Origin: Perkinsela sp. CCAP 1560/9
Lineage: Eukaryota > Protista > Euglenozoa: Kinetoplastea
Length of the DNA stretch: 64,000 nucleotides
Assembly: GCA_965644495.1 (NCBI GenBank)
Contig: CBFFSA010000015.1
Location: 248,001-312,000, forward strand
Direction: 5' to 3'
This document shows positions 1 to 64,000 of the stretch, piece after piece; position 1 is the first letter of the stretch, and each line of letters opens with the position of its first letter. A program made the position numbers and the translations under genes. Below the pieces are notes generated by a model. It made no database searches and was not told the DNA's origin. It saw nothing but the letters and a program-made list of their open reading frames with translations.

Positions 1-668
1 TCATCACTACGCGCACAGAAAGCGTCTCTAAGTCGTCTCATAGGATCACTAGTCAATAACTTTTGAACGAAGGCAAAGTCGAAATTTTGTTCATCTATTA
101 TTATTGGTAGTTTGCGATCAAGTAGCCGACTTGCTCCTGCTAGAGCAAAAACTATTGCACTAGCCCATGCATTTGATTGAGTGTCGGAGCAATTTTCCGC
201 GAAAGTTACGCCCATGAATTCACGATACAGAACTAAACAAAGGGAATGCCAGGGAATATTGTATGAAAATATCTCTGCGTTTACTGAATACGAACTTGAT
301 TTTTCGCGATTTCGAAACAGCCATTGTAAAGTTGGTAACACAAACTCGGTAAGTAGCAAGATAACCTCTTTTCCAGCCTGATATTTTTCAATAGTACAAA
401 CTACCAAAGCTAGCAATCGACTCCACTTCTTGATACCTTCATTGTAGCTATGGGAGTGACTAAAAGCTTCATCTACGCTTGACATCGAACAACTAAGTTC
501 TGATATGGCACTTCGTAGCATAAACCTCCAGCATGTTGCGGTAAAATAGGGGACACAGTTGAATAAGCAGATCTCGAGTGAGATGTCAGACTGAGATGAA
601 ACCAAGGCATGCGTAACCCTGGCATTCGTACTCTCTATAAATCGACACACAAGTAAATACTTTTCCAT
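1..668 (-). CDS. Hypothetical protein, 5' part (runs off the window start)
   Basis: Manual translation from ATG at 668 (MEKYLLVCRFIEST...) stays open to position 1; same strand as all other genes. Confidence 0.6.
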   Translation of the reverse strand, partial: MEKYLLVCRFIESTNARVTHALVSSQSDISLEICLFNCVPYFTATCWRFMLRSAISELSCSMSSVDEAFSHSHSYNEGIKKWSRLLALVVCTIEKYQAGKEVILLLTEFVLPTLQWLFRNREKSSSYSVNAEIFSYNIPWHSLCLVLYREFMGVTFAENCSDTQSNAWASAIVFALAGASRLLDRKLPIIIDEQNFDFAFVQKLLTSDPMRRLRDAFCARSD

Positions 669-1118
669 TGAACATTCCTTTTTACGATTTGCTCATACGT
701 ACACGTACGTTTAAAAAGATTTAAGGACAATGTAGTACATACGCGCTCTGGTACGAACGAAGTCTTGAAGTGATCAATAGTCCATGCGATTTCAGAATTC
801 TGAGATTTCTCTTCAACATTTCACTGTTTTCCGAGGAAAACTTCATAAACTCAAGATGATCCGAGTAAATAGTGAAATCGTAGTAAAAAATAGTAAATCA
901 GACCAAACAAGTAATACATACATGCATACTCAAAGAAGAATATGTGCTCATATTCGTCATGCATATTCATTCGCAAGCGAAGTAAAATCACTTGAAGTAC
1001 AGTATCTTGCAGTGGATTCAATATGAACATTTGCTCTCTGGATAGCAAGTGCGCGATAACTAAGTAGCAAGTAGAAAATAATAATAATATAAAATATAAA
1101 TATAAAATAAATATAAGT

Positions 1119-2867
1119 TCAGATTTCTACTGGCTCAAAAACTTCTGAAATGCGCACCCGGCACATAGGGCAGTATCCCACTTTGGTGCAGCACCCTTTG
1201 CAAAGAACTTTATGCTTACACGGGAGAAATATTACACCGGGGCTATTGGACATGCATGTAATACACTTTGTGCTCTGTTCCTCCAAAATATGCCGCAAGG
1301 ACTCAAGGTACTCCGTAGCTTCGCGCTGCAGCTCACGTAATTCAGCTGAGCGTAAGTGTTGTAAATTCAGCGGCAGTGAGAAAAATTGTGCCCGAAAGAC
1401 CTTTTCAATCTCGGAGGATACAGATTTTTGAAGCGCGTCGATGTCTACATGCTTTGTTGTTTTCTGTGAGACACGTGCGCTTTCTATGGCATCAGTTTTG
1501 ACAGGAAGACGTAATTCGGAGGGATATTCCGTTCCAAAATCTGTGTGATCAATCACCATTGTTGGAAGCTCGGTGTACGAAATTGATTCTTGAATTAAGT
1601 TCTGAGAAGCACTCTCTATCAGCTGTTTGTTGTCACAAGTTTCTGAAAAATACGGCTTTTCTTCTGAATCGGATATGTTTGGTATGTCGTCAGAACAATC
1701 TTGGGAGGTCGTAACCGCGGAAGAAGCTAGAAGTGCTGAGGATGTAGGACTCACAAGTGAGCAATGCGTATCCTCCGAATTTGACAAATGTTTAGCTATA
1801 TTTCCGTTTGCATGCTCCATTGGCCTAGTAGCGTTGAATGTTTCACCTTTCTCTGAGGAAGAAATTTCCACACAATCTTCCATACATTCTTGAGTGAGCG
1901 AAGATATTACGCTGCCAACTGTGTTGGCCAGTAACGACACGCCGGAAGAGTGTGTATTTTTATCTCCCTGCCTGAATTCCGACGAGGGAGCCTGACTCTG
2001 CGAAATATCTACATCCACAGGCGAGCTGTTTGTCCCAATACTCTTTTGTCCGGACTGACACTCTCCAGTAAAGTTTCCATGTGCCCCATTGTAACATTGT
2101 CGTGAATCACTGGCTTGTACAGAAGGTAGATTAGAGGGATTTATAATAAAATTAAAGTTTTTATCGGTCTGACCCTCAGATATTCCTACATCACTAGATT
2201 CGCCGTCAAGAAACGACTCTGCGAAATTTTCCTGGTCTCTTGCATTGCTATTGCCTTTTTGTAGTTTGCTTTCCACATTTTTTAACGCGTGTAATCTGCC
2301 CAAAGCGTAACGAAGTCTTCGGTAATCCGCTGAGGACGGCAGCCGAGGCATCCAGCCTTGCTCTACATCACTATGCCAGACGCCAAACTCATCTGTTTGA
2401 AATGGTTTGTTACTCACAGAATTGAGTTCATACGGCGTGGGCTTCGAAGCGCCCGGGGTGGAAGGAGAAAGAGGAAGGACAAGGTACATTGTTGTTTCAA
2501 GGTTGGTGTCCTGAGCAAAGCCACGGTATATTTTTCCATGAGTCACGCCTAGAATCGGAGCTATGCGATACTCGTCTCCCCCAGTCGGACGCTGTAACAG
2601 TACCCGCACATAGAGTCCGGGGAGAATATCCTCCAACAGCTGTCGTCTGGTCTGGGTAGAGAGGTAAGAAACAATCGCACTGCGCGTTACTTGCAGAGCT
2701 CGCACCGTCGGAAGGCGTGAAGCAGAAGCGCTAGTTGCTGGCTCCGTGCGGGAAGGCATTGTAGAGCGTATATGAAGTGTCTGGTAATATTCTAAAAAAT
2801 TAGGCGGGGGAAGAGGGAGAGTTGGCATCAAGTTCTTAGTTTTGCCAAGAAGCAAGATCCTTCCCAT
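1119..2867 (-). CDS. Plus3-domain / C-terminal C3HC4 RING finger protein
   Basis: N-terminal GLYVRVLL...YRIAPILGV...YLVL...LNSVSNKPF..EF..W is Plus3-like; C-terminal CITC...LPCKHKVLCKGC...CPMCR is a RING. First ATG at 2867; true start may be downstream. Confidence 0.85.
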   Translation of the reverse strand: MGRILLLGKTKNLMPTLPLPPPNFLEYYQTLHIRSTMPSRTEPATSASASRLPTVRALQVTRSAIVSYLSTQTRRQLLEDILPGLYVRVLLQRPTGGDEYRIAPILGVTHGKIYRGFAQDTNLETTMYLVLPLSPSTPGASKPTPYELNSVSNKPFQTDEFGVWHSDVEQGWMPRLPSSADYRRLRYALGRLHALKNVESKLQKGNSNARDQENFAESFLDGESSDVGISEGQTDKNFNFIINPSNLPSVQASDSRQCYNGAHGNFTGECQSGQKSIGTNSSPVDVDISQSQAPSSEFRQGDKNTHSSGVSLLANTVGSVISSLTQECMEDCVEISSSEKGETFNATRPMEHANGNIAKHLSNSEDTHCSLVSPTSSALLASSAVTTSQDCSDDIPNISDSEEKPYFSETCDNKQLIESASQNLIQESISYTELPTMVIDHTDFGTEYPSELRLPVKTDAIESARVSQKTTKHVDIDALQKSVSSEIEKVFRAQFFSLPLNLQHLRSAELRELQREATEYLESLRHILEEQSTKCITCMSNSPGVIFLPCKHKVLCKGCCTKVGYCPMCRVRISEVFEPVEI

Positions 2868-3017
2868 TTTAAGAATCACGTGCTTCTATAAATAAACGTA
2901 ATGTAGTGGTTGCATAATTACCATAATTCATGTAATGTAGCATAAAAAATGCCTATGATATCATATGTAATATATCAATTGAAAAACCCAGATAACGTTT
3001 CTGAAGTAAACGACGTT

Positions 3018-3832
3018 ACAGGTTAACATGCCGGGGAGGCATGTTATGGTGCTACAGGCATGTTATGGTGTTACAGGCATGTTAAATTTCTGAACCTCCG
3101 TTTGAAAGAATAAGGAAAGCAATCGACACAAAAATTGGTTTTGACCTCACTGTTAAATTAAACGTTACGAAACTTTGCTTTAGAAATTTTTGCTTTAAAC
3201 TTTCCAACTTCACTTACTCATGGTTTCAATTATTCCTGACCTTGCTCTTCTGAATCCACTCCTGTATAGTACAAACATAGGCTCTTCCATTTGGGTTTGT
3301 TGGTACAGTTGGGCTTGGAGAAGTTAATGTTGGCGCTATTGCGACTTCTGGGGGAACAAGAGTATGCGATCCCCGGGACAGAGATATGCTCATGGTTTGT
3401 GTATCCTAGGCGGGGGAAAGACCCAACGATGTCCATCGAACCTAGAGTGTCCATCGAACCTAGGTCGGAGAGCTCTACTATCAGTAGCTCAACATCTTTA
3501 TCAGCAGCTTCGTCTTCCTCATCATTATCCTCTTCTTCCTCTTCCTGCTCGTCTTCCTCTCCCTCGCCCTCCCCCTCTTATTCAGAGAACTCTTTTTCAC
3601 AGGATTCCTCACGAGTATGGCCCTGATTCGACAATGAAAAATGAACACAGTATTATTCTGAAGAGAGGGCTAAAAGAAATAAAGGTTAAAGAAACAAGAG
3701 GGAAATATAGTGTACCAAAAAAAAGGCTCGGCTTCGCCGAGAAAATCAGAAGGGGGGCATGTTATAAGACCCCATTTCACGATAACATGCCGGGGGGGGC
3801 ATGTTATGGTGATATAGGCATGTTAACCCGTG
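3018..3832. mobile_element. Non-autonomous TIR element with GGCATGTTA subterminal repeats
   Basis: Left acaggttaacatgcc and right ggcatgttaacccgt are inverted; repeated ggcatgttatggtg units at both ends; interior has a stop-containing acidic reading frame. Confidence 0.6.
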
Positions 3833-3840
3833 CCCTCGTT

Positions 3841-4773
3841 TATAAACCCCCCACAGCGAATAAGTCACCCCCCTCTTTTTTTTGTACAACGAGGCTTAGG
3901 GGGGTTGCGGCACCACTTTTTCGTTCAAAATTTTGAGATCTGCACGTTCCCGCTGTTTTTAGACCTCTTCACAGATAACAAATTAAAACTCATTTTTTTA
4001 ATGACGTTTTTACATAGTCATGCCAATATTACCCGAAAAATCTCATGTTCCTCGACCAGGGGGGGAGAAGGGGGTCAACATGAAAATGGTGTCACAGATC
4101 TTCGCTAGGGGAACGAGATCTCTCGATTGCAACAAAAATGATCAAAAACAGATAACAAACATGCAATTTGTCACGTGGTGGAATATTTTTCTTTGATTGG
4201 TTCTTTCTTGAAACAGTGATAAATTAACTTTTTTAAGCTGTCCCCTTTACTTTTTGCTTGAAGGGGCCTAAGGGGGTTAAGATATCATTTTCTCGTTCAA
4301 AATTTTGAGATCTACACGTTCCCACCATTTTTAGATCATTTTAGAAACTGAAAAAGAAAATTATTTTTAGGTTCTATTGTTTTGCATCGTTATACCACAC
4401 TAATTTAAGAAAACAAACACTCCGCGGCCAGGGGGCACAAGTGGGTCAATATTAAAAAAGAGCGGCAAAGATCTTTTCTAGGAGAACGAGATCTCTCGTT
4501 CGCAACAAAAATCAGCAAAAACGGACAAAAATAATTGAATTTCTCATGGGAGGAGAAGATTAATTTTGTTAAAGTGTGAGAAATTGATCTCTTGAAAAAT
4601 GTGAAGAAAGTGATAATCCATCTATCGGATGCACGCATTTGAGAGCCTTGGTTCCATGCTATAACGCGCAAAGTCTTTGTGTTGGGAACAGCAAAATGCA
4701 ACAAAAATGAGCTCAAACGGACACTTGGCTGAAAAGTTAGAGGGGGGTGACTTTTCGCTGTGGGGGGTTTATA
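3841..4773. mobile_element. MITE-like element, ~33 bp TIR, TA at both ends, two internal diverged direct repeats
   Basis: tataaaccccccacagcgaataagtcacccccct versus aggggggtgacttttcgctgtggggggtttata; internal units at ~3890-4200 and ~4260-4560 share cgttcaaaattttgagatct and gaacgagatctctcg. Confidence 0.8.
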
Positions 4774-5057
4774 TAAATTCATAGATCGTATATGCTTTAC
4801 GATTCAAACAATTCGTTATTAACCAAAACTTTTCAAGTATATTGAACAAACTATGGTTGACCTAAGGTACACTAAAAACACCCCTATGTACTCACTATTC
4901 ATGTACTAACGAATGGACTAAGAAAATACACGTAAGAACATCGAAAACTTTGAAAGCAGATAAATAAATAAATCCTAATAGAAAAGATATAAACTCACTA
5001 ATGTTTGCCGTCACATTCAAATAATTCAATTGATGAATTACTATCACAAGTTTACAT

Positions 5058-5621
5058 TCACCATTCCAAGTGCAGTAAGGTTTTTGGTAGATCTTCCTTC
5101 TTTGCTTCTATTACTAGATTTTGGTTATCGACCATAAACAAAGTATTCATATGAGGGGGTAGATTTGATAGACCTACAACCCCACTGAAGCGATTTGCAG
5201 ACATATGAAGCACTTTTAAAGAGTTCGGTAACATGCTCAGATTGGGCTGACCAGTAAAAAAATTTCCAGACAAACTGATTGTGTGTAGTTTCTGTGGGAA
5301 ACTATCCCACAGTACTTCTCCTTCCAAAGAGTTGATGCCAAGTCTTAACACAGCCAATGTGACAGGTAAATAGCGCCAGTTTACTGTACCATGCAGCTGC
5401 TTAAAATGCCATAAAAGAGCATCGATATTTCCATTTTTATCACATTGCACACTGTCCCAGTCACAGGCAGGGGTCTCCTCGCTCCACAAAGGGTGCGTAC
5501 GCGTAATGTTTTTTATAAGAAGACCCAAATCGTATTCCTGTGGCCAAGCCACTCCCCGAACTTTGGCAGGACGCCTCACGATTTCCGTACCGTCATCGTG
5601 TAAATGAATTGCAGACAACAT
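5058..5621 (-). CDS. Leucine-rich repeat protein (LRRNT cap plus LP..L..L.L..N.F.G repeats)
   Basis: CDWDSVQC cap followed by about four LRR units. Confidence 0.85.
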   Translation of the reverse strand: MLSAIHLHDDGTEIVRRPAKVRGVAWPQEYDLGLLIKNITRTHPLWSEETPACDWDSVQCDKNGNIDALLWHFKQLHGTVNWRYLPVTLAVLRLGINSLEGEVLWDSFPQKLHTISLSGNFFTGQPNLSMLPNSLKVLHMSANRFSGVVGLSNLPPHMNTLFMVDNQNLVIEAKKEDLPKTLLHLEW

Positions 5622-5790
5622 TGAACTACTCTATCAAAATTGAAAGTCTATTAGGTATTCTGTCAAGATGCTGAGCAATCCAATCAAAATTGCTCATAAC
5701 ATGTTTAATAACCTTTTAACTTTTTGCATTAAAAAAACATAAAACTTTGTCAAGTGGGTCACAGCAATAGTAAGGGCCTTTCACATTTAA

Positions 5791-7263
5791 CTACATAGGA
5801 GGTTTCACGCGATCCACGCACCGCCGCACTATATCGTTGACATTAGCTATATTCATTACAGGGCACTCTTGAATAACAGATGATTGCATTGCGGAGAACA
5901 AATCATCGTTGGCAGCTTCCGACATTGTGTTAATCCATTCTGTAAGTTCCCACTCACGACGTGTCGTGCTATTGAAGAGCGTTGTTGATCCACTCGCTGC
6001 TAGCCCGGTACTGTCTGGGAAGAAATCAGATCTAAGACACTCTGCGTGTGGGTCACAAGATTCTGAAGTGTTTTTAGTTTCTGCGTCTGTTTTCATTTCA
6101 GAAAATTGTTCATTCAAATTCGTAGAATTTTCTCTATATTCCTGAAATGTGCGCCGTAGGAGAGATATCCGGTCAACTAAATTGAGACAATGTGGAATAT
6201 ATACAAGAACAGAGTTGCAGATATCAATCGGATTAGCATATGATCTATTCTGCAACGCTGCAAATAATTGGGCAGTGCCTAGCAATTCCTCATGAACAGA
6301 ATTAAATACGATAGGGCTCGTAGAAATGGATCTCAGGGCAAGACGAACGCCTCGAACCAGTTGATCAAGGTATCGCTTGAGAGCGGTACTTACAAAAACA
6401 GAATCATATACAGAAGTAGCCGCGAGCATATTTGCTTTAATAGACTCGTCTAATTTTACCTCCCCGTGCGTCGGTGCAATGTTTTCTATACACAAATGCA
6501 TGCGAAATCTTTTGCGTAGATCAAGATCAAACTTTGCGTATCCACCCTCCTTCACTAATACAATGATAGCAAATGGAAAAGGCACGCGACGCACGGTGTT
6601 TCCAACAGATTCCACAACACCAAAAGCCATTAACTCCAAAATGGCTGCATGTGTCTCGGGACGTCCTTTGTCTAAATCGTACAAGACGTACACGCATGGC
6701 GGGTTATCGTGAAACCTCGAACCGTCTAGGAAAAAATCACTTTTTTCATTCCATTCAGGAGCAGATGTTCTTGTCCATCCTTGCCTATGAAACTTCGACC
6801 CCGACAAGCGTCCATCCATCACATTCACCTCCTTGTCAGTCTTACCGTAATCCGCCAAGTGGTAACGTCTTGAACGCACTGGTCGAGATGGATGTAGATG
6901 TGAATTCATATCTTCTCCTTGCAATTCTATAGACGGCTTGCGGTCACGGTTAGACGAATTACGTAAACTATATGGAGTGTCGAGTAAAAGTGCAGAGAGA
7001 TCCGCGCGTGTCATGTGCGGGTATACCCCTATAGGTTCAATGAAATGATTTGGCAAATTGATTTTTAGGAAATTCGTCACACTTAGTGCTGCAGAAGGTA
7101 AATCCTTGCGCTTTTCATAACTTGAGTGTGATTTAACCATGTTTTCGTCGTGTGAACCCTCCTGAGGACGCACAGTAACAAATACGTGTTGTAACAAACC
7201 CGAAGCGCAACACAAAAGTTGGCCATCTGACAGATCATTCATGCTTGCTGTCTTGATCACCAT
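5791..7263 (-). CDS. MoxR/ChlI-like AAA+ protein with degenerate ATPase motifs and AAA-lid
   Basis: VYVLYDLDKGRPETHAAILELM resembles MoxR ILLADEINRAPPKTQSALLEAM; VFVS...YL..LV..VR...AQLFAALQNRSYANPIDI...IPH resembles the AAA lid. No Walker A seen. Confidence 0.6.
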   Translation of the reverse strand: MVIKTASMNDLSDGQLLCCASGLLQHVFVTVRPQEGSHDENMVKSHSSYEKRKDLPSAALSVTNFLKINLPNHFIEPIGVYPHMTRADLSALLLDTPYSLRNSSNRDRKPSIELQGEDMNSHLHPSRPVRSRRYHLADYGKTDKEVNVMDGRLSGSKFHRQGWTRTSAPEWNEKSDFFLDGSRFHDNPPCVYVLYDLDKGRPETHAAILELMAFGVVESVGNTVRRVPFPFAIIVLVKEGGYAKFDLDLRKRFRMHLCIENIAPTHGEVKLDESIKANMLAATSVYDSVFVSTALKRYLDQLVRGVRLALRSISTSPIVFNSVHEELLGTAQLFAALQNRSYANPIDICNSVLVYIPHCLNLVDRISLLRRTFQEYRENSTNLNEQFSEMKTDAETKNTSESCDPHAECLRSDFFPDSTGLAASGSTTLFNSTTRREWELTEWINTMSEAANDDLFSAMQSSVIQECPVMNIANVNDIVRRCVDRVKPPM

Positions 7264-7369
7264 ACCCTTGTAGCATGCAAAAGTGTAGCTTTCGTATCCG
7301 TTATTTTTTTCAGAAACAAAGAGAGTAGCAACGTCGACATTAAATAGACTTACAAAACCCGGGGAACGG

Positions 7370-7470
7370 TATATTATTCAAATCGGAATTTGGATAATAT
7401 AGTATTATTTGGATAATACAGTGTTATGCGGCTCCATTTGAATAATATAGCGTTATTTGAATAATATTAT
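7370..7470. repeat. Short tandem atttgRataataYag repeats (probable TE terminus)
   Basis: About four direct copies plus one inverted (tattattcaaat). Confidence 0.5.
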
Positions 7471-7667
7471 ATTATAAGTATGTATATTATACATAACCAT
7501 GTGTATGTATACATAACCTGGAGGTGACCTGTAGTGACCTCACTACATACATGTATGTAGTGAGTCACTACATTCAGTACATTTGGGTCACTACACTCAC
7601 TACACTTTCACCACCATACGTTTTGGCTTTCACGTACCTCCTTGAATGCTCGATAAAAATTATAGTA

Positions 7668-7975
7668 CTGTGACCCCCCCCTTTATACTTCGCCCATTTT
7701 GAGCAGTAACGAAGTATAAAGGGGGGGTCTGATTTTTTTCCCCGCTGTAAAAAAAAAAAACGCGCCGCTTCGCGGCGCGGCTCATCCCGTTTTCCTGTCT
7801 TTCCTTTTATGTACATAACATATAACATGTATATCACCTTCCATTTCTAGAAGGGAAGACTCAGAACGTTCTTGTTTTTTCCTAAACATTTTTGAAAAAT
7901 TACGAAAATAAATAAAAATCGCCCCCCCTTCGGGGGGGGGCACACAGAAAACGAAGTATAAAAGGGGGGTCACAG
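7668..7975. mobile_element. MITE, TIR ctgtgacccccc..tttatacttcg, TA-flanked (Tc1/mariner/pogo type)
   Basis: TA-ctgtgacccccccc..tttatacttcg and cgaagtataaaaggggggtcacag-TA; a related right end lies at ~41680-41779. Confidence 0.85.
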
Positions 7976-8030
7976 TACTATAAAAACGAGAAAAGAAAGG
8001 CACCACAAAGCCCCCTTTACCCACGCCGCC

Positions 8031-8360
8031 CTACTCCCCTGAGGCCACTCTCAGCATCTGAGCGTTGCCGCGTTGGATGGCGACGCCAGTGGCCATAATC
8101 ATGTGCTCTGTAGAGCCTTTTGGGTTGGAAGTTTGCCGGCCCAAGTTCCGCAAAAGGGAATGTGTCGCGTTCCCCGGGATTCCGAAGACCGTGAAGGCTA
8201 GCGGGTAGAGGACCACCCCTCTCTCGTTTGCCATCTCTCCATTTTTTTTAAGCTTCTCGGCTTCCGCTTTGGCGAGTGTGCAGCCTGGATTTTTGTTTTC
8301 GGCCTCCACATACGATGCGGCCAGGGGATTCACCACGGTAACGTCGATAAGAACGAGCTG
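8031..8360 (-). pseudogene. 3' fragment of a CRE/SLACS/CZAR-like non-LTR retrotransposon (restriction-like endonuclease domain)
   Basis: IDVTVVNP...AEAEKLKK...LYPLAFTVFG...GVAIQRGNAQML matches the CRE-clade RLE C-terminus (DVT..K..KY..PLA.E..G..LQRGNA). No RT upstream. Confidence 0.8.
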
Positions 8361-8631
8361 ACGTAGGAGGTAGCTGATTTGGTAGGTAGGAGGTAGCGGA
8401 GTCGGAGGGCAGTCTGTCATTCCGGTTCGGACATCATGTATTCTTTTTTTTTTTTTAACAATAATAATAAAAAGAAGCAATTTATGCCCAATTCAATCGC
8501 GCGTTCCGGACCGGGTCTTTCGACCACTCCTCGGCCTGACTTGTAAGTCTTTTTTTTTTTTTTGCGGTGTATTCCGATCGATTGGGAAGTGCTTGGAGCC
8601 AGTACCGGGAGTAGATGTTGTTGACTTGCAA

Positions 8632-9262
8632 CAGACCCTTTTTGCAAAGCAAAGTTATTAGTAATAACTTGGACTAGTAAACCTAGCTTGGACTAGTAAA
8701 CTAGTAATTACTAAAAGTAGTAAACAAGCTAGTAATTACTAAAGTTACTACTTTTTTGGTCACGTACTTTTGGTCAGATTTAGGTAACATGTTAAGCTTT
8801 GGAAGAGCTCTACTTTACAGAAACGGTATCTTTATCGTTGTGGAGAATGAATATCACCATCCTCCATTCATCTGAATATCTCAATACTATTCTCAACATT
8901 AATATCTAAATATTAATGTGTACTACAAAACATACTCCAAAACGTACGCTCGGATAAATAAACTGATAACAATTTTTAAACTTAGTCATTCTGTTCACGT
9001 GGGGGAAAACAAAGCGATTGAATAAAGCCCACGAAAAAAATTCACATGAAAACAGAAGCAAAACTCGTAAGCACAATCGAACACATAATTTAATTTTCTC
9101 CAGCTCCGAAAATGACATGCTCGCCCAAGTTCAAAGTCCGTCCTGCATATCTCGCACAATGATGCAAAAAGAAAAAATGATGATAATTCAAAATCGAGGG
9201 TTCGCCCAAGTTCGAAATCCTTCGTACAGTTCACGCACAATAGAGTAATGCAAATAAGAGTT
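8632..9262. repeat. Probable hAT 3' terminal region with ctagtaa(a/t) subterminal repeats
   Basis: Many ctagtaaac/ctagtaattact copies at 8655-8750 and two cgcccaagttc copies, directly downstream of the hAT ORF. Confidence 0.45.
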
Positions 9263-9845
9263 CTACAAAACCCGTAAATTACTTCGAAGAAACATCTGCG
9301 TTGACACAACGTCAGTACCAATAGAAGCTTGGCGAGCTGAGTACTTGTGACCTAATATGGAGAGTATAGAGTCACAGGCCGTCACCAAAGGCGGAACAAA
9401 GAGATAACCCATGGCAGCTTCATATATCGTCGGAAAGAGTTCTCGACCGACCATATCCCACCATGCTTCATCACTAGTTCCTGCGGCATACTGGAAATCT
9501 TGACAGGAAATAAACGAATGCCATGCAGCTGGGCTGATCGAAAACATCGGATACCCGCTTTGAAACAAGTCATTCGCTCGATCGGCGGAAATCGGAGCCT
9601 TACCGCTAGGACGAGCAACAAGGGTAATCCATTCGGGAGAAAACCACATAACATTCCCCCAAAACTTCATGAAATGGGTGTCGGATAGCCTAGCAACATG
9701 ACGGGCAATAGACCTGGTCAGCTTTGATGGTGCACTGGGCTCAGCAGAGTAGTCAAGCAGTCGCACACACATCGGATATACTAGAGTTGCCATTGCTCGG
9801 TCACACATGTCAGACAACTGACTGAGTGCTTTATGCAGCACAATG
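9263..9845 (-). pseudogene. hAT transposase C-terminal (dimerisation domain) remnant
   Basis: AWWDMVGRELFPTIYEAAMGYLFVPP...CDSILSILG..YSARQASI...VSTQMFLRSN fits the hATC pattern; 5' part cut off by the repeat at ~9848. Confidence 0.85.
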
Positions 9846-9847
9846 CA

Positions 9848-10242
9848 GTACAATAGGGGAAACGATTTTGGAAAATATTTTTTTTGCCATTTTTTTCGCC
9901 AAGTTGAATTTTCTTTCGAAAAAATCCGGACTTGGCGGACCCGTCCTGCGGATACGAGGCGGGGTCACCCCCGGGTAGGGGGGTGGAAAATGCGCGCCAA
10001 GACCCCGGCTACCCCTTCTGCGGGTTTGTTTCGAAAAAATAAATTTCAAAAAAATTTCGTGCGGTATGCTCCCCCCCTAGACCCCCCATTTTTTTCAATT
10101 ATTTCAATTTTGGACCACCGGAGCCCCCTTTTATAATTTTTTCTTCTATTATATTACTGTGTTCCTCTTTATATTTTCACTGTTTTTGTTCACTTTTTTT
10201 CATTAATCGAGGGTAGAGCGGTAGTTTTACAACCACCGTAAT
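9848..10242 (+). mobile_element. Dispersed GC-core repeat family A, uninterrupted copy
   Basis: acttggcggacccgtcctgcggatacg...ttttggaccaccggagccccctttta recurs at ~37850-38155 (continuing 39510-39600) and ~40376-40697. Confidence 0.8.
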
Positions 10243-10829
10243 TATACCTCCTAGGTATAATAACCTGGACGGTGGTTTATACTGAAAGTTCTTAACCAAT
10301 ATTGAATATTGGTTAAATAAATAATGAGAATATTATTCTCATTTTATTCCTTTGCCCACTAAATGCATTTTACTTATCTTAAGAACCCAATTACAGTGTT
10401 ATATTTAATTACGGTATTATTTAATTACGCTTTTAAGGTTATTTTTGGCTAAAATTAATCATAATTAAATTAACCGTAATATAAGCCACTCGGAAATTAA
10501 TAATTTTTGAACACACTTTTTGAGTAACTTTTAAGCACCCAAGCCATTGGATTCGTCTGTGATCATTTTATAAAGGTTTTCGTATGAAAGTGAGGCCGAT
10601 GGTGATAGACATGAAAGAAAAGTATTTTTTTTCGGGGCTAAAAATAATCTTAATTAAAAATAACCGTAATTAAAAATAGCCGTAATATAATCCACTCGTA
10701 TTTGAATACTTCACTGTAACGTGAAGACTTACTTTCTATATGGACTAACATTTCATTTTGGACTGATGAATGGGAGTTGTCCGCGTCCTCCCGATCGCCA
10801 GTTCCCTATCGCCAAGTTTGATAGACATT

Positions 10830-12110
10830 GCGACTCAATAGGTCTGCTAAGTTTTCTTTTGCGCTTCGCGTTCCGGTATCACGTGTATATTGTAATAAAG
10901 GGGGGGTTCGTCTATTATTAACAAACTTTTTTGTTAATAATAGACGGTTTGTTAATAATACACTGCCGACTAATATTATTGAGTTTTTAATTATTGGCGA
11001 AGCTCTGCAACTTTTAATTAAAAAATCATTAATTTTTGTGCCAGTAATTTTCGTAGAAATTTGTACTTATCGACAAACAATAGAAGTTGTTAGTAGAGGG
11101 GCGGAAAACCCCAAAATTAGGTCAAAAGGGTTTTTTTTCTCCCAAAAAGATTCAAGAATTTTTACGGGGAAGAAAGTTGCTTTTTACCAAAAAATTACTA
11201 TCCTTAGGAAGTACAATAGGTGTCCCTAGGTATAGCCCGGACGGTGGTTTGCATCTCTCTAATCTTGTCAAATGCGTTGCGAAGGGAAGGTTATTAAGAG
11301 GTCATTAAGTGAGGGGATGCGGGTGTGATCTCGCATGATCTCACGACCGGGTGCTGACATAAAGCCAATCTCGCTCCTCCTGCGTCAAATCCTCTCATAA
11401 AATTTGAATTTTTGTGTAACATCTATGGCACTCTTCTCTAATATCTTGGTTGCCAAGATCAGACCTCATGAGAAATTCAAAAATTGACCAAAAAGATAAA
11501 AAAAATGTTTCTCGCCAAAAATTGACAACTTTTAATTAAAAAAACAATAATTTTTGTGCCATGAATTTTAGCGATAATAATTTTGGGCTTGGGTGTAGAT
11601 GAAATAATACCCCCTTTTTCAATAATAGATGAACTTTTCATCTATTATTAACAATCGACCTTTTCGGCTTATTTTCGGCTTGTTTCCTACCCTTGCCCCC
11701 AAGAATAACCCCACTTTTACGAAAAAAAGCTCCATGAAAGTTAGGTTTAGCGGATTTTCCTTTAGGGAAGCTGAGAAAAATGAAGAAAATTAATTCTTGT
11801 TAATAATAGATGAATGTTAATAATAGATGAAATAATACCATTTTTAATAATAGATGGTTGTTAATAATAGACGAACCCCCCTTTAGGCAAAATCGTTTAA
11901 TATTCTTGCAAGCACTTCGGATATATGCGCTGATTCAGACCACTGTTTTCTAATCGCGTATTCGACGCTGGTATTATCTATCATAAGTCGGATGATGCTT
12001 CATGTTCGCCAAAAGGTTGAAAAGGATGAAATCGCGCGTTCCACCTCCAGGGTCTCCGCTTTGTTAATCTCGATCTCTGTCTCCCACTGGGCTCCGGTAG
12101 CGTAAACCTA
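10830..12110 (-). pseudogene. DIRS/TATE/VIPER-like RNase H fragment split by a MITE
   Basis: After removing 10898-11883 and one TA it reads GAQWETEIEINKAETLEVERAISSF..*..IRLMIDNTSVEYAIRKQWS...RILNDFAYYNIHVIPER, then a 1 nt frameshift to KENLADLLSR. Confidence 0.75.
10898..11883. mobile_element. TIR element (aagggggggttcgtctattattaacaa) with TA target duplication
   Basis: ~27 bp TIR, TA on both sides, multiple ttaataataga subterminal repeats. Confidence 0.9.
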
Positions 12111-12668
12111 CCGCGCGTTCGAATCATCCGCAAAAGAAGCGATTAAAAGACACAGGAGAGGAAGATACCAAAGTGTCAACAGGCGAAGAACTCAAGGAAA
12201 GCCGTCAGAAGACTGCGATAACCAACAAGACAACAAAGGTATTGTTAAGTTCACGACCAAATAAGGGCAATAAGAAAGTAAACGTAACAAAAACATGAAA
12301 CGTGACCTCTTTCATGTGCTAACGTGATTTACATAGGGGGTGCAGTTTAGTTCCAATATTTTCTTTGTATCGTTGCAAGATTCAGAATCAAGATGTGAAT
12401 TAACCCGTTTGCTGTCGTGCTCACATCGGTAAATGCTAATTTGAGTATTATAGTGTTAAACCCTGTTCCGGGTTAATGTGCCTATAGCTACTTATTGTGC
12501 CGGGGTGGACACAATAACCCGGAACACGGTTTAATTTGAATAATGTAGCTCCGTGGGTAGCGAAAAATGTGGTTCCGGTGGATGATAACGCAAAAGTTTG
12601 TCTAAAATCCGGTCCACCATGGCAAGAATTGGCGATTTGAATATTAAACCACCGTCCGGGTTATTATA

Positions 12669-13244
12669 CAGGGGGGATCAGCTAAATCTGGGGGGGGTCT
12701 TAAATTTGTAAAAGCTGGCCAATTTTGGAAAGTAATACTGCATTCGATAACTCTCGAATAGCCCTCTTGGGGAACCTATGACGTTTCCCGTGCTTTTACG
12801 CACATCACTTTTAGATAAAAATTACGTTTCTTCGGGGTGCAAAATTTGTATTTTTTCACATTTTTTTACTTTTTTGCCTGTTTTTTCCCATTTTTGGAGC
12901 ATTCATACCACAAAGACTGGTGCACTCACATTCTTCTCGAAGGAAATTCTCGGAGAGCCGTTTCTTACCCTCAGATAAAACAAAACTAACGCATATAATG
13001 TTGTTCGTTCAAGATTTGTCATTTCACCTTTTTGCAATTTTCTAGAAAAAATTGCAATTGACTTTTTTGAACCACCTGTCATTTTACAAAAATGTTATCT
13101 ATGCGGGAAACGACATAGATTCCACAAGACTTGTAGATTCCACAAGAGGGCTATTCGAGAGCTCTCGAATGCGCTATTATTTTCCAAAATTGACCACTTT
13201 TTACAAATTTTAGACCCCCCCCCAGATTTAGCTGATCCCCCCTG
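12669..13244. mobile_element. MITE with ~100 bp TIRs (caggggggatcagctaaatctgggggggg...), TA-flanked
   Basis: Long imperfect inverted repeats with TA at 12667-12668 and 13245-13246; a related right end lies at ~13690-13782. Confidence 0.9.
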
Positions 13245-13830
13245 TACATTGGAAGGCGTGCGCGAGCGGAGGGGACTTCGTTTTCTGGGGCTTCAGGGGT
13301 AAAAGAATATGAAATGCCACAAATATTAAAAGTTTCGTGGTTATCATACCCTAACTGATCAAATCTCTTGACTATGTCAACCTGATTTCCTGGTGAGTTT
13401 CCCTCATCCAATGGAACATTGAAAATTACGCGCGGTGAGGGGAAAAGATTGCGTTGCTTCGTAATCGGCAATAAAAAGCATGCGCCAGATTACGTTTACG
13501 TGTCCAGGCGAATATGCTCTTTCAGAGTGTTTATCGGGCGATCGTCCTCGATCCCGTTTTGTGGCACAAATCAGGGGAGAAATCAGAAAAACTGTGAAAA
13601 CTGCAAAGTTTTTTCTATCAAAAAACAAAGTTTTTGATGTGCTTTCAAAAATCCAATTAACGCGGATTCCATGAATGCACGTTCATGAGCCTGTCCGAGA
13701 GCTCTCGAATGCGCTATAACTTTCCAATTTTGGACCGGTTTTACAAATTTTAGACCCCCGCACATCCAAATTTACACCCCTGTAAGTTCTGCACCTGTCT
13801 CTGATGCAGTAGGGGGGGGGGGCACAATTT

Positions 13831-14290
13831 TAGGCTCTTCGTTATACACGGTGGTTGTTTTCAACTTAGAAGTCACTCATGCTGCGCTCTTCGCGTTGAA
13901 AACTACCACCGCGTATACCGAAGAGCCTAAAAAAGAAAAATTGACCTGGAAAGCTGAAGAAAACGGAAAGATTATAGACAAGAATATAGCTAAAAAAATA
14001 GCCTATTTTCGGGTAAAAATGGGGTGATTTGTGCGTATTGAAATGGGGTCAATTTTGGGTATTTTTGCTCTCGGGGCACTAAATCCGACATTTGCGCGTG
14101 GGAAATCACTCGTAGGCATGAATGAAGGCTTTCGGAACGTAATGGGTAGAGAATACGACTCCAACCACACCATTCTTTCGACACAAAAAGGCCCCTTGGG
14201 GTCCGAAAAATACCTTTTCACCTTTTTTGGCCAAAAACGGGTCATTTTGGGAGGCATTGCACGGCCTTTCTAAGCCAAAAAAGGGGCGTA
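13831..14290 (+). mobile_element. Dispersed repeat family B (starts with a ~100 bp hairpin)
   Basis: taggctcttcg...cgaagagccta hairpin head and shared body; other copies at 17784-18228 (-), 36860-37000 (internally deleted) and 37055-37480. Confidence 0.85.
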
Positions 14291-14360
14291 ATAACCGATC
14301 ATCCCATATTCGCCAGGGGGGCTCAACCTGTACAAACGTCCTAACACAGACCTGCTCTGT

Positions 14361-14414
14361 TCGGCGTAACTTTGTGCTGTTCGCGGCCAGTCGTGTCAAG
14401 GCACGATGAAACAT
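14361..14414 (-). pseudogene. Truncated third copy of the KAP-like gene
   Basis: MFHRALTRLAANSTKLRR and its upstream spacer match the 15465 copy; similarity ends after 18 codons. Confidence 0.85.
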
Positions 14415-14964
14415 TTGTTATAGAGATAAGAAACAGGTTAGATAAATTATTTTGAAGTGAGATATGAAATTTCAGAGAAATAGTACGACAGCATTGTACA
14501 CCACATTGTTGCATTCTTTGAGTTTCAAATCAAGTTTGACTTGCTTAGCGTAAAAGTAACAAATAAAATTCAACTCTACCAAACGCAATGATGAAAAAAG
14601 TAATAACTATATAAAGCAATGAAGATAAAGAAATTAGTCTAAGCGTTGGGCCTCTTTCTGTATGGTAGTGTACGAATACCAGAACTATTATCACTAAAAA
14701 GTAGACATTGTTGCTCGAACATGTGAGACTGGACAATTCTTAGAGTCTTTGTTTGAGTACAGTATAAGTATCTTTTGCTTTGAGTGAACATAAAACGAAT
14801 CTATGTGGTGTTACATACGATTTCATTAAGTGCATTGTATTTTCCTGTGATTAATTCATGACAAACATTTCAATCATCCATGTACATCTAAAAGGTTGCT
14901 GCTGTACGTTTCTCTGTAAACAAGATAAAATTTTATTTTACGATAAAGATTATTACTTGGAAAT

Positions 14965-15465
14965 CTACTTTTGCTTACGTACTAACTTTTCAATGAACGC
15001 TTTGCCTTGTTTGCGACGCTTCGCTGCTTCCAACTCTAAAGACTTTTTGGCGCTTGATGACAGGTTCTTATATTTTGCAGAAACCTGCTTTGATACTGCA
15101 CGAAATAGCTTCTTTCGATTCTTGAAATTTGGGCGTTCTGCTGCGTAAATTACTCCCATATGCTTCTTCACAAACAAACCGTAGGATGTGGTGCGTGCAT
15201 TTTTCACCTTCAATTTCAAAGACTTCTTCTCTTTTGCATTCTTGGCAGCAATCTTTCCGAATGATTTTACCTGAGCCCGACTTAACTTCTTGAACGCAGC
15301 ATGCGCAGCCTTCAGCTTAGTTCCCTTCTTTCCTTTAAGGAACTTCGACATAAAGACACTCCTGGGAGTAGCAGGCAAGGAGCGTGTACCCCATGGTTTC
15401 TTGACGAGTTTTCGGCGTAACTTTGCGCTGTTCGCGGCCAATCGTGTCAAAGCACGGTGAAACAT
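14965..15465 (-). CDS. Kinetoplast-associated protein-like (basic, HMG-box), copy 1
   Basis: Short mitochondrial presequence-like MFHRALTRL; Lys-rich; TSYGLFVKKHM...VSAKYKNLSSSAKKSLELEAAKR is HMG-box-like. Confidence 0.8.
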   Translation of the reverse strand: MFHRALTRLAANSAKLRRKLVKKPWGTRSLPATPRSVFMSKFLKGKKGTKLKAAHAAFKKLSRAQVKSFGKIAAKNAKEKKSLKLKVKNARTTSYGLFVKKHMGVIYAAERPNFKNRKKLFRAVSKQVSAKYKNLSSSAKKSLELEAAKRRKQGKAFIEKLVRKQK

Positions 15466-15786
15466 TTGTTATAGAGATAAGAAACAGGTTAGATAAATTA
15501 TTTTGAAGTGAGATATGAAATTTCAGAGAAATATCATATCACATCGTACTTGCTTAGCGTAAAAGTAACAAAAAAAATTCAACTCTACCAAACGCAATGA
15601 TGAGAAAAGTGATAACTATGTAAAGCAATGAGGATAGAGAAATTAGTCTAAGCGTTGGGCCTCTTTCTGTATGGCAGCGTACTAATACCAGAACTATTAT
15701 CACTAAAAAGTAGACAATGTTGCTCGAACATGTGAGACTGGACAATTCTTAGAGTCTTTGTTTGAGTATAGTATAAGTATAAAACA

Positions 15787-16198
15787 GTTCGGTGAAAGGG
15801 GACTTTTTTCCCCCGAAAAAAACTTGAAATTTTTTCATTGTGGTTTCTCAAACAAAATTTCAGTATTATCCAAGTGAGTGATTAAGCATCATATTTTTTG
15901 CTACTTACACGACTCCGCTCTATCTTTTTTCTTTGCACAGGCTGTAAAATGTATGACAGTATCATTTTTTGTAGTTGGGAACCTTGGATGACGTGATGAC
16001 AGAAGCCTGTACCGTACGATGTGAATTGAGGAGTTCTTGTAATCCGCTGTTTAAGGAATTTGAAATTATTGTCCAGGCTCAGAACCAGAACCAAGATAGA
16101 GCTCATAAGTTTTCTTGTTTGGTGTATTTTATTAAGGGAAGTACATGTACGAAGTTAAAAGAGTTTTTTTTGGGGGAAAAAAGTCCCTTTTGACCAAC
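15787..16198. mobile_element. TIR element inserted in one KAP intergenic spacer
   Basis: gttcggtgaaaggggacttttttcccccgaaaaaaact versus agtttttttttgggggaaaaaagtcccttttgaccaac; absent from the paralogous spacer near 14795. Confidence 0.85.
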
Positions 16199-16365
16199 AA
16201 TTCTATATGATGTTGCATACAATTTCATTAAGTGCATTGTATTTTCCTTTGACGAATTCATGACAAACATTTCAATCATCCAGGCACATCTAAAAGGTTG
16301 CTGCTGTATTTTTGCATGTAAAAAAAGTTAACGTTCATGTAATAAAAAATTGGTCATTCAGAAGT

Positions 16366-16869
16366 CTACTTTTTTTTACGCATTAACTGTTCAATGAACG
16401 CTTTGCCTTGTTTGCGACGCTTCGCTGCTTCCAACTCTAAAGACTTTTTGGCTCTTGATGACAGGTTCTTATATTTTCTCAAAACCTGTTTTAATACTGC
16501 ACGAAATAGCTTCTTTCGACTCTTGAAGTTTGGGCGTTCTGCTGCGTAAATAACTGCCATATGCTTCTTCACAAACAAAGCGTACGGTGTACTGCGTGCA
16601 TTTTTCACCTTCACTTTCAAAGACTTCTTCTCTTTTGCATTCTTTGCAGCAATCTTTCCGAATGATTTTACCCGAGCCGGGCTCATCTTTTCAAATGCAG
16701 AATGCGCAGCCTTCAGCTTAGGAGTTCCCTTCTTTCCTTTAAGGAACTTCGACATAAAGACACTCCTGGGAGTAGCAGGCAAGGTGCGTGTACCCCATGG
16801 TTTCTTGACGAGTTTTCTGCGTAACTTTGCGCTGTTCGCGGCCAGTCGCGTCAAAGCACGGTGAAACAT
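16366..16869 (-). CDS. Kinetoplast-associated protein-like (basic, HMG-box), copy 2
   Basis: Close paralogue of 14965-15465. Confidence 0.8.
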   Translation of the reverse strand: MFHRALTRLAANSAKLRRKLVKKPWGTRTLPATPRSVFMSKFLKGKKGTPKLKAAHSAFEKMSPARVKSFGKIAAKNAKEKKSLKVKVKNARSTPYALFVKKHMAVIYAAERPNFKSRKKLFRAVLKQVLRKYKNLSSRAKKSLELEAAKRRKQGKAFIEQLMRKKK

Positions 16870-17479
16870 GTTTGTTTTAGTAAAAGAAGAAAGTGGAAAC
16901 AGCTTACAGAAGGTGGATTAGATACACTATTTGAAAAAAATCGTGTAACTATAGAGAGGGGTGAAACCTGCAGAAACGTGAGTTGGGCAGGAAAAAATAC
17001 TTACAAGTAGTCAAATTTGAGATTTAGGTTAAAAGGACCCAGACGTGCGCATTTTTCACATTTTTTTAAACTTCACCATTTTATAAAACATTTCACTCTA
17101 AACTAACTTGTACACGTCTACAGTACATTTGCACGTCCAGCAAGAGTCTACGTAGAGGATATAAACGCCTGGCCAAAATAAGGCACCCCCCTCCAAAGTT
17201 TCAATACTTCGCTTGTTTGAGCTAATTTTTGTAGCATTTTATAGATCTCAATACAAAGATTTTGCGCGTTAAGAAACGGAACAAAAAATCCAAAGTGCAT
17301 ACATTTGAAAGTCTGATTACTACATTTTCACCCTGTTAAAATTTTCAAAAAAAATTACTCCTTTTTAACGAAAAAGTCTTCCCCCCTCTGAGAAATTCAA
17401 CTTTTTTCATGTTTTTTTGCTCATTTTTGTTGCAAACGAGAGATCTCGTTTCCCTCACGAAGATGATTGCTGCCCTTTT

Positions 17480-17782
17480 TTCACGAGCGCAGACTAGACA
17501 ATCCTGATAGCTACTACATCGCATTCGAAATTGGAGCACGAGGACTCCCTAACAGCTCCTGTCGCTACCTCGACGCGATATTCCAAGGGGATCGAAAACG
17601 AGCAAAACCATGCAGGGAAAGCATGAGTTTGATGGCCGGTCGGGCCAGCTATATTATCTGGTCTCGAAGGAATGAGATCGAGTGGACTGATGAAAACCGC
17701 TCTGCTTGCTAAAACAAAAGGTTGCTCGTTGTATGCGGGTCATACACCTTTATATCTCTACATTATGTATGAAAAAAACAAA
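17480..17782 (+). pseudogene. 3' end of a HERO/NeSL-like RLE non-LTR retrotransposon with short 3' UTR and A-rich tail
   Basis: AFEIGARGLPNSS...MSLMAGRASYIIWSRRNEIEW matches the EVG.RG...S..A..AS..IW..R...W RLE terminus; A-rich tract at ~17772-17782. Confidence 0.7.
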
Positions 17783-17783
17783 C

Positions 17784-18228
17784 TTCGCAAGATATCCCTT
17801 CTTGGAGCCGTAGTGCGACCCTCAAAATGACCCATTTTTGACTAAAAAAGGTGAAAAAGTACAGTATGATGTGAAAAAGTACTGTATTTTTCAGATCCCT
17901 ATGGGCCTTTTTATGTCGAAAGAATGGTGTGGTTGGAGTCGCATTCTATACCCATTACGTTCAGTAGGCTTTACTTCACGCGTACTAGTGATTTCCCACA
18001 CGCAAATATCGGATTTAGTGCTCTGAGAGCAAAAATACGCAAAAATGATCCCATTTTTACCTGAAAATCGGCTATTTTTGGCTATAGTCTTTCCGTTTTC
18101 TTCAGCTTTCCAAGCCAAATTTTCTTTTTTGGGCTCTTCGCTGAACGCGGTGGTTGTTTTCAACGCGAAGCACGCAGCATAAGTGACTTCTAAGTTGAAA
18201 ACAAACACCGCGTTTAACGAAGAGCCTA
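17784..18228 (-). mobile_element. Repeat family B, inverted copy
   Basis: Reverse complement of 13831-14290 and 37055-37470. Confidence 0.85.
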
Positions 18229-18496
18229 AAAAAGAATTATTGTTAACATTGAGGGAGATACGGAGTATCTAACTCGCTTACTAAGGTTAATTCCAAAAAC
18301 TGAAAAAGATCGCCAAAAAAACATAAGATCGAGGTTTTTCAAAATTCCAAAACGTAGCAGTAGGTCATTAGATGAACTCTTAAATACTCTAAAAATCATC
18401 TAAAACAACCTTATTTCCCAAATTTTAGAACATTTTTCGTAAAAAAAAGTGCTTGTGCAAAGGTCTGCGATACGACAAACTGGTTGACTAAGGAGC

Positions 18497-18573
18497 GTCC
18501 TTTGAGTAGTCCAGTTGGTAAAGGGGTTCCATTTTGACGCTGGACGTCCGCGGTTCGATTCCCGACATCGACA
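18497..18573 (+). pseudogene. tRNA-like element (A box, B box, TTTT after)
   Basis: tagtccagttggt (A box) and ggttcgattccc (B box); acceptor and anticodon arms imperfect, so identity is unassignable. Confidence 0.6.
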
Positions 18574-18744
18574 TTTTACTAAAACAATCAAAAAAAAATT
18601 ATTTGCTCAAAATCGCAAAAAAAAACAAATTGGGAATAATTTTTTTTTCAGATTTTTTTTCTCGAAAACGTGGCCAGTTGGCCACCAAAAGCACGGTTTG
18701 CATTTTGTATATGTATAGAGAGAAAAATAATGAGCAGGTCCGAG

Positions 18745-19300
18745 TGGTAGTGTGCAGCTACAGTGCCCGTGAGAGAGTAAGTGTACTGCCACGTGAGGCA
18801 GTGGTTGCACAGTGATGCAGTGCAAGTACAGTGGAACGTGCGAGAGTAAGTGCACTGCCACTGTAAGTACAGTGGTACGTGAAAGAGTAAGTGCCACGTG
18901 CCGAGGAGGCGACACCCCGCCTGTGGGGTTTATACCTGTAACATCATCATCATCAAGTGCCACGTGCATACGTGTACACGTGGCACTTACTCTTTCGTGG
19001 CAGTGGTGTACTGCCACGCGGGGCAGTGACTGCAGTGATGCAGTGCAGCTGCATCACGTACGTGAAAGAGTAAGTCTACTGCCACGTGAGGCAGTGAACG
19101 CAGTGTAGATGCAGTGGCGCGTGAGAGAGTCAGTGGCTGCAGTGTAGCTGCAGTGGCACGTGAGAGAGTAAGTGTACTGCCACGTGAGGCAGTGACTGTA
19201 TTGATGCAGTGTGTAGCTAGAGTGGAGCGCGGGTGCAGGTGGACTGCACATGAAACACCCACATGAGAGACCGTGCGCCACCAGTGGCTGCACTGGTGTT
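18745..19300. repeat. Complex minisatellite rich in tgccacgtg / gcagtg / gagagtaagtg, with an internal inversion
   Basis: Repeated gtgagagagtaagtgtactgccacgtgaggcagtg; inverted copy at ~18975-19005. Confidence 0.85.
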
Positions 19301-19326
19301 CCTTTTGGAGAGTGTTGTTACAGATC

Positions 19327-19419
19327 GCCATGTTGTGGAAGGGTGGTCAGCTGGCCATCTCGTGGAAGAGTGGCCGACTGGCCATGTTGTGGAAGAGTGG
19401 CCAGCTGGCCATGTTGTGA
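19327..19419. repeat. 27 bp tandem repeat (~3.5 copies)
   Basis: gccatgttgtggaagagtggccagctg units. Confidence 0.85.
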
Positions 19420-19462
19420 AGAAATCAACCGGGTCTGCACCGCCTCGAAGGGCCCGCCGTAT

Positions 19463-19668
19463 AACCCAGATTGAAAGGGGCGATGGAGATACGAAGCAAC
19501 AGTCGTGGCAGATTCCCACTGAAAAAAAATGGTATCTCCCCGCACGAGAAACGCCTTAGCGCTTGCTGGCTCGGAGACAAACTTGGTGCGGGGAGATACC
19601 ATTTCTTTTCAGTGGGAATCTGCCACGCCTGTTGCTTCGTATCTCCCTCGCCCCTTTCAATCTGGGTT
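19463..19668. repeat. GGGAGATAC foldback palindrome 1
   Basis: ~83 bp near-perfect inverted arms around a ~40 bp loop. Confidence 0.9.
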
Positions 19669-19868
19669 CGATTATTGTTAGCAAAAAATGGAAATTAATG
19701 AAGGGGGGAGTATAATTTAAACGCATATTAAGAAAAAATAGTCTCCCGATGTGCTGTAAATAGGGGGAACGTGAAGATCTCAAAATTTTGAACTTTAAAG
19801 CGGCGACGGTAAGGCTAAGAGTAACGCACGAATTCTTTTCCTCAATCCATAGGCACCAACCATCTTTC

Positions 19869-21683
19869 TCATTCCATATCTGCAAACAAATCGTACATAT
19901 CACTCTGGTACACACCCGGAGAAAAGTCACCCCCTATACCGAACGACCCGCCGCATGATCCCCCCACAAACTGACAATAAATTTGCAGTAACGAATCCAG
20001 CACCTTGGATCGTATCTGGTCCCGTGCCTCACGGTACCGCTGCAGGTGATCCTCCGGACTTTCCATCGGCTGTCGTTTCAACAACTCCGGGATACCCCCA
20101 TACACCTCCCGCATCACTCTCTTCGCGGAGGTCTCCGTACCCCTTCCAGTGCCAACATTAAATACCGCAAACGCCTCGTTCTGTTCCTGACGAAGCGTTA
20201 AATCCTCCACCTCGGAAGCTACCAGGGGGGAGAACACGGCAGGCGGGGTCGCGAGCACCGAAGGGGGACTCCAGACTTTACCCCTCCCCCCCCCTCCTTC
20301 TCTCTCCCCTACACTCCGTGGGGTCGTACTCGACCCGGAGTGCAGCACGTCACGTATCCCGTGGGCGGGGCCGGGGCGGGCGGCCAGGGTTGCGTGGGTC
20401 CGGGACCCCGGAGTCAACCCACTGGCAGGTTGACGTGTTTTACTACGTTTGTTACGTACCGCTGAGTTGTAGAAGTTGTTGTTGGAGTTGTAGGCTCCGG
20501 TGTCACTGGAGGTTTCCGTAACCGTGTGACCCCGGGGGAGGGGGAGCTCATCGTTTTCCGATGACTGTGGGGAGACACTGGGGTAGGGTACACCCCAGGG
20601 AGAGCTGTAGCACGGGTCACTACGGGTTCTCCAGAACGTGCTCTGGGTGTTCACCGTGAGTCCGGTACGGGTGCGGTTGAGATACTCAAAGTGTTTCAAG
20701 GCACCGTTCTGGCCGTAGCAGTGTAGTGGACGCCAGGGGAGAAAATTCTTCACGCTGGCATAGGACAGCCACATGGGTTCCCCGTTGTAGTCGTCCTGGA
20801 AGGTACGTCGGTTCAGTGCCTCCGGGAGCTTGAGTTTTTCTTTGACTTGTTTGCGCACCAGTCGTGGGGTAACGGGGAGGGTGCGCTCGCGGTAGCTTCG
20901 GTGGCGGGCCGGGATGTGCGCCCAGGCGGCACAATAGTAGAGCTTCGGAGTGGGCATAGCCCAGTGTGCGGCAAGAGACCTTGACAACCAGTCCGCGTCC
21001 GATGCAAGGGAGGTGTAATCTAGCGACGAAGGTGATGACAGGGGAGGGTGATAAAGGGCTGGAGTTTTTTCGATGCTGGAGATGTCGCGTGGGGAGGATG
21101 GAAGGAACGCGGATAGGGGTGTTTCAGAGAGAGGTGAGCAAGCCAACATTTTAGAGGTACACGCAGGACTGTCTGTACGTACGCTCTTTAAAGTTAAAGA
21201 GTTGTTGTGGAACGAAAATATTTTCCGTGGTGCGCGGAGCATTTCAACTTTTTGTGCGAAACTTTCGCTATTCGAACAATCAGTAGAGTAAGGCGCCGAT
21301 TCAGAAATATTTTCAGAGGAGTATTCTTCAAAGCTGATAACGTAGTCAAAACGCTGACCGTTTTGAAAGAGGGTGCGGTTACTCTTGCTCATAAGAGAGG
21401 AATGTATGCCAACCTCTTCTAAGACAGTACGGGTGTTTGACTGCGGCCCGATTGTGTGGTGAATTCCGGCACTTGCAACCCAAAGTGGGGAGCTCGCTAG
21501 CAGTTTCTTGTCGATCTGATTGGAAACGTACGCTTCTTTCTGTAGAAGAAGACTGTCTGCATTGTGATCCACGTTTTTTGCAAAGGATGGATCTGAGAAT
21601 CTTTCCCAATAGTGACGAATAAATGCCTCCGTAATTAGTGTTCTGGCCGTGTTTGTTCGACCCAGTACTGCGACAGCTATCAT
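19869..21683 (-). CDS. LMW-PTP/ArsC-fold protein lacking the catalytic Cys, with a long central insertion
   Basis: VAVLGRTNTARTLITEA (P-loop, C replaced by G), WVASAG, VLEEVGI, FDYVISF; C-terminal YREARDQIRSKV helix. Confidence 0.7.
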   Translation of the reverse strand: MIAVAVLGRTNTARTLITEAFIRHYWERFSDPSFAKNVDHNADSLLLQKEAYVSNQIDKKLLASSPLWVASAGIHHTIGPQSNTRTVLEEVGIHSSLMSKSNRTLFQNGQRFDYVISFEEYSSENISESAPYSTDCSNSESFAQKVEMLRAPRKIFSFHNNSLTLKSVRTDSPACTSKMLACSPLSETPLSAFLPSSPRDISSIEKTPALYHPPLSSPSSLDYTSLASDADWLSRSLAAHWAMPTPKLYYCAAWAHIPARHRSYRERTLPVTPRLVRKQVKEKLKLPEALNRRTFQDDYNGEPMWLSYASVKNFLPWRPLHCYGQNGALKHFEYLNRTRTGLTVNTQSTFWRTRSDPCYSSPWGVPYPSVSPQSSENDELPLPRGHTVTETSSDTGAYNSNNNFYNSAVRNKRSKTRQPASGLTPGSRTHATLAARPGPAHGIRDVLHSGSSTTPRSVGEREGGGGRGKVWSPPSVLATPPAVFSPLVASEVEDLTLRQEQNEAFAVFNVGTGRGTETSAKRVMREVYGGIPELLKRQPMESPEDHLQRYREARDQIRSKVLDSLLQIYCQFVGGSCGGSFGIGGDFSPGVYQSDMYDLFADME

Positions 21684-22130
21684 CAATCTACAAAATTAAG
21701 AACAGAAATATAAGCCCGACGTTACTTGTTAATGTAGCAGCGGGGATATCATAGCGCATGTATCCAAATTTACTTTCTTGGGTTATAAATTACGAGTTGT
21801 AATTTAATAATTAAGTACTTTATGTTACAATTAAGTACTTTATGTACTTTAATAATTTACAAGTACTCTCTAAATTCGTGTATACGTGGAACATTGTAGC
21901 ATAGCTACAATAAAAGTACATTCCGTTGCATTACATTTGTTTAACGATAATGTAATCGTGTTGATAAATAAACATCAGTCTATGAATATACTATTAGAAC
22001 TATACATTATGCTTTTATATTAAAACTTCTGAACACCACTGAGATTTTTCGTACCTTATTATTACGTAAAGCGTTTTTTTGCGGTGAAACTCCATGTTCA
22101 AATCTTCTTGCCCAGGATACGGTGGTTGTT

Positions 22131-25100
22131 TTAATAAACTAGAGTTCCTTGTTCCTCGGGAAAGCTATTAATCTTTAGCGAAGTAAGTTTAGCCCGTAGC
22201 ATAACGAACCCATCAATCAGACTAAATAGCTTGGTATTCTCATGCAATGAAGAATGTTCCGTCGCATCAAAATGCTCTAGAAACGGCCATTCCTCTACTT
22301 GAGATTGACTGTTAGTAAGAATTTCAGGGTAGTCAAACACCAGAACTTTCCCCAGTGTACTTATCACATAAACGAATAGTGAATTCAGAGTATCGAATTC
22401 ATCTATTGGAATCGTACGAATCAGGTTAACTAGCTGTAGACATTGTTCAAGACGCGCCTTAGGAATGTGATTTTCATATTCCTCTTCGGCGGCATACATT
22501 TGTCTTAAAATGGAACACCATCGATCGATTGGGAGAAGCAGGTGATACATCTCACCAAAATCTGAGCTACTCAAAATAGAAAATCGAGAATTGGACAGTT
22601 CATTGACTTCTGCACCAGTCATGGTTGAAAACTCTTCGAAAGAACCGTCCCCGAAAGGCTCTGAAATAGTTTGTTTTGTGAGTTCATGAAGAGGCAATGT
22701 ATGATGCTCCTTCAAAAGGAATTCTACCTTTGATTCGGTAGTTTCCACCGTGAAGTCTAGATCTCCAACAAGCTTCAATAAAAATTCAGTTGCTTCGTCT
22801 CGATCAATGTTGTTTTCCGTGTATTCAGAAGTGATGTTGTTGTGTAAAATATCATTCTCATTCAAGCATTGTACCGCTGAGGATTCGCTGTATATGCCGC
22901 TATCCTTCGTCGCCCCACCCAAAAATTGGGCGAATCGCTCAAGTGCAAATTGCGCAAGGCGAAGCCATAATAATACGGGCAACAGGAAGAGTAGCCTTCC
23001 AATTCTTTCATCTTTGGGATTGTTGAAAGGTGTTTTCGTCAACTCATCCAAGCTCACTACTTGTGGCAATTGCCTCAACACGGACTCGACGTGACACACT
23101 AAAAATTCCTTTAGATTATCAAGAACGACTTGTGGAGGAGAAGCCACCGCTGATGTAGAAAATTCTTCAATACTGCCGATACGGGTGAACGAAAGACCGT
23201 CATCTCCACTTTCTGTCGTCAGTTCAGGAATAGGTGAGTGTATCTCGTTATTGAAATCTGTGCCAACCATCGATCGATCATCTACCAAGTTCTCTGTGCG
23301 CTCAGTACCTACAGGATCCGTGTCGTCTTCACTGTCAGAAAGCTCTAGCGAGAGTGCGGAACACATTGTCTGTGCCAAGGGATCAAAATCTTCATTTCTG
23401 AATTTATGAGTTAAGTTCGTCGATCTTTCGTGGTTCGAATTCGCTTGATTTTTGTAGCAATGAAACCACTCATGAAGAGGACGAATCAGAGAAAGCAGCT
23501 CTGGATCAAGCGGATTATCAGTACTTTGGTTTCCTAAAGTACTTTTACTTATATTCGTGTTCGTATATGCAGAGGTTAAAGTGTCAAAGCATTGTGTGTT
23601 GAATGTAGAAGTTTTGTCCTTCTTACTTTCTTCGAAATGGCTGTCGCCCCACTGAGTCCCAACCGTAATTGCGGCTTTAGGTAATTGTTCTACATTTTGA
23701 TTTCGGTCATATATAGTCAACAAATCTTCCTTTGTGTCTGTCTGAATTGAAACATCTTGACTATTGGTACACACCTGAAGTTGCATAGATGAGGTCTCAA
23801 AGCTCTTTTTGCAAAATGATGCCTTTACCAGTTCGTATAACGTTTGAGCTGTTAGCGCTGCTTCGGAAGTTGAAAAAGAATCTGGTGGTAACGGGAGACA
23901 CTGAAAGTTATCATGGTCACAATGATTATCTTCGACAAAATTTTGAATTTCACTTTGTTTAGATCTGGAGTCAAGAAGGTCTCGCAATATTTGACTGTAT
24001 TCATGAAGAATCAGCATATCCAGGAGAGCAACTTTATCCGCCGTCGAATTAGTGTTCTGTAGGAGTGTACTGTCTTTGTGCTTGGTAATAAGTTCTGTAT
24101 TTGAAGACGATTGCCTTGACATTGGAATAATTTTGGCTGTAGAATGTGTGCTGAGAAACAAATCTAGCTTGTCCTCGATCCGACTAAGGCACTCAACACA
24201 ACCATCTTGCATGAGCGATATATCGCTAACTGGTTTCACAGTGGATAAAGCTCCTTCATGATTCACAGATGCTGTGAAAGATTCATCAACGTCTATTACG
24301 CTCCTAGATACCGAAGTTTCATCACAAGACCTTGTTTCAACTGTAGTCGATTCTATTTTAACAGGTGAATGACTTTTATCTTCAGTTTCCTTCGCACTAT
24401 TTAGATCCAATTTGTGCATCAAAAGAAACGTCTGAACGTTTTCACCATGTAAAAACGAATCAGTTACCTCGGAATTAGTCGTGCTATTCATCTCAACGAT
24501 TTCATTCTCGCTTGCAAACAAAAGTTTAGAAAATTTAGAAGAATTTTGAGCTTCAATAACGGACGAATCAGGAAGAGGAATGAGTTGGATTGATTCAAAA
24601 CTTGGTGGAGGAGGAATCAAGGCTCGAAGTGAAGATGACGCACTATGCCTTTGTTCAGCAACCTTTAAAGATGGTTGCACTACGCAAGCAAATGTCGTAG
24701 AATCTTGTTTTACTGAAGCGTGTGATGACATACTATCAAGACCTGACAATGCCGTGGCTTCCTTGGAATGCTTTTCATTGACCGGTGCTGGATTAGGAGA
24801 ATGGTCGGTAGAGTTGGTAGTTTTAGAGTCTTCATGTTCTTTCAAGGACGATGCACACTGCTCTTGCTGTGGTTTTTCGTGGTAAATATGATCTTTCAGA
24901 AAACTATGGCTGTCTACAGCTTCACCCGGAAGCGACATGATTTGAAAACGTGTCAAGTGCGCCGATGCTTGGCTTAGTCCAACGAGATGTAATGCGCAGT
25001 CCCCCACGGAGAGAACATCACGATATGGCTTCACAGTGGCAACTACTGTAGCATCAAATATTTCAGGACTATTCGTTACAAAAATAACGCATGAACCATT

Positions 25101-26219
25101 TGGGCACATCTGTCCGCTAGATAGTATTGAACGTTCCTTTGATCTTGATGTAATCGAAGGCGACAGTATAAGAAAAACACCTTGAGAATTCCCGCATATT
25201 TTTTCTGATCCGTACCCCGGCCAACGATCAAGTAGCTCACCATGAGTGGCGTCCCAACAATAGGTTGTTTCCTGAGTGCTACTCCAAAACCGTCGAGTTT
25301 TTGCCTCGAAATACATAGCCACAGTACGAGGAGCATATCCAGGGGCGGAAATCACGCGACACAATTGTCCTTCGGCACCCCAGGCCATCAGACTTCCATC
25401 ATGTCCTGCTGACCAGACTTGTTGTTCGGTAGAAACGTAATGCAGAAGTTCCGGTTCAAATCGAGTCTCAATTTTACGAAAGCATTTGCGAAATTTCGTA
25501 TCCCAGAGACGAAGTGTGCGATCCCTTCCTCCAGTCCAAACGTGCAACGATCTCCCCTTTACATGCCCTTGACCACGAAAAGAATAATTAGCAGAGGTAA
25601 TGGCTGAGACTGCAAAGCGATGAGCGTTGCACGACTCGATAAGTGCACAATTTTGTGCCCCCCAAACAGTAACGGACCCACTGCGCATTCCGCACCATAT
25701 TTCAGATGAACGCTCTTTTCCCGTGTCTTCTGTGTATAGAGAAGTTCCCGTTGCATGTTCTTTGTAGCATACAATGCAAGCAACCAGAACGACATCCTTC
25801 AGACGAGGAAGAGCATTGTGATCAACCTTTGGTGCTGCGTGGTGTGGTAATTTCATAATTTCTTCTGTTTGATTTACGGAAAAGCATTGCAACTTACCAT
25901 TCCGACCGGTTGCCCAGAAACAATTAAGGGAACTACAGAGGAGAGTAGTGACGTCTGACCCAGCGGAAATAGGACAAGAACAGATCTCGGAGACAGGAGT
26001 CACTGGTTCTTCTGTTGCACCTATACTACGCAAAACTCTTTTATCCCCATGTTTCAGTTGTGCGTTGTCATTCAAGCCAACAAAAGTTTTTTTTGAGTGG
26101 GGTATGCCGTCAGTGAAAGAATTTTCGTCCTTGACTGTTGATTCATTCATCACACTATTAGGACCGAGTCCCCACCCACCACCAGTACATACACCATCAA
26201 GAGGAAGTGAAGGAATCAT
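22131..26219 (-). CDS. Large protein with N-terminal WD40 repeats
   Basis: IWCGMRSGSVTVW, VWTGGRDRTLRLWD, VWSAGHDGSLMAW; first ATG at 26219. Confidence 0.8.
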   Translation of the reverse strand: MIPSLPLDGVCTGGGWGLGPNSVMNESTVKDENSFTDGIPHSKKTFVGLNDNAQLKHGDKRVLRSIGATEEPVTPVSEICSCPISAGSDVTTLLCSSLNCFWATGRNGKLQCFSVNQTEEIMKLPHHAAPKVDHNALPRLKDVVLVACIVCYKEHATGTSLYTEDTGKERSSEIWCGMRSGSVTVWGAQNCALIESCNAHRFAVSAITSANYSFRGQGHVKGRSLHVWTGGRDRTLRLWDTKFRKCFRKIETRFEPELLHYVSTEQQVWSAGHDGSLMAWGAEGQLCRVISAPGYAPRTVAMYFEAKTRRFWSSTQETTYCWDATHGELLDRWPGYGSEKICGNSQGVFLILSPSITSRSKERSILSSGQMCPNGSCVIFVTNSPEIFDATVVATVKPYRDVLSVGDCALHLVGLSQASAHLTRFQIMSLPGEAVDSHSFLKDHIYHEKPQQEQCASSLKEHEDSKTTNSTDHSPNPAPVNEKHSKEATALSGLDSMSSHASVKQDSTTFACVVQPSLKVAEQRHSASSSLRALIPPPPSFESIQLIPLPDSSVIEAQNSSKFSKLLFASENEIVEMNSTTNSEVTDSFLHGENVQTFLLMHKLDLNSAKETEDKSHSPVKIESTTVETRSCDETSVSRSVIDVDESFTASVNHEGALSTVKPVSDISLMQDGCVECLSRIEDKLDLFLSTHSTAKIIPMSRQSSSNTELITKHKDSTLLQNTNSTADKVALLDMLILHEYSQILRDLLDSRSKQSEIQNFVEDNHCDHDNFQCLPLPPDSFSTSEAALTAQTLYELVKASFCKKSFETSSMQLQVCTNSQDVSIQTDTKEDLLTIYDRNQNVEQLPKAAITVGTQWGDSHFEESKKDKTSTFNTQCFDTLTSAYTNTNISKSTLGNQSTDNPLDPELLSLIRPLHEWFHCYKNQANSNHERSTNLTHKFRNEDFDPLAQTMCSALSLELSDSEDDTDPVGTERTENLVDDRSMVGTDFNNEIHSPIPELTTESGDDGLSFTRIGSIEEFSTSAVASPPQVVLDNLKEFLVCHVESVLRQLPQVVSLDELTKTPFNNPKDERIGRLLFLLPVLLWLRLAQFALERFAQFLGGATKDSGIYSESSAVQCLNENDILHNNITSEYTENNIDRDEATEFLLKLVGDLDFTVETTESKVEFLLKEHHTLPLHELTKQTISEPFGDGSFEEFSTMTGAEVNELSNSRFSILSSSDFGEMYHLLLPIDRWCSILRQMYAAEEEYENHIPKARLEQCLQLVNLIRTIPIDEFDTLNSLFVYVISTLGKVLVFDYPEILTNSQSQVEEWPFLEHFDATEHSSLHENTKLFSLIDGFVMLRAKLTSLKINSFPEEQGTLVY

Positions 26220-26756
26220 CGATGCAAGGCTTCGACGTGGTTCACAAGGAATAGAGAATTTCACGCAGACTCAAAAAGAGGTATTTCCGTCCGTTTATTG
26301 ACATAAAACGTAGTTCCAAAATAATAAAGATTTATTTTCTGAGTTAAAAAATGATACTTACAAGAATACAATTAGCACCAATAAGGAACAGAAGCTTTAC
26401 AAAACATAAAGTGTATTTGACTGCCGAAGACGATATCTTGACATTCTTTCGTAGTATGTATAAAAAAGTGATTCTATAAATCAGTAGAGCACAAATTTAT
26501 CAGCCGAAGGTGTGCTCTGATGATTTCCTTAAAATCCTTCTTCAGTGCATCATAAGCTTCACATTACTACTCCCTTTCATGTCGCCATGGTAGCTGCTTC
26601 GTCAAAAAGAGGTGGCTGTTGGTAAACTGGGCTTCGTAAATTTCTTCCCACTAACGACGTCGCGTATGGCTCAGGCCCGCTCACGCGGACCCTCGCCATA
26701 CCACCACCTCCGGCTTTGCATATTGCTTCCCACTAAGGACGCCTTTTATGCAAAAT

Positions 26757-26830
26757 TACGGGCACCGGGTTCGAACCAGCGACCAACGCAAGTACTAATG
26801 TGTGGTATGTTCCACTGGACCAATCCGTCC
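26757..26830 (-). pseudogene. tRNA-like element
   Basis: Minus strand tggtccagtgg (A box) and ggttcgaaccc (B box), then TTTT; arms degenerate. Confidence 0.55.
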
Positions 26831-26889
26831 AGATATCGTGGAGCCATGCTTCTCGGCTCCTTCCTATGCAGCCATACGAATTTTTTTTT

Positions 26890-26952
26890 AGTGGGAATCG
26901 AACCCAACCACTTTAGATAGAGTCACTGGGCCTAACGACTAGGCTAATCACA
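26890..26952 (-). pseudogene. tRNA-like element followed by an A tract
   Basis: Minus strand tagcctagtcgtt (A-box-like) and gggttcgattccc (B box). Confidence 0.5.
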
Positions 26953-27587
26953 CCCCATGGCCAAAATGAAGGATTCCTAGCATGCCCTTTATCGACCATA
27001 CCCCCTTTTTTTAAGAATTTCTCACCTGCCTCACCTCACCCTGCACACAATAGAAAAGAAAGAGGCAGAGTAAACTTTAGCCTCCCATTTAAGAAGCCAC
27101 CTCGTTTTCCGTGAAAAGTGCGCTTAAATGGAGGGGCTTAAATATTCAAAAGAAAGGGCAACCTCTATTTTTTTGTTGAAGAAACGTAAGAACTACCGAA
27201 AAAGAGTTTTTTTTGGTGCACATGAACCTTTGTAAATTCATAAAAACGAGAAAATTTCTCGCCGCCCGAACTTATAAAAAGTTATGAAAGTGGGAGTACT
27301 TCTAATTGCGGTGGTCGTATGTCTACAGCTCTACCCTCGATTACTGGAAAAAAGTGTAGTAAGCTGATTGCTATTCCGCAATACAATGGGAGTCTGAACT
27401 TCCAACCTTAATTTCGGTATCAAACCAATTAATGCACACCAATTAATGCACACTTTTTGAAAAAAAAACAAGACCAAGAGGAATGTACATGTAATTACTC
27501 GGCGATATTCCCAAAGAGGCATTACCAAGTAATTGATTCTATGACCATGAAGAAAGCAATTTTTGAAACACAAATAAGATATATTTC

Positions 27588-28124
27588 TCATACTTCGATA
27601 TTTGTTTTCTTTCCGGGAGTGATACGCATCTTTAATGCAGGCTTTTTCTTTACCACGTCAGTCACTGCGGCGCGAATTGTCTCTTCTGCTAGCATGGAGC
27701 AGTGCAATTTCACGGGAGGCAGAGACAACTCAGCGGCAATCTCCCTGTTCGTGATTGACAGGGCATCCTCAATTTTCATTCCAATAATTTTTTCTGTAGC
27801 CAGCGAGCTTGAGGCCATGGCGGAACCGCACCCAAATGTTTTAAATGTAGCATTAGTAATGGTCCCATCGTCATCTACCTTGACTTGCATTTGCATCAAA
27901 TCCCCACATTCGGGGGCTCCGCATAGACCTGTGCCCACGTCCGGTGAAGATTTGTCCATGTTGCCAACGTTGCGCGGGTGAGCATAGTGATCTATAACCT
28001 TTTCACTGTACTTCGTTCGTGTGGGGGTAATATACAGTCGACGATGTATGGCAGCGGACGCGGAAACAGAAAACCGAAACGAGCGCCTAGCGGCGAGAGA
28101 GAACTGCCCTACGCAACGTCTCAT
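27588..28124 (-). CDS. ISU1: Mitochondrial Fe-S cluster scaffold IscU/Isu
   Basis: YSEKVIDHY..PRNVG, GAPECGD, FKTFGCGSA, LPPVKLHCSMLAE; Arg-rich presequence. Confidence 0.97.
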   Translation of the reverse strand: MRRCVGQFSLAARRSFRFSVSASAAIHRRLYITPTRTKYSEKVIDHYAHPRNVGNMDKSSPDVGTGLCGAPECGDLMQMQVKVDDDGTITNATFKTFGCGSAMASSSLATEKIIGMKIEDALSITNREIAAELSLPPVKLHCSMLAEETIRAAVTDVVKKKPALKMRITPGKKTNIEV

Positions 28125-28319
28125 AAAAACTTAAATAAAGCAAATGATCTACGTGTATTATGGTTCAATAGAAAACGTTGTATTTACGACCTGTATATCC
28201 AGTACGTAATAACCAAAGAATTTCCAGATTCCAAATGAGATACTCGTTCTCGACACAATCAACGCCTCAAGCAGGAGCCGAAAACTATACAATAACACAA
28301 CACACGCAAGAAAGAACTA

Positions 28320-29312
28320 CTAAAACGGGCGGTGAAAACTGTACATCATACCCTGGCCCGTAAGCCACGTGTTTTTCATCCTTAAATCCTGGACGTGGGC
28401 GACGTAATCCCGGCTGTCGGCGTATCGTGGCATCAGTCCCTCTGTCACCCAATACCTCGGGGCCCTGTCAGAGGTGAGATCGGGTCGCTGACCGGAGCCC
28501 TGGCAGTCGATCGTGAGCCCTTCATCCAGCACCGACATCTCTGAGATAACCTCGTGGGTACGAAGGGCACGAAAAGAGTTGGGGGGAATTTGTGGCACCG
28601 CCACCCCGGCTGGGGGTGTGAGATTGTAAGGGGGAATAAAAGGCATCACCTTACCCGGAGGGGTAGGCGGCACGGCACGGGACACGGAGTCTGGGGCGCG
28701 AGAGGCGCTGTCTCGGTGTTCACGCCGGAGATTACGCATCGCACGCTCCACCTCACGACGGAACTCGTCCGCCTCGAATCCATAGACCCCGCGGGTGGGG
28801 GCACCGCGACGGAGCGCGGCGTGCATGTCCAGAATCACGTGGTGAGGTTCGCGACCCATAAACGCACGACGGAAGATATCCGCTGAGCGGCGGGTAGAGA
28901 CCCGCGAGGGGCGGGGGGAAGAGGGAGTCTCGGCGCCGAATGAGACTCCTGGGGAGGTCCCCGTGGGACTCTGCTTGCGATAGTATACGTGAAAGGCCTT
29001 GTATACGTTATATCGGTGCCAGATTGACTCCTCGCTGACGGTTGAGTCGTGTGACGGATCAGGTGTGGAGGCCGTAGTGGTCGGGGGAGGCGCGAAACGC
29101 TGTCGAGCCTTATTGTATCGCGACCTCTCCCGTGTATTTCGAAGACACTGATAGGCCTCTGTGACGGCACGAAAACAACGTTCCGAATCCTCTTTTTCTG
29201 ATGGGGAGGCAAGGTCAGGGTGACTCTGAAGCGCAATGCGGCGGTAGGCCACTTTGATTTCCTCTCCAGTGGCCTCCGGTTTCACTCCAAGTCGGTCATA
29301 GTAGTCTGTCAT
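28320..29312 (-). CDS. J-domain (DnaJ) protein
   Basis: DYYDRLGV...IKVAYRRIALQSHPD...FRAVTEAYQCL...R..Y. Start uncertain (frame open to 29399; another ATG at 29372). Confidence 0.9.
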   Translation of the reverse strand: MTDYYDRLGVKPEATGEEIKVAYRRIALQSHPDLASPSEKEDSERCFRAVTEAYQCLRNTRERSRYNKARQRFAPPPTTTASTPDPSHDSTVSEESIWHRYNVYKAFHVYYRKQSPTGTSPGVSFGAETPSSPRPSRVSTRRSADIFRRAFMGREPHHVILDMHAALRRGAPTRGVYGFEADEFRREVERAMRNLRREHRDSASRAPDSVSRAVPPTPPGKVMPFIPPYNLTPPAGVAVPQIPPNSFRALRTHEVISEMSVLDEGLTIDCQGSGQRPDLTSDRAPRYWVTEGLMPRYADSRDYVAHVQDLRMKNTWLTGQGMMYSFHRPF

Positions 29313-29519
29313 GTTGTACAGAGCTAGATGCGAGGCGTCAGCCGTGCGAAGACCTCGGGAAGCAAAAAGCATATAAAGGTAAGAAGAAGAATGAATCACC
29401 CTAAGCTCAGTTATTGTAATCTTCGCTCAAAAATTAACGAAGTAAAAATGAATAGAAATTTAACTACTGCGATATCAAGTAGTGCAGTAATTAATTTTTA
29501 AATACTACCCGTGTTGTCT

Positions 29520-29792
29520 TTATAGACGAAAAAATATTTGGTACAAAGGATACAAAAGAAAGAATACGAAGGCAACAAAGGAAAACGGCTCCGCGTCAAG
29601 AAGTACGTTGGACACCAAGATGCCAAGTTTGCCTTTTAGAGGGGTATATGAAGCTGAACACTCCTGTACAATGGCGTAAACTCCACTGTGAGAATCTCTT
29701 GAAGCCGTGAAAGCTCTAAGAAATGTCTTGTAAGCTTGTGTTGTCATTGAAAGTACCATAAAAATCGACGCCATCGAGAAAGTAACTCTCAT
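29520..29792 (-). CDS. Possible small membrane protein
   Basis: ATG-started 90 aa ORF on the coding strand with hydrophobic ends; no recognised family. Confidence 0.35.
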   Translation of the reverse strand: MRVTFSMASIFMVLSMTTQAYKTFLRAFTASRDSHSGVYAIVQECSASYTPLKGKLGILVSNVLLDAEPFSFVAFVFFLLYPLYQIFFRL

Positions 29793-29812
29793 TTACTCCC
29801 CAGTTGCCAAAT

Positions 29813-30571
29813 TTACATCATGCGGCCTCCAATACTCTTCCAATCTAATTCGAATGATGTCTTCTTTCCAAAAATCTTTTTGTACACCTTTCTTTTCGAC
29901 ACCCTCTTTTTTATTACTTTTTCAGTTGCACCTGCTCTTAAATCTGATTTTACCGACCTTAAGTTCCGACGAAATCTGGTGTTCTTTTTTCTCAGAAGAA
30001 ACTTTTTTCTTGATTTTGAAACGATGTTAGGTATCTTGGAATTTTGGCATAATCGTATACATTTGGGCTTTCTCACTATTTTTCTTGGCCTTCCACTCTT
30101 TTTTGGTGATGTTGGAACGATGATAGGTGTCTCGGAATTTCGACTTGGTTGTCCATATTTAAGCTCTTTAAATATTTTTCTTGGTCTTCCCCTCTTCGCC
30201 TTTGGAAGTTCTGTTACGTACTGCTTTTTGAAGGACATCGATTTGTTTTCTGACCCTATTCTTTCGTGCACTTTCTTTCCTTCCTTTTTTTGGCGATTTT
30301 GGCGATCACATTTCACCGTTTTTTTCCCTAGTGGGGGAGCGTTATTTTCAGTACGAGTGGCAGATCTCTTGATTTTTCTTTGAATTCTAAACCCGTTGAA
30401 CAGATGCTGGATGGACATGTGAGCACGTAGTGCTAGTGAGGAGTCTGGGCCTTGTTCCGCTAGCTGTGAAATTTGTTGCAGCATAGATTTTCCATGTTCC
30501 TTTTGTTGAAATTCCGGATGGTAGGTACCTTTGGATACCAAGCGTAGTTGCATTACTGCTCGTCGTAACAT
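29813..30571 (-). CDS. Basic, probably mitochondrial protein with two AT-hooks
   Basis: MLRR presequence-like start; KRGRPRK and KSGRPRK within a duplicated ~29 aa unit; very K/R-rich. Confidence 0.7.
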   Translation of the reverse strand: MLRRAVMQLRLVSKGTYHPEFQQKEHGKSMLQQISQLAEQGPDSSLALRAHMSIQHLFNGFRIQRKIKRSATRTENNAPPLGKKTVKCDRQNRQKKEGKKVHERIGSENKSMSFKKQYVTELPKAKRGRPRKIFKELKYGQPSRNSETPIIVPTSPKKSGRPRKIVRKPKCIRLCQNSKIPNIVSKSRKKFLLRKKNTRFRRNLRSVKSDLRAGATEKVIKKRVSKRKVYKKIFGKKTSFELDWKSIGGRMM

Positions 30572-31215
30572 TAGCTTACAAGTACGCGTTCAAAAAAGAA
30601 TCTTGTCAGCTAAACGTGTAGAACTACTATTTGGAAATATTTTTTGGAACAAGAGGTCACAAGAAGAACACCTAATTTAGAACAAGAGTCATATTTTGCT
30701 GTAAAGCAGTGACAGATAACTAGGGGGCGTGTCATAACCGATATGTAAGGGGTGTAACTACAGTACAGGTGCGACATACAGTGGTCGTCACCAATCCGAG
30801 AGTCACGAAAATGAGAATGACCCTCAGAAAAATGACAAATTATCGTGTCAACGTTCAACTCAAAAAACGCCTTGAAAATGAGAATGGATCAAAGTGATGT
30901 TGTGCTAATCCGGGCCTCTAAAAAGAGGCATCTGCACAAAAATTCAGCTACGGCAGTGGTGGGGGTGATGACCTTGCCGGAGGGGAGACGTTCTTTTTTT
31001 GGGTTCTCTGGATCGAAATCTCAGCGTCTAGGCATTATGGTTTTTAAAAGAATTTGTTTTTAAAAGAATTTAGCATTTTTTTTGAGGCCATTGTCGACTA
31101 CGACAGGGCCATAATAGGAAAAAGTAATCAAAAATGAAGAGTTCCTTCACACAAAAGAAAGATAATAATGATCTTTCACCACAGTAATTTAATCACTGCA
31201 GTGACGTGAGGTTGG

Positions 31216-31690
31216 CGCAGAGATACATGTACATGATGTATTCTACTTGTACATGATGTATGTCTCTCGGTGTGACGGCCGATATCATCGGCGCATAACC
31301 CGCATATGACGGATATCACACGGAGAGTGGAGTGCGAGGTGAGACGAGTCGCCCATCGGTCATGCTACATCACGTATAGCCATGGTTCATGTTGCAACAC
31401 GGTAAAGCCGTGGATTCATGCCGTCAGATGGTCTATTGTGGGACATGATGCATCATGAGGAGGTCCGTTACTGCCGCACTCGCCACATCATGTAGGGAGA
31501 TAGGGGTGCAAGTTCGCATCCCCTATACACGCATACAACGTGTCCTCCCGCTGTAGCACGCCCAGTGGTCCTCAAGGGGGGGCACCATGGGGCACCCCAT
31601 GGAGCTCCCGGGAGAAGAAAGCGCGAGAAGGAGAGAGCCTGGGAGGGGTGAAGAGTCCGAAGTGCGTTCCCTACTTTCACGACTAAGAGG
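31216..31690. ncRNA. Candidate structured non-coding RNA, unassigned
   Basis: GC-rich island with many nested stems in AT-rich intergenic DNA; no credible ORF. Confidence 0.4.
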
Positions 31691-32319
31691 GACAGAACAA
31701 GGATGAGACTGATTCGTTTTCTTGATGGAGATAAACGTTGCCTTCATGTTACATAAATGAAAATGGAATTCGCGTAAGATAGGGGAAAAAGAAAATTGAA
31801 AGTGGAACGCAAGTTTCAGGTAAGGGAAAGCTATCAGTAAAAACGCAAATTATGAAGCCTGTAGATGAAAATTTAAAGTAGAATTCGTAGCGAAATAGAA
31901 TTCTTAGTTGCAAAAGATAACGTATTGACGTTGTTGGAGCTTTAAGGAAAGTTATGTCAACCAATATACATTGTAATATAAAGGGAATATGTTCTTTAGA
32001 GGAATGTTCACAAATAAGTCAAGCAAAGTTTTGGTAGTGCTAGAAATGCATTGTGTAAGATAATTTTATTTCCATGTGTTGAGACCGTATGTTTTTCGGT
32101 ATTGAGGATTGCAGCATGATGGTATCTATTGGCGTAGTAAACTTATAACAAATATGCGCGCATGGGTTAATCGAACTCGACTATGATAATTTTGCAGCGT
32201 ATTCTTCGAAATTTCGTAATTCACTCATATGTGATAACCAACCCTTTCGGTGACAATCTATTGATTTGTACGATGTAAAAAAACTATCTGCTTCATTCTA
32301 TTCCTTGTTTCCTCCTGGA

Positions 32320-32886
32320 TTAGTAACCACGTCCTCGTCCGCGACCGCCGCGACGCATGCCACGTCCCCCGCGCCCTCCTCGGCTTCCACGACTTCCGCT
32401 GCCCTCATATCCCGTCCACGGACCCTCTCGAGGAGGACCACGGGGTCGCGGGGGTCCAGAGGAACGGCGGGGGTCCTCCTCGTCCGGGACCACTAGCTCC
32501 GCAGGCAGAGGGGACTGATACCCCGGGTGGGTCTTCTTCAGCGGTTTCTTCGAGAGCTTGATGCTGATCACGGAGCGCTTACGTTCACGTCCCTGGGTAT
32601 TCGCCCCTTCCTCGTCCTCACTAGCAGCATCGTAGACGGTCTCGCTGGAGATGTCAGTAACTTGGTGGAGTCCCGCGACGCGACGCTTTACGATCTCGGA
32701 GACGTTGACAGCAATGTAGATGGCACGTCCCATGCCGCGGATGGTGACCTCATCGTAGACCGGGCCCTCCTCGCCGTCCACACCGGGGCCTCCTTCCAGC
32801 AGACGTCGGATGTATGTGATGTACGCCCGCAGGGGTCGGTGCACCGTCACGCGTACTTCATTCGGGGCAGAGTCGCGCTCAGACAT
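32320..32886 (-). CDS. Alba-domain RNA-binding protein with RGG tail (Rpp25-like, ALBA3/4 type)
   Basis: EVTIRGMGRAI..AV.VSEIVKRR..GLHQ...I.IKLSK.PL...PGYQ.P; RGG-rich C-terminus. Confidence 0.93.
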   Translation of the reverse strand: MSERDSAPNEVRVTVHRPLRAYITYIRRLLEGGPGVDGEEGPVYDEVTIRGMGRAIYIAVNVSEIVKRRVAGLHQVTDISSETVYDAASEDEEGANTQGRERKRSVISIKLSKKPLKKTHPGYQSPLPAELVVPDEEDPRRSSGPPRPRGPPREGPWTGYEGSGSRGSRGGRGGRGMRRGGRGRGRGY

Positions 32887-33606
32887 AGTGAGATAGGAAG
32901 AGAGTAGTAATAGAAGAAGAGTGGAATAGGTTGATAGTTTTAAAATTAGGTGGCGAGCTCGTAGGTTACAGAAAAAAAGTAGAAAGCAAGAAAAAAGGTA
33001 GAAATTTGCAAGTTTTACAAAATCAATATCACATGCGGGAGTAATACTCTCGTTCGTATACTCAGTATACGAATTACACGCAAGTGTCTAGTAAGTTAAG
33101 TTTCTTTTAGAGGTCAACGTTTAGAAAAAATTGAATACGAAGCAAGAATATAATAATTCTGAAGTAGCGTAGAATTATGTTCTGCGAAAAGATATAAAAA
33201 TAAAAATGAAAGCGGAGCAAGTCTGGTGGAAAGATAAAAGCGGGTATACATTACATTATTTTTAAAAATTACTACTACTTGCGTACTTACTGCTTGTATG
33301 GTTGTGAAAATTAGTTTCTAATTTTAGCAACAATAAAGGAATTTTAGCATAAATAATAGAACAGCAATAAATTATATATATTTATAATTTATATCTAATA
33401 TAGCTATTTTCATACATACATGTATGACATGCATAACAGCCAGGTTTACTACATTTGTATTTTAGTTCGGTTATGCAATAAGCCTTGGTTGTATGTGTTA
33501 CATACAAAGAGTAGCATGTTCTTTAATAATACAACAAATTGTGTGTACATACAACAAATTGAAGAGAAAAAAATATCAAAACTTAAGAAGGTTTGTAGCA
33601 AGAAAA

Positions 33607-35907
33607 TCAAAAATCCATGAAAAAATCCAAATTTGATCCACTGTCAAGTCGCCGAGTTGCTTTTTTAAAATCTGGTGACGTTTTGCGCGAAGAGGCTTTA
33701 ATCCGCCCCGGTGCGGGATGGCTTACTGACGTAGCGGTGATTTTGGAAGTGACTGACGTGCTCAAGGGTTTATGGAGAATTTGCTTACTGACGTGATGAG
33801 TGGTTGCCGGCGTACGCATGGAAGCAACACGGTCTCTACGGTGTACGATAGGACGCAAGTTCGACGCTTCTGTCACACTTTTTCCGGATGCATAACCGTT
33901 GCCTATACTTTCTCGCCGCAAAGAATTAAGTCGCTTTTCTAAGTCGAGCTGCGTAACAGGCGTTTCTCGCTTTTCGGGCATAACTTCGGCTTTTGATGGG
34001 ATTTGAAAAGTGATATTTTTCGATGAGTTAGATGCCATAGCGGGCGATGTCGTCTTTACTTTACGAATCTCGCTGGGACTGCGGAAAAGAGAACGAGCCG
34101 TGCTTATGGCTTGTGCTCGAAATGCAGAAGGAGAAGCTGATGCCTTGTTCTTGCAAATTGAATTCTTCTCTGGCAAAGCAGATTGTAGCCCAGCACCGAC
34201 TTCAGGAGTCCGAGACAGGCTTGCAGCAGGGGGGGTCGGCGGTGGAATAGTAAAGTTGAGTTTAGGGGCATCCTTCTTTAAATTGTACGGTGGAACCACG
34301 GGAGCACCCGGGCATTCGATACAATCACTTAATTTGTTTTGTTGCACGGATTCGAGCGATGTATCACACTTTGACTCTAGAAGTGCTGGACTTCGGATTC
34401 GCTTCTTCGTATAGTCAGAGACTTTGATTGTGGGTACATGTTCTGTGAGTACTGACATTGCATTCGACTTCCCCAAACGTTTTTGAAGGATTTCTAGACT
34501 TTTCTTAACCTCACAATTTGCTTCCAGTGCGCTACGCTGTATGTTAAAGTTGCCTTTATAAAGGATAAGGCTTTCATGCTCCTCGTTTGAAATTTGAACA
34601 CGTTCCTGAAACTCGCGTGAGAGCGTAAAGCTCACCTGGTTCATGTATTGCAGGGAAGACTGTGCTATCCACTCACGACAGTGCTCCTCTTCGCATCTCA
34701 GCCCAAACAGAATTCGCTGCATCTCTTTTTCCCTTCGCACTTCGCGCTTGCGTCTCAGCGCATCGCAATGTTTCTTGTGACAATTTAATTCAATTTTCTG
34801 CTGGGCACTATATTCTTCTTCCAATGACTTCAGTTTCGCACTGCAATTTATAACAGCCTCTTGTTTATTGAATACATATCGCACGATGTGCAATAACTTT
34901 TTAGCGTTTTCAAAAGAAGCCTCCTGAGCTGTGCGAGAACTGTTGCATAGACCTCCAATTTGTTTTGACCATTTTTCTAGCACGCCTGACGTTAGCACTT
35001 TGTTAATCGTGTTCTCGAGAAAGATCATCTCCTCATGACAACAGCTTTTCGTCGCCATCAAACTTTTGCAACGCTCTTCTTCGTGCGCGAGAGCCGTCCG
35101 TAGACAAAGCTGTTCATCCCTTTTCCCTTTAAGAGAAATCTCGAGATCTGCAATGTCCTCCTTTTTCAAAGTTCGTCTCTCAGGAAAATTTGAAATAAAT
35201 TTTTGAAGGGGAATAGACTCACTCTGAATGAGGTTAATTTCAGGGTAAATTACATCAGATGAAGAGAACTTATTTTCAGCTTTCACAGCGCCCCTCTCAT
35301 TACCCTCGTGTAGGACCAATATAACTTTGTCAATTTTCCCCAATTCTTTATCCAAACCGTCGTTTCGGACCTTTTGCCTGTGCAGAGCTTCTGTGACACG
35401 TTTCACGTCGCACGTAAGAATAAGCTGACTAAATTTCAACACCTGTAAATATTTAACAGCTTCAATAATATCTCTACGCTTTTCTTCCGCTCGGTGGTAC
35501 TGCATTTTTTGATTTTGAATTTGAGACTCCAATTCCAAGGCAGAAAAAATCGTCATTATGTGCTGCACACGAGCTTCAGCGTTAGCTCGTAAGCTTTCAA
35601 TGGAAGAACATATATTATGTGCTGCCTCGTCTTGTTCCATATGTACACTCAACTGCAGCTCCAACTTTGTAAGACTTTGCTGAGTCCGTTCACTGGAGAG
35701 CTTATTGTAATATATTCCCTCTTTAAGCTCATTACCTTTGCAGCATAGCTCTTCATGTAGATCCTGTGCCTTAAACAGAGCCTCACGAAACAGGCGGTTG
35801 AGGTTTCGAGACTTCAGTTCAATTTCTTCTTGAACCGCAGTTTGAGCAGCGTTTTGTTGCAGCAGACTGGTAGTACACTGTTCTAAAAACTGGAAACTGT
35901 TTAACAT
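33607..35907 (-). CDS. Hypothetical coiled-coil protein with low-complexity C-terminus
   Basis: 766 aa ATG-started ORF with an E/Q/K/L-rich N-terminal part. Confidence 0.75.
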   Translation of the reverse strand: MLNSFQFLEQCTTSLLQQNAAQTAVQEEIELKSRNLNRLFREALFKAQDLHEELCCKGNELKEGIYYNKLSSERTQQSLTKLELQLSVHMEQDEAAHNICSSIESLRANAEARVQHIMTIFSALELESQIQNQKMQYHRAEEKRRDIIEAVKYLQVLKFSQLILTCDVKRVTEALHRQKVRNDGLDKELGKIDKVILVLHEGNERGAVKAENKFSSSDVIYPEINLIQSESIPLQKFISNFPERRTLKKEDIADLEISLKGKRDEQLCLRTALAHEEERCKSLMATKSCCHEEMIFLENTINKVLTSGVLEKWSKQIGGLCNSSRTAQEASFENAKKLLHIVRYVFNKQEAVINCSAKLKSLEEEYSAQQKIELNCHKKHCDALRRKREVRREKEMQRILFGLRCEEEHCREWIAQSSLQYMNQVSFTLSREFQERVQISNEEHESLILYKGNFNIQRSALEANCEVKKSLEILQKRLGKSNAMSVLTEHVPTIKVSDYTKKRIRSPALLESKCDTSLESVQQNKLSDCIECPGAPVVPPYNLKKDAPKLNFTIPPPTPPAASLSRTPEVGAGLQSALPEKNSICKNKASASPSAFRAQAISTARSLFRSPSEIRKVKTTSPAMASNSSKNITFQIPSKAEVMPEKRETPVTQLDLEKRLNSLRRESIGNGYASGKSVTEASNLRPIVHRRDRVASMRTPATTHHVSKQILHKPLSTSVTSKITATSVSHPAPGRIKASSRKTSPDFKKATRRLDSGSNLDFFMDF

Positions 35908-36039
35908 AATATGGTGTATGTACTAAAAAAGAAAGTCAAGATACGATGAAATTCATTGAATCAATTACATCCATGATTCATTTAATTCATAATGATATTA
36001 TGAATTATTACACGTGAATAGCCAAAGTGCAACATTGTG

Positions 36040-36768
36040 CTACGTGCATGCGCGCATGTTTTCGACATACTCTTCGTATAGCTCTGAAAGAATTTTTCGT
36101 AGCAGGAAAGGGTTTAAACCCATGACCCCTTCTCTAGAGCCCTCAAGACGAACTACACACTTTTCCAAATCTGCATCCTCAATTACAAACCCACCACTAC
36201 ATTGCATGGATACCCCTCTTGCCAATAGAGTTTGAATAGTAGCATTGGGAATATCTCCGAAATGAACGCGATTTATGTCTTGAATGTATCTTGCACTACG
36301 CTGTTCATCAGAAGACTTAAAATTGTGCATACCATTGAGATCAACTCTTTCGACACACATCCCACCAATTGTTTCTAGAAAGCTATTTCGATAATCACTA
36401 AGAAATTCTTCGTTTTGATTGCGGTCCAAAGGTTTTTCACGAATCACGCCTTCAAAAACAGTAACTTGATCCCCAGTGACAAGGAAAACGATGTTATCAC
36501 CATGTAATTTTCTTTGACCACTTGATAATTCATTTCGCAATATCTCCTTTACAGCGCTCAATTTTGCATAGCTAATCATTTTTACCAATTCCTCAGCACT
36601 ATCACTGCGAATCAGTTTCTCGTTTATATTGGGAGAAATGCATTCTATAGCGGGAATCTCTTCCAATGTAAAATGCTGACGAATAATTCCAAGACGAAAA
36701 GGTGAGCTAGACCCTAGAATTAGTTTTAACTTGTCGGGGACGTTTACTCCATGTGAAGATTCCGCCAT
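36040..36768 (-). CDS. Maf-family nucleoside triphosphate pyrophosphatase
   Basis: LILGSSSPFR, INEK.IR, AK, GDQV....G.IREKP, CSGGF.IE, VMGL. Confidence 0.92.
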   Translation of the reverse strand: MAESSHGVNVPDKLKLILGSSSPFRLGIIRQHFTLEEIPAIECISPNINEKLIRSDSAEELVKMISYAKLSAVKEILRNELSSGQRKLHGDNIVFLVTGDQVTVFEGVIREKPLDRNQNEEFLSDYRNSFLETIGGMCVERVDLNGMHNFKSSDEQRSARYIQDINRVHFGDIPNATIQTLLARGVSMQCSGGFVIEDADLEKCVVRLEGSREGVMGLNPFLLRKILSELYEEYVENMRACT

Positions 36769-37054
36769 GACACAATGAATTAATATCTGCTTCAAAAAAT
36801 TATTTTAAGATTATTTTTTTGTACTACTCCCTAAACCCCCGCCCATATTTTAAGAATTTTTAGGTTCTTCGTTAAGCGCGGCGACGTAATGGGTAGAGAA
36901 TACGTCTCCAACCACACCATTTTTCCGACACAAAAAGACTCCTTTGAGTCCGAAAATTACTTTTTCACCTTTTTCGGTCAAAAATGGGTCATTTTGGGAG
37001 GCGCCCTCGTATCAGAAGAATTAATAATTATTCGTTTATAACCTACGTTGCATT

Positions 37055-37480
37055 TAGACTCTTCGTTAAACGCGGTGGTTGTTTTCAACTTAGAAGTCAC
37101 TCATGCTGCGCGCTTCGCGTTGAAAACAACCACCGCGTTTAACGAAGAGCCCAAAAAAGAAAATTTTCTTGGAAAGCTGAAGAAAACGGAAAGATTATGG
37201 CCAAAAATAGCCGATTTTCGGGTAAAAATGGGATCTTTTTTGTGTATTCTTGCTCTCAGAGCGCTAAATCTGATATTTGCGTGTGGGAAATCACTAGTAC
37301 GCGTGAAGTAAAGCCTACTGAACGTAATGGGTATATAATGCTACTCCAACCACACCACGCTTTCGACACAAAAAGGCCTCTTGGGGTCCAAAAAATACAT
37401 TTTTGCATTTTTTAGTCAAATGTGACGTTTTGGGAGGCCTACCACGGCTCGAAGAAGGGATATCTTGCGAAAACAATGGC
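37055..37480 (+). mobile_element. Repeat family B copy running into the long palindrome
   Basis: Homologous to 13831-14290; a deleted copy lies just upstream at 36860-37000. Confidence 0.85.
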
Positions 37481-37756
37481 GTAGAAAGCTAATACCCAGG
37501 GTAAAGTGGACGAGGGAGATACCAAGTGTAGGTGCGGAGGTTTCCACAGGACAAATGGCATCTCTACCTTTATAGGCGTTTGTCTTCATGCCATAAGGGA
37601 GATACCGTATTTCCTGTGGAAACCTCCGCACTACACTTGGTATCTCCCTCGTCCACTTTACCCTGGGTATTAGCTTTCTACGCCGTTGTTTTCGCAAGGT
37701 ATCCCTTCTTCGAGTCGTGGTAGGCCTCCCAAAATGTTACATATTTGACTAAAAAA
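37408..37756. repeat. GGGAGATAC foldback palindrome 2 (~350 bp)
   Basis: ~155 bp near-perfect inverted arms around a short loop. Confidence 0.92.
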
Positions 37757-38155
37757 AGCCAAAAAGCCGACTTTTCGTTGAGTACTCAACGAACTTCCTG
37801 ATTTTCGTTGAGATCTCAACGAATCTACCCCCAACCCAATTTTTTTTTACCATTTGTTTCGCCAAATTGGATTTTTTTTTAAAACATTTTTCCGAAAAAA
37901 TCCGAACTTGGCGGACCCGTCCTGTGGATACGCGGGGGGGGGGTCACCCCCGGGTAGGGGGGTGAAAAATGCGCGTCAAGACCCCGGCTACCCCTTCTGA
38001 GGTTCTTTTTCGAAAAATATTTTTTTGCAAAAAAATTTGCTCGACCATGACCCCCCCCTGGACCCCCCTTTTTTTTCAATTTTTTTTTCCCGATTTTTTT
38101 GAATTTTTCAGTTTTGGACCACCGGAGCCCCCTTTTATATTTTTTTCTTCTATTA

Positions 38156-39509
38156 CTGTGCCCCCCCCACTTATAGTGCCGCGGTTTTCGACCAAACGGC
38201 ACTATAAGTTGGGGGTGCACTGTGTTTCAGTTCGATTTTATTAAAGTCCATTTATTTTTCACAGAGTACATTTTTTTCAAAATTGGTACATTTGTTGGTG
38301 ATTCGTGACGAAGAAGCACTGCCCCCTATGCTTACCTTCCTCCCGCGCATGCCCCGAGATGCGCACGGCACTCGTCATCGATTAAGAGCGACTTAACTCC
38401 TATAAGACACTCGCAAAACTTCATAAGCTTAACCCCTGGTCCATCATTGAAACTTTTTGCTTTTTTCCTGAAGATTAACCGGAAACGTTTAAGAATACCT
38501 TCCGGGACTACAGTAAAGTAAACACTTTTGGTCAAGGAGGCTAAAGGGCATATGACTGAATACTACAGATTACTTTGCACTCCTTTTCCACGTTTTCTGA
38601 TCTACTTTACTACTGTTCTTCATCCGAAACATTCGAAAAAATACATCCAAAAAAGTTGTAATTAGCTTTTTTAACCCCTACCTGGCTAGGGGGGGTAGAG
38701 GGTCGCTCGAGTGAAAAGGAACTCGGATTCGGAACGATTGGGTCGAAAAACAGTGGTATACCAAATATTTCCAAAATCGGACAAATTACAAGACCTGTAG
38801 GGGGGGGGGTAAAAGACGGTGAACACCACTGTAGCTTTCTACGCCGTTGTTTCCACAAGATACCCCTTCTTGAAACCGTGACGGTGAAAGTGAAGCATTA
38901 TTTCACATAAAAAATATTTTGTTTCGTTAATTTTTTTATGTGTTCTAAGTGTTGCCTTATCATATTTTACGGGCACTGAAAGTATTTTTCTGACATTTGT
39001 TTACATACAGCTGTACTTTTTTCGCGGTGACGGTACGTTTGATAGTGGGAAAGAAGCGCGACATAATCGGCTGAAGTTCGGCGCAGAAATTGTGAAAAGT
39101 AAGCTAAAGAGAGGAAAACATGAAGATTATGCCCTCCGTCGCCTGTTTTAGCACCTCAAATGACATTGCGAGAACGTAGAAATCGTTCTAGAACAAGGGC
39201 AAGAGAGTTAATTTTTTCTTTTTTACTAAAATAGGGCGATAATAAATGTTTTAAAAAAAGTATGAAATAATGCTTCACTTTGACCGCCGTGACACGTCTC
39301 CAAAATGACGCCCCCCAAAATAGGTGTCCTGGCAAAACCAGGCAAAACGTGGCAAAACCTGGAAAAACCCGGCAAAACTTAACAGGTTTCAACCCTCTTA
39401 CTCTACCTTTTTGGTCAAAAGAAATAGGTCAATTTTTCTGACATTTGTTTTTCAAAACGGCACTTTAAGTGGGGGGGTACCCCGCGGCACTATAAGTGGG
39501 GGGGCACAG
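38156..39509. mobile_element. 1354 bp pogo/Tc1-type TIR element with TA duplication, inserted in a family A copy
   Basis: TA-ctgtgccccccccacttatagtgccgcgg and ccgcggcactataagtgggggggcacag-TA; empty site at ~10150; internal LLIDDECRAH weakly resembles the pogo DDE LL.LD...H motif. Confidence 0.9.
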
Positions 39510-39620
39510 TATATTACTGTGTTCCTCCTTATATTTTCACTGTTTTTGTTCACTTTTTCAATAATGGAGGGTAGAGTGGTAGTTATACAACCACCGCAAT
39601 AAGGGAACACTAATTAAGGG

Positions 39621-40035
39621 AAGTGTAGTTGGCAGACGGTGGGCCTTATAACCTGCAGGATGGGAGTTCGATTCCTGCTATCGACAAAACTCGCAACCTG
39701 GCGGCCTCACTACAAAGGGAAAGCGATCAGGAGTGCCTTCAAGGCCCACACCGAACCCCGCTCCCCTGGAGTAACGACCCGGAACCGCAGAGCTGAACCA
39801 GGCTCCAGCGCAGCCGCTAAATTGCAAGCTGCTTACACAAAGGAGGCTTGAGATACAGCCTACACGATGCAACGGGGTTAGACGCCCGTCCTGGTAGCTA
39901 CGGTTGGGTAGCCGTGCTCGGGCCGCAAGGCGTCCAGTGCCGTCTGGGAAGGGGGTAGCAAGACGATGAAGGTCGGTGACCTGAGACTCTACCCTAACGG
40001 TTGGCGCTGCATAGCCCTCCGTGTCTTCTTTTTTT
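39621..40035 (+). ncRNA. tRNA-headed structured RNA element ending in T7 (SINE-like / Pol III candidate)
   Basis: A-box-like gtgtagttggc, B box gagttcgattcc, GC-rich hairpin body, T run at 40029-40035. Confidence 0.55.
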
Positions 40036-40067
40036 GAAAATCATTTTCCCTTAATCAGTGTAAATCT

Positions 40068-40263
40068 TAGCCCAGGCTAAAATGGAACGGGGAGATACTA
40101 AAGGCAGCTTTGAAAAACCACCACAAACTGGAACGGTATCTCCCGTTAAATATTCTTTTGTTACATTAGAATGCTCTACAAACCGGGAGATACCGTTCCA
40201 GTTTTGTGGTGGTTTTCCAAAGGTGCCTTTAGTATCTCCCCGTTCCATTTTAGCCTGGGTCTA
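40068..40263. repeat. GGGAGATAC foldback palindrome 3
   Basis: ~78 bp inverted arms around a ~40 bp loop. Confidence 0.9.
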
Positions 40264-40375
40264 AAAGTGCTTCTGTTGAAAAAGGGGCGGAGTCGGAGGA
40301 GGAATATTTTTCTTATGTTTTTCGGAGCACAAATGCCGTGATAGCCTTCTATACTAGGTCCCAAAATATTGAAAT

Positions 40376-40697
40376 ACAGTAGGGCAGACGATTTTGGAAA
40401 AATATTTTTCTTGCCATTTTTTTCGCGAAGTTGATATTTTTTTGAAAAAAAAATCTGAAAACCGAACTTGGCGGACCTGTCCTGCGGATACGCGGGGGGG
40501 TCACCCCCGGGCATGGGGGTGAAAAATACGCGCCAAGACTCCGGATACCCCTTCTGAGGGTTTGTTTCAAAAGGGAAGTGTTAGAGTATGCCGCGGCGAT
40601 GATTTTTCACCCCTCCACCTGGGGGTACCCCCCTAGTACACGCAGGAGTTATTAATATTTTGTTTTTCAATTTTGGACCGCCGGAGCCCCCTTTTAT
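40376..40697 (+). mobile_element. Repeat family A copy
   Basis: Homologous to 9848-10135. Confidence 0.75.
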
Positions 40698-40894
40698 ACC
40701 GGTGTAACGGTTATTAGGGATAAAAGTAATTAAGGCAGAACGAATTTAAAAATTAAGTATTGCCTTAATTAAAGTTGCCATAATTAAAGTTGTCTTAATT
40801 TTAGAGCGGGGGGGCACGCGTCTGTGGTGATCGGCAGAATATGGCAGAAATGGGCAATAATCTGCTGTTAATGAGCACTAGCGGAGAAAAAAAG

Positions 40895-41587
40895 TCACAT
40901 GTAGAAAAAAAAAGACCAGCCGTTTACTTTCAACTTTCCGTTCACGCACTCCGTGAGGAATTTCCTTTTTTCTTCCCGATCGTCGTCTTCAATTCCTAGT
41001 CTGTTAGCTCGACACTTTAGTTCAACCTTTAACTGGTTGTTCATGCTTTCTACGGTGTTCGTAGAAACACCTTCGCTCGTAACCCACTCTACTCGGTGGT
41101 TTATAAATTTGTGGTTCACAAGGGAACCGAGTGCCAATCTCGCACGCCATCCGTCAGTCTTGACCACAGTGCGCGTCCCAGCGGCCAAATGCAGCACATG
41201 GAGCGTCATTGTAGACTCCGATCGATTCGCTAGGCTCTTTACAAACACTTCCTGTGCCTGATCGGTCACATTAGTTACCACCAAAGTGTGGAACCATCGA
41301 TGGCCCTGCTTGCGCACGGCATGGCTGCGATTACATCCCCCCCTCTTCACCTTACTTGTACAGGTCTCATCTTTTTGCATATAATTGACGGTTCCTCCTG
41401 CATTAAGCCAACGAATATCGTGAGCTTGTGACACTAATAATATTATTTCTTGAGAGAAACGAGTAACGGTCTTGACGTTCACCTTTGCTTCGTTAACAAT
41501 AAACTTGTGTGGCAATGCTTCTGCTATACCGTACGCCGTCTCCGTTTGCTGAACAAGGGTCCTTCCTTCCAGAATTTCGCTCGACAA
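40895..41587 (-). pseudogene. Merlin / ISXO2 (IS1595-like) DDE transposase remnant
   Basis: QKDET..K.KR, VKTDGWRA, H..INH...WV...GVSTNTVESMNNQLK; no ATG start and several degenerate positions. Confidence 0.85.
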
Positions 41588-41979
41588 GCGTGTCTATCAG
41601 TACAAAGCCAGTAGTTCCCTTTCTGTTGCAACTTCCTCTATGTGACAGGATTTCCGCTTCGCGGGGCATTTTTTTTTGGACCGGAAGTATAAAAGGGGGG
41701 TGCTGATTTTTCGTCTGGATGAAAACGGAAGCATAAAGGTGGGGGGTGACCCCCCTGAAGCATAAAGGGGGGGTGACAGTATTTACTAGATTAGAAAGAT
41801 CGTCAAAAAACAGAGAAAAGGAATAAGAACGATAAACTATCCATTTCCTCCGAAATTACATATTTTTTATATTTAGAGCTAAGTGAATTTTGATTAAGAA
41901 GTCTTTTTTGTTTGGTACATGCAAATCTTAGCGATAATAGAAATCAAAAAACAAAGCTCAGCCTTTTTTCTAAGGCCAT

Positions 41980-44028
41980 TTACTGGCGCAGCGGCTTAGC
42001 AACCTTTTCACGTTTTTTTCCAATATCAACGTGATACATACTTTCTTTCATACGATGACTAAACCTCTCATCAATCGAACCAATTTCTCGAGCTGCGCGG
42101 TTCATGTCGATGGAAGAAATAGGAGTATCTTCATTAAGCTTCCCATTAAGATTTGTGGCGCTACCGAGACAGGATATTTCAGGTTGAAACTGTAGGCCTT
42201 GACGAGCTAAACGACGGGCTTGTCGTTCGATTCTATTTTCTCTTGCTTGCGCTTGTTTCTTTTGTTTGTGTAGCCTACGCTTGCGACTGCGTTTAGAAAT
42301 ATCATTTTCCGATCGTACGTCTTGCATCTGTTCATCTGAGTCAACTGTATTCTCCAGGTTATTTTTCTGAAAATTTCTATCTGGACTTTCCGCAGTATCT
42401 AAGTTGCTATTTCGAATTATGGTTTTCAAATCCTCAGTGGAGCATGGCGTTTCTACTCTTGTTTCCGTTTCTTCAACATTTTCGGTCTTAGAACGCTGTT
42501 TTTGACGTTGTGCCTTTCGCTTAACATCTCGTCGTTCTCCAACTGTTTTTACGTTTTGCAATGCAAGATGATACATTGATTCCTCGTGGATCTTTTCCAC
42601 CACAGCATCGTCATGAGCGGTAAACTCCGTGTAAAAGTCACCATTGTTGGTGGAGTGATTAGGAAACTTGCTGACCTCACTCGATACGCTCTCTAACTCA
42701 TCAATGTAAGGCTCACTAGAAATCTTCGTTGAGGACCCGTCCTCTTGCAAATCCTTTTCATTATCGTGGTCTTTATCTTCCGTTTGATAACCTTCTAGCA
42801 GGCATGCGTATTTTTCCTTTTGAGAGCTACAAGATCTTCCCATAGTAACTTGACTTTCTTCGCTTTCAGATGCTACATAGGCATCCAAGTCACCCATTTG
42901 CATGTCTTTCATTGCAAATGCATTCTTGAGTGCAGCAGTACGCTTTAGGTCAGTCATGTCCCAAAGCAAGGAAGCCGCACTTGGAGTATTAGACATACCA
43001 GATGTTTCCCCTGTACTCGGTAAGATCCTTTCATGAGTTTGTAGTGCGGAGAGGGCAGGGGAGAGGACATATTCAAGAGGCAGAGTGTGACAATGATCAG
43101 AGACATTTTCCTCGTCAAAGTTCATTTCTTGTGGAACGTATCTTAGAAACATTACAATTCCAGCGAATTCCACTTCTCTCTCATTACATTGCTCGTATAA
43201 TTCGCTAGCTGTTGCTGGTGTGTCACATTCGATTATGGCATAGTAAAATTTTTTTCGCAGCTCACCGTATGCAATAATTTTTTCCGGATCCATATCGTTG
43301 TTGATGTCCGCCGAAGTGTCCGCCGAATGAAATTCTTCTTCATTGGGAACTTCCGATTCTTTTTTGAGGCGTTTCATTTTCAAATGCGGCCTCTCGCTCT
43401 GGATTTTAGAATTTGACTGAATGCCCTTTTCTGCACGCCAAACATTAGGAACCTGTTCCCCTTCTCGATGCTGAATCCCCACTTCACTGACATAAATTTT
43501 TACGTCTCGTACTGCTCCACCATGTGGGGTAAAAGAATGAAATAATGCAAAAAGATCAAGGGCCGTTACGTAATCCCACTCGAATTCAACTAACGCAAGT
43601 CGTGAAGTAGCCTCTATAGTTGCATCCTCCGAGGGACACTCCGTCCCATGTTCAGTGCTTGAGACTTGAGGTACCATAGCGACTGAGTTATTATCTGACT
43701 GATTCCCTGAAAACTCCCCGATAGAGTCATCATTTCCATCAGAACAGATTTCCATATGTTCCTTATGCATAGTTAAATGATTCTTAAAGCGTATGTCGGA
43801 AGCTGTGTCAAGCGAAGCGTCAGTAACATTTTTATTCACGAAATGGTTTTTCTTCGGCAATTTGCATACGCGTTTTTTGCTTTCTCGGTCATTGTATTGC
43901 ACTCGAGAGTTTGAATCACGATATAGCGTACGAAATCGGGGGTCGTGTAGCTCTCTAAAGCGATTGTCATTTGTACCACGAATTTTCCGACTGCGCTGAG
44001 TCGTCGCTTTTTGCGTAATTTCACACAT
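41980..44028 (-). CDS. ESF1: Pre-rRNA processing protein ESF1
   Basis: DPRF; TSRLALV..EWD.V.A.DLF.LF.SF.P.GG.V..VKIY.SE.G; YYAIIECD...A..LY..C...E. Confidence 0.88.
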   Translation of the reverse strand: MCEITQKATTQRSRKIRGTNDNRFRELHDPRFRTLYRDSNSRVQYNDRESKKRVCKLPKKNHFVNKNVTDASLDTASDIRFKNHLTMHKEHMEICSDGNDDSIGEFSGNQSDNNSVAMVPQVSSTEHGTECPSEDATIEATSRLALVEFEWDYVTALDLFALFHSFTPHGGAVRDVKIYVSEVGIQHREGEQVPNVWRAEKGIQSNSKIQSERPHLKMKRLKKESEVPNEEEFHSADTSADINNDMDPEKIIAYGELRKKFYYAIIECDTPATASELYEQCNEREVEFAGIVMFLRYVPQEMNFDEENVSDHCHTLPLEYVLSPALSALQTHERILPSTGETSGMSNTPSAASLLWDMTDLKRTAALKNAFAMKDMQMGDLDAYVASESEESQVTMGRSCSSQKEKYACLLEGYQTEDKDHDNEKDLQEDGSSTKISSEPYIDELESVSSEVSKFPNHSTNNGDFYTEFTAHDDAVVEKIHEESMYHLALQNVKTVGERRDVKRKAQRQKQRSKTENVEETETRVETPCSTEDLKTIIRNSNLDTAESPDRNFQKNNLENTVDSDEQMQDVRSENDISKRSRKRRLHKQKKQAQARENRIERQARRLARQGLQFQPEISCLGSATNLNGKLNEDTPISSIDMNRAAREIGSIDERFSHRMKESMYHVDIGKKREKVAKPLRQ

Positions 44029-44282
44029 GTTCACACAAATTGCATATCTCAGTTCTTGAAAAACAAAGTTCAATAATGTTTTTTAAGTCACACGGAAATA
44101 CTCTAAACTAACTTCAAGCAAAGCGCCCTTCGCTTGAAAAAATCATACGACTTTTGTTATGACGAAAAGAATACAAACCTATAGACATAAAAGATACTTC
44201 TCGTTCGACTAAAATCTTTTACACGTAGGATCCTTAAGAAAAAGTCTTTTTACAGAAACAAATAACTCTCTTGAAAGACACC

Positions 44283-44867
44283 CTAGTGCGGATCCGGAGT
44301 GTACCCGTCCACGGCCATATTCCGTGTTGCGCTGGGTATCTCCACCACCGTCCCTTCCATATCCTTTGTGACTTTGACTTGGCACCCAAGCCGGGAAGTC
44401 GGACGCAAGTCGAACGCTAAATCCAGCAAATCCTCCTCCGCTTCACACGGCACGGGGGCCGTTGCGTAGGCCCGGGCGTCAAGGATACAGTGGCACGTGC
44501 TGCACGCCAGACTGCCCTCACACGCGGCCTCCAGACCAATATCGTGCTCCCGCGAGACCTCCAGCAGGGTCTGGCCCTCACGTGCGGTCACTGTCTTGTG
44601 CCCATCCGGCAGCTTGTTCCCTTTCCAGGTAAACGTGACGGGATCCCCTCCGCAGGTACGCTGCGAATGAGAACGTACCGAGAAAACGTATGGAGGAACA
44701 CGATGTTTTGCGGACCGCATGCCTTGTAAACAGGCATGCGCTGGGCGAGAGTGAATTCTGAATAAGGGATAGGTGCCATGGTGAGGTGCCACGGGGTGCG
44801 TTATTCCGTGCCATAAGGCTCTTTTCCAATGCGACATTGTATAACTCATCATTTTCATTCTGGACAT
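44283..44867 (-). CDS. Mitochondrial adrenodoxin-type [2Fe-2S] ferredoxin
   Basis: LEAACEGSLACSTCHCIL...EEDLLDLAF...TSRLGCQV...P.ATRN..VDG. Confidence 0.95.
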   Translation of the reverse strand: MSRMKMMSYTMSHWKRALWHGITHPVAPHHGTYPLFRIHSRPAHACLQGMRSAKHRVPPYVFSVRSHSQRTCGGDPVTFTWKGNKLPDGHKTVTAREGQTLLEVSREHDIGLEAACEGSLACSTCHCILDARAYATAPVPCEAEEDLLDLAFDLRPTSRLGCQVKVTKDMEGTVVEIPSATRNMAVDGYTPDPH

Positions 44868-45065
44868 ATTAGGTATCTTTCTACGGATACCACAGTTTTA
44901 AAGATCTCATAGATAAAAAGATTTTTTTCCGTTCGAAGTATGAATAAAAAAGTGATTAGTCAACTAAAATAATGAGCTTGCAAAGAAAAAACTGTCGACA
45001 ACTTACAGTCAGGGGTGTATAAGTGAGTAGAAAAATAAAAAAATGGTATGAGGAATTTATGTAGA

Positions 45066-48000
45066 CTATGCCTTGGGACGTCTTTCCAACCCCCTTTTCA
45101 ATACATTTGTAGTATGCGTGACCTGCACTTTCGATGAACTATCTGTATTGCCTGTTTGCCGGGAGAAATCAGCTACCTCGCCGTCGACTGCCTTGAAGCA
45201 CGTATCGTCTTCTAGACTAGTTTCAGAGTCTTTCAACTTTGCCCGATGAGGAAATTCATCCAGTTGACATAGTACACGTAAATATTCCACGATGCTTTTA
45301 ATCCCGCGCTGCAACAAAGCCCTTAGTTGTGCGATAGGGATCGACATTGTATTAAATGGAGGCTGTTTGGTAAGTTCTTCGAGTGAATATCCATGTAAGC
45401 CTACGCCCAATAATATAGCGGACACGGAGGGACTAAGTACAACTCCAGCTTCAATCCCCTTCTCTGGGTGGTGAAACAATTTTTTGGAAAAGTACAGGCT
45501 GGCTAAGGTGGGAAGCAAGTCACGGATTATGGCAAGATCAACTCGAAGCTGCGTAAAAGAACTCATGCGAGCCATGTCAGTTGAGGACAGACGCTGTGAT
45601 ACTTCTGTCCGTGTTGCCTGCGGTACACCATCCACAGTGACCCTCGACGTCTCCTCATCATATTCCGTCAGGCGCTGCATTGCGCTTTCTAGATGGGTGG
45701 GTGTATCCACTGCTAAAGCCAGAGAGACGTCCAGGGGTAGTCCCCGAAAAACGGAAGAGACGAGCGCAAGATAGCGCTGATGAAACTCCTGTCGAAGATC
45801 ATTAAAAAGAATCCACAGATTCCTGTTTCCCACTGTCTGGACGAGAGGCTGCATCATAAGCAGTGAGTGTTCCGCCGTCATCTCGTTGGTTTGTTGGCGC
45901 AAGTAGTAAGGGGCAAAGCCGCATTTTGTCCAGAACTCAAACAAGGGGGCTGTTACACCATACACTGTCCCTATGTATGCTTGACCGCTCATTTTATGAC
46001 ATTTTGAGTCAAGTTCAACAAAAAGTGCAGCGTTTGAGGCATCAGAAGTTTCAGTCACATCAGAACTGTAATGTGCATCCCCCAAGAAAGAAGTGGATGA
46101 CTTTGAAAACTCGGAGCTGCTGCCACGTAAGTATTCAATCAATAGTGACATGGCTTTGGATCCATACCCGGAGCGTTGAAAGGCACTGTGTGTGGCAATA
46201 CGTACCACTCGTAGGCCACGTAATGCGGCTAACTCTGGTTGAAGAAAATAACTTGCAAGTGTGTAGGGTATCATATCCCCACTAGGCTTAGTGGCCTCGT
46301 CGAGGTGGCGCTGGAGCTTGTCTTGCCCCACCCCGCCTTCCTCACACAGCTGAATGACGCAATAGATGTCGCAGTGCGTGGGTTCGCCGTGCGGGACGGG
46401 ACCCGTGAGTACGAGCAAGTGGTGGGCAGGGGCGTCGCAGAGCAGTTGCAAGTCGTTGGGCTGGTTTCGGTAGTGAGCGCCAACAAGCAGTGACATCACA
46501 CGTTGGAGAAAAATTTCCGCTGTGGGCTCTGAAGAGAAGAGCACGTCCCGGTTTACGTAGTGCAGAGTGCACGAACGCGGATCCGGACTACTTTTCGGGG
46601 TGTACGTCTCCGTCGTGCACTCGAGGCAGAGTAAATTGTACAACCAACGTTCAATGGGATCGTTTAATGCATATCGTATGGGCTCTTTGAGTTCTATTTC
46701 TTGTAGGGTCCTAGACCGATGGGCCCAGGGGTCTCCGATCGCCTCCTTCTTGCGTGGCTCCTGGGTGCTCGTCTGCTTCAACTCCTTTATGAGCTTTAGT
46801 GACAGACTTCGCCCCGTTCCTTCGTATCCGCTAATAGTAGAGGACATCATAACAAGGTAGGGACCAAGTAGCTTCCTTACCATAGGCAAGGGAATTGCCG
46901 CGGCTTCTTCGACTATCACAAGTTCAGCCTGTGATGTCAGAAGCGAGTCTTGGGGAAAAATGTATTGAAGCAGTTGACGGTGATGATTTTTCCCCCGACG
47001 CAACACAACGCGAACAATACAATGTGAAAGCTCAGGAGCCGAACAGTAAAATTTCTCATAGTCGGAATGCTCAACGTAGCCCAGAGCGGTGAGACCTTTC
47101 AGCAAGAACTCGAAAAGGGTCGCAACGTTTTCTGGACTTGGAGAAGTGACAAGCATGTTTGAGTAGCCCAGATGGAAGGCACCGGCGACTGCCATACCAA
47201 GCGCCGCAGACTTTCCGCGCCCTCGCCCCGCGGTCATGGAAAGCGTGACATCGAGTGACTTCTCGGAAAGTACCTTCACTAACGTAAGAAGCGCTTTGGC
47301 CTGGTCCAAAGTCACGGAAAGCTGTGCCAATGGACCGACAAGTGCTTGTGTCTTTAAGGCCTCTTTCATTTCACGAAGCGATTTCTCCGCCGGAGTGAGT
47401 AATCCTCCACCCACTCCCTCAACAGTGGCAACATATCTCATTGATGGATCCAACGATACTGCATCAGTAATTGGAAGAACCTCAAGTCGGTCGTTGACAC
47501 AAATAAAATTCTTACAGTCCGCAAAACTGCGGACAAGTCTCCGGTTAAATCGTGGAATAACTACTGGATGAGACTCGGTGCGGTACTTTGAGTGTACTTC
47601 CATGACCAAAGTGTGGAGTTGGCGCAGTGAAGTCATCGTTCGTAGCATTAACAAAATAAGCCCTCCACCAGCCACGGTCTCGATGGTACGTGCAAGTACA
47701 TTCGGGGTTAAGGCCTCAAAATCCTGCAAGACAAGCATGGGAAAGGTGCACCCTAATATTTTTTGGGACTCCTTGTAGTAACAGTACCGAATAGAAGTTT
47801 GCGCTAGAAACGTCTCAAACGATTCGTGAGTTTCTGTCGTTACCTTTCCCGACGAAATCTCACGCCGACTTTGAGTCAGACGCTTTTTCCGCGACATTCC
47901 ACCAAACGAGAGTTCGTTCTTCATACACCATAGTACAGAAGGATTAGTCTCATTACGAGCCTTGCTCAGCATGTAGTGAAAATTCATTACCTGAGTTTTC

Positions 48001-48167
48001 GACTCGTCTCCTACTAGTGCTACAAGGCAGCGATGTTTATTGTGTACCGCTCGTTCAAGAACGCCTGGGATACGGTCATCGACTTTTACTAATTTCTTTG
48101 TCGGCTCTGACACAGTCTTTACATCTGTCTCGGTATCAGATACCCTACGTTTCCCGCTCCAACGCAT
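45066..48167 (-). CDS. NAT10: RNA cytidine acetyltransferase NAT10/Kre33
   Basis: LQDFEALTPNVLARTIETV.GGG, TAGRGRGKSAALG, GYEGTGRSLSLKL, HYRNQPNDLQLLCDAPAH, RVVRIATH...GYGS. Start placed at MRWSGK (frame open to 48260). Confidence 0.97.
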   Translation of the reverse strand: MRWSGKRRVSDTETDVKTVSEPTKKLVKVDDRIPGVLERAVHNKHRCLVALVGDESKTQVMNFHYMLSKARNETNPSVLWCMKNELSFGGMSRKKRLTQSRREISSGKVTTETHESFETFLAQTSIRYCYYKESQKILGCTFPMLVLQDFEALTPNVLARTIETVAGGGLILLMLRTMTSLRQLHTLVMEVHSKYRTESHPVVIPRFNRRLVRSFADCKNFICVNDRLEVLPITDAVSLDPSMRYVATVEGVGGGLLTPAEKSLREMKEALKTQALVGPLAQLSVTLDQAKALLTLVKVLSEKSLDVTLSMTAGRGRGKSAALGMAVAGAFHLGYSNMLVTSPSPENVATLFEFLLKGLTALGYVEHSDYEKFYCSAPELSHCIVRVVLRRGKNHHRQLLQYIFPQDSLLTSQAELVIVEEAAAIPLPMVRKLLGPYLVMMSSTISGYEGTGRSLSLKLIKELKQTSTQEPRKKEAIGDPWAHRSRTLQEIELKEPIRYALNDPIERWLYNLLCLECTTETYTPKSSPDPRSCTLHYVNRDVLFSSEPTAEIFLQRVMSLLVGAHYRNQPNDLQLLCDAPAHHLLVLTGPVPHGEPTHCDIYCVIQLCEEGGVGQDKLQRHLDEATKPSGDMIPYTLASYFLQPELAALRGLRVVRIATHSAFQRSGYGSKAMSLLIEYLRGSSSEFSKSSTSFLGDAHYSSDVTETSDASNAALFVELDSKCHKMSGQAYIGTVYGVTAPLFEFWTKCGFAPYYLRQQTNEMTAEHSLLMMQPLVQTVGNRNLWILFNDLRQEFHQRYLALVSSVFRGLPLDVSLALAVDTPTHLESAMQRLTEYDEETSRVTVDGVPQATRTEVSQRLSSTDMARMSSFTQLRVDLAIIRDLLPTLASLYFSKKLFHHPEKGIEAGVVLSPSVSAILLGVGLHGYSLEELTKQPPFNTMSIPIAQLRALLQRGIKSIVEYLRVLCQLDEFPHRAKLKDSETSLEDDTCFKAVDGEVADFSRQTGNTDSSSKVQVTHTTNVLKRGLERRPKA

Positions 48168-48708
48168 TTTAGAGAGAAGAAAAAAAAAGAAAAAATCCAA
48201 TACGATGGCGTGCAAGTATATGATAGTGCAACTAAAACATAGTGCAAGTAAATGATACAAGCGCTAACGCATCCAAATGGGCTTCACATAACCAACCGTA
48301 TTCAAATGTATTAGACATTGTCTTAACATAATCATGCGTGTTAGATTATCGTTTTGTATTCATCTCATAAAAAAGAATACAAAAAGAAGCGAATAAGGAA
48401 TACGTCTGCTTCTGACAAGATCATTACATAATTAGACTTGCAATCGATCGTGAACAATTTCTTTAATGAACGTTTTTCATGATCCTTTTAATGAATTTTT
48501 CATTCATCAATAGTCGCGTAACCCAATGAATAAACTCGCATTCACCAAAATACACCACACCATTCTTACATTAAATTTTTATTCATCCAATCAAATAAAC
48601 ACAAACATAAACTTCAATAAATAATAACCACTCAACAAAATCTTACAGAAACACATTTAGGAAAAATAAAGAAAACAAGCAATCCGTTGGAGCAGTCCTG
48701 CCCTTGAA

Positions 48709-50715
48709 TTAGTCTACCTCTTCAACCTTGGGTCCCGAGCTCGCCGGTGGGGCCGGGGCGGCTCCCCCGGCACCTGGGAATCCCTCCGGCATTCCTCCAG
48801 GAAATCCCCCGGGCATCCCACCGGGAAACCCTCCCGGGGCTGCACCCTCCGCCCCTGGGGCGCCTCCACCCTGCTGGTACATCTTGGTCATGATGGGTGT
48901 GCATTTCTGCTCCAGCTCCTTCTGCCGCCCTTCGTACTCCTCCTTGCTCGCCTCCTGACTGGACTCAAGCCACTTGATGGTTTCCTCCACGGCATCGAGA
49001 AGGGTCTGCTTGTCGCCCGCGTCCAGCTTTCCCCCCACATTGGGGTCATTCGCGGTGTTCTTCATGCTGTACGCGTAGTTCTCGAGTCCGTTCTTCGCCT
49101 CGATACGCTCACGTTGCTTCCGGTCCTCCTCCTCGAACTTTGCGGACTCGTTCACCATGCGCTCGATCTCCTCCTTGCTGAGACGCCCCTTGTCGTTGGT
49201 GATGGTGATCTGGTTCTTCTTCCCCGTGCCCTTCTCCTCGGCGCTGACGTTCAGGATACCATTGGCATCGATGTCAAACGTGACTTCGATTTGTGGCACC
49301 CCGCGCGGCGCGGGTGGAATTCCCGAGAGATCGAATGTGCCGAGAAGGTGGCAGTCGCGTGTCATCGCGCGCTCACCCTCGAACACCTGGATATGCACCC
49401 CCGGTTGGTTGTCGCTGTACGTGGAGAAGGTCTGGCTCTTCTTGGTCGGGATCGTCGTGTTGCGCTTGATCAGGGACGTCATGACACCCCCGGCGGTTTC
49501 GATACCCAACGTCAGCGGGGCGACATCCAGGAGAAGAAGTCCCTCCGTCTGCTTACTCTTCCCGCCGGTGAGGATGTAGGCTTGCACCGCGGCACCGTAC
49601 GCCACAGCCTCGTCCGGGTTAATACTCTTGTTGAGTTCCTTTCCGCCAAAGAAGTCGGAGACGAGCTGCTGCACCTTGGGAATACGAGTCGAACCACCGA
49701 CCAGAACCACGTCGTGCACCGTGCGCTTGTCGATCTTCGCATCCGTCAGGACTTGTTCCACCGGCTTGAGTGTGGAGCGGAAGAGGTCCGCGCAAAGCTC
49801 CTCGAATCGCGCACGGGTGATGCTCGTGTAGAAGTCAATCCCCTCAAAAAGAGAGTCAATCTCCACGGAACTCTGAGCCGCGGAAGACAGAGTACGCTTG
49901 GCTCGCTCGCACGCGGTGCGAAGACGGCGTAGTGCTCGCTGGTTCTGCGACAGATCCTTCTTGTGCTTTCGCTTAAATTCCTCGACAAAGTGGTTCACGA
50001 GACGGTTGTCAAAGTCCTCACCACCGAGATGGGTGTCTCCCGCCGTGGCCTTGACCTCGAAGATTCCACCATCGATGGTGAGCAGAGTGACGTCAAAGGT
50101 GCCGCCTCCGAGATCAAAGATGAGTACGTTCCGTTCTTGTTGGTCCGAGATCTTATCCAGGCCGTACGCAATCGCCGCCGCCGTGGGCTCGTTGATGATT
50201 CGAAGCACTTCCAGTCCGGCAATCGAGCCCGCGTCCTTCGTGGCCTGTCGTTGGGAGTCGTTGAAGTACGCCGGGACGGTGACCACCGCCTTCTTGACCT
50301 CCTTACCGAGATATGCCTCCGCAATCTCCTTCATCTTAATCAACACCATGGAGCTAATCTCCTCCGGCGTGAAGGTCTTTGCCTCGCTCTTGTACTGGAC
50401 CTCCATCACGGGCTTCTCGTCCCCCTGGGAACGTACCTTAAAGGGCCAGTGCTTCATGTCGCTCTGAACAACGGAGTCGGAGATCTTACGCCCGATTAAC
50501 CGCTTCGCATCAAACACACTGTTGGTCGGATTCATCGCTACCTGGTTCTTCGCGGCATCCCCAATCAGACGTTCAGTGTCCGTGAAGGCCACGTAGGACG
50601 GAGTCGTGTAGTTCCCCTGGTCATTCGCAATGATTACCACACGCTCGTTCTGCCACACCCCAACACAGGAGTAGGTGGTCCCGAGATCGATACCAATAGC
50701 TCCTTCGTACGTCAT
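48709..50715 (-). CDS. HSP70: Cytosolic HSP70, 3'-terminal copy with unique downstream sequence
   Basis: [31 protein letters not shown]-like repeats, EEVD. Confidence 0.99.
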
Positions 50716-51073
50716 CAAGTTAATAATAAAATGGAGAGATATGCAAAAGCAATGAAGCTATAGAATTAACTACATTTGAATTCAAGTTCCAACTAACAGA
50801 CGTAATAATGCCGTGATATTGGGCGCGTAGAGGTCTTTTTTAAAGAACATATTGAAGCCAAAGCGGTAAAAAACACGACGCACTCATTTGCTCCAAAGTT
50901 GTTAGAACCAAAGTACGCTAAACAAGGTCAAACTAAATTATTTTACCCCAATTTTCCGAATTACGCACAAATAATTGCGTGGTTTACATTGTTAAATAAT
51001 TTATTTGTCAAATATGTGATCCGAAAAGAAAAAAGGAAAACAAGCAATCCGTTGGAGCAGTCCTGCCCTTGAA

Positions 51074-53080
51074 TTAGTCTACCTCTTCAACCTTGGGTCC
51101 CGAGCTCGCCGGTGGGGCTGGGGCGGCTCCCCCGGCACCTGGGAATCCCTCCGGCATTCCTCCAGGAAATCCCCCGGGCATCCCACCGGGAAACCCTCCC
51201 GGGGCTGCACCCTCCGCCCCTGGGGCGCCTCCACCCTGCTGGTACATCTTGGTCATGATGGGTGTGCATTTCTGCTCCAGCTCCTTCTGCCGCCCTTCGT
51301 ACTCCTCCTTGCTCGCCTCCTGACTGGACTCAAGCCACTTGATGGTTTCCTCCACGGCATCGAGAAGGGTCTGCTTGTCGCCCTCGTCCAGCTTTCCCCC
51401 CACATTGGGGTCATTCGCGGTGTTCTTCATGCTGTACGCGTAGTTCTCGAGTCCGTTCTTCGCCTCGATACGCTCACGTTGCTTCCGGTCCTCCTCCTCG
51501 AACTTTGCGGACTCGTTCACCATGCGCTCGATCTCCTCCTTGCTGAGACGCCCCTTGTCGTTGGTGATGGTGATCTGGTTCTTCTTCCCCGTGCCCTTCT
51601 CCTCGGCGCTGACGTTCAGGATACCATTGGCATCGATGTCAAACGTGACTTCGATTTGTGGCACCCCGCGCGGCGCGGGTGGAATTCCCGAGAGATCGAA
51701 TGTGCCGAGAAGGTGGCAGTCGCGTGTCATCGCGCGCTCACCCTCGAACACCTGGATATGCACCCCCGGTTGGTTGTCGCTGTACGTGGAGAAGGTCTGG
51801 CTCTTCTTGGTCGGGATCGTCGTGTTGCGCTTGATCAGGGACGTCATGACACCCCCGGCGGTTTCGATACCCAACGTCAGCGGGGCGACATCCAGGAGAA
51901 GAAGTCCCTCCGTCTGCTTACTCTTCCCGCCGGTGAGGATGTAGGCTTGCACCGCGGCACCGTACGCCACAGCCTCGTCCGGGTTAATACTCTTGTTGAG
52001 TTCCTTTCCGCCAAAGAAGTCGGAGACGAGCTGCTGCACCTTGGGAATACGAGTCGAACCACCGACCAGAACCACGTCGTGCACCGTGCGCTTGTCGATC
52101 TTCGCATCCGTCAGGACTTGTTCCACCGGCTTGAGTGTGGAGCGGAAGAGGTCCGCGCAAAGCTCCTCGAATCGCGCACGGGTGATGCTCGTGTAGAAGT
52201 CAATCCCCTCAAAAAGAGAGTCAATCTCCACGGAACTCTGAGCCGCGGAAGACAGAGTACGCTTGGCTCGCTCGCACGCGGTGCGAAGACGGCGTAGTGC
52301 TCGCTGGTTCTGCGACAGATCCTTCTTGTGCTTTCGCTTAAATTCCTCGACAAAGTGGTTCACGAGACGGTTGTCAAAGTCCTCACCACCGAGATGGGTG
52401 TCTCCCGCCGTGGCCTTGACCTCGAAGATTCCACCATCGATGGTGAGCAGAGTGACGTCAAAGGTGCCGCCTCCGAGATCAAAGATGAGTACGTTCCGTT
52501 CTTGTTGGTCCGAGATCTTATCCAGGCCGTACGCAATCGCCGCCGCCGTGGGCTCGTTGATGATTCGAAGCACTTCCAGTCCGGCAATCGAGCCCGCGTC
52601 CTTCGTGGCCTGTCGTTGGGAGTCGTTGAAGTACGCCGGGACGGTGACCACCGCCTTCTTGACCTCCTTACCGAGATATGCCTCCGCAATCTCCTTCATC
52701 TTAATCAACACCATGGAGCTAATCTCCTCCGGCGTGAAGGTCTTTGCCTCGCTCTTGTACTGGACCTCCATCACGGGCTTCTCGTCCCCCTGGGAACGTA
52801 CCTTAAAGGGCCAGTGCTTCATGTCGCTCTGAACAACGGAGTCGGAGATCTTACGCCCGATTAACCGCTTCGCATCAAACACACTGTTGGTCGGATTCAT
52901 CGCTACCTGGTTCTTCGCGGCATCCCCAATCAGACGTTCAGTGTCCGTGAAGGCCACGTAGGACGGAGTCGTGTAGTTCCCCTGGTCATTCGCAATGATT
53001 ACCACACGCTCGTTCTGCCACACCCCAACACAGGAGTAGGTGGTCCCGAGATCGATACCAATAGCTCCTTCGTACGTCAT
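51074..53080 (-). CDS. HSP70: Cytosolic HSP70 copy 2 (LDEGD variant)
   Basis: Near-identical tandem copy. Confidence 0.99.
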
Positions 53081-53439
53081 CAAGTTAATAATAAAATGGA
53101 GAGATATGCAAAAGCAATGAAGCTATAGAATTAACTACATTTGAATTCAAGTTCCAACTAACAGACGTAATAATGCCGTGATATTGGGCGCGTAGAGGTC
53201 TTTTTTAAAGAACATATTGAAGCCAAAGCGGTAAAAAACACGACGCACTCATTTGCTCCAAAGTTGTTAGAACCAAAGTACGCTAAACAAGGTCAAACTA
53301 AATTATTTTACCCCAATTTTCCGAATTACGCACAAATAATTGCGTGGTTTACATTGTTAAATAATTTATTTGTCAAATATGTGATCCGAAAAGAAAAAAG
53401 GAAAACAAGCAATCCGTTGGAGCAGTCCTAACCCTTGAA

Positions 53440-55446
53440 TTAGTCTACCTCTTCAACCTTGGGTCCCGAGCTCGCCGGTGGGGCCGGGGCGGCTCCCCCG
53501 GCACCTGGGAATCCCTCCGGCATTCCTCCAGGAAATCCCCCGGGCATCCCACCGGGAAACCCTCCCGGGGCTGCACCCTCCGCCCCTGGGGCGCCTCCAC
53601 CCTGCTGGTACATCTTGGTCATGATGGGTGTGCATTTCTGCTCCAGCTCCTTCTGCCGCCCTTCGTACTCCTCCTTGCTCGCCTCCTGACTGGACTCAAG
53701 CCACTTGATGGTTTCCTCCACGGCATCGAGAAGGGTCTGCTTGTCGCCCGCGTCCAGCTTTCCCCCCACATTGGGGTCATTCGCGGTGTTCTTCATGCTG
53801 TACGCGTAGTTCTCGAGTCCGTTCTTCGCCTCGATACGCTCACGTTGCTTCCGGTCCTCCTCCTCGAACTTTGCGGACTCGTTCACCATGCGCTCGATCT
53901 CCTCCTTGCTGAGACGCCCCTTGTCGTTGGTGATGGTGATCTGGTTCTTCTTCCCCGTGCCCTTCTCCTCGGCGCTGACGTTCAGGATACCATTGGCATC
54001 GATGTCAAACGTGACTTCGATTTGTGGCACCCCGCGCGGCGCGGGTGGAATTCCCGAGAGATCGAATGTGCCGAGAAGGTGGCAGTCGCGTGTCATCGCG
54101 CGCTCACCCTCGAACACCTGGATATGCACCCCCGGTTGGTTGTCGCTGTACGTGGAGAAGGTCTGGCTCTTCTTGGTCGGGATCGTCGTGTTGCGCTTGA
54201 TCAGGGACGTCATGACACCCCCGGCGGTTTCGATACCCAACGTCAGCGGGGCGACATCCAGGAGAAGAAGTCCCTCCGTCTGCTTACTCTTCCCGCCGGT
54301 GAGGATGTAGGCTTGCACCGCGGCACCGTACGCCACAGCCTCGTCCGGGTTAATACTCTTGTTGAGTTCCTTTCCGCCAAAGAAGTCGGAGACGAGCTGC
54401 TGCACCTTGGGAATACGAGTCGAACCACCGACCAGAACCACGTCGTGCACCGTGCGCTTGTCGATCTTCGCATCCGTCAGGACTTGTTCCACCGGCTTGA
54501 GTGTGGAGCGGAAGAGGTCCGCGCAAAGCTCCTCGAATCGCGCACGGGTGATGCTCGTGTAGAAGTCAATCCCCTCAAAAAGAGAGTCAATCTCCACGGA
54601 ACTCTGAGCCGCGGAAGACAGAGTACGCTTGGCTCGCTCGCACGCGGTGCGAAGACGGCGTAGTGCTCGCTGGTTCTGCGACAGATCCTTCTTGTGCTTT
54701 CGCTTAAATTCCTCGACAAAGTGGTTCACGAGACGGTTGTCAAAGTCCTCACCACCGAGATGGGTGTCTCCCGCCGTGGCCTTGACCTCGAAGATTCCAC
54801 CATCGATGGTGAGCAGAGTGACGTCAAAGGTGCCGCCTCCGAGATCAAAGATGAGTACGTTCCGTTCTTGTTGGTCCGAGATCTTATCCAGGCCGTACGC
54901 AATCGCCGCCGCCGTGGGCTCGTTGATGATTCGAAGCACTTCCAGTCCGGCAATCGAGCCCGCGTCCTTCGTGGCCTGTCGTTGGGAGTCGTTGAAGTAC
55001 GCCGGGACGGTGACCACCGCCTTCTTGACCTCCTTACCGAGATATGCCTCCGCAATCTCCTTCATCTTAATCAACACCATGGAGCTAATCTCCTCCGGCG
55101 TGAAGGTCTTTGCCTCGCTCTTGTACTGGACCTCCATCACGGGCTTCTCGTCCCCCTGGGAACGTACCTTAAAGGGCCAGTGCTTCATGTCGCTCTGAAC
55201 AACGGAGTCGGAGATCTTACGCCCGATTAACCGCTTCGCATCAAACACACTGTTGGTCGGATTCATCGCTACCTGGTTCTTCGCGGCATCCCCAATCAGA
55301 CGTTCAGTGTCCGTGAAGGCCACGTAGGACGGAGTCGTGTAGTTCCCCTGGTCATTCGCAATGATTACCACACGCTCGTTCTGCCACACCCCAACACAGG
55401 AGTAGGTGGTCCCGAGATCGATACCAATAGCTCCTTCGTACGTCAT
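53440..55446 (-). CDS. HSP70: Cytosolic HSP70 copy 3
   Basis: Near-identical tandem copy. Confidence 0.99.
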
Positions 55447-55805
55447 CAAGTTAATAATAAAATGGAGAGATATGCAAAAGCAATGAAGCTATAGAATTAA
55501 CTACATTTGAATTCAAGTTCCAACTAACAGACGTAATAATGCCGTGATATTGGGCGCGTAGAGGTCTTTTTTAAAGAACATATTGAAGCTAAAGCGGTAA
55601 AAAACACGACGCACTCATTTGCTCCAAAGTTGTTAGAACCAAAGTACGCTAAACAAGGTCAAACTAAATTATTTTACCCCAATTTTCCGAATTACGCACA
55701 AATAATTGCGTGGTTTACATTGTTAAATAATTTATTTGTCAAATATGTGATCCGAAAAGAAAAAAGGAAAACAAGCAATCCGTTGGAGCAGTCCTAACCC
55801 TTGAA

Positions 55806-57812
55806 TTAGTCTACCTCTTCAACCTTGGGTCCCGAGCTCGCCGGTGGGGCCGGGGCGGCTCCCCCGGCACCTGGGAATCCCTCCGGCATTCCTCCAGGAA
55901 ATCCCCCGGGCATCCCACCGGGAAACCCTCCCGGGGCTGCACCCTCCGCCCCTGGGGCGCCTCCACCCTGCTGGTACATCTTGGTCATGATGGGTGTGCA
56001 TTTCTGCTCCAGCTCCTTCTGCCGCCCTTCGTACTCCTCCTTGCTCGCCTCCTGACTGGACTCAAGCCACTTGATGGTTTCCTCCACGGCATCGAGAAGG
56101 GTCTGCTTGTCGCCCGCGTCCAGCTTTCCCCCCACATTGGGGTCATTCGCGGTGTTCTTCATGCTGTACGCGTAGTTCTCGAGTCCGTTCTTCGCCTCGA
56201 TACGCTCACGTTGCTTCCGGTCCTCCTCCTCGAACTTTGCGGACTCGTTCACCATGCGCTCGATCTCCTCCTTGCTGAGACGCCCCTTGTCGTTGGTGAT
56301 GGTGATCTGGTTCTTCTTCCCCGTGCCCTTCTCCTCGGCGCTGACGTTCAGGATACCATTGGCATCGATGTCAAACGTGACTTCGATTTGTGGCACCCCG
56401 CGCGGCGCGGGTGGAATTCCCGAGAGATCGAATGTGCCGAGAAGGTGGCAGTCGCGTGTCATCGCGCGCTCACCCTCGAACACCTGGATATGCACCCCCG
56501 GTTGGTTGTCGCTGTACGTGGAGAAGGTCTGGCTCTTCTTGGTCGGGATCGTCGTGTTGCGCTTGATCAGGGACGTCATGACACCCCCGGCGGTTTCGAT
56601 ACCCAACGTCAGCGGGGCGACATCCAGGAGAAGAAGTCCCTCCGTCTGCTTACTCTTCCCGCCGGTGAGGATGTAGGCTTGCACCGCGGCACCGTACGCC
56701 ACAGCCTCGTCCGGGTTAATACTCTTGTTGAGTTCCTTTCCGCCAAAGAAGTCGGAGACGAGCTGCTGCACCTTGGGAATACGAGTCGAACCACCGACCA
56801 GAACCACGTCGTGCACCGTGCGCTTGTCGATCTTCGCATCCGTCAGGACTTGTTCCACCGGCTTGAGTGTGGAGCGGAAGAGGTCCGCGCAAAGCTCCTC
56901 GAATCGCGCACGGGTGATGCTCGTGTAGAAGTCAATCCCCTCAAAAAGAGAGTCAATCTCCACGGAACTCTGAGCCGCGGAAGACAGAGTACGCTTGGCT
57001 CGCTCGCACGCGGTGCGAAGACGGCGTAGTGCTCGCTGGTTCTGCGACAGATCCTTCTTGTGCTTTCGCTTAAATTCCTCGACAAAGTGGTTCACGAGAC
57101 GGTTGTCAAAGTCCTCACCACCGAGATGGGTGTCTCCCGCCGTGGCCTTGACCTCGAAGATTCCACCATCGATGGTGAGCAGAGTGACGTCAAAGGTGCC
57201 GCCTCCGAGATCAAAGATGAGTACGTTCCGTTCTTGTTGGTCCGAGATCTTATCCAGGCCGTACGCAATCGCCGCCGCCGTGGGCTCGTTGATGATTCGA
57301 AGCACTTCCAGTCCGGCAATCGAGCCCGCGTCCTTCGTGGCCTGTCGTTGGGAGTCGTTGAAGTACGCCGGGACGGTGACCACCGCCTTCTTGACCTCCT
57401 TACCGAGATATGCCTCCGCAATCTCCTTCATCTTAATCAACACCATGGAGCTAATCTCCTCCGGCGTGAAGGTCTTTGCCTCGCTCTTGTACTGGACCTC
57501 CATCACGGGCTTCTCGTCCCCCTGGGAACGTACCTTAAAGGGCCAGTGCTTCATGTCGCTCTGAACAACGGAGTCGGAGATCTTACGCCCGATTAACCGC
57601 TTCGCATCAAACACACTGTTGGTCGGATTCATCGCTACCTGGTTCTTCGCGGCATCCCCAATCAGACGTTCAGTGTCCGTGAAGGCCACGTAGGACGGAG
57701 TCGTGTAGTTCCCCTGGTCATTCGCAATGATTACCACACGCTCGTTCTGCCACACCCCAACACAGGAGTAGGTGGTCCCGAGATCGATACCAATAGCTCC
57801 TTCGTACGTCAT
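55806..57812 (-). CDS. HSP70: Cytosolic HSP70 copy 4
   Basis: Near-identical tandem copy. Confidence 0.99.
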
Positions 57813-58170
57813 CAAGTTAATAATAAAATGGAGAGATATGCAAAAGCAATGAAGCTATAGAATTAACTACATTTGAATTCAAGTTCCAACTAACAGACGT
57901 AATAATGCCGTGATATTGGGCGCGTAGAGGTCTTTTTTAAAGAACATATTGAAGCCAAAGCGGTAAAAAACACGACGCACTCATTTGCTCCAAAGTTGTT
58001 AGAACCAAAGTACGCTAAACAAGGTCAAACTAAATTATTTTACCCCAATTTTCCGAATTACGCACAAATAATTGCGTGGTTTACATTGTTAAATAATTTA
58101 TTTGTCAAATATGTGATCCGAAAAGAAAAAAGGAAAACAAGCAATCCGTTGGAGCAGTCCTGCCCTTGAA

Positions 58171-60177
58171 TTAGTCTACCTCTTCAACCTTGGGTCCCGA
58201 GCTCGCCGGTGGGGCCGGGGCGGCTCCCCCGGCACCTGGGAATCCCTCCGGCATTCCTCCAGGAAATCCCCCGGGCATCCCACCGGGAAACCCTCCCGGG
58301 GCTGCACCCTCCGCCCCTGGGGCGCCTCCACCCTGCTGGTACATCTTGGTCATGATGGGTGTGCATTTCTGCTCCAGCTCCTTCTGCCGCCCTTCGTACT
58401 CCTCCTTGCTCGCCTCCTGACTGGACTCAAGCCACTTGATGGTTTCCTCCACGGCATCGAGAAGGGTCTGCTTGTCGCCCGCGTCCAGCTTTCCCCCCAC
58501 ATTGGGGTCATTCGCGGTGTTCTTCATGCTGTACGCGTAGTTCTCGAGTCCGTTCTTCGCCTCGATACGCTCACGTTGCTTCCGGTCCTCCTCCTCGAAC
58601 TTTGCGGACTCGTTCACCATGCGCTCGATCTCCTCCTTGCTGAGACGCCCCTTGTCGTTGGTGATGGTGATCTGGTTCTTCTTCCCCGTGCCCTTCTCCT
58701 CGGCGCTGACGTTCAGGATACCATTGGCATCGATGTCAAACGTGACTTCGATTTGTGGCACCCCGCGCGGCGCGGGTGGAATTCCCGAGAGATCGAATGT
58801 GCCGAGAAGGTGGCAGTCGCGTGTCATCGCGCGCTCACCCTCGAACACCTGGATATGCACCCCCGGTTGGTTGTCGCTGTACGTGGAGAAGGTCTGGCTC
58901 TTCTTGGTCGGGATCGTCGTGTTGCGCTTGATCAGGGACGTCATGACACCCCCGGCGGTTTCGATACCCAACGTCAGCGGGGCGACATCCAGGAGAAGAA
59001 GTCCCTCCGTCTGCTTACTCTTCCCGCCGGTGAGGATGTAGGCTTGCACCGCGGCACCGTACGCCACAGCCTCGTCCGGGTTAATACTCTTGTTGAGTTC
59101 CTTTCCGCCAAAGAAGTCGGAGACGAGCTGCTGCACCTTGGGAATACGAGTCGAACCACCGACCAGAACCACGTCGTGCACCGTGCGCTTGTCGATCTTC
59201 GCATCCGTCAGGACTTGTTCCACCGGCTTGAGTGTGGAGCGGAAGAGGTCCGCGCAAAGCTCCTCGAATCGCGCACGGGTGATGCTCGTGTAGAAGTCAA
59301 TCCCCTCAAAAAGAGAGTCAATCTCCACGGAACTCTGAGCCGCGGAAGACAGAGTACGCTTGGCTCGCTCGCACGCGGTGCGAAGACGGCGTAGTGCTCG
59401 CTGGTTCTGCGACAGATCCTTCTTGTGCTTTCGCTTAAATTCCTCGACAAAGTGGTTCACGAGACGGTTGTCAAAGTCCTCACCACCGAGATGGGTGTCT
59501 CCCGCCGTGGCCTTGACCTCGAAGATTCCACCATCGATGGTGAGCAGAGTGACGTCAAAGGTGCCGCCTCCGAGATCAAAGATGAGTACGTTCCGTTCTT
59601 GTTGGTCCGAGATCTTATCCAGGCCGTACGCAATCGCCGCCGCCGTGGGCTCGTTGATGATTCGAAGCACTTCCAGTCCGGCAATCGAGCCCGCGTCCTT
59701 CGTGGCCTGTCGTTGGGAGTCGTTGAAGTACGCCGGGACGGTGACCACCGCCTTCTTGACCTCCTTACCGAGATATGCCTCCGCAATCTCCTTCATCTTA
59801 ATCAACACCATGGAGCTAATCTCCTCCGGCGTGAAGGTCTTTGCCTCGCTCTTGTACTGGACCTCCATCACGGGCTTCTCGTCCCCCTGGGAACGTACCT
59901 TAAAGGGCCAGTGCTTCATGTCGCTCTGAACAACGGAGTCGGAGATCTTACGCCCGATTAACCGCTTCGCATCAAACACACTGTTGGTCGGATTCATCGC
60001 TACCTGGTTCTTCGCGGCATCCCCAATCAGACGTTCAGTGTCCGTGAAGGCCACGTAGGACGGAGTCGTGTAGTTCCCCTGGTCATTCGCAATGATTACC
60101 ACACGCTCGTTCTGCCACACCCCAACACAGGAGTAGGTGGTCCCGAGATCGATACCAATAGCTCCTTCGTACGTCAT
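58171..60177 (-). CDS. HSP70: Cytosolic HSP70 copy 5
   Basis: Near-identical tandem copy. Confidence 0.99.
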
Positions 60178-60535
60178 CAAGTTAATAATAAAATGGAGAG
60201 ATATGCAAAAGCAATGAAGCTATAGAATTAACTACATTTGAATTCAAGTTCCAACTAACAGACGTAATAATGCCGTGATATTGGGCGCGTAGAGGTCTTT
60301 TTTAAAGAACATATTGAAGCCAAAGCGGTAAAAAACACGACGCACTCATTTGCTCCAAAGTTGTTAGAACCAAAGTACGCTAAACAAGGTCAAACTAAAT
60401 TATTTTACCCCAATTTTCCGAATTACGCACAAATAATTGCGTGGTTTACATTGTTAAATAATTTATTTGTCAAATATGTGATCCGAAAAGAAAAAAGGAA
60501 AACAAGCAATCCGTTGGAGCAGTCCTGCCCTTGAA

Positions 60536-62542
60536 TTAGTCTACCTCTTCAACCTTGGGTCCCGAGCTCGCCGGTGGGGCTGGGGCGGCTCCCCCGGCAC
60601 CTGGGAATCCCTCCGGCATTCCTCCAGGAAATCCCCCGGGCATCCCACCGGGAAACCCTCCCGGGGCTGCACCCTCCGCCCCTGGGGCGCCTCCACCCTG
60701 CTGGTACATCTTGGTCATGATGGGTGTGCATTTCTGCTCCAGCTCCTTCTGCCGCCCTTCGTACTCCTCCTTGCTCGCCTCCTGACTGGACTCAAGCCAC
60801 TTGATGGTTTCCTCCACGGCATCGAGAAGGGTCTGCTTGTCGCCCTCGTCCAGCTTTCCCCCCACATTGGGGTCATTCGCGGTGTTCTTCATGCTGTACG
60901 CGTAGTTCTCGAGTCCGTTCTTCGCCTCGATACGCTCACGTTGCTTCCGGTCCTCCTCCTCGAACTTTGCGGACTCGTTCACCATGCGCTCGATCTCCTC
61001 CTTGCTGAGACGCCCCTTGTCGTTGGTGATGGTGATCTGGTTCTTCTTCCCCGTGCCCTTCTCCTCGGCGCTGACGTTCAGGATACCATTGGCATCGATG
61101 TCAAACGTGACTTCGATTTGTGGCACCCCGCGCGGCGCGGGTGGAATTCCCGAGAGATCGAATGTGCCGAGAAGGTGGCAGTCGCGTGTCATCGCGCGCT
61201 CACCCTCGAACACCTGGATATGCACCCCCGGTTGGTTGTCGCTGTACGTGGAGAAGGTCTGGCTCTTCTTGGTCGGGATCGTCGTGTTGCGCTTGATCAG
61301 GGACGTCATGACACCCCCGGCGGTTTCGATACCCAACGTCAGCGGGGCGACATCCAGGAGAAGAAGTCCCTCCGTCTGCTTACTCTTCCCGCCGGTGAGG
61401 ATGTAGGCTTGCACCGCGGCACCGTACGCCACAGCCTCGTCCGGGTTAATACTCTTGTTGAGTTCCTTTCCGCCAAAGAAGTCGGAGACGAGCTGCTGCA
61501 CCTTGGGAATACGAGTCGAACCACCGACCAGAACCACGTCGTGCACCGTGCGCTTGTCGATCTTCGCATCCGTCAGGACTTGTTCCACCGGCTTGAGTGT
61601 GGAGCGGAAGAGGTCCGCGCAAAGCTCCTCGAATCGCGCACGGGTGATGCTCGTGTAGAAGTCAATCCCCTCAAAAAGAGAGTCAATCTCCACGGAACTC
61701 TGAGCCGCGGAAGACAGAGTACGCTTGGCTCGCTCGCACGCGGTGCGAAGACGGCGTAGTGCTCGCTGGTTCTGCGACAGATCCTTCTTGTGCTTTCGCT
61801 TAAATTCCTCGACAAAGTGGTTCACGAGACGGTTGTCAAAGTCCTCACCACCGAGATGGGTGTCTCCCGCCGTGGCCTTGACCTCGAAGATTCCACCATC
61901 GATGGTGAGCAGAGTGACGTCAAAGGTGCCGCCTCCGAGATCAAAGATGAGTACGTTCCGTTCTTGTTGGTCCGAGATCTTATCCAGGCCGTACGCAATC
62001 GCCGCCGCCGTGGGCTCGTTGATGATTCGAAGCACTTCCAGTCCGGCAATCGAGCCCGCGTCCTTCGTGGCCTGTCGTTGGGAGTCGTTGAAGTACGCCG
62101 GGACGGTGACCACCGCCTTCTTGACCTCCTTACCGAGATATGCCTCCGCAATCTCCTTCATCTTAATCAACACCATGGAGCTAATCTCCTCCGGCGTGAA
62201 GGTCTTTGCCTCGCTCTTGTACTGGACCTCCATCACGGGCTTCTCGTCCCCCTGGGAACGTACCTTAAAGGGCCAGTGCTTCATGTCGCTCTGAACAACG
62301 GAGTCGGAGATCTTACGCCCGATTAACCGCTTCGCATCAAACACACTGTTGGTCGGATTCATCGCTACCTGGTTCTTCGCGGCATCCCCAATCAGACGTT
62401 CAGTGTCCGTGAAGGCCACGTAGGACGGAGTCGTGTAGTTCCCCTGGTCATTCGCAATGATTACCACACGCTCGTTCTGCCACACCCCAACACAGGAGTA
62501 GGTGGTCCCGAGATCGATACCAATAGCTCCTTCGTACGTCAT
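60536..62542 (-). CDS. HSP70: Cytosolic HSP70 copy 6 (LDEGD variant)
   Basis: Near-identical tandem copy. Confidence 0.99.
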
Positions 62543-62901
62543 CAAGTTAATAATAAAATGGAGAGATATGCAAAAGCAATGAAGCTATAGAATTAACTAC
62601 ATTTGAATTCAAGTTCCAACTAACAGACGTAATAATGCCGTGATATTGGGCGCGTAGAGGTCTTTTTTAAAGAACATATTGAAGCCAAAGCGGTAAAAAA
62701 CACGACGCACTCATTTGCTCCAAAGTTGTTAGAACCAAAGTACGCTAAACAAGGTCAAACTAAATTATTTTACCCCAATTTTCCGAATTACGCACAAATA
62801 ATTGCGTGGTTTACATTGTTAAATAATTTATTTGTCAAATATGTGATCCGAAAAGAAAAAAGGAAAACAAGCAATCCGTTGGAGCAGTCCTAACCCTTGA
62901 A

Positions 62902-64000
62902 TTAGTCTACCTCTTCAACCTTGGGTCCCGAGCTCGCCGGTGGGGCCGGGGCGGCTCCCCCGGCACCTGGGAATCCCTCCGGCATTCCTCCAGGAAATCC
63001 CCCGGGCATCCCACCGGGAAACCCTCCCGGGGCTGCACCCTCCGCCCCTGGGGCGCCTCCACCCTGCTGGTACATCTTGGTCATGATGGGTGTGCATTTC
63101 TGCTCCAGCTCCTTCTGCCGCCCTTCGTACTCCTCCTTGCTCGCCTCCTGACTGGACTCAAGCCACTTGATGGTTTCCTCCACGGCATCGAGAAGGGTCT
63201 GCTTGTCGCCCGCGTCCAGCTTTCCCCCCACATTGGGGTCATTCGCGGTGTTCTTCATGCTGTACGCGTAGTTCTCGAGTCCGTTCTTCGCCTCGATACG
63301 CTCACGTTGCTTCCGGTCCTCCTCCTCGAACTTTGCGGACTCGTTCACCATGCGCTCGATCTCCTCCTTGCTGAGACGCCCCTTGTCGTTGGTGATGGTG
63401 ATCTGGTTCTTCTTCCCCGTGCCCTTCTCCTCGGCGCTGACGTTCAGGATACCATTGGCATCGATGTCAAACGTGACTTCGATTTGTGGCACCCCGCGCG
63501 GCGCGGGTGGAATTCCCGAGAGATCGAATGTGCCGAGAAGGTGGCAGTCGCGTGTCATCGCGCGCTCACCCTCGAACACCTGGATATGCACCCCCGGTTG
63601 GTTGTCGCTGTACGTGGAGAAGGTCTGGCTCTTCTTGGTCGGGATCGTCGTGTTGCGCTTGATCAGGGACGTCATGACACCCCCGGCGGTTTCGATACCC
63701 AACGTCAGCGGGGCGACATCCAGGAGAAGAAGTCCCTCCGTCTGCTTACTCTTCCCGCCGGTGAGGATGTAGGCTTGCACCGCGGCACCGTACGCCACAG
63801 CCTCGTCCGGGTTAATACTCTTGTTGAGTTCCTTTCCGCCAAAGAAGTCGGAGACGAGCTGCTGCACCTTGGGAATACGAGTCGAACCACCGACCAGAAC
63901 CACGTCGTGCACCGTGCGCTTGTCGATCTTCGCATCCGTCAGGACTTGTTCCACCGGCTTGAGTGTGGAGCGGAAGAGGTCCGCGCAAAGCTCCTCGAAT
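62902..64000 (-). CDS. HSP70: Cytosolic HSP70 copy 7, partial (5' end beyond window)
   Basis: C-terminal part matches the other copies. Confidence 0.97.

What the first reader, a model, noticed from the sequence alone, without database searches (positions are those of the whole stretch)
39621..40035. tRNA-headed, poly(T)-terminated RNA with a group I ribozyme-like core
Seen: a tRNA-like head (A/B boxes, ends atcgaca, 5' acceptor strand missing), a ~350 nt GC-rich body and a T7 run. By eye the body has elements in group I order: P4-like ctggcgg (39698) with ccgcag (39785); P6 gctg/cagc; J6/7 GCA; P7 5' gccgcta; P3-like ttgc pairing with gcaa (39693); P8 aagctgctt/aaggaggctt; J8/7 GAGATA; P7 3' cagcct. 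Known: the canonical core reads GCA-GAGACUA ... AAGAUA-YAGUCC. Here one P7 pair co-varies (A-U to G-C), but the G-binding G is C, so this copy may be inactive. Also seen: aaccccg/cggggtt pairing, 3' hairpins and a K-turn-like gatga-aggtc-ggt-gacct-ga. Inference: a Pol III-driven, SINE-like mobile RNA carrying a group I-like ribozyme outside rDNA, which I do not know to be described in kinetoplastids.
Basis: partly seen in the sequence, partly recalled or inferred. Interest (0 to 1): 0.8.

Follow-up and report, generated by a model that had tools for sequence, protein, structure and literature searches.

The report
Truncated tRNA-like-headed SINE copy, no ribozyme
This stretch is one worn, 5'-shortened copy of a short non-coding jumping element (a SINE with a tRNA-like head) present at roughly 50 sites in a kinetoplastid genome. 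The proposed group I ribozyme core is not supported, but a SINE of this type seems not to have been described in kinetoplastids.

Summary
Window 39623-40028 is a 5'-truncated, 4.3%-diverged copy of a 409-nt dispersed repeat with a (TCT)n tail. The genome holds about 84 tail matches, roughly 50 of them independent sites. Full copies start with a 73-nt tRNA-like head (perfect B box, near-perfect A box). At least 11 copies have 7-14-bp target-site duplications, several are 5'-truncated, and copies differ 0.3-4.3% from consensus. That makes it a SINE.

The T7 run is not a terminator. Paralogous empty sites read GGGAA-TAAT-TTTTTTTT-GAAAA, so the T run is target DNA.

The group I reading fails. Rfam finds no Intron_gpI at E<=10 on this copy or on consensus-like copies. 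Folding is no more stable than shuffles (z -0.73). None of 28 proposed pairs is compensatory across 25 copies. Several "core" letters (GAGATA, CCGCAG, TTGCAA) are private mutations of this copy. An HDV-like descriptor also finds nothing.

Extra finding: the SINE is distantly homologous (z 6.6) to a second ~375-nt family with a tRNA-like head. Its 50-nt 3' module also occurs fused behind that family's T-run end, so the module is portable. No partner LINE was found, and there are no expression data.

Other first readers of this scan flagged what look like further copies elsewhere in this genome. I did not check those.

The parts
39623..39686 (+). tRNA-like head of the SINE, 5'-truncated. It starts at head position 10 of 73 and ends ...atcgaca.
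   Evidence: Alignment with 24 other copies. The empty-site joint places the left boundary after 39622. The head is in register with tRNA numbering (A14, G18G19, T33, T54T55C56, A58, C61). Mean identity to 28 tRNAs of the same genome is 45.2/73, against 46.5 for tRNA-vs-tRNA and 40.5+-1.25 for shuffles. Rfam tRNA scores only 17.2 bits on a consensus-like copy. ARAGORN calls none.
39623..39632 (+). A-box remnant (head positions 10-19; positions 8-9 were lost with the truncation, C11 is T here).
   Evidence: The consensus GGGCGTAGTTGG deviates from the textbook box A TRGCNNAGTGG at position 8 (G for T); this is read from the sequence. The box consensus is from general knowledge.
39665..39675 (+). 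B box (agttcgattcc here; GGTTCGATTCC in the family consensus, which matches GGTTCGANNCC at 11 of 11 positions).
   Evidence: alignment; these columns are invariant or nearly so.
39687..39982 (+). SINE body: GC-rich, non-coding, origin unknown. It is distantly homologous to the body of a second ~375-nt family ('C') with a tRNA-like head.
   Evidence: No Rfam family at E<=1 on 6 full copies or at E<=10 on one copy. Global alignment with family C without the tail gives z 6.6. A 1-nt indel in 8 of 25 copies breaks the only long open frame.
39983..40023 (+). 3' module GAGACTC...CCGTG. Predicted nested stem (ACGG/CCGT around GGC/GCC). Shared with 'family B'.
   Evidence: 88% identical to the tail of a non-SINE repeat. 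Covariance model R1 scores 75.7 bits here and gives 84 matches above 20.6 bits genome-wide, all of them SINE copies or family B. Predicted stems.
40024..40028 (+). Remnant of the (TCT)n tail (tcttc).
   Evidence: Other copies carry (TCT)2 to (TCT)33 at this place.
40029..40035 (+). T7 run: target-site DNA, not part of the element and not its terminator.
   Evidence: Empty-site contigs in X1, X2 and X3. 15 paralogous empty sites read ...GGGAATAATTTTTTTTGAAAA.
39601..39622 (+). Left flank of the insertion site. Together with 40029-40066 it forms a small palindromic spacer that belongs to a repeated composite element.

Best explanation
The stretch is a dead, 5'-truncated copy of a SINE, a short non-coding retroposon, in a kinetoplastid genome.

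Inferred mechanism:
- Master copies are transcribed from the internal A and B boxes of the 73-nt tRNA-like head, presumably by RNA polymerase III.
- The transcript runs through the 336-nt body and the (UCU)n tail. The sense strand has no run of three or more T.
- The reverse transcriptase of an as yet unidentified LINE recognises the 3' end (the ~41-nt stem-loop module plus the UCU repeats).
- That enzyme copies the RNA into a nicked target by target-primed reverse transcription. This leaves 7-14-bp target-site duplications and, often, 5'-truncated copies.

The window copy landed in a T-rich spot of another repeat, lost its first 9 nt and 4 nt of target, and has since collected 17 substitutions.

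Shown here: family structure, boundaries, target-site duplications, truncations, tail, portability of the 3' module, and the empty site.

Inferred only: Pol III transcription, LINE dependence, and recognition of the module.
For: Copy number and spread:
- 111 first-look candidates, with the 40 scored at 92-100% identity on many contigs.
- 84 tail matches above 20.6 bits genome-wide.
- About 45 single sites plus four clusters in which a copy was amplified together with identical flanks.

Boundaries: similarity starts at GCGGTG and stops at CCGTG + (TCT)n, and the flanks are unrelated.

Target-site duplications of 7-14 bp in at least 11 independent copies, for example ATTGCATTATCGC, TTCCGGTTCTGAG, CTTAACAAAT, CGTTTCATGA, AAACCCGC.

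5'-truncated copies starting at positions 79, 154, 204, 206 and 228.

Head:
- B box matches at 11 of 11 positions, and the A box deviates from TRGCNNAGTGG at position 8.
- It is in tRNA register and as similar to this genome's tRNAs as tRNAs are to each other.
- Sub-threshold tRNA and mascRNA hits fall exactly on it.

No T run of 3 or more on the sense strand, but AAAA (TTTT on the antisense strand) once.

Copies are 0.3-4.3% from consensus, so the family was recently active.

The 3' module also sits behind a complete family-C unit including its T8-9 end ('family B'). That is the behaviour expected of a transferable reverse-transcriptase recognition element.

Empty paralogous sites exist for the window copy.

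The genome is rich in reverse transcriptase genes: more than 1000 candidates, 150 scored, all above the Pfam cut-off.
Against: No LINE with this 3' module or a (TCT)n tail was found. What I tried: exact and degenerate patterns, covariance model R1, 12 reverse transcriptase loci, and two LINE 3' ends. The genome could only be sampled, and R1 scored only 150 of 1959 candidates.

The head is not a foldable tRNA. The acceptor and anticodon stems do not pair, ARAGORN and Rfam do not call it, and no parent tRNA was identified among 28 tRNA genes.

There is no evidence of expression. The only run guessed to be RNA holds nothing.

The window copy itself has no target-site duplication.
Confidence: 0.88

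Rival explanations
1. One reading: the body of this mobile RNA is a group I intron-like ribozyme core (P3-P8, J6/7, J8/7), possibly inactive in this copy.
For: Short complementary segments in the stated order exist in the window copy. Most are also pairable in other copies, because the copies are 95% identical.
Against: No match to Intron_gpI or any other ribozyme family at E<=10 on the window copy or on a consensus-like copy, or at E<=1 on six full copies.

MFE z is -0.73 on the sense strand and -0.61 on the antisense strand.

None of 28 proposed pairs, and none of 123 RNAalifold pairs, shows a compensatory change.

The P4 T-A pair is present in only 3 of 25 copies. The J8/7 GAGATA, the P4 CCGCAG and the P3 TTGCAA are private substitutions of this copy.

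The element is bounded by target-site duplications, not by exons.
Confidence: 0.01
2. It is a retroposon, but its tRNA-like head is only a relic. The RNA that gets copied comes from read-through Pol II polycistronic transcription or another promoter, as with the spliced-leader-headed retroposons noted elsewhere in this genome.
For: Kinetoplastid genomes are transcribed pervasively (general knowledge; PMC6597758 title and abstract). Other retroposon families of this genome are reported to begin with spliced-leader sequence (earlier notes; not checked here). The head does not fold as a tRNA. Some copies have 9-14 extra nucleotides between the target-site duplication and head position 1 (L048, L079, L059).
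Against: Full-length copies from unrelated loci begin at the same nucleotide, head position 1. That fits an internal promoter that travels with the element.

The B-box columns are almost invariant.

The sense strand is free of T runs while the antisense strand is not.

No spliced-leader sequence precedes any copy.
Confidence: 0.08
3. It is a family of functional Pol III non-coding RNA genes (a structured cellular RNA) multiplied by DNA duplication, not a mobile element.
For: Four clusters were clearly multiplied as parts of tandem units: C5:866-903 kb, C1:392-410 kb, C15:21-48 kb, and C46 with a 3.96-kb period. The body is GC-rich and foldable.
Against: About 45 single copies lie in unrelated flanks with their own target-site duplications. 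There are 5'-truncated copies and variable-length (TCT)n tails. Substitutions hit predicted stems freely, with no compensation. Copies carry indels of 1, 3, 6 and 9 nt. No Rfam family matches.
Confidence: 0.03

Closest known systems
tRNA-derived (type 2) SINEs with a LINE-type 3' module and a simple-repeat tail, such as eel UnaSINE1/UnaL2, tortoise Pol III/SINE-CR1, and salmonid HpaI/SmaI (from general knowledge)
   Same: A 5' head with internal A and B boxes in tRNA register, a non-coding body of a few hundred nt, a short stem-loop 3' module followed by a short tandem repeat instead of poly(A), variable-length target-site duplications, and 5'-truncated copies.
   Different: No partner LINE with the same 3' end was found. 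The head has lost the cloverleaf and has no identifiable parent tRNA. The tail repeat is (TCT)n. The host is a kinetoplastid.
Core-sharing SINE superfamilies (CORE-SINE/MIR, V-SINE, Deu-SINE; from general knowledge)
   Same: Two families with different tRNA-like heads (class-I-like here; a long-variable-arm-like head with a perfect A box in family C) share conserved internal blocks. They carry different 3' ends.
   Different: The shared similarity is weak (z 6.6), is seen within one genome only, and extends into the 3' half of the head. No sequence relation to the known animal cores was tested, because no repeat library was at hand.
Kinetoplastid non-autonomous retroposons RIME, NARTc and SIDER (PMC12278014)
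   Same: Short non-coding elements, presumably dependent on a LINE, in the same group of organisms, and they create target-site duplications.
   Different: Those are deletion derivatives of ingi/L1Tc, with the 77-79-nt LINE 5' signature and poly(A) tails. The element here has a tRNA-like Pol III-type head and a (TCT)n tail. The papers read list only ingi, CRE, VIPER and TATE (plus Merlin in bodonids) for kinetoplastids (PMC12278014, PMC8101967).
Group I introns (Rfam RF00028)
   Same: Only the size range of the body and a handful of 3-6-bp pairings that can be laid out in P3-P8 order.
   Different: No model score, no conserved core, no covariation, no G-binding site, no exon context, and the element is bounded by target-site duplications.

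Membership tests
tRNA-derived SINE | 5' region related to tRNA with internal box A and box B at tRNA spacing | tested here: met
   The consensus head is 73 nt and in register with tRNA numbering. The B box GGTTCGATTCC matches at 11 of 11 positions. The A box GGGCGTAGTTGG deviates from TRGCNNAGTGG at position 8. Identity to this genome's tRNAs equals tRNA-vs-tRNA identity and lies 3.8 sd above shuffles. The cloverleaf itself is not kept.
tRNA-derived SINE | Short, non-coding, many dispersed copies | tested here: met
   409 nt plus tail. 84 tail matches at roughly 50 independent sites. The only long open frame is broken by an indel in 8 of 25 copies.
tRNA-derived SINE | Signs of target-primed reverse transcription: target-site duplications, 5' truncations, 3' repeat tail of variable length | tested here: met
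   Target-site duplications of 7-14 bp in at least 11 copies. Truncations at positions 79, 154, 204, 206 and 228. (TCT)n tails of 0-111 nt.
tRNA-derived SINE | 3' end shared with a partner LINE of the same genome | tested here: not met
   Patterns, covariance model R1, 12 reverse transcriptase loci and two LINE 3' ends found no LINE with this end. The search covered only part of the genome, so a partner is not excluded. The module does recur on another non-autonomous element (family B). A shared LINE tail is usual for this kind of SINE but not required for every SINE.
tRNA-derived SINE | Transcription by RNA polymerase III | not testable with these tools
   No RNA run holds the stretch. Indirect support only: no T run of 3 or more on the sense strand.
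Group I intron / group I-like ribozyme | Match to the family covariance model (conserved P3-P9 core) | tested here: not met
   No Intron_gpI match at E<=10 or at E<=1 on six copies. Nothing at gathering score in the whole window.
Group I intron / group I-like ribozyme | Core helices conserved or co-varying among homologues | tested here: not met
   None of 28 pairs is compensatory. The P4 T-A pair is present in 3 of 25 copies. Three motif letters are private to the window copy. Power is low because copies differ by only about 2%.
Group I intron / group I-like ribozyme | G-binding site in P7 | tested here: not met
The proposed P7 is 3 bp (GCT/AGC).
HDV-like self-cleaving ribozyme | Nested double-pseudoknot layout P1-P2-P3-P1'-P4-P2' with a C in J4/2 | tested here: not met
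   My own permissive descriptor gives 0 hits on the SINE sense strand, while 52% of shuffles give at least one. No Rfam HDV-type hit. The descriptor was written from memory, so this test is rough.
Box C/D (K-turn) RNA | Conserved C box RUGAUGA and D box CUGA flanking a terminal stem | tested here: not met
   snoU82P scores 15.9 bits against a gathering score of 42. About half of the copies read AATGA instead of GATGA.

The most novel reading that the evidence does not exclude
This family and family C are the first SINEs with tRNA-like heads and Pol III-type promoters described in Kinetoplastea, and they form a small core-sharing superfamily. They have different tRNA-like heads on a common internal core and exchangeable 3' ends. 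Family B would then be a SINE caught at birth: a complete, U-run-terminated family-C transcript joined to the reverse-transcriptase recognition module of the (TCT)n family.
Probability: 0.35. Interest if true: 0.5.

Novelty: new member of a known kind. Interest (0 to 1): 0.3.

Why it matters
As a ribozyme claim it does not stand, so nothing here changes what is known about group I introns.

As a transposon it is an ordinary kind of element in an unexpected host. The kinetoplastid mobile elements listed in the papers I could read are ingi, CRE/SLACS, VIPER and TATE and their deletion derivatives, plus Merlin in bodonids. None of these has a tRNA-like Pol III head.

A young SINE family with a portable 3' module offers three things:
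- markers for strain and population history in this protist;
- a handle for finding the active LINE;
- an example, in family B, of how a new SINE can be assembled from a terminated Pol III transcript and a borrowed tail.

It also matters for annotation. About 50 loci that look like structured Pol III RNA genes are copies of one retroposon.

Tried and rejected
Group I ribozyme: rejected on Rfam results, folding energy and pair counts.

My own descriptor found nothing on the sense strand, and Rfam found nothing on the SINE or on family C.

Box C/D or K-turn RNA: sub-threshold score, and the C-box G is not conserved.

7SL, snRNA or rRNA origin of the body: no Rfam match.

Coding potential: the 113-aa open frame is broken by an indel in a third of the copies.

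Parent tRNA: the best of 28 tRNA genes is Ile-TAT at 51/73, which is not distinctive. Val, Leu, Ser and other tRNA genes were not among the 27 listed by the genome search.

Partner LINE: see the Against line.

Relatives outside this genome: two metagenome scans gave nothing or chance matches.

Expression: four of the five runs listed were laid; all are contigs, and the single run guessed to be RNA holds nothing.

Target-site duplication of the window copy: none. The site shows a 4-nt target deletion instead.

Paraflagellar rod protein search to confirm the taxon: blank. KMP-11 is present.

Full report
**What is at the coordinates**

There is a tRNA-like segment ending atcgaca (39680-39686), a GC-rich stretch of about 340 nt, and tcttc followed by seven T. 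ARAGORN finds no tRNA in the window. Rfam at gathering thresholds finds nothing in the 64 kb.

**It is one copy of a repeat family**

A search of the window's own genome (21 Mb, 110 contigs) with 39621-40035 returned 111 first-look candidates. The 40 that were scored are 92-100% identical over nearly the whole query and lie on many contigs.

I aligned 30 copies with 120 nt of flank and then 25 distinct copies (A1). These show sharp boundaries. The consensus starts GCGGTGCGGGCGTAGTTGG, which is 9 nt upstream of where the window copy starts to match. It ends CCCTCCGTG, followed by (TCT)n of very variable length. The sequences outside these boundaries are unrelated between loci.

The consensus element is 409 nt and 62% G+C. 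Copies differ from it by 0.3-4.3%. The window copy, with 17 substitutions, is the most diverged of the 25.

**It is a retroposon**

At least 11 independent copies are flanked by direct repeats of 7-14 bp that abut the element on both sides. Examples are ATTGCATTATCGC, TTCCGGTTCTGAG, CTTAACAAAT, CGTTTCATGA, TCCACTTTAGC, CTACCGAATG and AAACCCGC. Other copies are 5'-truncated, starting at positions 79, 154, 204, 206 and 228, while keeping the 3' end and tail.

A covariance model of the last 50 nt (R1) gives 84 matches above 20.6 bits in the genome. About 45 are single sites. The rest lie in four clusters where a copy was multiplied together with identical flanks:
- C5:866-903 kb
- C1:392-410 kb
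- C15:21-48 kb
- a 3.96-kb tandem unit on C46, in which the SINE is interrupted by another element

**The head**

The first 73 nt are in register with tRNA numbering: A14, G18G19, T33, T54T55C56, A58 and C61. The B box is a perfect GGTTCGATTCC. The A box deviates from the textbook box at position 8 (the box consensus is from general knowledge).

The mean identity of the head to 28 tRNA genes of this genome is 45.2/73. That equals tRNA-vs-tRNA identity (46.5) and lies 3.8 sd above shuffled heads (40.5 +- 1.25).

The acceptor and anticodon stems do not pair. ARAGORN calls no copy, and Rfam tRNA reaches only 17.2 bits (gathering score 29) on a consensus-like copy. The head alone best resembles the tRNA-like mascRNA model, at 19.5 bits. 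No parent tRNA stands out; the best is Ile-TAT at 51/73.

The head is therefore tRNA-like and carries Pol III-type boxes, but it is no longer a tRNA. The sense strand of the consensus has no run of three or more T, whereas the antisense strand would have TTTT. This is compatible with Pol III transcription through the whole element but does not prove it.

**The window copy and the T7 run**

Contigs from three public runs of the same organism join 39622 directly to 40029 with TAAT in between. That joined sequence, TTAAGGGAATAATTTTTTTTGAAAA, occurs 3 times exactly and 12 times with 1-3 mismatches in the assembled genome.

The flanks therefore belong to a repeated spacer, and the paralogues show the site before insertion. 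The T run was already there. The SINE, from head position 10 to CCGTG plus tcttc, replaced TAAT. This explains both the missing 5' acceptor strand (a 5' truncation) and the poly(T) terminator (target DNA). The copy has no target-site duplication.

**The ribozyme claim**

Rfam with permissive filters gives no Intron_gpI and no other ribozyme family in any of three scans:
- at E<=10 on 39400-40300
- at E<=1 on six complete copies
- at E<=10 on a single consensus-like copy

The minimum free energy of a full copy is -166.7 kcal/mol against -162.5 +- 5.8 for dinucleotide shuffles (z -0.73). The antisense strand gives z -0.61.

None of the 28 pairs has a compensatory change. The P4 T-A pair exists in only 3 of 25 copies, because the consensus reads CCGCCGAG. 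RNAalifold finds 0 compensatory pairs among 123.

Several motif letters are private substitutions of the window copy. These are GAGATA (consensus GAGACA), CCGCAG, and the two G-to-A changes in TTGCGAGC...ACGCAA, which in fact destroy a 5-bp hairpin present in the consensus.

With copies only about 2% from consensus, the covariation test has little power. Even so, every positive expectation of the ribozyme hypothesis failed.

A permissive HDV-like descriptor of my own found nothing on the sense strand, while half of the shuffles gave a hit. The K-turn-like GATGA...CTGA is AATGA in about half of the copies.

**The 3' module and a related family**

The last ~48 nt, GAGACTCTACCCTA.CGG...CCGTG(TCT)n, recur at 88% identity on a different repeat in the C1:392-410 kb cluster.

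That repeat ('family B') is a complete unit of a second abundant family ('C', ~375 nt) followed by the module. Family C begins GGAGGTGGCGGAGTGGCAAGAA, a perfect A box, in a head with what looks like a long variable arm. It ends GGAATGATTTGGATTTTT. It has its own ~11-bp target-site duplications in L028, L010 and L050. In family B, the C unit runs right through its T8-9 end and is then followed by the module and (TCT)n.

The SINE itself aligns with C+tail over its whole length, with z 11.7, or z 6.6 with the shared tail removed. The best blocks are:
- the B box through CCCGCT.ATCG
- CGGCGGCCTCACT
- GGAGGA.CG.CCCGGA
- GTCTG.GAAGGG

So the genome holds at least two related retroposon families with tRNA-like heads, and the 3' module is portable between them. 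This is the behaviour expected of a reverse-transcriptase recognition element. I regard this relation as likely but not proven, because the significance rests on mononucleotide shuffles.

**The partner LINE**

The genome is full of reverse transcriptase genes: more than 1000 candidates, 150 scored, all above the Pfam cut-off. I found no LINE that ends with the module or with (TCT)n. What I tried:
- exact and degenerate patterns
- the R1 model
- 12 reverse transcriptase loci
- two LINE 3' ends, one from a family with six identical RT copies

The partner therefore remains open. The variable 7-14-bp target-site duplications and the lack of a fixed target suggest an endonuclease of the AP type rather than a site-specific one. 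That is inference from general knowledge of LINEs.

**Host and literature**

The window shows the following:
- same-strand intron-less ORFs
- a tandem array of at least six HSP70 genes
- NAT10, ESF1 and Maf homologues
- a Merlin/IS1595 transposase remnant

KMP-11, a kinetoplastid protein family, is present in the genome at 150 bits. A search for paraflagellar rod protein was blank, which may reflect an incomplete genome set.

The papers I could read list ingi, CRE, VIPER and TATE and their non-autonomous derivatives RIME, NARTc and SIDER for kinetoplastids, plus Merlin in Bodo and Perkinsela (PMC12278014, PMC8101967). A search for 'tRNA-derived SINE' together with 'kinetoplastid' found no paper. 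Absence from this library is not proof that the element is unpublished.

**Other data**

Two metagenome scans gave nothing or only chance matches to the pattern. The four runs I laid on the stretch are all contigs, and the one run guessed to be RNA holds none of it. There is therefore no expression evidence either way.

**Earlier notes of this scan**

One note (s1-683319) covers the same stretch. Several first-reader notes on other pieces of this genome describe tRNA-headed ~380-nt SINE-like or Pol III RNAs, and 'two different tRNA-like heads fused to one conserved core'. These probably concern the same families. I did not see their sequences. My own comparison of the SINE with family C supports the last of them.

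**Verdict**

This is an ordinary kind of element, a SINE with a tRNA-like head and a simple-repeat tail, seen here as a decayed and truncated copy. The ribozyme reading is pattern-matching on a GC-rich sequence. The modest interest lies in the host group, the related second family, and the portable 3' module.

Noticed in passing
L080:400-775 (+), L028:2519-2889 (-), L010:661-1030 (-), L050:2494-2863 (+), L025:2424-2786 (+): Family C: an abundant ~375-nt repeat. It starts GGAGGTGGCGGAGTGGCAAGAA (a perfect A box, in a tRNA-like head with a hairpin where a long variable arm would be) and ends GGAATGATTTGGATTTTT. It has ~11-bp target-site duplications and often occurs as inverted pairs. It is distantly homologous to the SINE studied here.
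   Followed up: partly
L073:3053-3510 (-) and L073:4775-5238 (-) (G000 C1:392-410 kb): Family B: a full family-C unit including its T8-9 end, followed by the SINE's 3' module and (TCT)n. A long and a short variant exist; the short one lacks the inner 10-nt hairpin. It is found only inside one ~5-kb tandem cluster and looks like a chimeric retroposon formed by joining a terminated Pol III-type transcript to the module.
   Followed up: partly
window:48709-63954 (-): Tandem array of at least six near-identical 669-aa HSP70 genes with a period of about 2366 bp. Each carries a 272-aa antisense ORF that is probably an artefact of GC-rich coding sequence.
   Followed up: partly
window:40895-41587 (-): A 230-aa ORF with a weak DDE_Tnp_IS1595 (Merlin-type transposase) match, 28.5 bits. 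It lies 0.9 kb from the SINE copy, and MITE-like repeats surround it.
   Followed up: partly
window:40067-40262: Near-perfect ~95-bp-arm palindrome (gcccaggctaaaatggaacggggagatac...), a member of a repeat family. One SINE copy (L014) is inserted in another member. Rfam microRNA-precursor models give sub-threshold hits on such hairpins in L003 and L025, which are almost certainly artefacts of long hairpins.
   Followed up: no
window:39330-39380 and 39455-39507: Short tandem motifs just upstream of the SINE's host repeat: five ~10-nt units (tggcaaaacc-like), and a direct repeat cactttaagtggggggg / cactataagtggggggg.
   Followed up: no
L010:379-450 (+) (G000 C2:~953.5 kb): A genuine tRNA-Gly(TCC) gene lies about 1.05 kb upstream of a SINE copy, with family-C copies in between. 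Whether these retroposons prefer the neighbourhood of tRNA genes was not examined.
   Followed up: no
G000 C5:866-903 kb (L011-L021, L026, L030, L034-L045): At least 14 SINE copies share identical flanks and the same target-site duplication (CAGCT(T/C)CGA). This is one insertion amplified as part of a tandem unit spaced 1-2.4 kb apart. One member (L036) is a 5'-truncated copy preceded by a 28-nt A run.
   Followed up: partly
L080 (G000 C46:29-53 kb): Seven tandem units of 3.96 kb. Each contains a SINE copy split after position 146 by a ~400-bp family-C insertion in the opposite orientation.
   Followed up: partly
L048, L079, L059 (5' junctions): Some full-length SINE copies have 9-14 extra nucleotides (for example AAAAAAAAT) between the upstream target-site duplication and head position 1. 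These could be 5' transduction from the source locus or untemplated additions.
   Followed up: no
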